Origin: Felis catus
Taxonomy: Eukaryota
DNA: 64,000 bases
Assembly: GCF_018350175.1 (NCBI RefSeq)
Contig: NC_058381.1
Coordinates: forward strand, 56,854,001 to 56,918,000
Reading direction: 5' to 3'
The notes under the pieces are model-generated. The model saw only the letters and a list, made by a program, of their open reading frames with translations. It did no database searches and was not told the origin of the DNA. Within the stretch, counting starts at the first letter, position 1, and each line of letters begins with the position of its first letter. The position numbers and the translations under genes were made by a program. Positions 1-64,000 of the stretch are shown piece after piece.

Positions 1-673
1 TCAGAAGACGCCCCTCGAAGCCTCTGGGCCCTTCTCTCCTTGGGGAGAAGGGACGTCTGGTCCCAGAGCTGTGAGCCTGGGAATGTGTGTTGGGGGGGGG
101 GCGATCGGGGGGCGCCTGGCTGTGGTTGTCCCCGAGGCCACTCCACCCCGGCCTTCCCCTGTCCGTGAGAGACTCAACTCCCAGTTCTGCGCAGGCTGAC
201 CAGCCAAGTTGCTGTCACCGACAGCCAGAGTCCTGACCCCTGTCATGGCCTCCTCACCCGCCACTTAGCAAGCCCAGAACACATCGATTTCTCTCGGGAG
301 AGTGCTGCCTGCATCAGATGCCGGCAGGACGGCAGCTGGGGGATGGGTAGGACGCTGGAGTTTTCCACCTGTGCTTTGGGGAAGCACCCCAGGCCCACAT
401 GTTTATCTGGGCTTACTTAGTGGGCTTTTAGATAACATCATGATAATGGCAAGGATTCCATTATTAAACAGAACGCTGTGTATTGCATTTTGGCCTTATT
501 TTATTAAAAAAAAAAAAAACGTGTACACAACAGAAAAACCCAAGTGCTGACACCGGTAATAAGATGGACAGGTCTCGTAAACAGTGCGATTGGGCCACAG
601 ATGGCCATCCTTCTGGACGGCGGTGGCCCTCCAGCCTCCGTCCAAGACTCTCTGCCTCAAGATGGTGAACTGT

Positions 674-881
674 GGGGGCGCCTGGGTGGCCCAGTGGGTT
701 AAGTGTCCGACTCTTGATTTTAGCTCAGGTCACAATCTCACAGTTTGTGGGTTCGAGCCCTCCACTGGGCTCTGCGCTGTCAGTGTGGAGCCTGCTTGGG
801 GTTCTTTCTCTCCGTCTCTCCCTCTGCCCTCTCCCCCTGCTTGCACTCTCTCTCAAAATAAAGAAACATTAAAAAAAAAAA
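674..881 (+). mobile_element. CAN-SINE (SINEC)
   Basis: GGGGCGCCTGGGTGG tRNA-derived head, CT-rich body, A tail, TSD GTGAACTGT. Confidence 0.9.
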
Positions 882-956
882 GGCAGTGAACTGTAAACTA
901 TGTGTATGACAGTGAAGGAAAGCAGTAAGGTGGAACCGTGTACCAAATGCTAGAAC

Positions 957-1047
957 AGGGGAGCCTGGGTGGCTCCGTCGGTTGAGCATCCGACTTTGGC
1001 TCAGGTCATGATCTCGCAGTTCGTGAGTTCGAGTCCCGCATCGGGCG
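957..1047 (+). mobile_element. 3'-truncated CAN-SINE head
   Basis: A/B-box head only. Confidence 0.75.
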
Positions 1048-1591
1048 GGACTGAGGGGCGCAGCGAGGCCCCAGAGGGGACGCCAGGTGGGGAGCCTCGC
1101 GGCTTTTGCAGTGACTGGCTGGAGTCTGGTGTGACCGCAGGGGATCACGGGGGTCAGGAGGCAGGGCTCGGACCAGGAAGATCTTATAGGGAACAAGGCA
1201 TTGAGGAGCCCCCAGCAGCTTTTAAATGGGGAGAAAGAGGAGGAGACCGGCATTTTTGGAGCAGGAAGTAGGAAGGCATGGTGAGGGCAGGATAGGAGGC
1301 AGGATGAACTTCCAGAAGGGGGGGGTCCAAGTGCAGGTGAGGGATGTAAGGCCTGATCTGGGAGGGTAAGGGACTCGGCCCTCAGCTCAGTGTTTGTCGA
1401 ATGAATCAGCGAAGGCCTACCTGCATCTGGTTCGAGGCAATGCCCTGGGGGTCTCGAAGTCGGAACCCCACCCGTGGGCTTGCTCCCTGACACAGCTTGG
1501 CTAGGACCACGCCTGGGGCAGCATGACCCCGGCAGCTGCTCAGAGTGGGGACTGCCAGCCCACAAGAGCCCATCGCTGTGGATTTCTTCTA

Positions 1592-1817
1592 TTTTTTTTT
1601 TTAAATGTTTATTTAATTTTGAAGGAGAGAGAGAGAGAGACAGAGTGTGAACGGGGGAGGGGGAGAGAGAGAGAAAGGGAGACACAGAATCCCAAGCAGG
1701 CTCCAGGCTCTGAGCCGTCAGCACAGAACCCGACGCGGGGCTCGGACCCGCCAACTGTGAGATCATGACCCGAGCCGAAGTTGGACGCTCAACCGACAGA
1801 GCCACCCAGGCGCCCCC
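1592..1817 (-). mobile_element. CAN-SINE
   Basis: Full-length reverse copy, TSD TGTGGATTTCTT. Confidence 0.9.
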
Positions 1818-1875
1818 ACTGATGTGGATTTCTTGTCACTGCCCTTGGTCCCGAGAGTGACACATGGCACCTGTG

Positions 1876-2240
1876 TGTTGTAGACCGAATTATGTCCCTC
1901 CCCAAAGTCATATGCTGAGCTCCCAACTGCCAGTACCTCAGACTGTGACTACGTTTGCAGAGGGGGCCTTTAAAGAAGGAATTAAGTTAAAACAAGGCTG
2001 TGAGGGTGGGTCCTGCTCCAATCTGACTGGTGTCCTTCTAAGAGCAAATGTATAAGAAAAGGACACACAGGGAGACGCCAGGCGTGCGTGTGCTCGTGGA
2101 AAGGCCCCGGGAGGATGCAGTGAGAAGGTAGCCCCTGCAAGCCGGGGAGAGAGGCCTCGGGAGAGACGGACCCTGCCCCCCGCCTGCATCTCACAGTTCT
2201 GGACAAAGTAAACGTCTGTGTCTCAAGCCGCCCTAGCAAG
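1876..2240 (+). mobile_element. MaLR LTR (MLT1A/B-like)
   Basis: TGTTGTAGACCGAATTATGTCCC...CCAATCTGACTGGTGTCCTT signature. Confidence 0.75.
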
Positions 2241-4110
2241 CCAGTGTAAATCAATTTCGTGAAAGTTGTGAGTCGGTGACACCCTCGGAGACAGACAGCT
2301 GGCGTCACCCTGGCTGGTCCCCAAAGCAGTCCCAGGCGGGGAACCCAACCCCGTCACCTCCCTGACCAAGAGTCCCAGCATTTCGCTACTGGATAGAACC
2401 CGAGGGTTTTAACGCCACGTGGCCCCGGCCACTTTTCCTCCAGTGGAGGGATGGGTGGGGGGACAGGCAAAGCACAGGGGCCAGGGTCTCCCAGAGGCCG
2501 AGGGGGGGAGGCTTCTCGGAGCCAGTGCGAGCCTGCAGACAGCATGTTGCCTTTTATGGCTGCCCTGGCTGATCCAAGCCTGATGCACAGCGCGAGACAG
2601 AGACAGGGGTAGGGAAGAGACAGAGAGAGAGAGAGAGACAGAGAGAGAAACATCTCTCTGCCTGAGCAGAAGGCTCGGCCCTGGGGTCCCGCACACAGGC
2701 TCTGCTGGGACCCTGTGAGTTGCCACCAAAGCCAACTGGGCTGTGACCGCGGCAGGGCCCCTGGTTAATCCGGGAGTGATTTTAGAGGACCACGGCTCCG
2801 CCAGGCTGGGGGAGAGGGAGGCCTCACTTCCCTGGGGATGCCCGACCCTCCCTCCCCGGCAGCAGCCAACAGAGAGAGGGGCCTGCACCATTCCCCTGCA
2901 CCTCTCCTCAGCCTGGGCAGCCCCACCCACCGCAGCGGCTGCAGGCTTCCCACGTGGGCACCGAGAACAACGGGCATCGTGCGGGCCCTGCCTCCCTCCC
3001 CCCCCCCCCCAGCTCCACTGCAGGCAGGGGGGGTGTGACGGTGCTCTCTCCCCTCCCAGAAACATGCCATTAGGCAATCAGGCTGCTCATCTTTTGCATT
3101 CAGAGGGGAGCAGCTGCGGGCGCAGACCTGGCGCCAGCTCCCGGAGCGCCTGTGCCGGGCGGGGAGGGTGGGGCCGGCAGAGGTCATGGTCACGGCGGCT
3201 CTCTCTCTCTCTCTCCCCCCGCCCGAACGTCCAAACAGCTCAGCCACCGCACGCCCAAGTGACAGCTCCAGGCAGGGGACCCTGTATTTGCGGCTGGATA
3301 AGGCGCACCCCTGAGCCAAGGAACTTGTGTCTTCTTATCTCAAACTGGCCCCTCTCAGCCTTTCTCTGTGGTCACGGCATCTTTGACACTTGGTCATGGC
3401 CCGGGAACGCTGATTCAAGCCTGCTGCTTCCTTTCTGCTCCCGCTTCTCAACCGCTGTCCCTGTCTCCCCGCCACGCCCCGTCCCCCCAAAAGCCCCTAA
3501 GATTCACCCTCATTCTCACGCTCCTACCAGTCGCTCGGTGCCTGAAACGGCACCGTTGTCCTTGACCTCACTCTCCCCTGACTCATTTGCTCTGAGAACA
3601 CCTTAAAATGCCAGCTCGATCATGCTTTTTCCCCCCAGTAGAGCCCTAAAATGACGGCTGCCGGGTTCAATTCAAATATCCCCAGGCCTGTGAAGTTCTT
3701 CTTCTTCCTGATTCAGGGGCTCAGTCTCGAAGGCTTCCCGGGAAGTGCTTTCCTCTCCCACCCCCCGGGGGCTGCCATGGGAGGGCAGGCTGGAACTTAG
3801 GGTCCCCCTTGGAACCAAGGCCTCGGGTATGTGATCTCGGGCATTCACCTCTGGGTGCTCCTCCTTCCTTTGCGCGGGGTCCTTTGAGGTCACAGAATCC
3901 GGGGAGGATGGTCTTGAGCTCAGTTTTTATCTTGCCCTCAGTGGGCAGACCCCTGGAGCTTTGTGGTGGGAACTGAGGGGATTGCTGTGAGGAGGGGCAG
4001 GGGAATAGAGGGGCTGAGACCTCCACCCAGGGCAGATCTGCTTTTGCTTTATTCACTGGGCTTCCATTTAAGATTGAAGAAGAAAAAAGGTATCTAGCGC
4101 CTTAAAAAAA

Positions 4111-4528
4111 TTGTTTTTCATGTGTTATTATTTATTTTTGACACAGAGAGAGACAGAGCGTGAGCGGGGGAGGGGAAGAGAGAGAGGGAGACCCAGAATC
4201 CGAAGCAGGCTCCGGGCTCCGAGCTGTCAGCACAGAGCCCGACGCGGGGCTCGAACCCACAATCGTGACCTGAGCTGAAGTGGGACGCTTAACCGACTGA
4301 GCCACCCAGGCGCCCCCTTAATTTTTTTTTTAATGTTTATTTATATTTGAGAGAAAGAGACAGAGTGCCAGCGGGGGAGGGGCAGAGAGACAGAGACAGA
4401 ATCTGAAGCAGGCTCCGGGCTCTGAGCTGTCAGGACGGAGCCCAACGCGGGGCTCGAACTCACCAGCTGTGAGATCATGACCTGAGCCGAAGTCGGCCGC
4501 TTAACCGACTTGAGCCCCCCAGGTGCCC
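4111..4528 (-). mobile_element. Two tandem CAN-SINEs (about 4111-4316 and 4322-4528)
   Basis: Two reverse full-length copies. Confidence 0.9.
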
Positions 4529-5646
4529 TGCTAGTGCTTTTAAAAATGTGAGGAAGCCACTGTGGCTTTGACCTAATTCAAAACCCTATAGCTGATAAAA
4601 CCTTTGATGAAAGTTCTCCAGTGTGTTTGAACACTTGTAGCCTCGGGGAGCTCACTACCTTACAGAGCCGTCTGCCTCTTTGGGGCATCCGGGGGCAGGA
4701 AGAGAAATGGCCTCTGCCTGCTGCCCAGGCCAGTCCTACGAGGAGGTAGCATTGCCTCCTGGCAGGGGCTGCCCCGTTCCTTCTCTTCGTTGTTCCTGCA
4801 GTTTATAAATTCCACAAGCATGTGGTGGGTGCTCCTGTGTGCTGAGCCCGCTGTAGGAGCTGGGGGTGTGGCCGTGACCATGGCAGGCAGGGACCCTGCT
4901 CTCCGGAGCCGACATGCCGCTTCGGCAGACAATGCGTGCTGACATAAGGGATGACCTCAGACCCTGTGGAGTGCCGTGAAGAAAGCCCGATAGAATGGCG
5001 TGCTGGAGCAGGGGTGGGGGACTTCTATCCGCTAAGGTGCTCAGGCGCCAGACCCTGGAAAGGCAAGGGGGCAGGAGCAGTCATGTGAAGGTCTAGGCCA
5101 GGGAGGGTCCGCCGGGCAGAGCGGAGAGCAAATCCCAGGGTCCGGATGGGGGGCAGGCCGGGTGTGTCTGAGAGCTGGGAAGGCGGCCGTGGCTGCAGAG
5201 AGGAGGCAGGGCGGGCCGCAGGGCCGAGGCAGGAGTTTGGAATGTATTCTGTGCCACCGCAGGGCTTAGAGCAGGAGAGCGTGAGGGGCCCGTTTCCAGG
5301 TTATAAAGATCGCGCTGGTTGTTGGGTGGAATGTGGGCGGCGGGCTGGAAGCAGGGGGAGCCGCTGAGAGGTTCCTGCACAGCCCAGAGGAGCCGCGGAC
5401 TGCCGGAGCAGCCTGGAGTGGAGAGGAGGGCCTGACGTCAGGAGGAGGTATCCCACAGGTAGAGGCGACAGGACTTGCTGATGGAGTGACTTCAGGCCAG
5501 AGGGAAAATGAGAAAACAAGACTTGTGTGGGCTTTTGGCCTGAGCAGCTTGGGGAGCCATGGAGGAATTCTGAGCAGGTGGTGAAGGACGCTGGGGGCGG
5601 GGAGGGGCCGAGGGCACCCCTTGGGCAACAGAAGTCAAGAGCACTA

Positions 5647-5863
5647 GGGGCGCCTGGGTGGCTCGGTTGGTTAAGCGTCCCACTTGGGCTCAGGTCACGA
5701 TCTCACGGTTTGTGGGTTCGAGCCCCGCGTCGGGCTCTGTGCTGACGGCTTGCTCAGAGCCTGGAGCCTGCTTCGGATTTTGTTTCCCTTTCTCTCTGCC
5801 CCTGCCCTGCTCACACTCTGTCTCTCTCAAAAATAAATAAACATTAAAAGAAGAAGAAGAAGA
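5647..5863 (+). mobile_element. CAN-SINE with (GAA)n tail
   Basis: TSD AGAAGTCAAGAGCACT at 5630-5645 and 5864-5879. Confidence 0.92.
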
Positions 5864-7512
5864 AGAAGTCAAGAGCACTTAACAGACAGGGCCGTGTCGG
5901 GTGCTCACTGGACAACCACAGGCCAATGTTGAGGAGGCAGGAGATGGGGCTCAGGAAGAGGCTGGGGGGAGGGGGGGTGGGCAGTGGTCAGTGTGTTCCA
6001 GAGGCAGCAGCGGCGATCCGGGTCCAGAGGTGAGCTCTCCACTTGATATGGGCATGAGCTTGACCAGCGTGGACCAAGAACAAAGGAAGAATACTGGGTA
6101 AGATGCTGACTCAGGAAGCGGGGATGGGGGGGGAGACAGGGCGAGGAGGGGAGAGACTGAGACCCAGCGTTCACGTTCCCAGCACACAATACCCGGGGGC
6201 GTGGAGGAGCCAGGCTGCAGGGCCAAGTTCAGCCATCCAGACTAACAGGGCCATCCTGGACTCCGACCTCATATCCCAAATGAGGGCACATCACAAGCCC
6301 TAAACACACTCTCTTGCTCAGATGGCCAAGCACGCCAGATCCAATCCTCCCAGATGAACGGCTTTGGCATCGTTCCTACAAAGAGGATTTGGAGGACATC
6401 AAAAGCTTCATTAAAAAAAAAAAAAAAAAAAAAAAACCACCCAGAGGCACCAGCCAGCATTCTCCCCTTATCAGCAAGGATTAGGTGGAATTCTAGTGTC
6501 TACATTGCGGGATAAATAGAGACGGTTATGCACAGCGAGAACCCGGGGACAGAATCAGAGCTGGGAGCACAGGATGAAATGAAACCACCGTGCAGGGGGA
6601 CCGACCAGGCTGAAGAATTCTGACCACGACCAGCTTTAAGGATAATAGCACAAGACAGGTGGCCGGTGTTTAAAATGTCTAAGGAGGCCTCTGCACCACA
6701 GGCAGAGAAACTGGTTTCAGGCTTCATGAAGAATAAAGATACAAATGGTTGGACCCCTGGAGCAGGGTTTACTGATCTGGACTGGAGGTGCTTGCTTGTC
6801 TTGGGATTGCTCTCAGATTCTGAGTCCTCAGCAAATAAGCATCTGGCCAGGAGAAACACTATTAATACCGAGGTCACAGAATTAGGTCCTTGCTGAGAAC
6901 GTGCCCAGGGGTGTCTCAGCCAGAGGTCACGTTGGCCAGACCAGTGTTAACAACGTGTGCTAGGAATTTTACTTGCAAATATGAAACCCACGCGTGCACA
7001 CAGATAATCGTGGACCGCCAAGCGCTCTAAGAGATATCAGAGGTGGTTTTCGTTCAAGCCTTTCAGTTTGGGGAAACCGAGGCCTAGAGGCACAGAGGTT
7101 AAAGGACGTCCCCCCCCCCCCCCCAAGTCCTACCTACGGCTATTCAGAGGCAAAAATATTAGGTAAACAAGTACCGTGCATTGTCACGCTGGGTTTCCTT
7201 GGGACCATTTAATCTCACTTGTTATTCTTTAGCCATTGTGGCCAGGAGAACGCGACTGATACTTCTCCCTTCCGGGTGGGAGGGGAGTGGCATCCTGCTG
7301 CAGCATCCCAGGCTTCCTTTTCGGTTCTCACCAAGCGGCAAGCAGAAAGAGTGTCAGCAAGGCGCTCGGTCTGTGCACAGCACGACCCTCGTAGGGGTTT
7401 CTGAACCCCATCGAAGTCCTGATTCATTCACCTGTCCCTAATGGTGGCAGACCAGGTGTGGTCAGACTCCGGCTGTTCCAGAAAGGCAGCTTTGTCTCTT
7501 AAGACATGTTCT

Positions 7513-8169
7513 TGGGGCGCCTGGGCGGCTCAGTCGGTTGAGTGTCGGCCTCTTGGATGCTTGATTTCGGCTCAGGTCATGATCCCAGGGTCGTGGGATT
7601 GAGCCTGGTGTCAGGTTCCATGCTGAGTGTGGAGCCTGCTTAAGATTCTTTCTCGGGGTACCCGAGTGGCTCGGCTGGCTAAGGGTCTGACTCTTGGGAT
7701 TCTTGATCTTGGCTCAGGTCATGATCCCTCGGTTCATGGGATCGAGCCCCACATCGGGCTCTACGCTGACAGCGCAGAGCCTGCTTGGGATTCTCTCTCT
7801 CCCCCTCTCTCTGCCCCTCCCCCACTTGTTCTCCCTCCCTCTCTCTCTCTCTCTCAAAATAAATAACTAAACTAAAAAAAAAATTAGGGGCGCCTGGGTG
7901 GCTCAGTCCGCTAAGCACCCGACTTCGGCTCAGGTCATGATCTCGCCATTCCTGAGTTCGAGCCCCACATCGGGCTCTGTGCTGACAGCTCGGAGCCTGG
8001 AGCCTGCTTTAGATTCTGCGTCTCCCTCTCTCTCTGCCCCTTCCCCGCTTGTGCTCTGTCTCAAAAATAAAAATAAACATTAAAAAAAATAATAATGAAG
8101 GATCTTTCTAAAAAAATTTTTTTAAAAAAAGATCCTCCCTCCTTCTGCCCTTCTCCTCCACTTGCAAGT

Positions 8170-8215
<46 letters not shown>

Positions 8216-8250
8216 TATATATATATATAGAGAGAGAGAGATTCTTTAAA
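7513..8250 (+). mobile_element. Nested CAN-SINE cluster (outer element split by copies at about 7655-7885 and 7887-8095)
   Basis: Three SINE heads; outer CT-rich body resumes near 8131, followed by (CT)n(TA)n(GA)n. Confidence 0.8.
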
Positions 8251-8327
8251 AATTTACCACCTCCCACTACGTAGAAAATTCTGACAGCTGAATTTTCTGT
8301 GTGCAAATAAGACTATCTCCGAAAGCT

Positions 8328-8551
8328 GGGGCGCCTGGGTGGCTCAGTCGGTTGAGCGTCCGACTTTGGCTCAGGTCACGATCTCACAGTCCGTGAGTTC
8401 GAGCCCCGCGTCGGGCTCTGGGCTGATGGCTTGGAGCCTGGAGACTGCTTCCGATTCTGTGTCTCCCTCTCTCTCTGCCCCTCCCCTATTCATGCTCTGT
8501 CTCTCTCTGTCTCAAAAACAAATAAAACATTAAAAAAAAAATTATAAAAAA
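8328..8551 (+). mobile_element. CAN-SINE
   Basis: 18-bp TSD AAGACTATCTCCGAAAGC at 8309-8326 and 8552-8569. Confidence 0.93.
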
Positions 8552-8704
8552 AAGACTATCTCCGAAAGCAAGAACAAAGTTGAGCCATCGGGAAAGCCCC
8601 TGGACTTCTTTCTCACATGGAAGAAGACTTCTGAGCTGAAATGACTTTACAGAAGATACCGTCTTGCACTACCGAACCCTGGACTCTTGTCTGCAGCTCG
8701 GCAC

Positions 8705-9022
8705 GACCCCCCAATGTGATGGTATTTGGAAGTGGGGCCTGTGGGGGTCACCAGTGTTGGATGAGGTCCTGAGAGTGGGGCCTCCATGATGGGATTATTG
8801 TCCTTATAAGACGAGGAAGAGACCAGAGAGCTCTCTCTCCACCACGTGAGGACACAGCAAGGAGGTGGTTGTCCACAACCAGGAAGTGGGCTCTTACCAG
8901 GAACTGAATCGGCCGGCACCTTGATCTTGGGTTCGCCAATTTCCAGAAGTGGGAGGAATAGATTCCTAGTGTATAAGTCACCCAGCCTATGGCATTTTGT
9001 TTTAGCAGCTCGAGCTAAGACA
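8705..9022 (+). mobile_element. MaLR LTR (MLT1A-like), 5'-truncated
   Basis: AATGTGATGGTATTTGGA...GGCACCTTGATCTTGG...CTAAGACA end. Confidence 0.8.
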
Positions 9023-9291
9023 AGATTCCAAAGTGAGCAATTGACAGATATCTGTCTCGCCCTCCACTGGCTGGGTTCTGTGCCTTTGCTGAGAGAACAG
9101 AAAGTGGGGCCATGTCGGCATCACGAAGGTCAGGACGGATGATGGTGGAGGGGATTCACATGCTCCTAAACCATTCTGTGGTCTCTGGTGGGGGGGGGGG
9201 GCGTGCAGGACACAGCTGTGGTGACAAGGATGGTGAGGGTAGGGGACACAGCATGGACCTAACAGCAGGAACACATCAGAGGTGAACCAGG

Positions 9292-9509
9292 GGGGTGCCT
9301 GGGGGGCTCAGTCAGTTAAGCAGTTGACTCTTGATTTCGGCTCAAGTCGTGATCTCACGGTTCACGGGTTCAAGCCCCACATTGGGCTCTGCGCTGGGGG
9401 TGCGGGGCCTGCTTGGGATTCTCTCTCCCTCTCGGCCCCTCCCTCTCTCGTGCTGTCTCTGTCTCTCTCAGAATAAATAAAACTTTAAAAAAAGAAAACA
9501 AAAAAAAAA
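9292..9509 (+). mobile_element. CAN-SINE
   Basis: TSD GAGGTGAACC. Confidence 0.88.
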
Positions 9510-9635
9510 GGAGGTGAACCCGGGCCCCGCCACACGGTGGGGACAGCCAGGTAAGGCTGTGCAGCCCAGTCAGACCCACACCGCCCGAGGGTCTGAAAAA
9601 CCAAGCCCCGTCCTGAGAAATTCCCCACTGGGTTT

Positions 9636-9909
9636 CTTTTTTTTTCCAACACTGTATTTTTTTGTAATTCAAGTATAATTAATATGCAGTGTCATAAAAG
9701 TTTCAGGTGCCCAATATAACGATTCAACAATTCTATAAGTTTCCCGGTGCTCATCAAGTCTCCAACACTGTATTTTGAGAAATTCCAAACGTACAGAAAA
9801 ATTGGAAGAATAAAACGATGAACAAGGTACTCACGTACCCTTCACCTAGATTCACCGATTATTAACATTTTGCTGTCTTTCCATTTTCTCTCCACGTACA
9901 CACCCACCT

Positions 9910-9945
<36 letters not shown>

Positions 9946-10330
9946 ACGATTAGCATCATGATACGTTGACCCCTGAACGACACGGGTTTGAACTGTGTAA
10001 GTCCACTTATAGGCGGATTTTTTCAATAAATACAGTAAATGCAAAAAAAAAAAAAAAGAAGAAGAAAAAAGAATCACTCTATGTTATTCCTAAATGTTTA
10101 GGCATGCGTTTTTCTAAGGACAATGACATATTTCCACATAATCACAACGCCAGCATCACGCAAGAAACTGTGGTGGATACAACAAAATAATCTAATAAAC
10201 CATTCATTTGAAACATATCCCAGTTATCTCCAAGATGTTCTTTATGGCTCCCCACCCCCACCCCCATCCAGAACCCAATCAAGGATCAGGCATTCCGTTT
10301 GTCTGTCTTGTCTCTTTAGTCTTCAGTCTG
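9636..10330 (-). mobile_element. Old L1 3' fragment containing a younger L1 3' insert (9661-9760), (GT)15 and a Tigger2-like end (about 9963-10040)
   Basis: TSD TCCAACACTGTATTTT at 9645-9660 and 9761-9776; GTTGACCCCTGAACGACACGGGTTTGAACTG resembles a Tigger2 terminus. Confidence 0.65.
9913..9942. repeat. (GT)15 microsatellite
   Basis: Read directly. Confidence 0.95.
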
Positions 10331-12789
10331 GCAGAGTGCCCTTGCCTGTTCCGTGTTTAGTGATACCGTCCCCACTCGGTTGCTGAGCAGAGCTAGGACC
10401 CGAGCGCCAAGAAGTCTGAGTTCTGGCCCAGACTTCACTCTAGTACCATCTGAGTGACCCCTGACTTTCACCTTGACCACTGTTTGGGAACCCTACGACG
10501 TAGTCTTGCTGGAATCCACGCCTCTGTTGGGTAAGAAGCCTGGTAATCCTAAAATTGCAACTTATACATCAGCACCAAAGAGCACTGTTTCCTGGCCTTA
10601 AAAGGGACCGGCTCTGGTTCGTGACATTGTTGGCCACCGTTCTCTGTGAGGGAGTGGCAGGCCTGTCACGCTTCCTCAGCTGCCCACCCCTACACTCGCC
10701 CCAAGGAGACATGACAAGAAAGAGGTTCTAACAATAGAGCTCTGCCCAATGCCCAGCCTCCCTGCCCTGGCCGGTTGCTCACCCCCCATTTCTTCAGTGG
10801 CTGCCCGGTGTCTCGGGCCATCATGCTACTTTGCTCCCCGCAACCGTGGGGACGCTTCCCAGTGAACCACAGCCACAGTGAAAGGCCGCTTCCCTGGGCT
10901 CTGGATCCTTCTCAATAATCAGCTTTGTGAGTCAAAGGAAGCAGCTGCCCTGAACCTCCCAGGCCTGGCAGGGCAGAAGGACGACTGGATCAGAACTGCC
11001 ATTAGTTAGCAAGGTGGCTGTATGCCCCCAGCCCCCATTTCCCCAGGGTCCTTCCACCCGCTCTCCAGGCTCGGCAATATGATAATGAGAAGTCTGTTTC
11101 CAGCCAATTTCTTAACAGCTTCTTCCAGGGGTAATCCCACCACTAAGAAGGCAGAGTAGTGGGGACAGTGATAGGTGTCCCCCCCCCCCCCGCCCCCAGC
11201 ACCTGATCCCGGGGCCTGAGGCACGGCAATGATTTAGTGTTTGCCAGCTGGAGTTGATGGGGGCTGGGCAACTCAGCAACGGTTGGGGACCTGAACCTAC
11301 AAGGGAAGGCAGGAGCTCCGAGTGAGGAGACTGACTTCAACATAACCCTCGCGTCGGGATGATCTCGGGACAGGGTGTCGCAGTGGGAGGACGGCCTCTC
11401 AGGGTCATCTGGCAACTGCCCCGCATGTGAACCCCTGTGATGAGCTTTGTCCTTCAAGGCGCCCACTCCCCCCCCACAGGACGAGCATTTTCCAGACAGA
11501 GGCAAATTGTGCTCTGGCTGCTACTGACCATGGGCACCGGGCCCATCCCACTAGGATCTCGAATTGCTGAGGGTCCCCAGGCCTTGCAGAAAGCTCTCTC
11601 CTGGGTGCTGTAACCCAGAGGGTCAAGACATGACTGGATGCCACAATCAGGCGCTGCAAACTTCAGTCTAGAACTTGCTGCTGAGTGATAAAGGGCCACT
11701 GTGGGAGCAGGGCTTGCTGAGGGCAAGTGGCTGAGAATAGCCCGTACGCCTCTCCTGTTCCCAGGAAGCCGTGAGCGCAGGCAGAATCCCAGATACGGGA
11801 GCAAACCTAACAAATCAGCACAGGTCCAAACCCTACCTGCCATCCTCATGGATGAGGTCAGCAAGAACAGCAGGGCCTCCATTAAAGCGGAGTCCCTGTC
11901 TTCCTTGGGCCGGATGCAACAGCCCTGGGCAGGCTGGTTAGAATCCGCTCTAATGACACAATTAGTCACCCACTTTGTCAAACAAAGCGCCTGCCTGCTC
12001 AGAGGGGTCCGGCACACTTACTCAGCAAAGAGAAACCCCTTGGCCCAGCCTCACTGCCTTCTCCCCTCGAGGGTTCTCTCCAGTATAAACCACCGCGTCC
12101 AGCAGAATTCAGAATGGGCACTGACCACACACTGACAAGGCACTAAAGCAGCCTGGTCACGCTTTCTACTGCTCTGGCCATCCTCCCTTCCAAGAAGAGG
12201 AGCTGGGAAGTTAATTCTGATGTGGGCCCTGGGTGGGAGCCTACAGGGGCCCAGGGAGGAGGAAATCCTGGGAATGTGGGTTTTGTGCCTCGCCAGCAGG
12301 TTTCCAATGTAGAGACAAGCACTGGGAAAAGTGTATTTCTTGGTGGGTGAGAGCATATCTCTCTGGGTATCCTGAAGCAAGGCGGCACCGTCAGGACAGA
12401 GCTGAAGGACCACAGGGAGTGAGGCGTGGGGCAGTCGCAGGAGGCTCAGCACAGGGGTGCTCAGCTGTGCTGTAGGGGGGCCTTATCTTGCCCCTCCATT
12501 CTATAAAGGCCAGGCTTATCTGCAACCCCCGGGGAGATGTGCCAAAGCACGTGTGCAGTTTGAAAACGACAATAAAAATGACCGCAATTGTGTGGTGCTT
12601 TTCCCATCGGCCCCACCCTATGCGCTTCACCAGAGACATCACTGACTCTGGAGTCTGGATTTCAAATTGGCTTAAAAAAAAAAAAAAGCCAGCTTTCCTT
12701 CCCCCCCCCTCCAAGTATGACTATTTTTTTCTTTATCGAGACAACTCTCATTACTGCAGACCTTGAAATGTGCCACATGCACGTGGATG

Positions 12790-13700
12790 TGGGGACCCGT
12801 GGGCCGGGGGGGGGGGGTGAGGTGCGGGGTGAGGGGTGGGTGTGACCCGCGCGGGGTGGGGCGGGAGCCGCGGCCGGCCGGCCGGGAAGAGAAGATCGCC
12901 AGCGGAGCACCCAACTCCGACAGCCTCGTCGCTCGGCGACACTTCTGGGGGAGGCGGGCGAGTTTGCCGGCGGGGCCCTTCCTCCCTGCCGGCCGCGGGC
13001 TCTGCGCTCCCGGGGACGGCCCGGCCCGAGGCTGGGGACCCGATCCCCCGCCCCGCCCGAGCCGGGAGACGGAGGGGGCGGGGCCCCGGGGTGGGGAGGG
13101 GGCGCCCGGGAGGACCGGGTCCGTACCTGCCTGGCCTCGGCGGCCTGCTCCTCCGCCTCCGCCTCCGCCTCCGCCGGCGCCGCCGCGCGCTCCCCCGGGC
13201 CCTCGAGCTCCCCCGGGTCCTCCGGCGCGGCCGCCGGCTCCGGGGCGCAGGGGCCGGGCGGCGCGGGGGTCCCGGGGGCCTCGGCCGGGGGCGCGGGCTC
13301 CGGGCTCGCGGCCGCCCCGCGCCTCACCAGCAGCCAGGCGAGCAGCAGCGCCAGCGCCGTGGCCAGCGCGGGCAGCGCGGCCAGCAGTTCGGCCGGCGCC
13401 TCCATCGCGCCGCGGCCGCCGGAGTGCCAGCCCGCGGGGACCCCGAGGGAGCCGGCCGCGCCCCGCCCGCGCCCCGCCCCGGGGCGGAGCCCCCGCCGCG
13501 CCCCGCCTCCCCCCTCCCCCCCCTCCCCCGGGGGTGGCTCCGACGCTGGGGGACCCGGGGCCTGACCCCTGGGGGCGGCGCTCCTGAGGCCGGGCGAGTC
13601 CCAGCCCCGCCCCGGGCCCCTAAGCTTTGCGCTTAGATTTTTGTTTTGAAAACCGGCTTGCAACACTCATTCCACGGGCGCCCTCAGATTACCGTGGTTC
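12790..13700. promoter_or_regulatory. CpG island / MXRA7 promoter
   Basis: Very high GC and CpG density; multiple GGGGCGG GC boxes at about 13460-13510, upstream of the ATG on the - strand. Confidence 0.85.
13127..13405 (-). CDS. MXRA7: MXRA7 coding exon 1 (93 codons); downstream exons lie left of the window, so 1-13126 is intron 1
   Basis: Translation MEAPAELLAALPALATALALLLAWLLVRRGAAASPEP...EEQAAEARQ matches the MXRA7 N-terminus; ATG at 13405-13403; donor CAG|GTACGG after 13127; inside a CpG island. Confidence 0.95.
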
Positions 13701-14358
13701 TCGGCAGCATTTCCGCCCGGTACAGAAGGCCATCTCACAGCACTTTGGAACCGCCAGCGGAATGCCGAGGCCCGGTGAGGCCGGAAGGCTCGCCTAAACC
13801 GTGGCCCTGGACTGCCGGCAAGACGGTGCAAAGCGAAGGTCAACCCCGCTTTACTCCCGGCCACTCCCCGGACACGTCCACAGCGTTTTCAGAGGACACT
13901 GCCCGAGCCTGGCCGCTGGATGCCCCTTCTGGGCTGAGACCCAGCAGCCTTCCACACGGGCGTCCTTGTAACGTGGCTGCCCCCCAAAGGCTGTTTCTGG
14001 AACTCAGCTCCAGGTGCCTTGTGTCCACTCTGGTCCCCTACTGGCTGTTCCTCTTGGGAGTAATTCTGGAAGGTAGCGAAGGTGGAATGAAGGGAAGTGT
14101 ACTGGTTTTGTTCCTTCCAGATCCTTCCAGGGCTCTGTTGCTGAACAGTGTGTGTTTGAGATGACTACGCTGTAACCTGAAAAGTATTTCTCCCCCGCTC
14201 CCAATAAACACAGGGCGGACGAAGTGTGTCAAGTACCAACTGAAAAAACAGGGTGCCGGTTTTTGCTTCGGATACATTTACTGCTGTTTTGGAAAAATTA
14301 CAGTGCCTGAGCTGACATCTGGTGGGAGCCAAGCAGCTAGAATGGAGTGTTGTTTAAA

Positions 14359-14559
14359 TTTTTTTTTAATGTTTATTTATTTTTGAGAGAGACAGAGCGT
14401 GAGCAGGGGAGGGGCAGAGAGAGAGGGAGATACAGAATCGGAAGTAGGCTCCTGGCTCCGGGCTGTCAGCACAGGGCCCGACGCGGGGCTCGAACCCACG
14501 GCTTGTGACATCACGACTTGAGCCGAGGTCCCTAACCAACCGAGCCACCCAGGCGCCCC
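14359..14559 (-). mobile_element. CAN-SINE
   Basis: TSD ATGGAGTG(T/C)TGTTTAAAT. Confidence 0.9.
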
Positions 14560-14801
14560 TAGATGGAGTGCTGTTTAAATGGAAGATGCTAGCGTGTGCT
14601 CAGGCTTCCTCCTGGTCCAGTTATGACCAATGGGCAAAAGGCAAGCTTAATCCTGCCGGATCACATAATATGAAGGTACAAGTAAAAGGAATTTCAGTGG
14701 TGACCGATGAAAAACAGCCCGTAATATGCAAAATGCGGAGTGGGGCTTAGGTCTTAGCTACTGGCTTCTGACCACAAGGGGACTTATGGGCTAAGTGGGT
14801 C

Positions 14802-15045
14802 TTCTTCCTTGTCCCCTGTCCTCACTGTTTCAAAGTTGCTATGTAAGAGGGCCCGTTGTGCAAACTCGGTCATGTTCTGTATCAACTATCGGATGAATAA
14901 CGGAAAGAAACAAGAACAGAACATTCTTCCTTGTCCCCTGTCCTCACTGTTTCAAAGTTGCTATGTAAGAGGGCCCGTTGTGCAAACTCGGTCATGTTCT
15001 GTATCAACTATCGGATGAATAACGGAAAGAAACAAGAACAGAACA
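14802..15045. repeat. Perfect tandem duplication, 2 x 122 bp
   Basis: 14802-14923 reads identically to 14924-15045. Confidence 0.95.
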
Positions 15046-15076
15046 ATGCAAAAAACCCAACTCCAAACCAAGTTGC

Positions 15077-15082
15077 TTTATT
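15077..15082 (-). terminator. JMJD6 distal polyadenylation signal (long 3' UTR of the alternative terminal exon)
   Basis: AATAAA on - followed by a strongly GU-rich tract GGTTTGGAGTTGGGTTTTTTGCATTGTTCTGTTCTTG. Confidence 0.65.
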
Positions 15083-18000
15083 TAAAATGATGAACAAGTT
15101 TCATCCAAGTGAAAGTTAAAAATACCAGTCAAATGGCAGAGCCACAGGCATTTGGTGGCGGAGCCCACGGCGAGATGAAAGCAGACGTAGGAGGCTGCTG
15201 GGTGCGTGTGACAGCTGCAGGAGGCGTGAGGACTCAACTCAGCACGTGGTCCCCGGCCTTCCGCACTGTCCAGTCACCCTGGAGACAGCCGGCCGGGCCA
15301 GTGCTCAGGGGACACGAGGAGTGTCACGTTTTTGAACTACCGATGACAGCCACCACCTGAGGGGCCGGGGCACGAGGTTTGTCTAGTTTGGCTGTATAGA
15401 ATGTGACATCATTGGAACATCGTGGCAGAAGGCGGGGAGGGGAGTGTGAGGAGGAACCAGACTCCGCGGGGAACCATCGACAGTACCAGCACACATGACA
15501 AACGACTTACTTGTGGAAACGCTACACAGGATTCGAGGAACCTACAGCTGCGCACTTACACGCCTACGTCCTTAGAAAGCACTTTTTACGACATTTACCG
15601 CAAAACTCCCGCTCTGTCCCACACGCTCATCTGAGGTCCTAAATCACATCCAGGCGGAACCTCTAGTAAGTTCACAAAGCAACTTATACCAGCAACTTTC
15701 TTGCTTACCCTTAGATATCTTTAGCTAATTTAGAAAGAGAAACCAAATACTAAGAACACGGCTATGATGTTAATGACGTTCTTTTATGAAGATCTCATCA
15801 ACTTGTATTTTGTAAAGTCTGAACTTGCTTTTCTGGCCACGGAAATGGATATGACGGACTCTACCTACCCCGACCAGCGACCCTTGGGAACCACGGCACA
15901 CTCACTGTCCCTTAGCACCACGAGAGGAGGGACCTGGACTCGTCACTGCTTCATCTCCAGCACCTAGAACAGTGGCTGGCACTCAAACGCAGGCTGGGTG
16001 CTCGAATGACTAATCAATGGGCATCTGCGAGCCTGAGCCAAATGTGAACAACGTCCCTGCGTTTGGTGGCTCTCCCCTCAAAGGTGTCACCCTGAATATC
16101 CCAGCACTACTGATGACCCCAGAGGCACCTGTGTGCGGCCCTGGATACTCAGGCTGATGGTAGAACCCTTGGTGCTCACCCCCGAAGCCCCAGAGGCTCC
16201 CCCACCCCCCCAATGTCTTCATCCACCTGCTCCAATCAGTTACTGGTCGAAGAGCCCCCGTTCCAGGACCCAGCGCATTGGGTCTAGGGAAGAATCCCTA
16301 GAAAATAGTTTCATGCGGTATCCTTCTCTCACTACTGCTGATGGCACGTGGAGCAGCCCAGGCCACCAGGGCAGAAGGGTTGACGTCAGAGCAGATGGCC
16401 CTGGTCCCCACTTTCTACCTTGTCCTGAGCACCCGGCCATCACTCCACTCCTTTCTCAGTTTCCGCACCCCATCCCTGCTTTCTTTCCACGCTGGCGTGC
16501 TCGGCTGGCCCACGGTGACAGTAAAAGGGGAGGCGTGGGAGGTGCTGAATCCCGGCCTGGCTAAAACGAAGACTGCCCCATCCATGGTCGTTCATGGGCC
16601 GGCGAGAGCCCAAAGGCAGCACGTACTCTGTGTGAGCCAGATGCTTTCAGGTGAAGGGACTGCGAGCCTGCCAGATGAGCTGGATCCCTTATTTCTGAGT
16701 ATTGGTGGTCAAACAGGAATCACCCATCGCTGGAGCCTCTGGGGGGGTGGGGGGAGGAGGCTAATCTCTCCAATTCAAACTACCCTGTCGTCGCAGCCAC
16801 TGCACGCCCCCTGGCGGCAAACAGCCTTTTGCTTTTGTTGGTTTGCCTTTAAACCGAGGCTTAGAGAGATTGGTACGAATTTGAGAGGAAGGTGCGATCG
16901 CCCCGTAGCAATACCGGGGAGATGAAAAAATTATTTTGAAGATGGCAAGAAAATTTTAAAGAGGAGGAGGAACACCATTCAGGTATTAATACAAACAGGT
17001 TACAAGTTCCGTGTATGACTTTACTCACACGCACACACACCCTGGAGCCCGGGGCCGCCGAGCCCCGTGGCCGGGCGGGGAAAGGAGGGCGGGTGCCGGG
17101 CGCCAGCGCTGAGAAGGTGGCAGATGTTCTCCATCCCATCCGGCCACTTCTTTGCATTGGCATTTGAGGATGCAGAAAACACAAAATAGGGGCCCAACCT
17201 CCTAGAGTAAAGCCACTCGACCGACCTAGTGTCGAGAAATGGTAACCGCTCTGCTAAAAATGTAACCTCTGCACAGAAGAGACCTGGGCTCCCCAGATTA
17301 AAGCCACGTGTCGGGAGGATCTGGGGGAGGCGACACCACACGATTCCAGGATGCGTGCACACACCTCGCGGCTCGCCCGGGAGACTACGGTGAGAGCTCC
17401 TCTGCCCTCCGGCTGCTCGTGCCCTGGCCTGCGTTCCCACCCAGAAGACGGCACGTCCCTGCCAAGCCCCCTTTTACTTTTAAGTTTAGTTGAATTCAGG
17501 GACGGATTAAGGCAAGCAGGTAAGAATGAAGAGGGCAAGACGTGGAACCTACTGGTCAATCCCCAAGCGTTCACGGCGGAGTCGTCTGGAAGCCCAGATG
17601 AGATCCCAAAGGCGAGAAGCACCGTATAGGACCTCACTCCAGACGTGCAGCCCGAGGCGCCCACCTCGTGTCTGCCGGTCAAACGAACGGGGACACTCAT
17701 CGCGACGTCTCTCGCGGAGCAGATCACGCGGCAGGAAAGACCAGGACACGTCTGTCAGGAGGCAGCCCCGTTCCTCATTCACGTTCCGTGATGAGAATGC
17801 ACTGAACACCTTTCCTGCTCTGTCCCCAACCCAAACCCCGATGCGGCGTCCTTCCCCCCAGGACACTCGGCACACACACACCGCCGGGACGCACGAGGCC
17901 CTCCGACGGCGGAGAGAAGGGAACGCGTCACAAGACAGTGCTCGCGGTGGTGAGCGGTGCCGCACGTGCCGGCTGGGTCACCGCCACGCGGCTTCGGACA

Positions 18001-18486
18001 AAGGGTGACACGGGGAGGTGGCGCACACGCGGCACTTCATACGCGTAACCAGCTCACACGCAAATCCGAGTCCGCTCGCCCCTCAGGGCCCGCTGGTGGG
18101 CAGCCGGCTCTTGGACGGCAGAGGTTCCGCACCAACGGTCGGGGAGGGGTCAGATGCAGCCAGCCGCTCCCGGGATGGCGGCCCTCCGGCCTCGGGGCGG
18201 AGCAGCGTGGTTCAGAGACAGCACAGGCCTTGTCACCCAGGGGCCCACGGGCCTGCAGCGTTTCGGGGTTTCACTGAGGGTCGTGAGCTTTTAAACTTCT
18301 TGGCCATCTAGTCTTAGGAAGCAGTGAAAACAGCATTTGACCGAAGACAGAAGCTTGGACCAGAGAAGGATGATCCAAATTCAGAGAAGACAGAGGAGAA
18401 GGAGGGAGCAGAAGACGTGAAAACTGAGTCAGGTGGCCGCCAACCACGTACGCAGGAACCACCTCAGGGACAGTCTCTCTCTTTGC

Positions 18487-18523
18487 TCAGGGGTGAGCCC
18501 GGCCTCCACAAGTGTCCCTAATC
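18487..18523 (-). CDS. JMJD6: JMJD6 alternative terminal exon coding part, (R)IRDTCGGRAHP*, giving a 414-aa isoform
   Basis: Acceptor TTTCCTTGGCAG|GATTAGG; in phase with donor AG|GTGACC after 19806; peptide matches the longer human JMJD6 C-terminus as I recall it. Confidence 0.85.
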
Positions 18524-19532
18524 CTGCCAAGGAAAGTACAACTGCCTGTAATCAGCATGTAGACGGCACAGCGGGTGCAAAGCTGGAAGGAAACGTTAAA
18601 GCCGAACCCCAGGACCCCACGTGGCATTAAGGGCAGGGCTGTCCCTACGACCTTCCCTTCCAAGTTACGAAGTCACACAGTGCGGGCAGGTAGGAGTGAG
18701 TCCGCGACAACACAGACGCCTTAAAAAGGCAAGAAGTGAAATCTAAGAGCGGCCTGAAGAGGGCGACTGGGTTGAGGAATGCATGTTCTAGTCCCACAAA
18801 TTCAGGTGAACAGGACACCTGAACTTCTCGTGGGATTCCAGTGTGACTGCAGAGGACGAGGGAAACAGACTGAAAGGAACATGGGTCCTAAACTTTCCTA
18901 ACACACCGAAGACAACGCTCTGCTCAGAGATACAAAGGACGCGACAGGGACGTCGGCCGCGGCACTGCCGGGGCCTGAGACACTTAAAAAGTCGTGAGAG
19001 CTCCAGTATCTGACTACCTTCCCGAAACGTCTCCCCGTCTCCCCGTTGCAGACACGCTGCAACTCGCACCGTGGCAAGGGGCTCTGGGATCCGGGCCCCG
19101 GGGCGCACGGCAGCCACCAACCCCCCTCCCCGTAAGCCCGTCACGTGCCCAGCACAGGGCCACTGCTGGCAGAAATGACCTTAGTGACTTTAAGCGTTCG
19201 CTTATTGACATCCACTCTGGTTCGAACGAGCGTGGGAGACGGGACGGAGGCCTCACAAAACACCCGAGTTCCGCGCCGCCGTCTCCCTCGGTGTGAGCGC
19301 TCAAAGGGACGACGGCAGTGGGGGACAACGCCAGGAGGCCACACCTCAGGCCCTCAGGAGGCGCGGGGAACTTCTCCCGCGCTGCCGCCTGTACAGCTGT
19401 AACCATCGCCTCCCCGCCGAGCGCGCACGCCAGCGGAGTCCCTGCTGTCCCCCAAGGCCGCGAGAATAACAAGGGGGGGTTTCTGGTATTCTCGAAGGGA
19501 AAAAATGGCAAGGATAGAAAACGGATTTAATT

Positions 19533-19538
19533 TTTATT
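19533..19538 (-). terminator. JMJD6 proximal polyadenylation signal
   Basis: AATAAA on - about 265 nt past the exon-6 stop, followed by U-rich sequence. Confidence 0.7.
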
Positions 19539-19801
19539 AAATAACATTAAGGGTGTCCTTGGCACCATCCACACAGATTCTTGCCTTTCCGCGTAAAAGA
19601 AGCGGCGTTAATCTGCCCCGGTAGCAGTGAAAAAAGCCACTGCAGCAAAGGCCGAGTGAACGGACTCGTATTCCGAGAGCGCCCTCATTCTCTGCCTTTG
19701 TCCGGCCCTCCCCTTGACCGCGGATCCAAAAGGCTGACCTCCCCAGGGCCCCGCCCCTCATGTGGCCACGTCCCTCCTACGCAGACGGCGGCCGTGCGTG
19801 G

Positions 19802-25740
<5,939 letters not shown>

Positions 25741-26193
25741 TCACTCCGCAACCACCTCCCGGGCCTCGGGTTGGGCACGCGGCTGCCGTCTTCCCCGCCC
25801 CCGGGCCACTAGTGGTGAGCCATTGGCTTGGGCGCCTCCGGGGTCCGCCCTCACACTCCCCGGCTCGCCGCCATGTTGGGAAGGTCAGGCCGATGGAGGC
25901 GCCTCCTCACTGCGGTCCCGCCTCTCCCGCTCCCGCTTCCGCTGTGTACGTCACTTCCGGAAGCGAGCGCTCACTCCGCCGCCCGTTTCCGGCGTGCGAG
26001 CAGCCGAGGCCACCTGTCTTCCCTGTCTTCTCTGCCAGGTCTTTGGTCTCTTGCCGCACGGCCACACCGTCCCCCGAGGGGTGTGTTCCCCGCCCTTGCT
26101 GTCCCGTTGCGGCGACCCGACGGGGCCCGCGAAGGGCCACGTGGCGCCGGTGAGACGGCTCCAGCCGGTCCCGGGGTCCCCCGCGTGCCCAGC

Positions 26194-26361
26194 CTGGCAA
26201 CCTGGCGCCCTCCGCTGCTCGCGGCCCGCCGGGGGGCCACCGACTCCCCCACGGGCGAGCGTGGCCTTCGAGGGCATGTGGTTCGGGCCCAGCGCTTTCG
26301 GTTCTCAGAGGAGCCGGGCCTGGGGGCTGAGGGGACGGTGCTGGAGGTCAGCGTCCCGCAG
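26194..26361 (+). CDS. METTL23: METTL23 exon 1: putative in-frame N-terminal extension (start uncertain, candidate CUG at 26194)
   Basis: Open frame ...RAQRFRFSEEPGLGAEGTVLEVSVPQ, donor CAG|GTGCGT after 26361, joins in phase 0 to 28600 (VLHLQYG-MYVWP). Confidence 0.6.
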
Positions 26362-26890
26362 GTGCGTGCAGCGGCACCCGCCGGGGGGCGCCTCCGGCCC
26401 CTTGCGGTGGCGCCCGGGGCAGGAGCTGTTCTCAGTGGCCTGGGCGGGGGGGGGGGGGGGGGGTGTTGGGAGGGGGTGGGGGACGGGCTCTGGCGGCTAC
26501 CCTGCCTGAGGAAGGGCCTCCGAGCGGGAAGGGTCGCGGTGGGAAGCCCTCTGACAGTCTTGAAGTAAGAAACTTGGGGGTCCTGCCAGGAAGAGAGCCC
26601 TCCGCATCAAATATTTCCTGCCCGAAAAGTGACATTTTGGACACCGAACACTTCCTTTGACCTAGTAGAAGGGCTTCTTAATTCAGCTTTATCTAGGATC
26701 GGGAATTCTACCCTCACTATCCGAATAAAGTTCCGTGGGTTGGCACCCGTTCCTTCCGGTTTACAGCTGCCCCAAACTCTCAGTAATAATAGTAATACTT
26801 TATGCGTCCGGTTTTTCGAAGCATTTTGACGTGGCCGTGTTTAGATTTCAACGGCAGTGGGTGAGGTAGGTATTAGCGAAACAATTCAAA

Positions 26891-27232
26891 GGGGCGTCCG
26901 ACTCTTGATTTGGGCTCGGGTCGTCGTCGTCTCAGCTCAGAGCCTGCTTGGGGTTCTCCCTCCCGCTCTCTGATCCTCCCCCACTCACACTTGCGGTCTC
27001 TCTGTCTCAAAATACATAAATATTTTTTTTAATATTTTTATTTATTTTGAGACAGAGAGAGACAGAGCATGAGCAGGGGAGGGGCAGAGAGAGAGGGAGA
27101 CACAATTTGAAACAGGCTCCAGGCTCTGAGCTGTCAGCACAGAGCCCGACATGGGGCTCGAACTCAGGGACCGCGAGATCATGACCCGAGCTGAAGTCAG
27201 ACGCTTAACCGACTGAGCCACCCAGGCACCCC
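26891..27232. mobile_element. Degenerate + SINE (26891-27020) with a - SINE (27023-27232) in its tail
   Basis: Opposed SINE bodies; TAAATATTTT on both flanks of the - copy. Confidence 0.82.
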
Positions 27233-28599
27233 TAAATAAATATTTTAAAGATGATAAATGGGTAAGAGGAGGTAAAGTCTCGAGTGAAACCGTTTCTAAC
27301 AGTTTTTAAATGCCTTCCCGTTGAAATACCCACTCGATTTCTTCCCTCATTTAGGAGGTGAAGATACTCCGTGTGAGAAGAAAGACCTCTTTCCACCCAA
27401 ATCGGCAAACTCAACTGCTGTGATCAGAAACCCTTTAATGTATCTTGGGTGAAATCTACCAGGGCAGGCATTTTATTCACCATGCACGCCCTACACTTAA
27501 GACCCAGTGCCTAGCATATTTTAGGCACTAAAATTTTGGAGAGTGAATTGAATGAATTGAGTTCAAACTTCCAGTTCCTTCACCTTTGGTACTTTGAAAA
27601 CTCGAGCGCCGTTTCCAACCACAAGCAGCACCCTTTGCTCTAGAAAACAGACTTGCGGTTTTGCAGTCTTTTAATAACCGCTCAAGGTGTGTGCTCATTT
27701 TGTGCCTGGTGCTGTACTAAGTTTGCGTCGAATCTTCCACCATCACCCTATGGGATAGTGTTTTGCGGTGGCGGAAACTGAAGCACGGACAGGTTGAATG
27801 GCAGGTGAGGTCCCACAGGTAGTCAGTTACATATCTGGAGTTTGAACTCAGGCAGGCTCGTTCCAAAGGCGTGAGCCGTTTAATTTGCCTCTCTCGCAAT
27901 TCTGTGTCTTTGCAAAGGCTCTGTATGCTGCCTGCCTTCCTAACTCCAGAACCGAGCTGCACTCAAAGCTCTTCTGGAATGTCTCCCTAGCCTGTTTCCC
28001 AGGACCATACCAAACTGCCTGTGATTATAATCCTCGGATACATTCTTACTGCACTTAAAAGCTAAACTTCCTGTGGCCCAGAAGACCACATAGGTCTGGT
28101 CCCTGCCTTCCCTCTGACCTCTGCTTGTACTACCACAACCCTGCCTCCAGCCCCCATGCGCTTGCTGTGGGTGCTGTCTGAACCGTTCTCCCTATCTAGG
28201 ATAGCCACCTTGTGATCACTGTCCCCCCATCGTTCCCTGCCCCCACCACTGCCATCACCCGGTTTTGTTGTGTTAGCACCCACACCAGCCAAAAACATAT
28301 TCGCTTACTTGTGGCTTGTCTCTTCCTAGTAGGGTATGTATGTACATGTGTGTTCCATGAGCTTTACATCCATAGCCCACGAAATCACTCCCAGTCCCTG
28401 AAATAAATGCTTGTTGAGTGGAGAGTGGCTATCCTGTGGTATTGCAGTTTCATATGCCCCATAGGATGTGAACTTTACAGCAGGGAATCACCGTTTTTGT
28501 AATAGATGCCAGTGTCAGGCACTCAGTAATTGCTGTAAAAATAAATATTCCAACTTCCAGCAGATGAGTTATTTTTGGCTTACAAAAAATTCTTTTCAG

Positions 28600-28704
28600 G
28601 TCCTGCACCTCCAGTACGGAATGTATGTTTGGCCCTGTGCGGTGGTCCTGGCTCAGTACCTGTGGTTTCACAGAAGATCTCTGCCAGGCAAGGCTGTCTT
28701 AGAG
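28600..28704 (+). CDS. METTL23: METTL23 exon 2 (AUG at 28621)
   Basis: TTTTCAG|GTCCTG acceptor; GAG|GTACAA donor. Confidence 0.93.
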
Positions 28705-30790
28705 GTACAAGTGCCCCTGAGGTTTCCAAGAATCCCATGTTCAGATCTAAGTCTATGTGCTGGTTACTGGCTTTTGTTTGATATTTTAAAATCAGATGAT
28801 TTGGCCCGCTTGTAAGTTCTATGAGCTAAGAACGCTTTTTACACTTTAAGTTGTGTAAAAAAAAGAACGTATACCAGAGACCACAGGAGACCCACCAAGA
28901 CTAAAATATTTATCATCTGGCCCGTTAGAGTTTGCCGACCCTTACCCGACCCTTACTCTAAGTGAAGCCCATTGATTAGTTTCAGTTTTAGACTCTTGGT
29001 ATGGAAGCAATCCCTAAGGCCCTCTTTCCAGGGTGTCCCAACTGGGTCATTTGGGGTCTACTGTGACATGTGCGGTTTCTCAAAAAACAGCCCTTTCCAT
29101 TTTTGGAAATCTTGAGTGTCCTCTACTTTTCCTGATCACTTCACTCGAGACCACTGACGGCTTAGAGAAAAAAACTTTTGTCAAGTTTGCACACAGTACA
29201 ATGCTTAAACTCTAAGGCTGAAGACAAATCCAAAACTTGTAACCCCTCTGAACTTTTGCAGAACCACGTAAATGAATGGTGTGAAGGCACTTGGCATGCT
29301 GTAGCTGGCAATTTGTAGACATTCAGATTGAGAATCTCCCCACCCGTCCTTAAAACTGGAAAATGGGAAACTTGTGCTTCAACCAAATAGACACTAAAGG
29401 CATTCCTTAGTTATTCCTTAGTATGCTTAAGACTTCAGCACTTTGAAGTCCCAACTGGAAAATCCCCTTTAGTATGAACCCCGTTGAAGATCTGTCGGGC
29501 TAGAGCCACATAAAAGAGGTTACAATTGGTAGTAACAGCCAGAATGGCTGTATGCATGCAAGTCACCCATCAAGCTTCTGGAGACCCAGTGTCCCATATA
29601 ATTGGGAGCTCTTTTATGGACTGTGAGAGAACTAAATGCCGCTAGTGTCCAAACTGCCTGGGGCATATTCAGCAATAAACTGCCAGAGATGCCCATGGGA
29701 ATTTGGAAGCAATATTGTCAGTTGCAGAATTTAGGGCCCTGTATGGGACTTAACCTTTCAATCCAATTGAGAGACACCACTTGATTTCTACAAACCCAAA
29801 AACCTAAGCTTCACATACAAAGGCAATGTCTAATTATGGCACACTGTGCATACATGAGCTCAAGAATATACTTAACTCCCTGACCCTGTACTCAGGGAAA
29901 CTAAAACCCCAAATTCCCTGCGATGCTAAGGAAAACTTTGAAATGTGATCTTTTATATTCATCAGATTGGGGCCGGAGTGAGCCTTCCAGGAATCGTGGC
30001 TGCAAAATGTGGCGCCGAGGTAATACTGTCCGACAGTTCAGAGCTGCCTCACTGCCTAGAAATGTGCCGTCAGAGCCGGGAAATGAACAACCTGCCACGG
30101 GTGCGTGTTGTAGGACTAACGTGGGGCCACGTATGTCCGGATCTCCTGGCTCTGCCACCACAAGACATCATTCTTGCATCTGATGTGTTCTTTGAACCAG
30201 AAGGTAAACGTTTTTTTGCGCTTCAGTCATAAATTTGGCTGAAGGTGATTTAAGTTCTTTTAAGGAAAGTCCTTTCTTCCCAGACTTTGAAGACATCTTA
30301 ACTACAGTGTACTTTTTGATGCAAAAGAACCCCAAGGTCCAACTGTGGTCTACTTACCAGGTAAGAAGGTAAGCCTGCGTAATCCTGGGTTTTACTCTAA
30401 ATTGTACTCTAGGTTAAAGATTGAATTGGATTCCCCGTGCGGGTCACGATCTCCCGGGGCCCATGAGATCGAGCCCCACGTTCCGGTCCTGCTTGGATTC
30501 GCTCTCCTTCTGCCCCTCCCCTGCTCATACTCTGTCTCAAACAAAAACCTTTAAAAATACATATATCTAAAGCAAAACAGGAAAAGCAGAATTTCAAAAA
30601 AACAATTTATTTCTTTTTCAGTGCTGACTGGTCACTTGAAGCTTTGCTCTACAAGTGGGATATGAAATGTGTCCACATTCCTCTGGAGTCTTTTGGTGCA
30701 GACAAGGAAGATATAGCAGAATCTGCCCTCCCAGGAAGACATACTGTTGAAATGCTGGTCATCTCCTTTGCAAAAAAGGACAGTCTCTGA
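28621..30790 (+). CDS. METTL23: METTL23 methyltransferase, spliced CDS from AUG: join 28621-28704, 29966-30203, 30284-30368, 30622-30790 = 576 nt, 191 aa
   Basis: MYVWPCAVVLAQYLW...VLE|IGAGVSLPG (SAM motif I)...DIILASDVFF...FAKKDSL*; GT-AG introns in phase. Confidence 0.96.
28790..28941 (+). mobile_element. MER58B-like fragment
   Basis: CTAAAATATTTATCATCTGGCCC...GTTTGCCGACCC terminus. Confidence 0.6.
29966..30203 (+). CDS. METTL23: METTL23 exon 3 (238 nt)
   Basis: IGAGVSLPGIVAAKCGAEVILSD...DVFFEPE; CAG acceptor, GTAAAC donor. Confidence 0.95.
30284..30368 (+). CDS. METTL23: METTL23 exon 4 (85 nt)
   Basis: FEDILTTVYFLMQKNPKVQLWSTYQVR; donor AAG|GTAAGC preserves frame. Confidence 0.9.
30440..30560 (+). 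mobile_element. CAN-SINE fragment in METTL23 intron 4
   Basis: GATCGAGCCCCACG...CTGCCCCTCCCCTGCTCA body. Confidence 0.65.
30622..30790 (+). CDS. METTL23: METTL23 exon 5 coding part
   Basis: ADWSLEALLYKWDMKCVHIPLESFG...FAKKDSL*; TGA 30788-30790. Confidence 0.94.
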
Positions 30791-30990
30791 ATCATACCTA
30801 CATACAGGCTGTTCTGGGGCAATGTCAACACTGATTTGCAACCTATCGTGCCAATTAGAACTCAGACCCTTTTAGCTTCTTGGGAGTGAGTACAAGCACT
30901 GGATTTGAAGATGGTCAGATCTGTCGGCCTTAAAAGATTGTGGTGGGTCACCTGGACAACACTCGTGGGTTACAAAGCCATGAAAACAAA

Positions 30991-31044
30991 AATAAACACA
31001 CCTGTAAGAGAAAGGACTTGGACTGTTCTTTAAAAATCAATAAA
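30991..31044 (+). terminator. METTL23 polyadenylation signals
   Basis: AATAAA at 30991-30996 and 31039-31044, 200-250 nt after the stop. Confidence 0.65.
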
Positions 31045-31294
31045 AATACGACATAAATTAGACTATGACAGAAGGGGGTAACCCACAACCTCCACAAAGT
31101 GCTACCTTAGAGCATGGATTTTAAGGGGGAGCGGGTGCTGAAACGGGGTTTCCACTTTTTAACTTAGGGGAAAAAAAGGTCAAGCACTAAACATTTCGCT
31201 TTCATACTATAACAGTCAGTAACAATTCACAAGATAATTGCACAGGTCTTTCAAATAAATGGGGAAAAAAAGACCAAGACATATTCTGAGAAAA

Positions 31295-32341
31295 GCTAAC
31301 ACCAAGAAAACGTTTTAATTAAACTACAGAAACAACGGTTATAGTACAGAATATCCATGAGCAAAAAGATACACCATGTCATAAGTACTTACAAAGTTAC
31401 AAACCATTTGCTTCCTTAACATTTTCCGCATTTTAAGTTCATACATGAAGATGATCCGATTTACCATTTTGGGGGGANNNNNNNNNNNNNNNNNNNNNNN
31501 NNNNNNNNNNNNNNNNNNNNNNNNNNNNNNNNNNNNNNNNNNNNNNNNNNNNNNNNNNNNNNNNNNNNNNNNNNNNNNNNNNNNNNNNNNNNNNNNNNNN
31601 NNNNNNNNNNNNNNNNNNNNNNNNNNNNNNNNNNNNNNNNNNNNNNNNNNNNNNNNNNNNNNNNNNNNNNNNNNNNNNNNNNNNNNNNNNNNNNNNNNNN
31701 NNNNNNNNNNNNNNNNNNNNNNNNNNNNNNNNNNNNNNNNNNNNNNNNNNNNNNNNNNNNNNNNNNNNNNNNNNNNNNNNNNNNNNNNNNNNNNNNNNNN
31801 NNNNNNNNNNNNNNNNNNNNNNNNNNNNNNNNNNNNNNNNNTCAGATCACCACTTAGATCTGAAGGTAAATAACATATACAAACAAACTGACACCAANNN
31901 NNNNNNNNNNNNNNNNNNNNNNNNNNNNNNNNNNNNNNNNNNNNNNNNNNNNNNNNNNNNNNNNNNNNNNNNNNNNNNNNNNNNNNNNNNNNNNNNNNNN
32001 NNNNNNNNNNNNNNNNNNNNNNNNNNNNNNNNNNNNNNNNNNNNNNNNNNNNNNNNNNNNNNNNNNNNNNNNNNNNTTACCTCAAATATCCAAGCCAATA
32101 ATGAAATCTGAAGTCGTTCACCTCACTAAATTACAAGAAATTTGAATAACAGCAACAAAATGGCACATAAAATGAAGTTTGCCACCTGAGGCAAAGCTTT
32201 AAAACAAGTAAAAAGTTAGACAAAATGTTACAAAATAACCTTTTCAATAGCCAGTTGCTTGTTCCAAGGACTCTTCGATGGACTGAGTGTGTGGTCCTCT
32301 TCCCCCAAGTCTTCCTTTAGTTACGCTGCTCGTGGCCACAT
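31295..32341 (-). other. SRSF2: SRSF2 terminal 3' UTR exon with an internal donor at 32081/32080
   Basis: Acceptor CTTTTTTCTTTTCAAACCTAG|ATG at 32343-32341; GAG|GTAA donor at 32080; ATTAAA at 31319-31314. Confidence 0.75.
31314..31319 (-). terminator. SRSF2 polyadenylation signal (ATTAAA)
   Basis: ATTAAA on - followed by GU/U-rich sequence. Confidence 0.6.
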
Positions 32342-33440
32342 CTAGGTTTGAAAAGAAAAAAGTTCAGTTTACCTTCCATCGCTAGGAAGTTACCCAAAGT
32401 GCACATGGTTTCAGTTTCAGGCATGTACTGACTAAGGCTCTGGTGAAACAAGTAGGTTACGGAAAGGTTCCACCCAGCCATTATCAGTTTTTTTAAAGAA
32501 AGGCCCAATTGGGAAATTTTCACAAAGACTAACCATCCGCTTTTACAAATTTGTGTTTATGCAATCTTGGCCAAATAACCAAGGTGAGAAATAAGGGAGG
32601 GAAAAAGAAAGAAAAAGGAGGGGGAAGGGGGAAAAAAAAGGAAGAGAGAGGGGGAATAAAAAAAACAAAAAACAAAAAACAAAACAAAAAAAAAGGACCG
32701 TATCCAAACCAAAACTTGAAATCAGACAGTCTATTTTACGATAAATGTTTAGCTTTCAAATGAAACGTTTGGCAATTGAGAATAAAGGCTTTAAATATCT
32801 CGAGCTACTTAGGGCCCTTTCCTTTTAAAAAATAGGACCAAACAATTTAAGAGTTAAAGACACACTATCCTTTCCCCACCCAGCGCGATACCTGTAAACT
32901 TTTTTGGGGTTCCAAAAGTTCATTGCTCCGCTTTGCAATTCGTTTGCCACATCCGTTAGAATATGAAGTCCCAGTCAGTACAACAATAGTTGAACTGATT
33001 GTTTGCTCTAAGAGGATAGNNNNNNNNNNNNNNNNNNNNNNNNNNNNNNNNNNNNNNNNNNNNNNNNNNNNNNNNNNNNNNNNNNNNNNNNNNNNNNNNN
33101 NNNNNNNNNNNNNNNNNNNNNNNNNNNNNNNNNNNNNNNNNNNNNNNNNNNNNNNNNNNNNNNNNNNNNNNNNNNNNNNNNNNNNNNNNNNNNNNNNNNN
33201 NNNNNNNNNNNNNNNNNNNNNNNNNNNNNNNNNNNNNNNTTATTATCTAAGCTCCACGCACATCCTCTCTGCAGACCCCTCTCGTCAGAATTACTCCCAA
33301 AGCCGAGTTAGCTCACAGCCGCGCTCCCGACGTCGGGAGTCGCTTTCCTACCAACACGGATCATAAACGGCTACCGCAAACCCCATCTCTGCGCTCGGGT
33401 GGTGCGTGCGCCGCGGACGCCCACGGACATTACCATTTGC

Positions 33441-33744
33441 TTAAGAGGACACCGCTCCTTCCTCCTCGGGAGACTTGGGGGGGCTCTTGGAGCGCGACCT
33501 GGACTTGGACTCCCTCTTGGACACGGGCGGAGGACTCCGGGACCGGGACCGGGACCGGGAGCGCGAACGGGACCTGGACACCGACGACGACTTGGACTTG
33601 GATCTTCGCGCCGACCTGGACTTGGAGGTGGACCGCGACCTCGAGCGGGTGCGGGACCGGGACTTGGAGCGGCTGTAGCGGGAGCGACTGCGGGACCGGG
33701 AGCGACTCCGACTCCGGGAGCGGCTGCGGCGGCGCCGCCGAGGG
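33441..33744 (-). CDS. SRSF2: SRSF2 exon 2 coding part (RS domain)
   Basis: RS dipeptide repeats; TAA 33443-33441; donor ATG|GTAATG 7 nt after the stop. Confidence 0.95.
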
Positions 33745-34324
33745 CTGCGGGCGGGCGGGCGGGGCGTCAGGGCGGCCGGCGGGGCCTCGGGCCGCGCGCC
33801 CCGCCCGCCCCGGCCGCCATTACCGCGCCGCCCGCCCGCCCGGACGCCATTTCCCCGCCGCGGCCGCCCGCGCGCCCGCCCGCCCGCCGCCACGTGTCCC
33901 GCGGACCTTTGTGACCCCGCCCGCCGCCGCCCCCCCCCCCAGCCCTCCCCCGGCCCGCTCACCTGCGGCTCCGGCGCCCGTAGCCGCCGCCCCCGTACCG
34001 GCGGGGCGGCGGGCCCCGGCGGCTGTGGTGCGAGTCCGGGGGGCGGCCGTAGCGCGCCATCTGCACCCGCAGCTCGCGGCCGTCCAGCACGGCCCCGTCC
34101 ATGGCGTCCATGGCGTCCTCGGCGTCGCGCTTGNNNNNNNNNNNNNNNNNNNNNNNNNNNNNNNNNNNNNNNNNNNNNNNNNNNNNNNNNNNNNNNNNNN
34201 NNNNNNNNNNNNNNNNNNNNNNNNNNNNNNNNNNNNNNNNNNNNNNNNNNNNNNNNNNNNNNNNNNNNNNNNNNNNNNNNNNNNNNNNNNNNNNNNNATC
34301 GGGAGGCGGGCGACCGTAACTCAT
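33441..34324 (-). CDS. SRSF2: SRSF2 (SC35) splicing factor: join 33963-34324, 33441-33744 = 666 nt, 221 aa; 34134-34297 is N
   Basis: MSYGRPPD...[37 protein letters not shown] (RRM end) plus RS domain ending [10 protein letters not shown]; donor CAG|GTGAGC, acceptor CCGCAG. Confidence 0.97.
33963..34324 (-). CDS. SRSF2: SRSF2 coding exon 1 (362 nt, RRM partly masked)
   Basis: ATG 34324-34322; frame preserved across the N-run. Confidence 0.93.
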
Positions 34325-35555
34325 GGCCCTGGAGAGTCGGCCGGGGGCCGCGACTGCGCGCCGACAAACGAGCGGGCCCGCGCGCGCGGCGGAGACGGCG
34401 GTTTCCTCGGACTAGCCCGGCTCGACGCCGCGCCGCGCCTCTGGCAGTCGGCTCCCGCGTGGGGACGCTGGGAGAGGCCGGACGGGGCGACGCGAGCGAG
34501 ACACCCACGGAGCCGACTCCACCAGAGAAACAACTGGGCGGGCAGTCGGCCCCAGCGCCCGTTTATAGCCCTCCTCACAAAATGGCGCCCGCGCCACCCG
34601 GAAATGAATCCCCTGATTGGCTCGCCCCGCCCCGCCCCGCCGCGCCGCGGCTACGCGCCCCGCCCCTGTCCGGCGCGCCTGCGCAGAGCCCGGCGGGCGG
34701 GCCGAAAAGCGCGGAGTCACTGTTGCTGGGAGGGGGAGCGGAATTGGCGAGCGGTTGGAAAGCCCGCGAAACGCTCTTTCCGGCAGCGAGGCCGGACGGG
34801 CGCTCTCCCGCAGTTGGGGCAGGAAGCGCTCCCCTTCTAGGCTCCGCCTCCTTTTCATGCCCGTATCCGAGCGCCGCGCAGCTTTTCTGCTCCGGCCCCC
34901 GCGGAACGTTCTCGCCTCTCTCGGAGAGGGGGGACTCTCGCCCCCCCCCCCCGCTTGCCCCGCTGTCTCCAGCCTTCTCAGACCCGGCCCCGTAGCCCTT
35001 CGGGCTCCCTCCCGCAGTTCCCGACTCCTCCGCCGGGTTCCGCTTTGTAGCCCCTCCTCCGCTGGGGCGCGCGGACTCGGCCCCGCTCCCCTCCCGGCGC
35101 GCCCTACCCGTCTCGGGGCGAGCCGGACTACATTTCCCAGCGGGCCGAGCGGCCGGCGCCGAGGCTGCGGTCAGGTGACCGGGTCGCGTGGCCCGAGGTG
35201 AGTCAGGGCCGGGCGGGCGGGGCCGCGCCGGCCGCTGCACCTCGGCCGTGGCCCCCTAATCCCCCTCGCGGGCCCCTCAACCTGGAGCAGCGACGTTATT
35301 GGCGCTTCTCCGAGTGTTGGGCTCGTCCATACTCGGATCGGACTCTAGGAATGTCCTGATTGCCCGTGGGGACAACTTCACCCTCGGCCGGGAATTCTGA
35401 TCCGAGAACTGAAGTTGACAGCTCGGCAGCCTTGCTCCTGGATCTGTCCGCTGTTCTCACCGCCTCATTTCCTTCCCCAGGATCGTCAGTGGGTTCGCCC
35501 CGAGGAGAGCCGACCGCCCTGGGCCGCTGCTGACCTCTGGCAGAGTTGAGCCAAA

Positions 35556-35651
35556 ATGTCCCCGGAGTCCAAAAAGCTTTTCAACATTATTATTTTAGGA
35601 ATTGCCTTTATGTTTATGTTCACCGCCTTTCAAACTTGTGGAAATGTGGCG
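35556..35651 (+). CDS. MFSD11: MFSD11 coding exon 1 (exon begins 35481)
   Basis: ccaaaATGt; GCG|GTGAGT donor; acceptor CCCCAG ending 35480. Confidence 0.95.
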
Positions 35652-38600
35652 GTGAGTCGGGATCTGTTCTCCCTCCTTTGAAGTGCCTACCATAAACGCG
35701 TTCCAAAGATGATGATAAACGTTAATTACATCGGACAGCGCGCTTAAACGGCACCTTTTATTTTTCTGCCCTACCCTTCCTCGTTTTTATGCTTGAGTTT
35801 AATTTGATGTGTCAGACATTTCTTGCTAATAATAGGGTATCGGGACGGGGTGTTAAACAGTATGGTCTTCCTCTGATCTGACTTGGGGTCTGTATGTGTT
35901 GACCTGTTATTTCTTGTCTGTATTAAGGTTTGCATTAGTACGGGGAGAATACTTGGTACTACTACCGGTACTAGTACTAAGGCATAGTTACAGCTGCTCT
36001 CTGCCCCCTTCCCTGCCATCGGTTTGCCTTTTCCTGTCTTGCAGTCTTTTTCATCTCTCATAGTTGACTTTCCGGATTCAGGCATGGTGCATCCCGCATT
36101 TTATTTTACGGAGTACTTCGTTCTCAGTTCTTGGAGACAAAGTTTGGTGGGGATGGGGAGGGAGACTGCAAAGTGTTCTCATTGATTAGCTTTATCTTCC
36201 ACACAGCAAACTGTCATCAGGAGCTTAAATAGCACAGATTTTCACGGCAGTGGATACACCAGGTACCGTACCGTGCGATCGGCTATATTTCATATACTAC
36301 GGCAGTTACCTGAATCTTAGAATCTCCGGCAGTAACGTTGTGATTGAACCGGTAGTGATTGCTTTTTCTCTGCCCCTGGGCTGTTTGGGAGAAGATAATA
36401 GGATAAAGGTGATGAGTCTAGGTTTCACGTAGAATTTCGTACTAGGTCTGAGATCCTGGTTTCATGACTTAATCACTGCCTTATGTTAGGCAAGTTACTT
36501 CTGTCTGTGAGCCCAATCTCCTTGCTCAGATGACGCGTGTAAAGCTCTTGGCACAGTGCCTGGCACTTAATAAACACTCAAGTGTTGTCGTTAATTATGT
36601 CTTCTCAGTCCTAAACGGAGGATGTTTTATACGACTCTTGAAACATTTGGTCCTCCTGTTTTTGTAATTTCATAATGATTAACATGCTGCCATCAGGAGC
36701 TTTTAGATTTCTGTTAAGGTGTTTAGTCTCGATTTTACAAAAAAATGAAAAGACGTTCATTGTGATCCAAGCGGGGAATGTAACGCATATGTGGATATAA
36801 ACACATACGGGTTTCTTAATTTCTCTGTAGTTAACTCTAAGGTGATGACCAACACCCCCTTCCCCCATAACTCTTATTATTTGGTTCTTTATTATCTATC
36901 CTAAACGGATCTTCCGTATGATATTTGAGACTAAAGCAATGTTAATATCCATTTTTCTCAGTGGTTAATAATACCCTAGTTTTTTTTTGTAGCGCTCTGT
37001 CTTCGTGTACATTCCAAAGAACGCTTGCTGTTTGAGGTTCATGGAAGCCAAAGAGTGATTTACTTTGGGTTTATGAATAGAGGCTAGTAAATGAGTTGAG
37101 GACCCTCAAAATGGTTTCAGTCGCACTTTGCTGCAAGACACACGTACTAGGGCCGGGTCTCCGGTAGCTGAATGATGTTCAGGGGAGGCCGTTAGATTGA
37201 GTTAAATAAGTTCCAGTTTAAGCAAGTGATAACTCGGTGCTTGTTACTTATATAACAGCGAAATTTTATGCTGTTGCCAGGAGTTGTAAGCTAAGTGTGT
37301 AGGGCAGGCTGTTGACTAGGGCTTCTGGAATGAGCTTACCAGGGATGGCGTCTTGGCTCCAACCATTCACCAGCTATCCAGCTGGACTTTTGGCAAGTAA
37401 CTTAACCCCCTTGTGTTCCGGTCTTCTTTTCTGGGTAATGATAATACTGTCTTCACAGAACTGTCAGGTTTAATAAAGAAAACATGGAAAACACTTGGCA
37501 CGCTGCTAGCTTTTATTACAATTTACCAGGGCCTTAAAAACTACTGTCCAGGGCAAGCTGATTCCAAGAGAAATTTGATGAGACTCCCAAGATTTTGCAT
37601 AAGTGAAAACTGTGTTATGAGATGCAGCTTAATGAGAGAATTATTATTAACTCTAAAGAAATGAATGCTTATGTAAAAAAAAAAAAAAAACAAACCCATA
37701 CACTTTAAGTAGATTTGAAAAAGTGCACTTTTGAGACCGCGATTCAAGGGTTTTGTTTTTTCCTTTTATGTGTTATGTGCACAGCATGGCAATTATTTAT
37801 GGAGTGTTCTCAGCTTCAAATTTGATTACACCATCAGTGGTTGCCATTGTAGGACCTCAGCTCTCTATGTTTGCAAGTGGTTTATTTTACAGGTGAGTAG
37901 TATGATTTTCTTTCATATCACCCAAACACCTTCAGCACCTTTCAAACACGCAGGAAATATTTGACAAGAATGTGCCAAATTGGGGGCGCCTGACTGGCTC
38001 AGTCGGTGGACGTGCGACTCTTGATCTCGGGGTTGTGAGTTCAGGCCCTGCTCTGGGTGTAGAGATTACTTAAATTAAAAAAAAAAAAAAGATCTTAAAA
38101 AAAAAAAAATCTGCCCACTTGGATTACATAGAATACAAGCAGTATTTTAGGGATTTGGTTCTCTCCTTGATGCCCTGGGATACCATGTTGTTTAAATGTC
38201 CTGGGACATGTGCGTATTTCCTTTTGTTTTACTATTAATAAAAATAGTATCCCAAACTCTCTTTCTGTGAAAGAGATCTCGTTCAGATGAAAGAACTAAG
38301 CTTTTTTTCTGGGTTGCAGAACTACAGTCCCAGCATGCGCTGAGCAATTGGCAGAGGCCGATTGCAAACCTTCGTTCAAGTGTCTGATCTTACAAACTTG
38401 AAACAGTAAATTAAGAATGAGTAGGTCACGGGGCGCCTGGGTGGCTCAGTTGGTTGTGTCTGACTTCGGCTTGGGTCATGATCTCACGGTTCGTGGGTTC
38501 TAGCCCCACATCGGGCTCTGTGCTGACAGCTCAGAGCCTGGAGCCTGCTTCAGAGTCTGTGTCTCCCTCTCTCTCTCTCTGCCCTTCCCCTGCTCACGTT

Positions 38601-41600
38601 CTGTCTCTTTCTCTCTCAAAAATTAAAAGACAAAAAAAAAAAAAATGAGTAGGTCACGTTTGTCCCTTTTTTCCCAACGCTGGAGAAGTCCTTTACAGGT
38701 TGAATTAAAAGAGAGAGAGAATCCTCAAAGTCGATTCCTAGAAGGCATACTTGGCATTCTATTTAAGGTATTGTTTGACTGTAATACATTGACCTGTTAT
38801 ATTTTAGCATGTACATTGCCGTTTTTATCCAGCCTTTCCCATGGTCCTTCTACACAGCCTCTGTCTTCATTGGGATCGCAGCTGCTGGTAAGCATCTTGA
38901 TGCTTATTTTCTCTGTCTTCTGGGATTTATCTAAGAGTGTCATGTGTTTAGTACGTAAAGCTAAGTGATGACATTCTCTTGATAACCTTTCGGTTTGAAT
39001 TTTAGTGCTTTGGACGGCACAAGGAAATTGCCTGACAATAAATTCAGATGAGCACACTATCGGGAGAAACAGTGGGATTTTCTGGGCACTCTTACAATCT
39101 AGGTAATAGTCCTTCTGGAGCTTAATCTTTCCTTTAATTATTTTGCCACACCATTTTTTAGATCTTTGCTGTATTGAAAATTCAGGTCTTCCGTGTTACA
39201 TGACTTGAGTTTGTAGCTGCATATGATTCAAATTTAAAATTTTACGGAATTACATAAAACGCATGGACCTACCTCATTGTAATTCATGATGAGTAAATAG
39301 AAAATAATACTAATACTAACCATAACGTATTTAGCGCCTGCTATATTTCAGGCAGGGACTGTTGGCTTCATGACTAAATTTCAGTAATCCTCACCACGTC
39401 ATGACACCAGAAAGTATTATCTCTGTTCTACAGATGAGAAAACAGAGGCCTAAAAGTGCAGTAACTGATCTGATTTAAGCCATCCTTACCTGGATTCCAA
39501 AGACCATGGCCTTCCCACTGAGCTACACCTGATAGCTATTAACAAGTATGTTGAAATTCAAAAGTGAGGGGCGCCTGGCTGGCTCAGTCAGTAGAGCATG
39601 CAACTCTTGATCTCAGGGTTGTGAGTTCAAGTCCCACGTTGGGTGTAGAGTTACTGAAAAATAAATACGTTTTATTTAAAAAACTTCAAAAGTGAGTCCA
39701 ATTATATCAACACTGAGCAACATACAGCATGTTATATATTTCCTAAGTAGAAAGCAAAAACAGTCATTTTATCATGGAATCTGTCCTGAGGATTTACCCT
39801 CATGGATATCACCCCAAATTGGGGTGTTGGTAAGGTTTCACAAATGCAGATGTTTAGTGTAAGGCGGGGGGGGGGGGGGTCTATGTTAAGAAACCGGAGT
39901 GTAAGCGAAAGGTTCTTTCTCCGGGAAAGTATGTTAAGTAAAGCATCTGATTAGATGCAGGTGACTAAATCATGGATTTTTTTTTTTTTTTTTTGGAGAT
40001 TCTTTAAAATATAGGATTTGAGAAGTAGCATCAGCCTGCTTCCACATAGTCATTTCCAGAGTGCCAATAAATCACATGTTTCAGAGCGAGTCAAGTCTTT
40101 GTAGGGTGGTTCTGAATCAGGTTACTGTCACGTGGGAGGAGACTGAATTCCATCTGGGTCAGTGACAGTTTTCAGAAAAGGGTCAAGGTGGCGTCGATAA
40201 TGATCCAGGCCGCCGGTAGCTACTTTTAAAATTATATATGCCCCCTCCCCTCTTTTTAACAAATAATGGAAACATTGCTTTAAAAACTGTAAATGTGGAA
40301 ATAAGTCCTCAACATCCTCTTCTCCCTTTTCTTCCCCCAGCTTGTTCTTTGGAAATCTCTACATATATTTTGCTTGGCAAGGGAAAACTCACATATCAGG
40401 TTTGTTTATTCACTTTGCTTTATTCAGACATGTTCGAATACATCCGCAAAGTATCCATTATTGCTTTGTTCATATCGTGGCAGTGAACCGTGCTGCCTGA
40501 AGTCCTCTCAGATTTTACCTGTCAGTAACTTTTTTTCCTTGTATTAAGCCAGGATTTTAGTGCGTGGCCTGTGCCTCAAGCAGCATCTCGAGGTACAGAA
40601 GGTTATGCTGTGTATGACCATAATGTTAGACTTTTGTACGCTTCTTTGCCTACAGAGTATGATTAAAACTCTTGTGCTGTTTTTCTTTTGGCTTATTGGT
40701 ATTCCTTTAAACTGAAAGACAAAGGTGGAGGTATTCTATTTAGTTCTTTATTTGAGATTTTCACTAACGCAGGAAAGTAAACATTTAACGAGGAAATGTT
40801 TGGATGGTCATAGACAGCTTCTGAACACAATGCGGACTCTGAAGTTGTGCGCGGTTGGTGCTATGTGCTTTCTTCTTTTTTTTTTCTCCAGAGAGTGACC
40901 GAAGGACAGTGTTTATTGCCCTGACAGTGATTAGCCTGGTGGGGACAGTTCTTTTCTTTCTCATTCGGCAACCAGAGTCTGAAAATGTCCTGGGAGAAGA
41001 TGAGTCTTCTGATGACCAGGACCTGGAAGTCAACGAGTAAGAAGTTGGCATGTTCCTTTCTATCTAGAAAAAAACAAAAACATGTATACGTATACGTGTA
41101 TATATAAATGTTTATTTTTTTAATTTTTTTTTAACATTTATTCATTTTTGAGAGACAGAGCACAAGCGGGGGAGGGGCAGAGAGAGAGAGAGAGAGAGAG
41201 AGACACATAATCCGAAGCAGGCTCCAGGCTCCGAGCTGTCAGCACAGAGCCCGACATGGGGCTCAAACTCACAAACCGCGAGATCATGACCTGAGCCGAA
41301 GCCGGACGCTTAACCGACTGAGCCACCCATGCACCCCTATTAATGTTTATTTTTAAGAGAGAGAGACAGAGCGCAAGCAGGGAAGGGGCAGAGAGAGAAG
41401 GAGACACAGAATCCAAAGCAGGCCCCTGGCTCCAAGCTGTCAGCACAGAGCCCGACATGGGGTTCAGACTCACAAACCGTGAGATCATGACCTGGGCCGA
41501 AGTCGGACACTTAACCAACTGAGCCACCCAGGCGTCCCAATATTTATTTATTTTTGAGAGAGACAGAGAGACAGAGTGTGAGCAGGGGAGCAGCAGAGTG

Positions 41601-44600
41601 AGAGGGAGACACAGAATCTGAAGCAGGCTCCAGGCTCCGAGCTGTCAGCACATGGGGTTCGAACTCACAAACCGTGAGATCGTGACCTGAGCCAAAGTCA
41701 GGCACTTAACTGACTGAGCCACCCAGGTGCCCCCAAAATATATTTTGAGTAGAGCTAGTTTTGGGATTAGTAACCTTTTCGTAGTCCTAACTGATAATCC
41801 AACATTGGGCAGGAAAAAGTTTTATTTGTATTTATTTATTTTTTTAAGTAGGCTCCATGTCCAATGTGGGTCTCGAACTCATGACCCTGAGATCCTGAGA
41901 TCAAGAGTTGCAGGCTGTACTGACTGAGCCAGCCAGGTGCCCTGAGGAAAGAGTTTTAAAGCCAAGAGAATGAAGATAAAGGGTAGCTCTGGGGAGGAGG
42001 AAGGGAGAGGCAGAAGAGGGAGGGGGAGAGCCTACAGGGGATTTGAGCCCAATCCCAGGTTGCGGCTGACAAGTTATATGACCCTGGACAGTAGCAATAA
42101 TCCCCTTAGTTCCTCTGGGTCTCAGTTTCCTCCTTCAGTTCAGCCGGTGTCCCGTGTGTTTTAATGTGCAAAGATAACAGCCTTATCAAGTTACATTGGA
42201 GACAGTTTTTGCCCTCAGTTACGGTTTGCGTGGTCCAACCCCTAAAATTCCCCCATTCCTGTGGCACATGTGAGTGGCAGGGCCATCAACAGTTGGTCAC
42301 ACCCAGTCTCTTACGTGAGGTGCCTGGTTTTGTGCTAACCTATACAGGTGGGTGGTCTTCCCCAGGGTGGTCCCAGTGGGGAAACAAGTAAATGGCCTGT
42401 GTTTTTCTACAAACTGTGAATTAACTTGAGCATATTTCAGTTATAAGTAAAACTAAAACATCACAGACAATTTCTCTGCAGGTACCATCCAGGTTGGAGG
42501 AGAAGGAAATGAGAAATCTTTGCCAGGCTCGCTTTGCTTTGTGTGTGAGTCAGTAAATTGTGAAGATTGCCTTATCGCTCTTCCTGTATTGTTAGAACGT
42601 TTGCACGGGGTGTTCTGTGCTGCCTTGTTAATCCCCCAAAGGCCTAAACCTCTCCAGTCATCGGTTCGTTAAGCACTCAAAATTTCACTGTTTGTTTAAA
42701 GCAAAAGAGAGGCGTGACCTTGGTTTGAACATGTGTATTTATGCGTGTGTATGTGTACATATGTACATATATATATAACGTGTACATATAACGTAAACTG
42801 TATATGTATATACCAAGCATAAACTGATAGATGTTGGAGATTCTGTCAACGTGAACACCACAGATTCAGCGAAAATTAAACACCTGTTCTTTTTTTTTTT
42901 TTTTTCTCAACGTTTATTTATTTTTGGGACAGAGAGAGACAGAGCATGAACGGGGGAGGGGCAGAGAGAGAGGGAGACACAGAATCGGAAACAGGCTCCA
43001 GGCTCTGAGCCATCAGCCCAGAGCCCGACACGGGGCTCGAACTCACGGACCGCGAGATCGTGACCTGGCTGAAGTCAGATGCCCAACCGAGTGCGCCACC
43101 CAGGCGCCCCTGAACACCTGTTCTTTTAGCAAATGTCAGCTGTGTGTGCTGTGCAGACAAAAAGAATCCCCTCCCTTTTTCTAGGGAACTTCCCCGATGG
43201 AGGATCGTGTAACTGATAAGGCACAGTACTGAGGAGTGCTGATCAGCCTTTTTAGCATTTTCTCTTCCTGAAGCGTCTCCCCAACTTGAAGCTTCCTTGT
43301 CTCTAGTCTATAAACAGCACCGACTCTCTGCCAGCCCCCCTCTCAACCTGAGGGATACCGCAGCGAACAAGACCGAGAAGTCCCTGGTCTGGAGGGACTT
43401 CATTTTAGAGGGGGTGTAGACTCCATGTGTGTAAAACTGCAAAGGAAATGCTAAGAAGGCAGCGAAAGGGGATTGGGGGTGGGGAGCTGGGTGGCTCCCT
43501 GCGGCCTGACTGGGGAGGAGGGACGATCAGCTGATGGCCACTGATTGCCAAGACCAGGTGGTAGACGGGTGTGGTGTGTGCCGGGGCTGCAGGGAGGCCC
43601 GTGGGAGTCAGCCCGGGGAGGGAGTAGAGGTAGGAGTGTCTGCAGCAGGCAGGGATTCCGTTCTGGGAAGCGGAGACAGGAGTTTCTGGGTGTGATTGGA
43701 AGCCACTGAAGGAGGGGCGCCTGGGGGGGCTCCGTCGGTTAAGTGTCTGACTTCGGCTCAGGTCATGATCTCGAGGTTCACAACCAATGTTAGAACGTTT
43801 TTATCACCCTCCTCCCAGAGAATCCTGTACCTCTTAGCAATCCAGGATGAGAAAATAGAAATCTAAAACAGAGCAGGCTACAGAAGCATGGGCTTGAGGT
43901 GGGGGGGCGGGGATGCCTCGCAATTCTAGGATACAGTAGTCACGTGTATGTAATTGATATGACATGCACGTAAAATTGTAGATGGAGTTGCCAGAGAAGG
44001 CTGAGAAGGTAACATTTAAGACGTAGGGACGAAAAACCATGTTCCCTCCACTCTTTCGTGTTCTTAGCTGAGACCCCCGTAATAAAAGATGAACGAGGGG
44101 AAAAATGCAATCAGAAACTTATTAACACGTATGGTCCGTGTAGACATGAAGAAACCCCAGGGGAAAATGAGTGATTTCCCAGGATGGCTCAGAATTTAGG
44201 CATTAAATACCCGTCTAAATCGGGAAAGGGGAGGAGGATAGAGGCGTCTTAGGGGAGAGTGATTTCTCGGAAGGAGGAGCGGACCCTTGCAAGAATAGAT
44301 GGGAGACATAGTTTGTGACAAGCTGTCCATGTCTGGTCTCCCCTCTGGTGACAAGAGTCCATCTTCCCTATGTGATGAAACTTCCGGAGGTGATTTGTAA
44401 CATTTGGGTTCCTTCTAGAGGATCTGTCTTTAGGCAGATGAGGGGAGTTCCGAGAAAGCCTGTCCCCCCATGTGCTGTTTTGCTCGTGCCTACCGCTCGA
44501 CCTAATCAGTGTTCCAAAGCGGCATGTTTTGGGGTGACCCGTTCTGCCAGTCTTCAAAGTCAGGACCTTAAAGAGGTAGGCTGGGCATGAGATGGGAAGG

Positions 44601-47600
44601 TGTTGAAGGGCTTGAGAGGGGTTCGCAGTGATCGTACTCTGCCCGCTCCGTTCCTTGCAGGACCTGGGGGTCGTCTTATTTCAGAATTCTACTAGAAATG
44701 GCTTCCTTTAACAGGTCATTGGTTTGCACCCGAGTGCTGGCTGGCTCGCTTGTATTGTAACAGGCTAGAGAGCATATAAATCAGTTCCTAACTTATTTGG
44801 GTACTGAAATGTAAAATACTAAAATCCTACATCCGAGCCTATCCATCTACAAGCCGTCCTATCAGTTATTTGGAATCTGAAGAGTATTTGCCTCCAGGCA
44901 AGGCACGCGTTTTTATGGTGAAGAAAGAGGTTTTCCTGTCCGTTAGAACAGACTACCTTTTTTGTGTCAGTAATTCATTTATATAAGTCAACTGGATCTC
45001 CATGAGGCTGCTTCTTTTTTTTTTTTTTTTTTGTAAGTAATGTTATTTAAAGGGGTGCCTGGTGGCTCAGTCGGTTAAGTGGCCGACTTTGGCTCAGGTC
45101 ATGGTCCCACGGCTCATGGGTTTGAGCCCTACATCGGGCTCTGCACTGACAGCGTGGAGCAGCCTGCTTGGGATTCTCGCTCTCTCCCTCTCTCTCTGCC
45201 CCTCCTCTGCTCGCACTTTCTCTCAAAATGAATAAGTTAAAACTTTAAAAATATATTATTGTTTAAAGGTGCCAGAGAAGTGTGGGGCACCTGGGCGACT
45301 CAGTTAAGCGTCTGACTTCGGCTCAGGTCGTGATCTCATGGCTCCTGAGTTGGAACGCCGTGTTGAGCTCTGTGCTGACAGCTCGGAGCCTGGATCCTGC
45401 TTCGGATTCTGTTGTCTCCTTCTCTCTCTGCCCCTCCCCCACTTGTGCTCTGTCTCTCTCTATCAAAAATAAATAAACGTAAAAGAAAAAAAAATTTAAA
45501 GTAGTCAGAGTGGGGGCACCCGGGTGGCTCAGTCGGTTAAGCTTCCGACTTCGGACGCTTCAGGTCATGATCTCACGGTGTGTGGGTTCAAGCCCCATGT
45601 TGGGCCCTGTGCTGACAGCTCAGAGCCTGGAACCTGCTTCGGATTCTGTGTCTCCCTCTCTCTCTGCCCCTCCCCCACTTGCACTCTGTCTCTCTCTCTC
45701 TCTCTCAAAAATAAACGTTAAAAAAATAACAAAGTAGAGCGGAGGGAAATTGAATTTTTACTAGTTGTTTTTACAGTATGAAAATAGCAGGGTGGGGAGA
45801 CTTCTGTCCCGCCTGAAGTATCCTTTCTGAACAGGACGTGTGTGGATGTGAGCCACAGATTTAGCATGAGAGAATCGGGTTTGGACGCTCTCCCCTCGTC
45901 CTCTGCAGCGAGGACAGGGTCCCATATTGTGCGGCAACGGAAATATCTGCCAGACCTCGTAGAGGACGGTGTTGTGACAAACGTCGGTGAAAACGCGATC
46001 GCTGTTTTGTTCCCTTTACAGCTTTCAGGGGAAATCACTTTGATCTCTTGTTTTTATGTTTTCAGGTCTGCCCAGAACACCATGGCAAAGGCAGTAGACG
46101 CCTTTAGTAAGTATTAGAAAACACTGGGTCTGAAATGCCAGAGCTGTTCGGGGACAACTGCGACATTTGCCTTTCCCCCTCCCCCCGCTAACTTTGGATT
46201 GACGATCCCCCAGGGTTTCCGTGTCTCCAGGTATGCCGCCCCGGAGCGTGCTAGTCTTCTCAACCAGTACCTCTGGAACTGGGGGGGCGCGTGGGGTGGA
46301 CGGGGCCCTGCAGGGGTGGCGCGGGGAGGGCCAGAGTGCTCGGGGGCCGGAGCTCGACTCCAGGAGGCGAGGACGCACCGGCCGTCCCCTCAACCGAGTC
46401 TGTTGGTGCGGTCGTGCTCCTCCGCGGAGGGCTCTTCCCGGCCAGGCCTCCCTCCGTGTTCACGTCGTGTCCTTCCTCACGACGGTTCTGTGTCATACAG
46501 CGCATGCCTGTCATTCTCTCCATTTGATGGAAGAGGAAACCGAGGCTCAGAGAAATGATTTACCCAAGGTCAAGTAGCTAGGACGCGGCCGAGCTGGGAT
46601 CGGAGCCCAGAGGGTGTGACCGGCAAAGCCAGTGATTCCCGTAACGGTCATCTTGTGCCTCCTTCAGAAAGCGGCAGATGCGGCTTCCGATTCTAATAAG
46701 GCCTGATGTGGGCCAGTCCTTTGCTTCTGCCTGGAGCCCTCGCAGCCTCTTTGTCTCCCAAGGAGAGACTCTGACGCCGTCTAGAAGGGAACAGCCTTTT
46801 GGGGCCACGTTGTTTCAGTTAGGACCCTGGGCCTTTGGCTCTTCTGTGCTTGTGGCCAGCCGACAGGTTGCCTCGGGCCAGGGTGCAAATTCTTGGTCGA
46901 ATCGGCCATGGCCTAAGTCAGATGGCCGAAAGCACCCAACTTTTAGCCAGCAATTCCTGTAGTCTCCTTTTCTAGAAAGGGCTTGTGGGGTGTGGTATTC
47001 TGAGCTTTGAATATATGGCATATCATTGTTAAGGCTGTTTAATCAGGCTTTTATTGTACATATTTCTTACATTTCGGGAATGCGTTTGTAATTACAACTC
47101 GGGCTATCCATTATAATTAGAAAGGATGTAGCCTGCCTGTCCCCCAGCAGGATGGGAGGTCACTGCAGTCAGAAGTCTTGGCTCTCAGCTTTGCAGACCT
47201 AGAAAGTTGTCTGTCACGAGCGCCACCATCGATCAGAGGGGCCGGAGGGGAAAGGACTCAAGCTAAACCCACAGAAGTCGCAACTGAACCATTGATGATG
47301 GCATTTAATATGTTTTAGCGAGCCCCTTCATAGATACTCCCTTCTTGTGATCCGGGGCCCAGAAAGCCCCCTGTGGCTAACTTGGCGAGCCACGGAGTCG
47401 AGGGAAAGGGGCTTGCCTGGGTGATCTTCAGGCTTATGGGATGTTCCGTCCAGCCTTGGGTGAGGCTCGATGCAGCCCCCCTCTCCCTGGCTGCCTGTTG
47501 ACACCAGATTCAAGATGTCTCTCCTGGATGTACAGACTTTGCCTCAGCCTGTCCGTAAAATGAGGCGCGAACACGATTAGGGCCACACGGTTTCGTCATG

Positions 47601-48173
47601 GAACTAGTTGGTTGCTGAGCAGGGTTCAGGACTGATGAGATGTTGTGCTGTCTAGTTTGGGGAGAAAGGAGGGGCAGCCAGAAAGGTGCTACAGGGCAGG
47701 CGGTTTGAGGAGCCGGTTCCTGGGCCGTGGGGAGCAGCGGGAGGCAACGAGGTGGCGCGGAAGCCAGAGAGAGCACAGAAAGAAGAGTGTCCAAGCTTTA
47801 AGTCATCTGTCATCCGTTGTTTACTCATCAGATGCCTTCAGTTGATGCTGTGATGAATGGGGGGCAGAAACGGTTTCTGTTCATCTAAAAAGCACTTCAT
47901 TCCTCAGCTGGACGTGTATGTTTAATGGGATTCTGGAACACTTCATTGAAATTTTTAAAAATTTATTTCTCGGTCTTGAAGAAACAATCCTGAAGTCCCT
48001 CTGGAAGCAAAAATGTCTGAGAATAGCCAAGAGCATTTTTGAAAAGGATTTAACGGGCGCCTGGGTGAGCGTCCCAACTCTTGATTTGGGCTCAGGCCAT
48101 GATCCCAGCGTTGGTGGGATCGAGCCCCGCGTTGGGCTCTGTGCTGAGCGTGGAGCCTGTTAAAGATTCTCTC

Positions 48174-48213
<40 letters not shown>

Positions 48214-49342
48214 CCTCCTCCTTCCTCTCCCCTCCTTCCTCTCCCCTCTTCCCCACTCAAGCTTGCTCGCTCTCTAAAAGTAAAAAATAAAAATAAAAAG
48301 GACTTTCCCTAATAAATGTTAAATTCTGTGAATTCATTTGAAGACTTTGGAGTAGAAGGAGCAGCAGAACTAAAGTCTAGAATGAGGCCCATGTCCGCAA
48401 TACAATAAATACAACAAAAGAAACTCTTAAGCAAAGTTAGGGAGCAGACAGTGTAGAAAAATATAGACTCAAACTTTATATATCCTAACGTTCCAGGTGG
48501 ATCCGATGTAAAAATGAAACTACAAAAGTAATTGGAGAGACTAATTGGGTAGAGCAATGCCTTTTAAACAGGTCATTCAGACAATAAGGGAAAAGAATGC
48601 CCTTTTAAAGTTGCTTAAAGTGTAAAACTTCAGTGTATCAGAACAACCTAACGGAGTTAAAATGGCAGGGAAAATATTTGTTTAAGTAGAAGAAATGCAA
48701 ATTTAAAAGTGTTCCATCAAAAAAGAAAGTTTTCCATCAAATTTCAAAAGATAAAAATAATAATCGTCTGTATTATGGATGGTGAGTACTTAACACGCAT
48801 AAGACCATGCTGCTGATGGGAATACATATTTGTATTATTTTCTTTAAATTTTTTTTCTTTAACATTTATTTATTATCGAGAGACAGAGAGACACAGAGCA
48901 TGAGTAGGGGAGGGGTAGAGAGAGGGGGAGACAATCCGAAGCAGGCTCCAGGATCCGAGCTCACAGCACAGAGCCCGACGCAGGGCTCAAAGTCATGACC
49001 TGAGCCAAAGTCGGTTGCCTAACCAACTGAGCCACCCAGGTGCCCCCGTTCGTATTATTTTCTGAAGAGCAATTTGTCTGCAAGTGTCAGAAGCCTTAGA
49101 AATATTTGTACCTTTACCCCAGCAATTCCACGAATAAGATTATCCTCAGGAAATAACTAAGCATTTTTTTCAAGATTTAATTACTAAGATGTTTATGTAA
49201 GTGATTTAAGTGTTCAACTACAAGGCGTCATTTTGTACATCTATACGACAGATTATCCTAGCCATAAAAATGATCTTGATGCATGTTAGGAAATATTTGC
49301 TCTCTTATGTGAAAACAAACTTAGAAATAGTGTATCTGTATA

Positions 49343-49374
<32 letters not shown>

Positions 49375-52300
49375 CTACATAGTATATACATATACTATAT
49401 ATATATATACTTATATACAGTAAAATTTGTGTTTATTTTAATTATTTTTTTTAAGCTTTATTTAGTTTTAAGAGAGAGAGAGCCAGCATGAGTGGGGGAG
49501 GAGCAGAGAGAGGGAGACACAGCATCCGAAGTAGGCTCCAGGCTCTGAACTGTCAGCACAGAGCCCGATGCGGGGCTCACATTCACAAACCGTGAGATCA
49601 TGACCTGAGCCGAAGTCGGACGCTCAACCGACTGAGCCACCTAGGTGCCCTGTAAAATTTGTTCTTTAAAAAAACTTTTAAGTCTGGACGGAGACCTATT
49701 ATTTAGATTGTGGGTTTTTTTCCTTAATAGAATAGCTTTATTGAGCTGTAATTCACACGCTATATGATCAGCCACTTAAAGGGTACAATGTGCACCTCTA
49801 ACCACAGACGGTTATAGAACCTGTCCACCCCAGAAGGAATTTCTGTACCCATTAGCATTCACTTCCTTTTCCTCCCCACTCCCCCCGTCCCTTACCCTAG
49901 GCATCCATTAATCCACTTTCCATCTCGAGCTTCGCCTCTCCTGGACATCACGTCGTACGAATAGAGTCATACTATGTGCGCTCTTTTGTGACCTGGCTCT
50001 CAGCGTCATGGTGTCGAGTCTCGCCCGTGTTCTAGCGCGTTATAAACAACGGGCTGTTTGTACTTCGTAGGTGGCACGAGTCACGCTGCTGTGAACATTC
50101 GTGTCCAGGTTTTCGCCTGGACGTTCGTCTGCACATCTCCGTGCACGCACTTGGTAGGAGTTGGGTTGCTCGCTCCCGTGGTCGCTGGGTTCAGCCTTCT
50201 GAGGAACCAGCAGATGTTTTCTCGCGCGGCTGCACCATTTTACGTTCCCACCGGCAGTGTCTGAGGCTTCCGGTTTCTGCACGTCCTTGAGTTACTATCT
50301 TTCTGTTGACAGCTGTCCAAGTGGGTGCAAAGTGTCATCCTGTGGTTTTGATTTGCATTTCCCTAGTGGCTAAGGACGTGGAGCATATTTTCACATGCTT
50401 GCGGGTCATTTGCATCACGCCTCTAGAGAACCGTCTACTCGGGTCCTTTTCCCAGCTTTTAATTGGAGTGTCTTTTTATTATTATTGAGTTGTAAGAACT
50501 CTTTATATATTCCGTATAAAAAGTTCCATATATATGTGATTTGCAAGTATTTTCTCCCATTCCTTCGATTGATTTTTCGTTTTCTGATGTTGTCTCTTAA
50601 ACCACAAGAGCCCTACATTTTTGACGTAGGCTGACTTATCTGTGTTACCTTTTGCATGTGTCTTTGGTGTCCTCAGAAGGTTTTGCCTGACCCCTGGGTC
50701 ACAAAGATTTGCTCCTGTGTTTTCTTCTAAGGGTTTTATGCCTGTAGCTCTTCCCTTCAGGTGGAGGGTCCATTCTGAGTTCATTGTCGTGTGCGTTGTG
50801 AGGGAGGAGTCCAACTTCATTCTGCATGGGGCCACGTGGTTGTCCTGCTGAAAAGACGGTTCTTCCGCATTGAATCGTATCGGCGCCCTTGTTGAAAACC
50901 CATTGACTGTATACGGCAGAGTTTATTTCTAGACGTACATGTCTGATCTGACGCCAGTAATCCACTGATTACTGTCAAGCTTTGAAGTTGGGAAGCGTGA
51001 GCCCTCCAACTTTGTTCCGTTTCAAGATTGTGTTGGCTGTTGTGAGCCCCTGGAATTGCCATGTGAATTTTAGGATCGGTGTGTCTGTTTCTGTAGATAG
51101 ATGATGTGTTGTTGTTGTTATTGTTCGTAGACTTCATTTTTCAGAGCCGTTTTAGGTTCACAGCAAAACTGAGGAAAGTTCCCATAGCCCCCCCCCCCCC
51201 CGTCTTGTGCGCAGCCTCCCCTACTCGAGTGGCATAGTTGATGAACCTGCGATCACCCGCAGTCATCCTCCTGAATCCACAGCTCACATGGGGGCACGCT
51301 TTTGGAGGTTGTACCTCTTACAGGTTGGGACAAATGCGTAATGACACGTAGCTGCGGTTATAGTATTATTCTGGATTATGTTTTAAAATTTCTTTTTGTT
51401 AAATCTTCCGATCTTTCAGAAACGAACGTGCTTTGCTAATATAATTATTTTTTATTAAAAATGATTGTTTTGGGGCACCTGGGTGGCTCAGTCGATGTAG
51501 CGTCAAGCTCTCTGTTGTGGCTCAGATCATGATCCCACAGTTTGTGAATTCAAGCCCCATGTCAGGTCCTGTGCTGACAGCGTGGAGCCTGCTTGGGATT
51601 CTCTCTCTCTGCCCCTCCCCTGCTCATGCTGTCTCTGTTTCTCTCAAAATAAATGAATAAACTTAGAAAAAATAATTGTTTTAGGGGTACCTGGGAGGCT
51701 CAGTTGGTTAAGTGTCTGACTTCAGCTCAGGTCATGATCTCACAGTTCGTGGGGTTGAGCCCCACGTCAAGCTCTGTGCTGACAGCCAGGAGCCTGGAGC
51801 CTGCTTCGGATTCTGTGTCTCCCTCTCTCTCTTCCCCTCCCCCGCTCTCTCTTTCTCTCAAAAAATGAAAAACATTAAAAAAAAGGAAAACAATTGTTTT
51901 AAACATCATACTGATGGTGTAGTTTTCCTGGAAATACATGCAAGTAGTGAAATGTCTCACTGTATTAGTCTCACCATATTTTAGTGAAATTCGAGAACAG
52001 GGTATCCTCTTCTGCAGGTGGTGACATTCGGGACTGTGCGTACGTGTCTTGTGTAACGTTTGTAGTCAGCTGTCGAGCGAGAACTAAAATCTGGATTGAC
52101 TATTCATTGAAGACACTAGGTCATTGGCCTCAAATTATGAAATGTGAGCAGGTTCAAAAATACGGCTAAAATACAGTTTGTGTGGGGCACCGGGGTGGGT
52201 GGCTCAGTCACTTCAGGGTCTGACTCTTGGTGTCGTCTCAGGTCATGATCTCACGGTTCGTGAGTTTGAGCCCTGCGTTGGGCTCCGTGCTGGCAGTGTG

Positions 52301-52908
52301 GAGCCTGCTTGGGATTCTCTGTCTGTCTCTGTGCCCCTCCCCTGCTTGGTCGTTTTCTCTCTCTGTCTCTCTCTCTCTCCCTCTCTGTCAATAAATAAAT
52401 TTAAAAGAATACACAGTTTGTAGACATGCATTTTCCGTTGCAGATTTCAACTGCGTTGAACAGCATAAAAACAGACATTAAAGTGGTCGTAAACAAACAC
52501 GAAGAACTAAAGTTTCAGTCCTCAGATCTAGAGAACTGAGAATTGCAGAAGTGGTGTCGCAGCCTCTGTCTGCTCAGAAAGCTCCCTCCCTGATCTAGTC
52601 CAGTCTTCAAGCCGCTCTGTGATAATTCCTCGGGTACATTAGCGCTTTGCCAGCTGTGGACTCAGCCTAACCTTCAGTCAAGTCCGTTGAAATAAGTCTC
52701 GTTTTGTTTGATTCTATTTGTTTTCTCCGTTTCGTGTTGTTTTTTGAAATCCGAGCTGGAGAGTGTTGGGGGGGAAAACACAACTCTAGAATGTATTTAC
52801 GCAGCTGAAATAAACATTTTATTTAGAGGGCAGATGTAGTTCATCCCTTAAGCATCTGAATCATTAACCTCTGTCCCACTTTTTTTTTTTTAGTGTTTGT
52901 TTATCTTT

Positions 52909-52939
<31 letters not shown>

Positions 52940-55900
52940 TGCAAGTGGGGGAGGGTCAGAGAGAGAGGGAGACACCGAATCTGAAGCAGGCTCCAGGCTC
53001 TGAGCTGTCAGCACAGAGCCCGAGACGGGGCTCGAACCCACAAATGGTGAGATCAGACCTGAGCCAAAGTCGGACGCTTAATCGACTGAGCCACCCAGGT
53101 GCCCCTGTCCCACTGTTTTTTGTCTCCTGGCATTATCGATGAGGGGTGTGTGGGTTGAGTAAATGGTTTAGAATTTTTGTTTGAGTAAGTAAAATCTAGT
53201 TAAGTACTCCTAAATTGTTTTCTTTCTTACAGGAAAGTCTCTTAAGTTATGTGTCACCAGGGAGATGCTCCTTCTTAGTATTACAACTGCTTATACAGGT
53301 AATGGGCTTCATGACGGGGTTTGGGTTTTCTGTTGCTGCATAATGCCAGTGAGGACCAAAAACAACCACTGTGTTATTCATTCTCACAGTTCTGTGCACT
53401 GACGGGGCTCAGCTGAATAGTTCTACTGATGGTCTTTTTTTTTTTTTTAATGTTTTTTTTTTTTTTTCAACTTTTATTTATTTTTGGGACAGAGAGAGAG
53501 AGAGCATGAACGGGGGAGGGGCAGAGAGAGAGGGAGACACGGAATCGGAAACAGGCTCCAGGCTCTGAGCCATCAGCCCAGAGCCCGACGCGGGGCTCGA
53601 ACTCCCAGACCGCGAGATCGTGACCTGGCTGAAGTCGGCCGCTTAACCGACTGCGCCACCCAGGCGCCCCTTTTTTTAATGTTTTTATTAAAAAAAATTT
53701 TTTTTTAATGTTTATTTTTTGAGACAGAAAGAGACAGCGCATGAACAGGGGAGGGTCAGAGAGAGGGAGACACAGAATCGGAAACAGGCTCCAGGCTCTG
53801 AGCTGTCAGCACAGAGCCCGACGCGGGGCTCGAACTCACAGACTGCGAGATCATGACCTGAGCCGAAGTCGGCCGCTTAACCGACTGAGCCACCCAGGCG
53901 CCCCAAATGTTTTAATTTTGAGAGAGAGAGAGAGAGAGAGGAAGGGGCAGGGAGAAAGGGAGACACAGAATCTGAAGCAGGCTCCAGGCTCTGAGCTATT
54001 AGCACAGAGCCCAACGCAGGGCTTGAACTCATGAACAGAACCGCGAGATCGTGACCTGAGCCGAAGTCGGACGCTTAACTGACTGAGCCACCCAGGCACC
54101 CCAGGACCAGGCTTTTCTTAATGCTTCGGCCTGGCACGAGCCCTGTGCCCCTTTCACTGCATTTCATTGGTGAAAGCATATCACAGGGTCAGCCCAAATT
54201 CAGTGTGGGAGAATTCTACACAGGGGTTGAAAACCGGTTCATCCCAACCAGTGATTTTAGGGCAAAATGGGGCACTCCGGAAAATAACCATGGGTAAAAC
54301 CTTGTAACTCTGTATAGATTCCATATACTTTCTAATGAAATGGAACAAGCTCTGTGGCTTAACCCTGAGAGTAGATGGAGCGCTCTGAGGTCTTAAGAAT
54401 GAGGAAATCGGTTTCCTTTTAAAAAAATGCCATCGGGGCGCTTGGGTGGCTCCGTCGGTTGAGCATCTGACTTCGGTTCAGGTCATGGTCTTGAAGTTCA
54501 TGGGTCTAAGCTCTGCCTCAGACTTGCCGCTCTCAGCGCAGAGCCTGCTTTGGATCTTCTGTCTCCCTCTCTCTCTCTCCCCCTCCCCCCACTCGCTCGC
54601 GCGCGCTCTCAAACATAAAACATTAAAAAAAATTTTTTTTGAAGGGCTGTCATGTTTTTAAAAAAAAAAAAAAAGATGCTGCAATGTGCCAGTGATTAGT
54701 TTTGCCTTTATGTGCATTGTATGTATAAACATCTTTTTCGGAGAAATAGAATAAATATTAAACATCTAATTCCGTTGCATCAGCTCTGTGGCTCTACGGG
54801 GGAGTAACCCGTCCCCCGAGGGAACTTTATCGTGTACATATATAGCTCAAATACCACCAGCCGCGGAGAAAACCAGGAAACGGAGGTTGTGGATGTGTAA
54901 CTAAATCTGATTTTTTTCCTCCAAAGGTCTGGAATTGACTTTCTTCTCTGGTGTCTACGGAACGTGTATTGGTGCTGTAAATAAATTTGGGACAGAAGAG
55001 AAAAGCCTCATTGGACTTTCTGGCATTTTCATTGGCATTGGAGAAATTTTAGGTTGGTTTAAAACTGTGGGTTTTCGCATTAAACCCGTTGGTTGTAGTC
55101 ATCAGAGGTACTGTAAGTGTATTTCATTCACTTCCTTGTCTTCGTGTTTTAGTTTCCTTGCTTAGTTCTACTCACGTCGGTATGTCCTTGTTTTTTTATT
55201 ATCGTTGTTCTAAAACGAGGCAGTTGCCATGTGATTCACAGACAGAACCGTAAATGGGAAAACACATCCAGTCTCTCTCAGCTTTTTCTCTTAAGACACT
55301 TCGGGAAAATGTCTCGGAATCCCTGACTTTCTTGTCCTTCTGAATCTGACACCAGCTGGATGTCCGGCAAGATCATTCACTTCTAACTCTTAAGTACCGG
55401 AGTTTGCGTCCGACTCCCCAGGTCCGAGGGCTCAGTCCCACAAAGACGCCCTCACTTCAGACGCCACTTGTAAGTCCCAGGTCCCCAGGCTACCTACCTG
55501 CACTTCTGTCTGACTTGGCTATGAGTTGGGAGGTTCCCATGAGCCCCCAGGAAAATGCTGTACTTACTGTTAAAGCTTTTTATAAAGGATACAAATGAAC
55601 AGCCAGATGAGGCACATGGGGCAAAGTCCAGGAGGGTCCCGAGCGTGGGAACCTCGGTCCCCATGGAGTCAGGGTACATTACCCTCTCAGTACGTGGATG
55701 CGTCCACCAGCCAACCAGGCTAGCTTTCCCAAACTTGTCGTTGAGGGGTGTTTATGACTTTTCATCAGCGAGGCAGGGTTGATGATATCATTGGCCAATG
55801 GCGATCGAAGTGGATCTCCAAACCCCCCTCACCTCCCCTGAGCTTGGGGGCTGGCCCTGAAAATTCCAACCCTCAGATCAAGTCTTGGTCCTTCTGGCAG

Positions 55901-58900
55901 CCAGCGGGCATCCTGAAGCCGGCTGGCTACACCACCCCTAAACCCCCTGAAGAACCAACTCATTCGCATGAGCTCTGGTCCGGTCAAAAGGGAGGTACGA
56001 GGGAGCACAAACGAAAAACGTGCCTGACACCGAGGAGAGCCACAGGGTTCTAGGAGCTCTGTGCCAGGAAGCGGGGAGGAAGGGGGAACAAGGCAAAGAC
56101 CAGTGTGTGTTTTTCCTGGGCCACACTAGGGATTTCTCTTTTTATATATATTTTCAAATTCCAGTTAGTTAACATCCAGTGTCATACTTGTTTCAGGAGT
56201 ACAGTGTAGGGACTGAACACTTCCCTTCAGCTGCCCGGTGCCCGTCACAAGTGCGGCTATTCCGTATCGGGCAAAGGTCGTTGGAGACCTTCACCCGTGT
56301 ATCAGACATTGTCACGTACGAGGAACTTCCCAGATTCATCAGATAACTGTGCATCCATTGTACGAATAAAAGACTTCCTGTCCACGTGAAACTTAGGGCC
56401 TTGGGGAAAGACACAGACCATAAAAAAACACAGGACCCTTCGAATGGCCAACGGGGATCACGCTATGGAGAGAGCAGACTTGAGTGTTTTTTTGTTTCCT
56501 GCTTTGCTGCCCACACCTAGAACAGTACCAGGTATTTAGATGTATTTGAACATGGGGAATACAGTTCTATGGATTGTTCTCATGTTCCTGCTCATCCTAG
56601 TATCTGTGACGGTTCTGGGGTGTTTTTTTTGTTTTTTTGGTTTTGTTTTGTTTTTTACACAACTTTCTTGAGATATAACTCACATGCCATATATGTCCCC
56701 CACTTAAGGCGTCCAGGGCAGTATTTTCTAGTATGTTCACAGGGGTGTACAGTCATCACTACCCTCTAACTCTAGAACATTCTTATTGCCCTTCTCCAGG
56801 CAACCACTAATCCCCTTTCTCTGTACATTTGCTTATTCGGGATGCTTCATGGAAATGGAATCCTAGAACGTATGGTGTTTTGGGCCTGGCTTCTTTCATT
56901 TCGCAGAACGTTTCCAAGGTTCTTCCACATTCTAGCACATATCAGTATTCCATCCTTTTTTTTTCTCACTAGATAATATTTCGTTGCATAGATAGATCAC
57001 ATTTTACTTATCCGTTCATCTTTCGATGGACATTTGGGTTTCCACATTTTTGGCCGTTCTAAATAATACCGCCGTGAACATGTATGTATACTTTTTGTGT
57101 GAACGTAACGTTTTCAATTCTCTGGGGTATGTAACTAGGACTGGAATTGCTGGGTCGTATGACAACGCCACGTCCGACTGCTTTTTCTCCCCATGATGGG
57201 TCCTGTTTTCACGCCTCTTTGCTTGGGAACAGTGGGGACACCAGAGTCTGTGAACTTAACCTTGTGGGGTGCTGCCTGTTTTTTTATTCTCGTGAATATT
57301 CTCGAGCTTTGTTCTTGGCTACAGTTCGTTTACTTGGAAACAGTATGACTTTTTCAGGGCTTGCTTTTAAGGTTTGTTGGACAGGACCAGAGCAGGGCTC
57401 AGACGAGGGCTAATTATTCCTCGCTCCTGAGGGAAGACCTTTCTGTGCACACCCAGTGCCTGTGAGTCATAAGATTTCCTGTCTGGCTGGGGGGACGAGG
57501 CACTATTCCTGGCCCAGGGCGGGGCGCTAATACATCTAACCCTCCTGGATGGTTCTCTTGCGGGCCTCTGCTAATTTACTCACATTACGTGCTGATCGGC
57601 ACTTAGGGAAGACTCAGGGGGGACCCTCTGTAGGTCTCTGGAGTCGTCCCTCTGGGCAGCTTTCCCTAATGATAGCCTGTTCTGGAACTGCATAGCCACC
57701 CATGTATCCCCAGACCCTGACCTCTGGTCTCCTCCTCTCAGGGAGGCTGTGGGATCCACCTGCCTTCCCCACCCCTCCCTGCAGCCCAGCTTAAACCTCT
57801 CTCTCGACCAGCCGGTGGGCAGTAGCCGGGTTCACCTCCTTTGCTTCCTCCCCCATCTCAGAGATCACTGCCCCTTTGTCACCTCATAGCTTGTGTCTTC
57901 AAAATTATTACTTTTTTTTTTTTTTTTAGGCAGGTGGTAAATCTACTCCCTGTTACCCCACTGACCTAGAAGTCGGTTCTGACGTTTAAAATTTCTTCTG
58001 TTTCAACGGTTATTTTTTATTTTTAGTATCCGTGCTTTCTTTACCCCTTCATTAACTGGGCTGTTGGTTTATCGGTTTATTTTTTTCGAAGAATCAAAAT
58101 TTTGACTTATTAAATTTTTCTGTTCTCTACGTCATTGGCTCTGTAGGTGGAAGCCTCTTTGGCCTGCTGAGCAAGAATAATCGCTTTGGTAGAAATCCAG
58201 TTGTGTTGTTGGGCATCCTGGTGCATTTTATAGCTTTTTATTTGATATTTCTCAACATGCCTGGGGACGCCCCTATTGCTCCTGTCGAAGGAACGGATAG
58301 TACTGCTTACATCAGATCCAGGTATGGTGACTGTCATTTTATTTTATTTTTTAATGTTTGTTTATTTCTGAGAGAGAGAGAGACAGAGGGCAAGTGGGGG
58401 AGGGGCAGAGAGAGAGAGGGAGACACAGGAGTCGAGGCAGGCTCCGGGCTCTGAGCCCTCAGCACAGAGCCCGACGAGGGGCTTGAACTCACGAACGGCG
58501 AGATCATGACCTGAGCCAAAGTCAGCCGCCGAACCAGCTGAGCCACCCAGGCACGCAATGACTCGTTTTTCTGGTAATTCAAGGAAGGGTGGCAGGTCAC
58601 GGGTGGCTAGATATTTATAAAATGGAGAAGTTAATCATGATCTGAAAATCTGTTATCTTTATAAGGCGACCTGTCAAATGTTGAACCGGAATTAGTTTAA
58701 ACAGGAGCTCATAGGAAGAATCCCAAGCTCTTTTTGAAATGGTCGATTTTAACCTTTCAACGCACCTAAATGTTTTTCTTGATCTGTGAAAGAGCCTATA
58801 AGTACCTGATGTGATTTCATGTGTCTGCTCTCTGAGTGGTGAGAGTGGTGAGGAGAAGGGTCATCGGCCAGCCGGGTGGGCCGTCCAGTCCGTGCGTAGC

Positions 58901-60496
58901 TGGTTTTGTCCGTTTTGAGGATCTCACTGTATTGCCATCAACTCAGATTCATTGTAGATGTAGACATTTGGGTCCAGATCCACCATCCAAGGCCGGCCCT
59001 GCCCAAACACAGTGTTTGCTCCCAAAGAGTTAATTGTCCAGCGTTTGCCAGACCCTGAAGTTGAGCGTGTCTGAGCATAAATTCTTACTCTGGGGACTCC
59101 GGTATTTACTTCTTGTCCCATAGTGCGTAAAACTTGAAAGTGAGATGCTCTTGTGGGGCAGTGGCTTTTCCACTTGAAATGGCTCCAGCAAGTATGGTCA
59201 GAACGCTCATTCTGGATCCATTTTCCTTTTATGCAGCAAAGAGGTCGCTATCTTCTGCAGTTTCCTGTTGGGTCTTGGGGACAGCTGCTTCAATACCCAG
59301 CTGCTCAGCATCTTAGGGTTTCTCTATTCGGAAGACAGCGCTCCAGCCTTCGCGATCTTCAAGTTTGTTCAGGTAATCTCTTCTCCACACTGGCCTTAAG
59401 TGGACTCCCCTTTTTTGTTTAGTGCTTTCAACCTTGTTTTTTTTTAATGGTTCTTAAATGACAATCAGGGACAGCCTGTCAGGTATTTCTGATTGGAATT
59501 AGGAGGCAGAGAGGAGTGTGATTTAAGAGATTTTACACTCTGGTCTTTAAAGTTTTGTTTGCTTGTTTGTTTGATTTTGAGAGCAAGAGAGAGAGCATGA
59601 GCGGGGGAGTGGCAGAGAGAGAGGGAGGAAGACACAGAATCCAAAACAGGCCCCAGGCTCTGAGCTGTCTGCAGAGCCCGACGCAGGGTTCGAACTCACA
59701 GACCGTGAGATCATGACCTGAGCCAAACTCGAACGCTTAACTGACTGAGCCACCCAGGTGCCCCATTTTACGCTCTGGTCTTTCCGCTCAGATGAGAGGC
59801 TTCCTGCCTTAGATACCCAAATTCCTTTGTAATATAGACAAGCATATTTCTGCTGCATATGTACATTATTTTATTACTCAGTTTCTCACAAGATACTTTT
59901 TTTTTTTTTTTTTTTTTTTTGAGAGAGAGGGAGGACACAAGCAAGAGAGGGGGGCAGAGGGAGAGAAAGAAGATCTCAGGCAGGCTCCACACTCAGCGCA
60001 AAGCCTGACCCAGGGCTTGATCTCACGGCCCTGGTGTCATGACCTGAGCCAAAATCAAGAGTCAGACACTTAACTGACGGAGCCACCCAGGCGCCTCCCA
60101 AAACACTACGTTAAATGACAGGTTGCAGCTTACTTGGTTGGTAACAGCTCTCAGCGGGAGTAGGTGGTGTGTGTTTGCGAGCTAGTGACGGATGAAGTCC
60201 TATCTGGATGCAGGAAGGGCAGGTGCGCCGCCGGTCACAGAAAGAAAGCCAGGGGGCGGAGGGTGGTGGGCCCCTTGTGGCGCCGTGGGGCCATCTGTGT
60301 GCATTTTCTGACTCGTCTTGTTCTGTCTCAGTCCATTTGCGCAGCCGTGGCATTTTTCTACAGTAACTACCTTCTCCTTCACTGGCAACTCCTGGTCATG
60401 GTGATATTTGGGTTTTTTGGAACTATCTCGTTCTTCTCCGTGGAGTGGGATGCCGCTGCCATTGTAGCCCGGGGCTCTGACTACCGAAGTATCTGA
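35556..60496 (+). CDS. MFSD11: MFSD11 (UNC93-like MFS membrane protein), 13 coding exons, 1350 nt, 449 aa
   Basis: MSPESKKLFNIIILGIAFMFMFTAFQT start; exon lengths 96,56,108,80,97,59,145,41,66,126,175,136,165, all GT-AG and in phase; ends ARGSDYRSI*. Confidence 0.97.
36207..36262 (+). CDS. MFSD11: MFSD11 coding exon 2
   Basis: QTVIRSLNSTDFHGSGYT; CAG acceptor, GTAC donor. Confidence 0.93.
37785..37892 (+). CDS. MFSD11: MFSD11 coding exon 3
   Basis: MAIIYGVFSASNLITPSVVAIVGPQLSMFASGLFY; CAG acceptor, GTGAGT donor. Confidence 0.94.
37983..38109 (+). mobile_element. Short CAN-SINE variant (no CT body)
   Basis: tRNA-like head, GGGTGTAGAGATTACTTAAA, A tail. Confidence 0.8.
38430..38645 (+). mobile_element. 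CAN-SINE
   Basis: TSD AATGAGTAGGTCACG. Confidence 0.92.
38808..38887 (+). CDS. MFSD11: MFSD11 coding exon 4
   Basis: MYIAVFIQPFPWSFYTASVFIGIAAA; TAG acceptor, GTAAGC donor. Confidence 0.94.
39006..39102 (+). CDS. MFSD11: MFSD11 coding exon 5
   Basis: LWTAQGNCLTINSDEHTIGRNSGIFWALLQS; TAG acceptor, GTAAT donor. Confidence 0.94.
39320..39520 (-). mobile_element. MIR
   Basis: TACAGATGAGAAAACAGAGGC core. Confidence 0.65.
39568..39683 (+). mobile_element. Short CAN-SINE variant
   Basis: TSD TTCAAAAGTGAG. Confidence 0.82.
40341..40399 (+). CDS. MFSD11: MFSD11 coding exon 6
   Basis: LFFGNLYIYFAWQGKTHIS; CAG acceptor, GTTTG donor. Confidence 0.92.
40892..41036 (+). CDS. MFSD11: MFSD11 coding exon 7
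   Basis: SDRRTVFIALTVISLVGTVLFFLIRQPESENVLGEDESSDDQDLEVN; CAG acceptor, GTAAG donor. Confidence 0.94.
41112..41943 (-). mobile_element. Cluster of four reverse CAN-SINEs (about 41128-41338, 41339-41538, 41540-41733, 41819-41943)
   Basis: Repeated GAGCCACCCAGG(C/T)GCCCC-type ends and T tails. Confidence 0.88.
42889..43110 (-). mobile_element. CAN-SINE, young-looking felid subfamily
   Basis: TSD AACACCTGTTCTTT; shared diagnostic variants with the 53460 copy. Confidence 0.9.
44040..44555 (-). mobile_element. ERV solo-LTR-like element (family not resolved)
   Basis: CTTAGCTGAGACCCCCGTAATAAAAGA motif and TGAAG start on -; by resemblance only. Confidence 0.45.
45051..45728 (+). mobile_element. 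Three head-to-tail CAN-SINEs (45051-45250, 45283-45500, 45512-45728)
   Basis: Three heads, bodies and A tails. Confidence 0.9.
46066..46106 (+). CDS. MFSD11: MFSD11 coding exon 8 (41 nt)
   Basis: SAQNTMAKAVDAF; CAG acceptor, GTAAGT donor; phases fit neighbours. Confidence 0.9.
46500..46630 (-). mobile_element. MIR
   Basis: GAGGAAACCGAGGCTCAGAGA...CCCAAGGTCA core. Confidence 0.7.
47940..49330 (+). mobile_element. Old L1 remnant interrupted by CAN-SINEs (48055-48299 +, 48849-49047 -)
   Basis: ORF2-like peptide FLGLEETILKSLWKQKCLRIAKSIFEK; CCCAGCAATTCCAC motif. Confidence 0.65.
49338..49415. repeat. Imperfect (TA)n microsatellite
   Basis: Read directly. Confidence 0.85.
49445..49650 (-). mobile_element. 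CAN-SINE
   Basis: Full reverse copy. Confidence 0.9.
49715..51370 (-). mobile_element. L1 (L1M-type) 3' UTR and decayed ORF2; second L1 3' piece from about 51120
   Basis: Frameshifted ORF2 peptides (EINSAVYSQWVFNKGA, IKPLEENTGANLCDPG, EWEKILANHI, GGNVKWCS). Confidence 0.85.
51472..52407 (+). mobile_element. Three + CAN-SINEs (51472-51673, 51683-51884, 52183-52407)
   Basis: Heads, CT bodies, A tails. Confidence 0.88.
52879..53105 (-). mobile_element. CAN-SINE
   Basis: TSD CTGTCCCACT. Confidence 0.9.
53233..53298 (+). CDS. MFSD11: MFSD11 coding exon 9
   Basis: KSLKLCVTREMLLLSITTAYT; CAG acceptor, GTAAT donor. Confidence 0.92.
53435..54102 (-). mobile_element. Three reverse CAN-SINEs inserted into an MLT1-like LTR (flanks about 53325-53430 and 54103-54235)
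   Basis: Three SINE ends; flanks contain TCTCACAGTTCTG and CAGCCCAAATTCA MLT1-like motifs. Confidence 0.85.
54436..54632 (+). mobile_element. CAN-SINE
   Basis: Head, body, tail. Confidence 0.85.
54927..55052 (+). CDS. MFSD11: MFSD11 coding exon 10
   Basis: LELTFFSGVYGTCIGAVNKFGTEEKSLIGLSGIFIGIGEIL; AAG acceptor, GTTGG donor. Confidence 0.93.
55300..56125 (-). mobile_element. MER21-like ERV LTR
   Basis: GGGCTCAGTCCCACAAAGACGCCCTCACTTCAGACGCC and TTATAAAGGATACAAATGAACAGCCAGATGA signatures. Confidence 0.7.
56640..58110 (-). mobile_element. Old L1 fragments
   Basis: CAGGCAACCACTAATC...GATGGACATTTGGGTT...GGAATTGCTGGGTCGTATG L1 3' motifs. Confidence 0.7.
58147..58321 (+). CDS. MFSD11: MFSD11 coding exon 11
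   Basis: GSLFGLLSKNNRFGRNPVVLLGILVHFIAFYLIFLNMPGDAP...YIRS; TAG acceptor, GTATG donor. Confidence 0.94.
58337..58554 (-). mobile_element. CAN-SINE 16 nt downstream of the MFSD11 exon 11 donor
   Basis: Full reverse copy. Confidence 0.88.
59237..59372 (+). CDS. MFSD11: MFSD11 coding exon 12
   Basis: KEVAIFCSFLLGLGDSCFNTQLLSILGFLYSEDSAPAFAIFKFVQ; CAG acceptor, GTAAT donor. Confidence 0.94.
59552..60098 (-). mobile_element. Two reverse CAN-SINEs (59552-59764, 59897-60098)
   Basis: TSD TTTTAC(A/G)CTCTGGTCTTT around the first. Confidence 0.88.
60332..60496 (+). CDS. MFSD11: MFSD11 coding exon 13
   Basis: SICAAVAFFYSNYLLLHWQLLV...GSDYRSI*; CAG acceptor. Confidence 0.94.
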   Translation, partial: SICAAVAFFYSNYLLLHWQLLVMVIFGFFGTISFFSVEWDAAAIVARGSDYRSI

Positions 60497-61122
60497 TCCG
60501 GGGCCCCTCCGGGCGGCACAGCCGGACGACGGCCCGGCTGACGTAGCCACCTGTCGTCGCCGCCGAGTATTGGACGGTATTCAGTACGGAAAATCAAGGA
60601 ATTAAGACTGCTCGATCTGCCAGGGTTGGTATTCAAGTTTACAGAGATCAGCTATTTAAAGCAAGCAGAACGAGGGGGGGCTCGTTCTGTTCATTATAAT
60701 TGTTCAAAGATGTTGTTTTTCCATTCATCTGTCTCAAGTTCCTTATAATCATGTTAGAGAATGTAAATGTTTTCTTCTCCCTCCTGTTCTCTTTGAGAGA
60801 TCCTGCCCCGATTCAGGATACGAGGCCATATGTCATATGAAGATCCTTGCTGGGTATGGAGTATGTGCTACTATGTAATAATAGGAGCGTATGCTCACCC
60901 CACATGTGCGTCTGGGAATGACATTTAAATAAATCGTGAGATGCTGGCGTGGGATCTTTGACAAGATTTGCACTTTCTTCCTCCCTAAATGTTTTGTTTT
61001 GGTAAGTTGTCCTACCTTGTCATTCATAGCAAGGACTGGCTAGTTATTATAAAATGAGGTGAGAATTGTCGAAAGTCTTAAAAATGAATCTAACGTGTAA
61101 ATGAACAAAAATGCATTGAAAA

Positions 61123-61144
61123 CACACACACACACACACACACA
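61123..61144. repeat. (CA)11 microsatellite
   Basis: Read directly. Confidence 0.9.
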
Positions 61145-61344
61145 TTTACCAGAGGAGGATTTTGGCTAGTATCGTCCTAGAAGATGCAATGCAAAAAAAA
61201 AAAAAAAAAAAAAGCGACAGCAGTTCTGTGGTAGCAGGGCTCCCGTCACAGAGAGCAGACACCACGACTAACGCCGTACGGCTATTTGGTGAGACGCTTA
61301 AATGGAAACATTAACTTTCCTCCATGAGAGATTGCTTGCGGCTT

Positions 61345-61610
61345 CTTTCTAATTGACATATGATTCAGAAACCATGGAATTCACCATTTGAAAGTGTAGT
61401 TTCGTGGGTTGTTGTTGTTTTTTTTTTTTAAGTCTATTCACAAAGTTGTACAGCTATCACCACGATCTAATTCTAGAACATTCTCATCACCCCAAAAAGA
61501 AACCCCACGCCTTTTCGCAGTCATTCCCCATTGCCTGGGTTAGCACTAGCAAACCTTCCAGTGCTTTCCGTCCCTCTAGATTTGCCTGTTTGGACATTTC
61601 TTACGAACGG
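61345..61610 (-). mobile_element. L1 3' fragment
   Basis: ATTCACAAAGTTGTACAGCTATCACCAC...CCCCAAAAAGAAACCCC motif. Confidence 0.7.
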
Positions 61611-62021
61611 GAGAGCTCACTTTTAACTGATGGTTTACTGTACAAATGAAGTTTTACGGCAGGGTCCGTTCAGCCAAGAGGACAGATGATTCCTTGTTTC
61701 CTCTTGTTTTTTAAAAACCTGCGAGAAATTTAGAGATGTTTATAGTTGGCATACAAACCCGAAGAAATTCGATGGAGTATGATTTTCAGACCGCAGGGAG
61801 TCAGAAACCCTTGGAGTTAGCCAGAATCCTTAGAGAAATTTAATTCATGTGGAGCACTGCGCTCCTTTGTTCCTGGTTGTATAAAGTTCTAGTTTTCTTT
61901 CTCCAGGTTGAGATAAATTCCATTGTTCGTTGATGCTACATAAATAGTTTGTAAGTGCCATTTCAGAATTAATACAAATGATTTTGCGGTCTCCTTACGC
62001 ACATGACCGCCGACCCAGGTG

Positions 62022-62490
62022 TAGGAGTTTTCTATCGTGGTGTAACAAATGACCCGAAAACTTGGCCACTTAAAACCGAGCACGCTTGCCATCTCACGGT
62101 TTCCGTGGGTCAGGGATCTGCGTGGCTAGGCTGGGTCCTGGGCTCAGGGTCTGTCACGGGGCTGGGTTGGGCTCAGCTGGGGAAGGACCCTCTTCTCAGC
62201 TCACTGTTGCGGTCGTTGGCAAGAGCCCGCGCCTCGCAGGCCGCTGGATAAGGGTCTTCATTTCTCACTGGCTGTTGGTCGAAGGCCACCTCTCTCGTTC
62301 CTCGTTTAGGGCGCTGTCTTCATCAAAGAAAGCAAACGAGAAAAGCCAGGGAATGCTAGCGAGACAGAAGTCAGTCTTTTGTAACTGCATCTCTAAAGAG
62401 ACAGTCTCTTATCCAAGGGGAGTGTTACTCAGGGAGGGAGTACCACGAGTCAGGGACCCTCCGGGACCATCGCCATCGTCCAAGGCTGCT
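62022..62490 (-). mobile_element. MLT1-like MaLR LTR
   Basis: TGTAACAAATGACCCGAAAACTTGG...TCTCACGGTTTCCGTGGGTCAGG signature. Confidence 0.65.
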
Positions 62491-62807
62491 TATCGAACCC
62501 GGCTTAGACTCTTACAGTTAAGCTCACACTGGGCCCTACGTTCCCACATCCCTCGCCCCATTTGTTCCTGATGGGTCTGCACGATGAGGCTGGCGGAGGT
62601 TAAGTAGCTTCTGTGAGCGACACAGCCTGCCCTCATCCAAGAAAGCCTCTACGTCTCATCCCCACTAGGAGGATTCCTGGGAACTCAAGAAGGAAATGAA
62701 ATGGAGGGAGGTGCGTGGCCAGGAACGTGACTTCCGGGCTGGGTCCCACGGATCTGTGTGGTTCACAATCAGTTTCCTGGGGTCTGGCTTTTACTCAGTT
62801 TCTTCTG

Positions 62808-62840
<33 letters not shown>

Positions 62841-62942
62841 ATACATAGTGTCGATCTTGGTGGTCTCTCTAGACGATGGGTAACATGAAGCTCCTCTTTT
62901 AAATTTTTTTCACTATTTGAGCTAAAAAGGAAATGTGAATGA

Positions 62943-62948
62943 AATAAA
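62943..62948 (+). terminator. Candidate MFSD11 distal polyA signal (a proximal AATAAA is at 60928-60933)
   Basis: AATAAA with U-rich upstream and GU-containing downstream sequence. Confidence 0.45.
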
Positions 62949-63227
62949 GAATTTAACTTTTATACGTGTCCCACGTAGTCTGTTAAATAACTTTATCTTC
63001 ATGTCTGTGGGCAGAAAAAATCTTAGCTCGGTTTCTCCTGGTGGGGCGTGTGCGCGTAAATTTGGATGTGCTGGTGTTTTATCGAACATTTCAAACGGTG
63101 TATATTGAAATTGGGTCAGACCTTGAGCAACCTTTCTTGAATCACAGATGTCTTCGCCCTTAGGATGAAGAACTCCCCTCCTCCTCCCTCTTCAGAGTTG
63201 TCCCCTACCCAAATGCTTGAGAACCCT

Positions 63228-63680
63228 TGGTGGGAATATAAAACGGTGCAGCCTCTGTGGACTAGTGGTTCCAGAAGAAACTAAAACTAGAATTACCATA
63301 TGACCCAGCAATTCTGTTTCTGGGTACGTACCCCAAACCACCGAAAGCAGGAACTAGGAACTTGAAGAGACACTTGTCCCATGTTCATAGCAGCATTATT
63401 TACAGTGGCCAAGAGGTGGAAACAACCCACGCGTCCATCGACAGATAAGTGAATAAACAAAACTGATGTGCCCACGTGGTGGGGTATTATTCAGATATTA
63501 GAGGGTGAGAAGTATCGGCCCTACAGCACGGATGAGCCTGGAGAACAGAATGTTAGGTGAAATGTGTGTGTCACCCAAGGACAAATACCGTGCAATGTCA
63601 CGTACGGGAAATACCTACAACAGTCAAATTTATAGAGACCGAAAATCGAAGAGTTGTTGCCAGGGCCCAGGCGGGTGAAG
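63228..63680 (+). mobile_element. L1 fragment (ORF2 end / 3' UTR)
   Basis: GAATTACCATATGACCCAGCAATT...ATGTTCATAGCAGCATTATT. Confidence 0.85.
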
Positions 63681-63684
63681 GAAT

Positions 63685-64000
63685 AACCCCCTTCCCCACA
63701 AGTGCTGTCTTAGCCGTCAGTAAGGAATTTTCTGATCAGCATCAGTGAGGTCATCTGTCACGTGGGCCTCTTCCAAACCCCGGAAGGGAGATAGGGTTAG
63801 ACCGCTTGCCCTGCCAGCTAAAGAAGGTGATCCTGCCTGAAACAAGCCTTTTCTTTTGCTAACAACTTTCTTGCCCCACCCTTCCTCCCATAAAAACCTT
63901 TTCTTTCTGTACAATCCTCTGCTTGCTGGACGGGATCCTGCCCGGTTTGTGAATCTCTTGATAAAGCCAAGTAGATCTTCAAATGTACTCGGTCAAGAAT
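63685..64000 (+). mobile_element. ERV1-like LTR fragment
   Basis: CCCATAAAAACC TATA-like box and GATAAAGCCAA...AGATCTT polyA region; by resemblance. Confidence 0.45.

What the first reader, a model, noticed from the sequence alone, without database searches (positions are those of the whole stretch)
26194..28623. METTL23 probably starts upstream of its first exon-2 AUG, at a CUG in strong Kozak context
Seen: exon 1 is open and splices in phase 0 (CAG|GT 26361 to 28600), giving ...RAQRFRFSEEPGLGAEGTVLEVSVPQ-VLHLQYG-MYVWP. An in-frame CTG at 26194 has A at -3 and G at +4 (AGCCTGG) and would add 63 residues. The only in-frame ATG (25873) overlaps a YY1-like site upstream of the ETS-CRE element and may not be transcribed. 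Known: METTL21/22/23-family enzymes have a G-x-x-x-W motif with N-terminal strands before it, and AUG 28621 falls inside that motif (YG-MYVW). From memory, mouse METTL23 is annotated with an AUG-initiated extension of similar size (unverified). Inference: the functional protein is longer and non-AUG initiated.
Basis: partly seen in the sequence, partly recalled or inferred. Interest (0 to 1): 0.7.

Follow-up and report, generated by a model that had tools for sequence, protein, structure and literature searches.

The report
Overlooked CUG start of METTL23
In this cat-type gene for the methyltransferase METTL23, a CUG codon 63 codons before the annotated start likely begins the complete enzyme, adding two predicted beta-strands that the reference protein lacks; this was already predicted for human in 2011 but was still unannotated in the records checked.

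Summary
Observation confirmed. CTG 26194 (A-3, G+4) is in frame through exon 1 into exon 2, 63 codons before ATG 28621. The window alone proves little: such an open frame arises in 48% of shuffles. Homologues carry the case. The last 36 residues of the extension are conserved in placentals; marsupials, reptiles, birds and fish start them at an AUG; and a Ser-Leu-Ala peak sits exactly at the CUG (Leu 20 of 21). A model folds the extension into two beta-strands matching solved METTL21/FAM86A structures. It is not new: Ivanov et al. 2011 list this CUG as candidate #38. It was still unannotated in GENCODE v35, and cat RefSeq carries the 191-aa form. Against: a 21.5 kDa endogenous band in human cells, no direct initiation evidence found, an alternative exon-1 donor that would skip the CUG, and one camel model with a shifted frame. 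The scan had not noted this gene before. Verdict: a published, unvalidated prediction, strengthened here by a structural argument, with real consequences for METTL23 biochemistry and variant reading.

The parts
25816..25818 (+). In-frame TGA that bounds the open frame upstream
25868..25879 (+). YY1-like site (label recalled) holding the only in-frame upstream ATG (25873); likely upstream of the main transcription start
   Evidence: human main transcript inferred to start about 80 nt downstream of it
25947..25963 (.). CRE-like and ETS-like motifs in the JMJD6/METTL23 bidirectional promoter (labels recalled, not tested)
26147..26155 (+). Possible alternative exon-1 donor (26149|26150, 7 of 9 consensus positions); its use would skip the CUG
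   Evidence: seal and camel models that join this point to exon 2 (P0152, P0413, P0488)
26191..26197 (+). CUG start codon (26194-26196) with A at -3 and G at +4
   Evidence: same codon predicted in human
26194..26280 (+). Placental-specific Arg/Pro-rich leader, residues -63 to -35; predicted largely disordered
26276..26278 (+). Out-of-frame AUG opening a 62-codon frame that ends at 28700-28702, past the annotated AUG
26281..26307 (+). Predicted beta-strand 1 of the N-terminal hairpin (residues -34 to -26)
26338..26361 (+). Predicted beta-strand 2 (residues -15 to -8; ends in exon 2) and the exon-1 donor at 26361|26362
28600..28704 (+). Exon 2 (105 nt, a multiple of three); holds Y-G-M-Y-V-W-P with the invariant Trp
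28621..28623 (+). Annotated AUG of the 191-aa form; an internal, non-invariant position in homologues
29966..30203 (+). Exon 3 (motif I, D-x-x-F motif)
30284..30368 (+). Exon 4
30622..30790 (+). Exon 5 coding part, to the stop

Best explanation
METTL23 translation in this cat-type gene likely starts at CUG 26194, giving a 254-residue (28.4 kDa) protein whose extension is predicted to supply the two N-terminal beta-strands of the Family 16 methyltransferase fold, so the annotated 191-residue form would be an incomplete enzyme. Mechanism, step by step. SHOWN: the frame, the context and the exon join; conservation of residues -36 to -8 and of Ser-Leu-Ala at -64 to -62; AUG starts 39-52 residues upstream in non-placental vertebrates. 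PREDICTED: the two strands. INFERRED: the transcript starts downstream of ATG 25873; scanning ribosomes initiate at the CUG at a modest rate; many that pass it are caught by the out-of-frame AUG 26276, whose 62-codon frame ends beyond AUG 28621 and so lowers use of that AUG. INFERRED history: the ancestral AUG at about -47 (kept in marsupials) was replaced by a CUG at -63 in the placental stem, and muroid rodents regained an AUG at -35. The short form can still arise by leaky scanning or from transcripts that use the donor at 26149.
For:: in 21 non-muroid placental sequences that reach past -63, mean column identity is 0.39 (-87 to -67), 0.48 (-66, -65), 0.90 (-64 to -62), 0.66 (-61 to -37) and 0.84 (-36 to -8); Leu 20 of 21, Ser 18 of 21, Ala 19 of 21. 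Residues that replace Ser (Ile, Ala; Gly in marmot) or Ala (Gly, Glu) have codons that begin with a purine or with G, as a start context needs (codons inferred from residues); 25 of 46 non-placental rows (P0075-P0120) have 39 or more residues before the motif Met, each with a Met 39-52 residues upstream; nine marsupial species start at -46 or -47; among 91 of 145 distant representatives that match the motif, the annotated-start position is Leu in 44 and Met in 28; 75 of 86 Met-starting ones have 20 or more residues upstream (median 41); strands at model residues 38-46 and 57-65; the extended model aligns 22-27 more residues to FAM86A (197 vs 175), METTL21D (196 vs 169) and METTL21A (192 vs 167). 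Ivanov 2011 #38 predicts the same CUG and an out-of-frame AUG before the annotated AUG; the 190-aa human protein was insoluble in E. coli and stayed bound to GroEL.
Against:: immunoprecipitation from human lymphoblastoid cells gave a band reported as 21.5 kDa, absent in a patient; I saw the text, not the blot; tagged 'full-length' human METTL23 (start not stated in the passages read, presumably the 190-aa form) supported H3R17 methylation in vitro. AlphaFold folds the short form confidently (pLDDT 95), so the model shows no misfolding. METTL23 appears in Fedorova 2022 only in the list of unannotated 2011 candidates (1 of 12 searchable files), so apparently in neither their PhyloCSF set nor their ribo-seq set. 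It is absent from the supplements of three start-site studies. A Camelus ferus model (P0486) passes from the out-of-frame AUG into the main frame inside exon 1: a frameshift there, or an assembly or model error. The 21 placental sequences are a biased sample, because only open frames become protein models. 6 of 46 non-placental rows also start at the motif Met. The hairpin downstream of the CUG is no stronger than shuffles (z -0.72). The cat transcription start was not determined.
Confidence: 0.78

Rival explanations
1. The short AUG form (190-191 aa) is the main working protein in placentals; the CUG form is minor.
For: 21.5 kDa endogenous band; in vitro activity of tagged human protein; possible upstream donor that skips the CUG; no hit in the start-site data sets searched; the short form keeps the invariant Trp and the core motifs.
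Against: Residues -36 to -8 are 84% conserved by column in placentals and coding in other vertebrates; the ten closest solved relatives all align from within the extension; the short form was insoluble and chaperone-bound; an out-of-frame AUG precedes the AUG in cat and human.
Confidence: 0.12
2. The extension is real but AUG-initiated from the YY1-site ATG 25873, either read straight through (361 aa) or as an 11-nt mini-exon spliced to the CAG just before the CUG.
For: The ATG is in frame in cat, tiger, lion, horseshoe bat, gibbon, chimpanzee and desman models and titi monkey. A donor at 25883|25884 scores 7 of 9, and a join to the CAG at 26192 would be in frame. Whale, sheep, gelada, pangolin and ibex models begin M-L-G and jump to near the Leu.
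Against: It is out of frame in snow leopard, mouse and Arvicanthis models; Ivanov 2011 reports in-frame stops upstream in macaque, hyrax, rat and pig. The human main transcript holds the extension at index 172, while the chimpanzee model puts the ATG 252 nt before the Leu, so that transcript starts downstream of the ATG. Residues upstream of -64 are poorly conserved. Saccopteryx, marmot and P0073 lack the Ser codon that supplies the AG. The tract before 26192 has only 2 T in 20 nt, against 7-11 at the real acceptors.
Confidence: 0.06
3. The extension starts at another near-cognate codon, such as GUG 26278 (-35), which matches the muroid AUG position.
For: A start at -35 would keep both strands; Val is at -35 in 13 of 21 placental sequences; muroids start exactly there.
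Against: Primates, panda, desman and P0056 have Gly, Ala or Glu at -35; the cat GUG has C at -3; this does not explain the conservation peak at -64 to -62.
Confidence: 0.04

Closest known systems
Human C17orf95/METTL23 CUG extension, candidate #38 of Ivanov et al. 2011 (PMC3105428, Supplementary Dataset 1; entry read)
   Same: Same gene, same CUG, same 63-residue extension, similar masses (28.2 vs 21.4 kDa in human; 28.4 vs 21.5 kDa here), an out-of-frame AUG before the annotated AUG, AUG starts in mouse, rat and opossum.
   Different: This is the cat orthologue. Its out-of-frame AUG is in exon 1 (26276), not just before the annotated AUG. The entry gives no structural argument and suggests mitochondrial export (0.97), which I find weakly supported.
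Mouse METTL23 (A2AA28, 253 aa) and other muroid forms (224-226 aa); marsupial forms (236-237 aa)
   Same: They contain the same two-strand segment and the same exon 1-exon 2 join.
   Different: They start at AUG (-35; mouse also -63; marsupials -46/-47) and, mouse apart, lack the Arg/Pro-rich leader.
Exclusive or near-exclusive non-AUG genes such as EIF4G2 and R3HCC1 (passages in PMC3105428 and PMC9789052)
   Same: A near-cognate start upstream, with an out-of-frame AUG that hinders the downstream AUG.
   Different: METTL23 has one such AUG, not several; a short product has been reported; exclusivity is untested.
Family 16 lysine methyltransferases METTL21A-D, FAM86A/EEF2KMT, CaM-KMT (PF10294)
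   Same: Same fold, invariant Trp, motif I and D-x-x-aromatic motif; N-terminal strands before the Trp motif.
   Different: METTL23 is reported to methylate an arginine (H3R17), an assignment that a 2024 review says needs more biochemical evidence.

Membership tests
Family 16 methyltransferase (PF10294), METTL23 orthologue | Pfam match above the curated cut-off and identity to named METTL23 | tested here: met
   67.7 bits against cut-off 21; short form identical to Felis catus RefSeq XP_003997231.1
Family 16 methyltransferase (PF10294), METTL23 orthologue | Invariant active-site Trp, motif I and D-x-x-[Y/F] | tested here: met
   W4 and D101 invariant, E28/G30/G32 at 90% or more in 106 sequences; motif definitions from PMC5324768 passages
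Family 16 methyltransferase (PF10294), METTL23 orthologue | N-terminal strands before the Trp motif, as in solved relatives | tested here: met
   Met only with the extension, on a predicted model of the panda orthologue; absent from the short form
Family 16 methyltransferase (PF10294), METTL23 orthologue | SAM-dependent methyl transfer to a protein substrate | not testable with these tools
   Literature only
Conserved non-AUG N-terminal extension (Ivanov 2011 class) | In-frame near-cognate codon in a good context | tested here: met
   CTG, A-3, G+4
Conserved non-AUG N-terminal extension (Ivanov 2011 class) | Extension conserved as protein across species | tested here: met
   protein level only, biased to open frames; one camel model disagrees
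Conserved non-AUG N-terminal extension (Ivanov 2011 class) | Start codon conserved as DNA | tested here: inconclusive
   CTG seen in this window and in the human mRNA printed in the supplement; for other species only Leu was seen; no orthologous DNA was found
Conserved non-AUG N-terminal extension (Ivanov 2011 class) | No in-frame AUG in the transcribed leader | tested here: inconclusive
   ATG 25873 is in frame; cat start site undetermined (laid no reads); human inference puts it outside the main transcript
Conserved non-AUG N-terminal extension (Ivanov 2011 class) | Direct evidence of initiation (ribosome profiling, N-terminal peptide, reporter) | not testable with these tools
   None found in the supplements searched
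Exclusive non-AUG initiation (EIF4G2/R3HCC1 type) | Out-of-frame AUG whose frame overlaps the downstream AUG | tested here: met
   ATG 26276, 62 codons, stop at 28700; context G-3, U+4, so leaky
Exclusive non-AUG initiation (EIF4G2/R3HCC1 type) | No product from the downstream AUG | not testable with these tools
   A 21.5 kDa band in human cells argues against exclusivity
Mitochondrial presequence | Basic amphipathic helix without acidic residues at the N-terminus | tested here: inconclusive
   First 20 residues hold 3 basic, 1 acidic and 3 Pro in cat; 2-7 Pro and hydrophobic moment 0.22-0.74 across 21 placentals; low-confidence region in the model; no dedicated predictor run

The most novel reading that the evidence does not exclude
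In placental mammals other than muroid rodents the complete METTL23 enzyme is made only from this CUG, and the 190-residue reference protein used in human studies is a truncated fold. Then its insolubility, chaperone binding and membrane-like staining are artefacts, its true substrate has been sought with the wrong protein, the last 168 nt of the human exon-1 'UTR' are coding and can carry disease alleles, and exon-2 skipping in METTL23 glaucoma gives an in-frame internal deletion instead of a lost start. A bolder add-on (about 0.1) is that the placental-only leader sends part of the enzyme to mitochondria.
Probability: 0.5. Interest if true: 0.6.

Novelty: already known. Interest (0 to 1): 0.38.

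Why it matters
METTL23 is a human disease gene (recessive intellectual disability, normal-tension glaucoma) whose substrate assignment a 2024 review says needs more biochemical evidence. The papers read treat the human protein as 190 aa. If the working enzyme is the CUG form, there is a simple fix for an old problem: express the extended protein (or a rodent-like form starting at -35) to get soluble enzyme, and repeat the substrate and localisation work. Diagnostic pipelines would need to read exon 1 as coding. Skipping of the 105-nt exon 2 would keep the frame, which changes the predicted product of the glaucoma allele. The start-site idea itself has been in a supplement since 2011, so the surprise is limited to METTL23 specialists.

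Tried and rejected
RNA evidence in cat: 4 of 24 listed runs were laid on exon 1 and gave 0 reads or contigs; the tool marks this as no test, so the transcription start and junction use are open. In one search, 14 RNA or possibly-RNA runs hold 0.76-0.95 of the sampled words of 25950-26400; only 2 are on record as RNA and the 2 holders laid gave nothing, so I do not count this as evidence. Orthologous DNA in metagenome contigs: 594 pattern matches, none confirmed. Downstream hairpin as an enhancer: a stem can start 13 nt after the C of the CUG, but z is -0.72 and 49 of 200 shuffles fold as well; rejected as evidence. AlphaFold as a test of misfolding: uninformative. Sequence search of solved structures: local alignments of the mouse protein to METTL21 chains begin only at residues 53-64, so the strand match rests on the fold comparison. 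Mitochondrial targeting: weak features, and absent in marsupials, most muroids and non-mammals; kept only as a side bet. A search with the extension alone returned 10 proteins, 1 of them new. Reiff 2014 and Lee 2012 were not held; the TISCA supplement could not be read. Earlier findings of this scan: none on this gene.

Full report
Observation. The window holds METTL23 on the + strand, head to head with JMJD6 (ATG at 25575-25573 on the - strand). Exons are 1 (to 26361), 2 (28600-28704), 3 (29966-30203), 4 (30284-30368) and 5 (30622-30790); joined, they give one open frame. The 191-aa product from ATG 28621 is identical to Felis catus RefSeq XP_003997231.1. CTG 26194 has A at -3 and G at +4 and adds 63 codons, for 254 aa and 28.4 kDa against 21.5 kDa. 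The frame is open back to TGA 25816 and holds one ATG, at 25873. None of this is unusual in 73% GC DNA: the last 56 codons are open in 47.8% of 5000 shuffles and a CTG in this context appears in 12.8%.

The extension is coding. A search with exon 3 returned 136 proteins, 120 listed. Of the 46 non-placental rows P0075-P0120, 25 have 39 or more residues before the Met-Tyr-x-Trp-Pro motif, 6 have 7-21, 6 start at the motif Met and 9 lack the motif (other splice forms or odd models). Each of the 25 has a Met 39-52 residues upstream. Nine marsupial species start at -46 or -47. Muroid rodents start at -35; mouse has Met at both -63 and -35. Among 145 more distant representatives, 91 matched my motif pattern and 54 did not; at the annotated-start position they have Leu 44 times and Met 28 times, and 75 of the 86 that begin with Met have 20 or more residues upstream, median 41. 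So the annotated AUG sits at an internal position that is not even fixed as Met.

The start is most likely the CUG. I aligned 21 non-muroid placental sequences (18 named, 3 unnamed) picked because they reach past -63. Column identity is 0.39 and 0.48 upstream, 0.90 at -64 to -62, 0.66 from -61 to -37 and 0.84 from -36 to -8. Leu is at -63 in 20 of 21; the exception has Ser-Leu-Glu three codons further up. The flanking substitutions seen (Ile, Ala, Gly before; Gly, Glu after) fit a purine at -3 and G at +4. This is read from residues: I saw the DNA only for this window and for the human mRNA. The sample is biased, since only open frames become protein models. One Camelus ferus model shifts frame inside exon 1 (P0486) and is an unexplained counter-example.

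What the extension does. An AlphaFold model of the panda orthologue with the extension (P0190, 106-sequence alignment; mean pLDDT 89.3) puts strands at residues 38-46 and 57-65, i.e. -34 to -26 and -15 to -7, and leaves residues 1-20 below pLDDT 50. Against solved structures it aligns to FAM86A with Z 25.3, 1.8 A, 197 residues; METTL21D (7oat) Z 25.0, 2.1 A, 196; METTL21A Z 23.6, 2.5 A, 192, each from model residue 36-38. The short cat form aligns 175, 169 and 167 residues and enters METTL21D at residue 32 instead of 13 and METTL21A at 44 instead of 18. The short form still folds confidently in AlphaFold (pLDDT 95) and keeps the invariant Trp, so loss of activity is inferred, not shown.

How the short AUG is likely held down, and how it can still be used. 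An out-of-frame ATG at 26276 (G-3, U+4) opens 62 codons that end at 28700, past ATG 28621; horse-family, alpaca and leaf-nosed bat models start at the same codon, and human has an equivalent just before the AUG. A possible donor at 26149|26150 would remove both the CUG and this ATG and leave only the short form; seal and camel models join there. ATG 25873 is in frame in several models and out of frame in snow leopard, mouse and Arvicanthis. The human main transcript holds the extension at index 172 (my reading of the column nte_find), whereas the chimpanzee model has 84 codons between that ATG and the Leu, which puts the start about 80 nt downstream of the ATG. For cat the start site is undetermined: 4 runs laid gave no reads.

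Prior art. Ivanov et al. 2011 (PMC3105428; passages and part 16 of Supplementary Dataset 1 read) list C17orf95 as candidate #38: CUG initiation in most mammals, AUG in mouse, rat and opossum, a 63-residue human extension, 28.2 against 21.4 kDa. The gene is not named in the main text as held; Table 1 is not held as text. Fedorova et al. 2022 (PMC9789052; passages, part 1 of file 10, 12 of 13 supplements searched) list METTL23 among 28 such genes still unannotated in GENCODE v35, and nowhere else. A search for METTL23 with non-AUG found 0 papers; in two broader searches none of the 30 and 25 listed papers held METTL23; METTL23 with ribosome profiling gave 4 papers, seen as listings only. Supplements of PMC5749180, PMC12718117 and PMC13501135 had no hit. 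I found no validation and no refutation in the held library; subscription papers and current annotation releases were not checked.

METTL23 literature (passages only). PMC4082365: the 190-aa protein was insoluble in E. coli and could not be released from GroEL, which fits an incomplete fold; the same paper reports a 21.5 kDa endogenous band, the strongest point against my reading. PMC9621137 treats exon-2 skipping as loss of the start codon and reports H3R17 methylation by tagged protein from HEK293T cells. With the CUG start, skipping the 105-nt exon keeps the frame. PMC3547847 found chaperone partners and membrane-like staining for tagged METTL23. [quoted passage not shown] PMC5324768 defines the invariant Trp and shows N-terminal regions matter in yeast Efm2. 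PMC13410288 (2026) still shows a 190-aa model.

Verdict. Real feature, most likely a CUG-initiated complete enzyme (0.78). It was predicted in print in 2011, so novelty is 'already known'. Interest 0.38.

Noticed in passing
window 28685-28693 (exon 2): A GC-type donor at 28687|28688 would join the +1 frame of exon 2 to exon 3 in frame. Models of this kind (about 186 aa, or 220-221 aa from the exon-1 out-of-frame AUG) recur in many mammals and in a lizard. They would lack the invariant Trp.
   Followed up: partly
window 28600-28704: Exon 2 is 105 nt, so skipping it keeps the CUG frame; models with exon 1 joined to exon 3 exist in bat, horse, elephant, mole-rat, galago, hamster, a marsupial and reptiles.
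   Followed up: partly
window 26016-26039: A strong pyrimidine tract (17 of 20) with CAG at 26036-26038 inside exon 1 looks like an acceptor; joined to the donor at 25883 it would put ATG 25873 out of frame.
   Followed up: no
window 25400-25575, - strand: JMJD6 coding start, about 300 nt from the YY1-like site; the two genes share a GC-rich bidirectional promoter.
   Followed up: no
proteins P0486, P0487 (Camelus ferus): The models pass from the out-of-frame AUG into the main frame within exon 1, whereas the alpaca model P0026 does not; a lineage-specific frameshift or an error.
   Followed up: no
proteins P0036, P0174 (unnamed; their cluster includes pig-family entries): Ser-Leu-Glu at -67 to -65 instead of Ser-Leu-Ala at -64 to -62, as if a short duplication moved the start three codons upstream.
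   Followed up: partly
window 26957-27178 and 30452-30544: Inverted and dispersed repeats in introns 1 and 4 that look like carnivore SINE pieces (label recalled).
   Followed up: no
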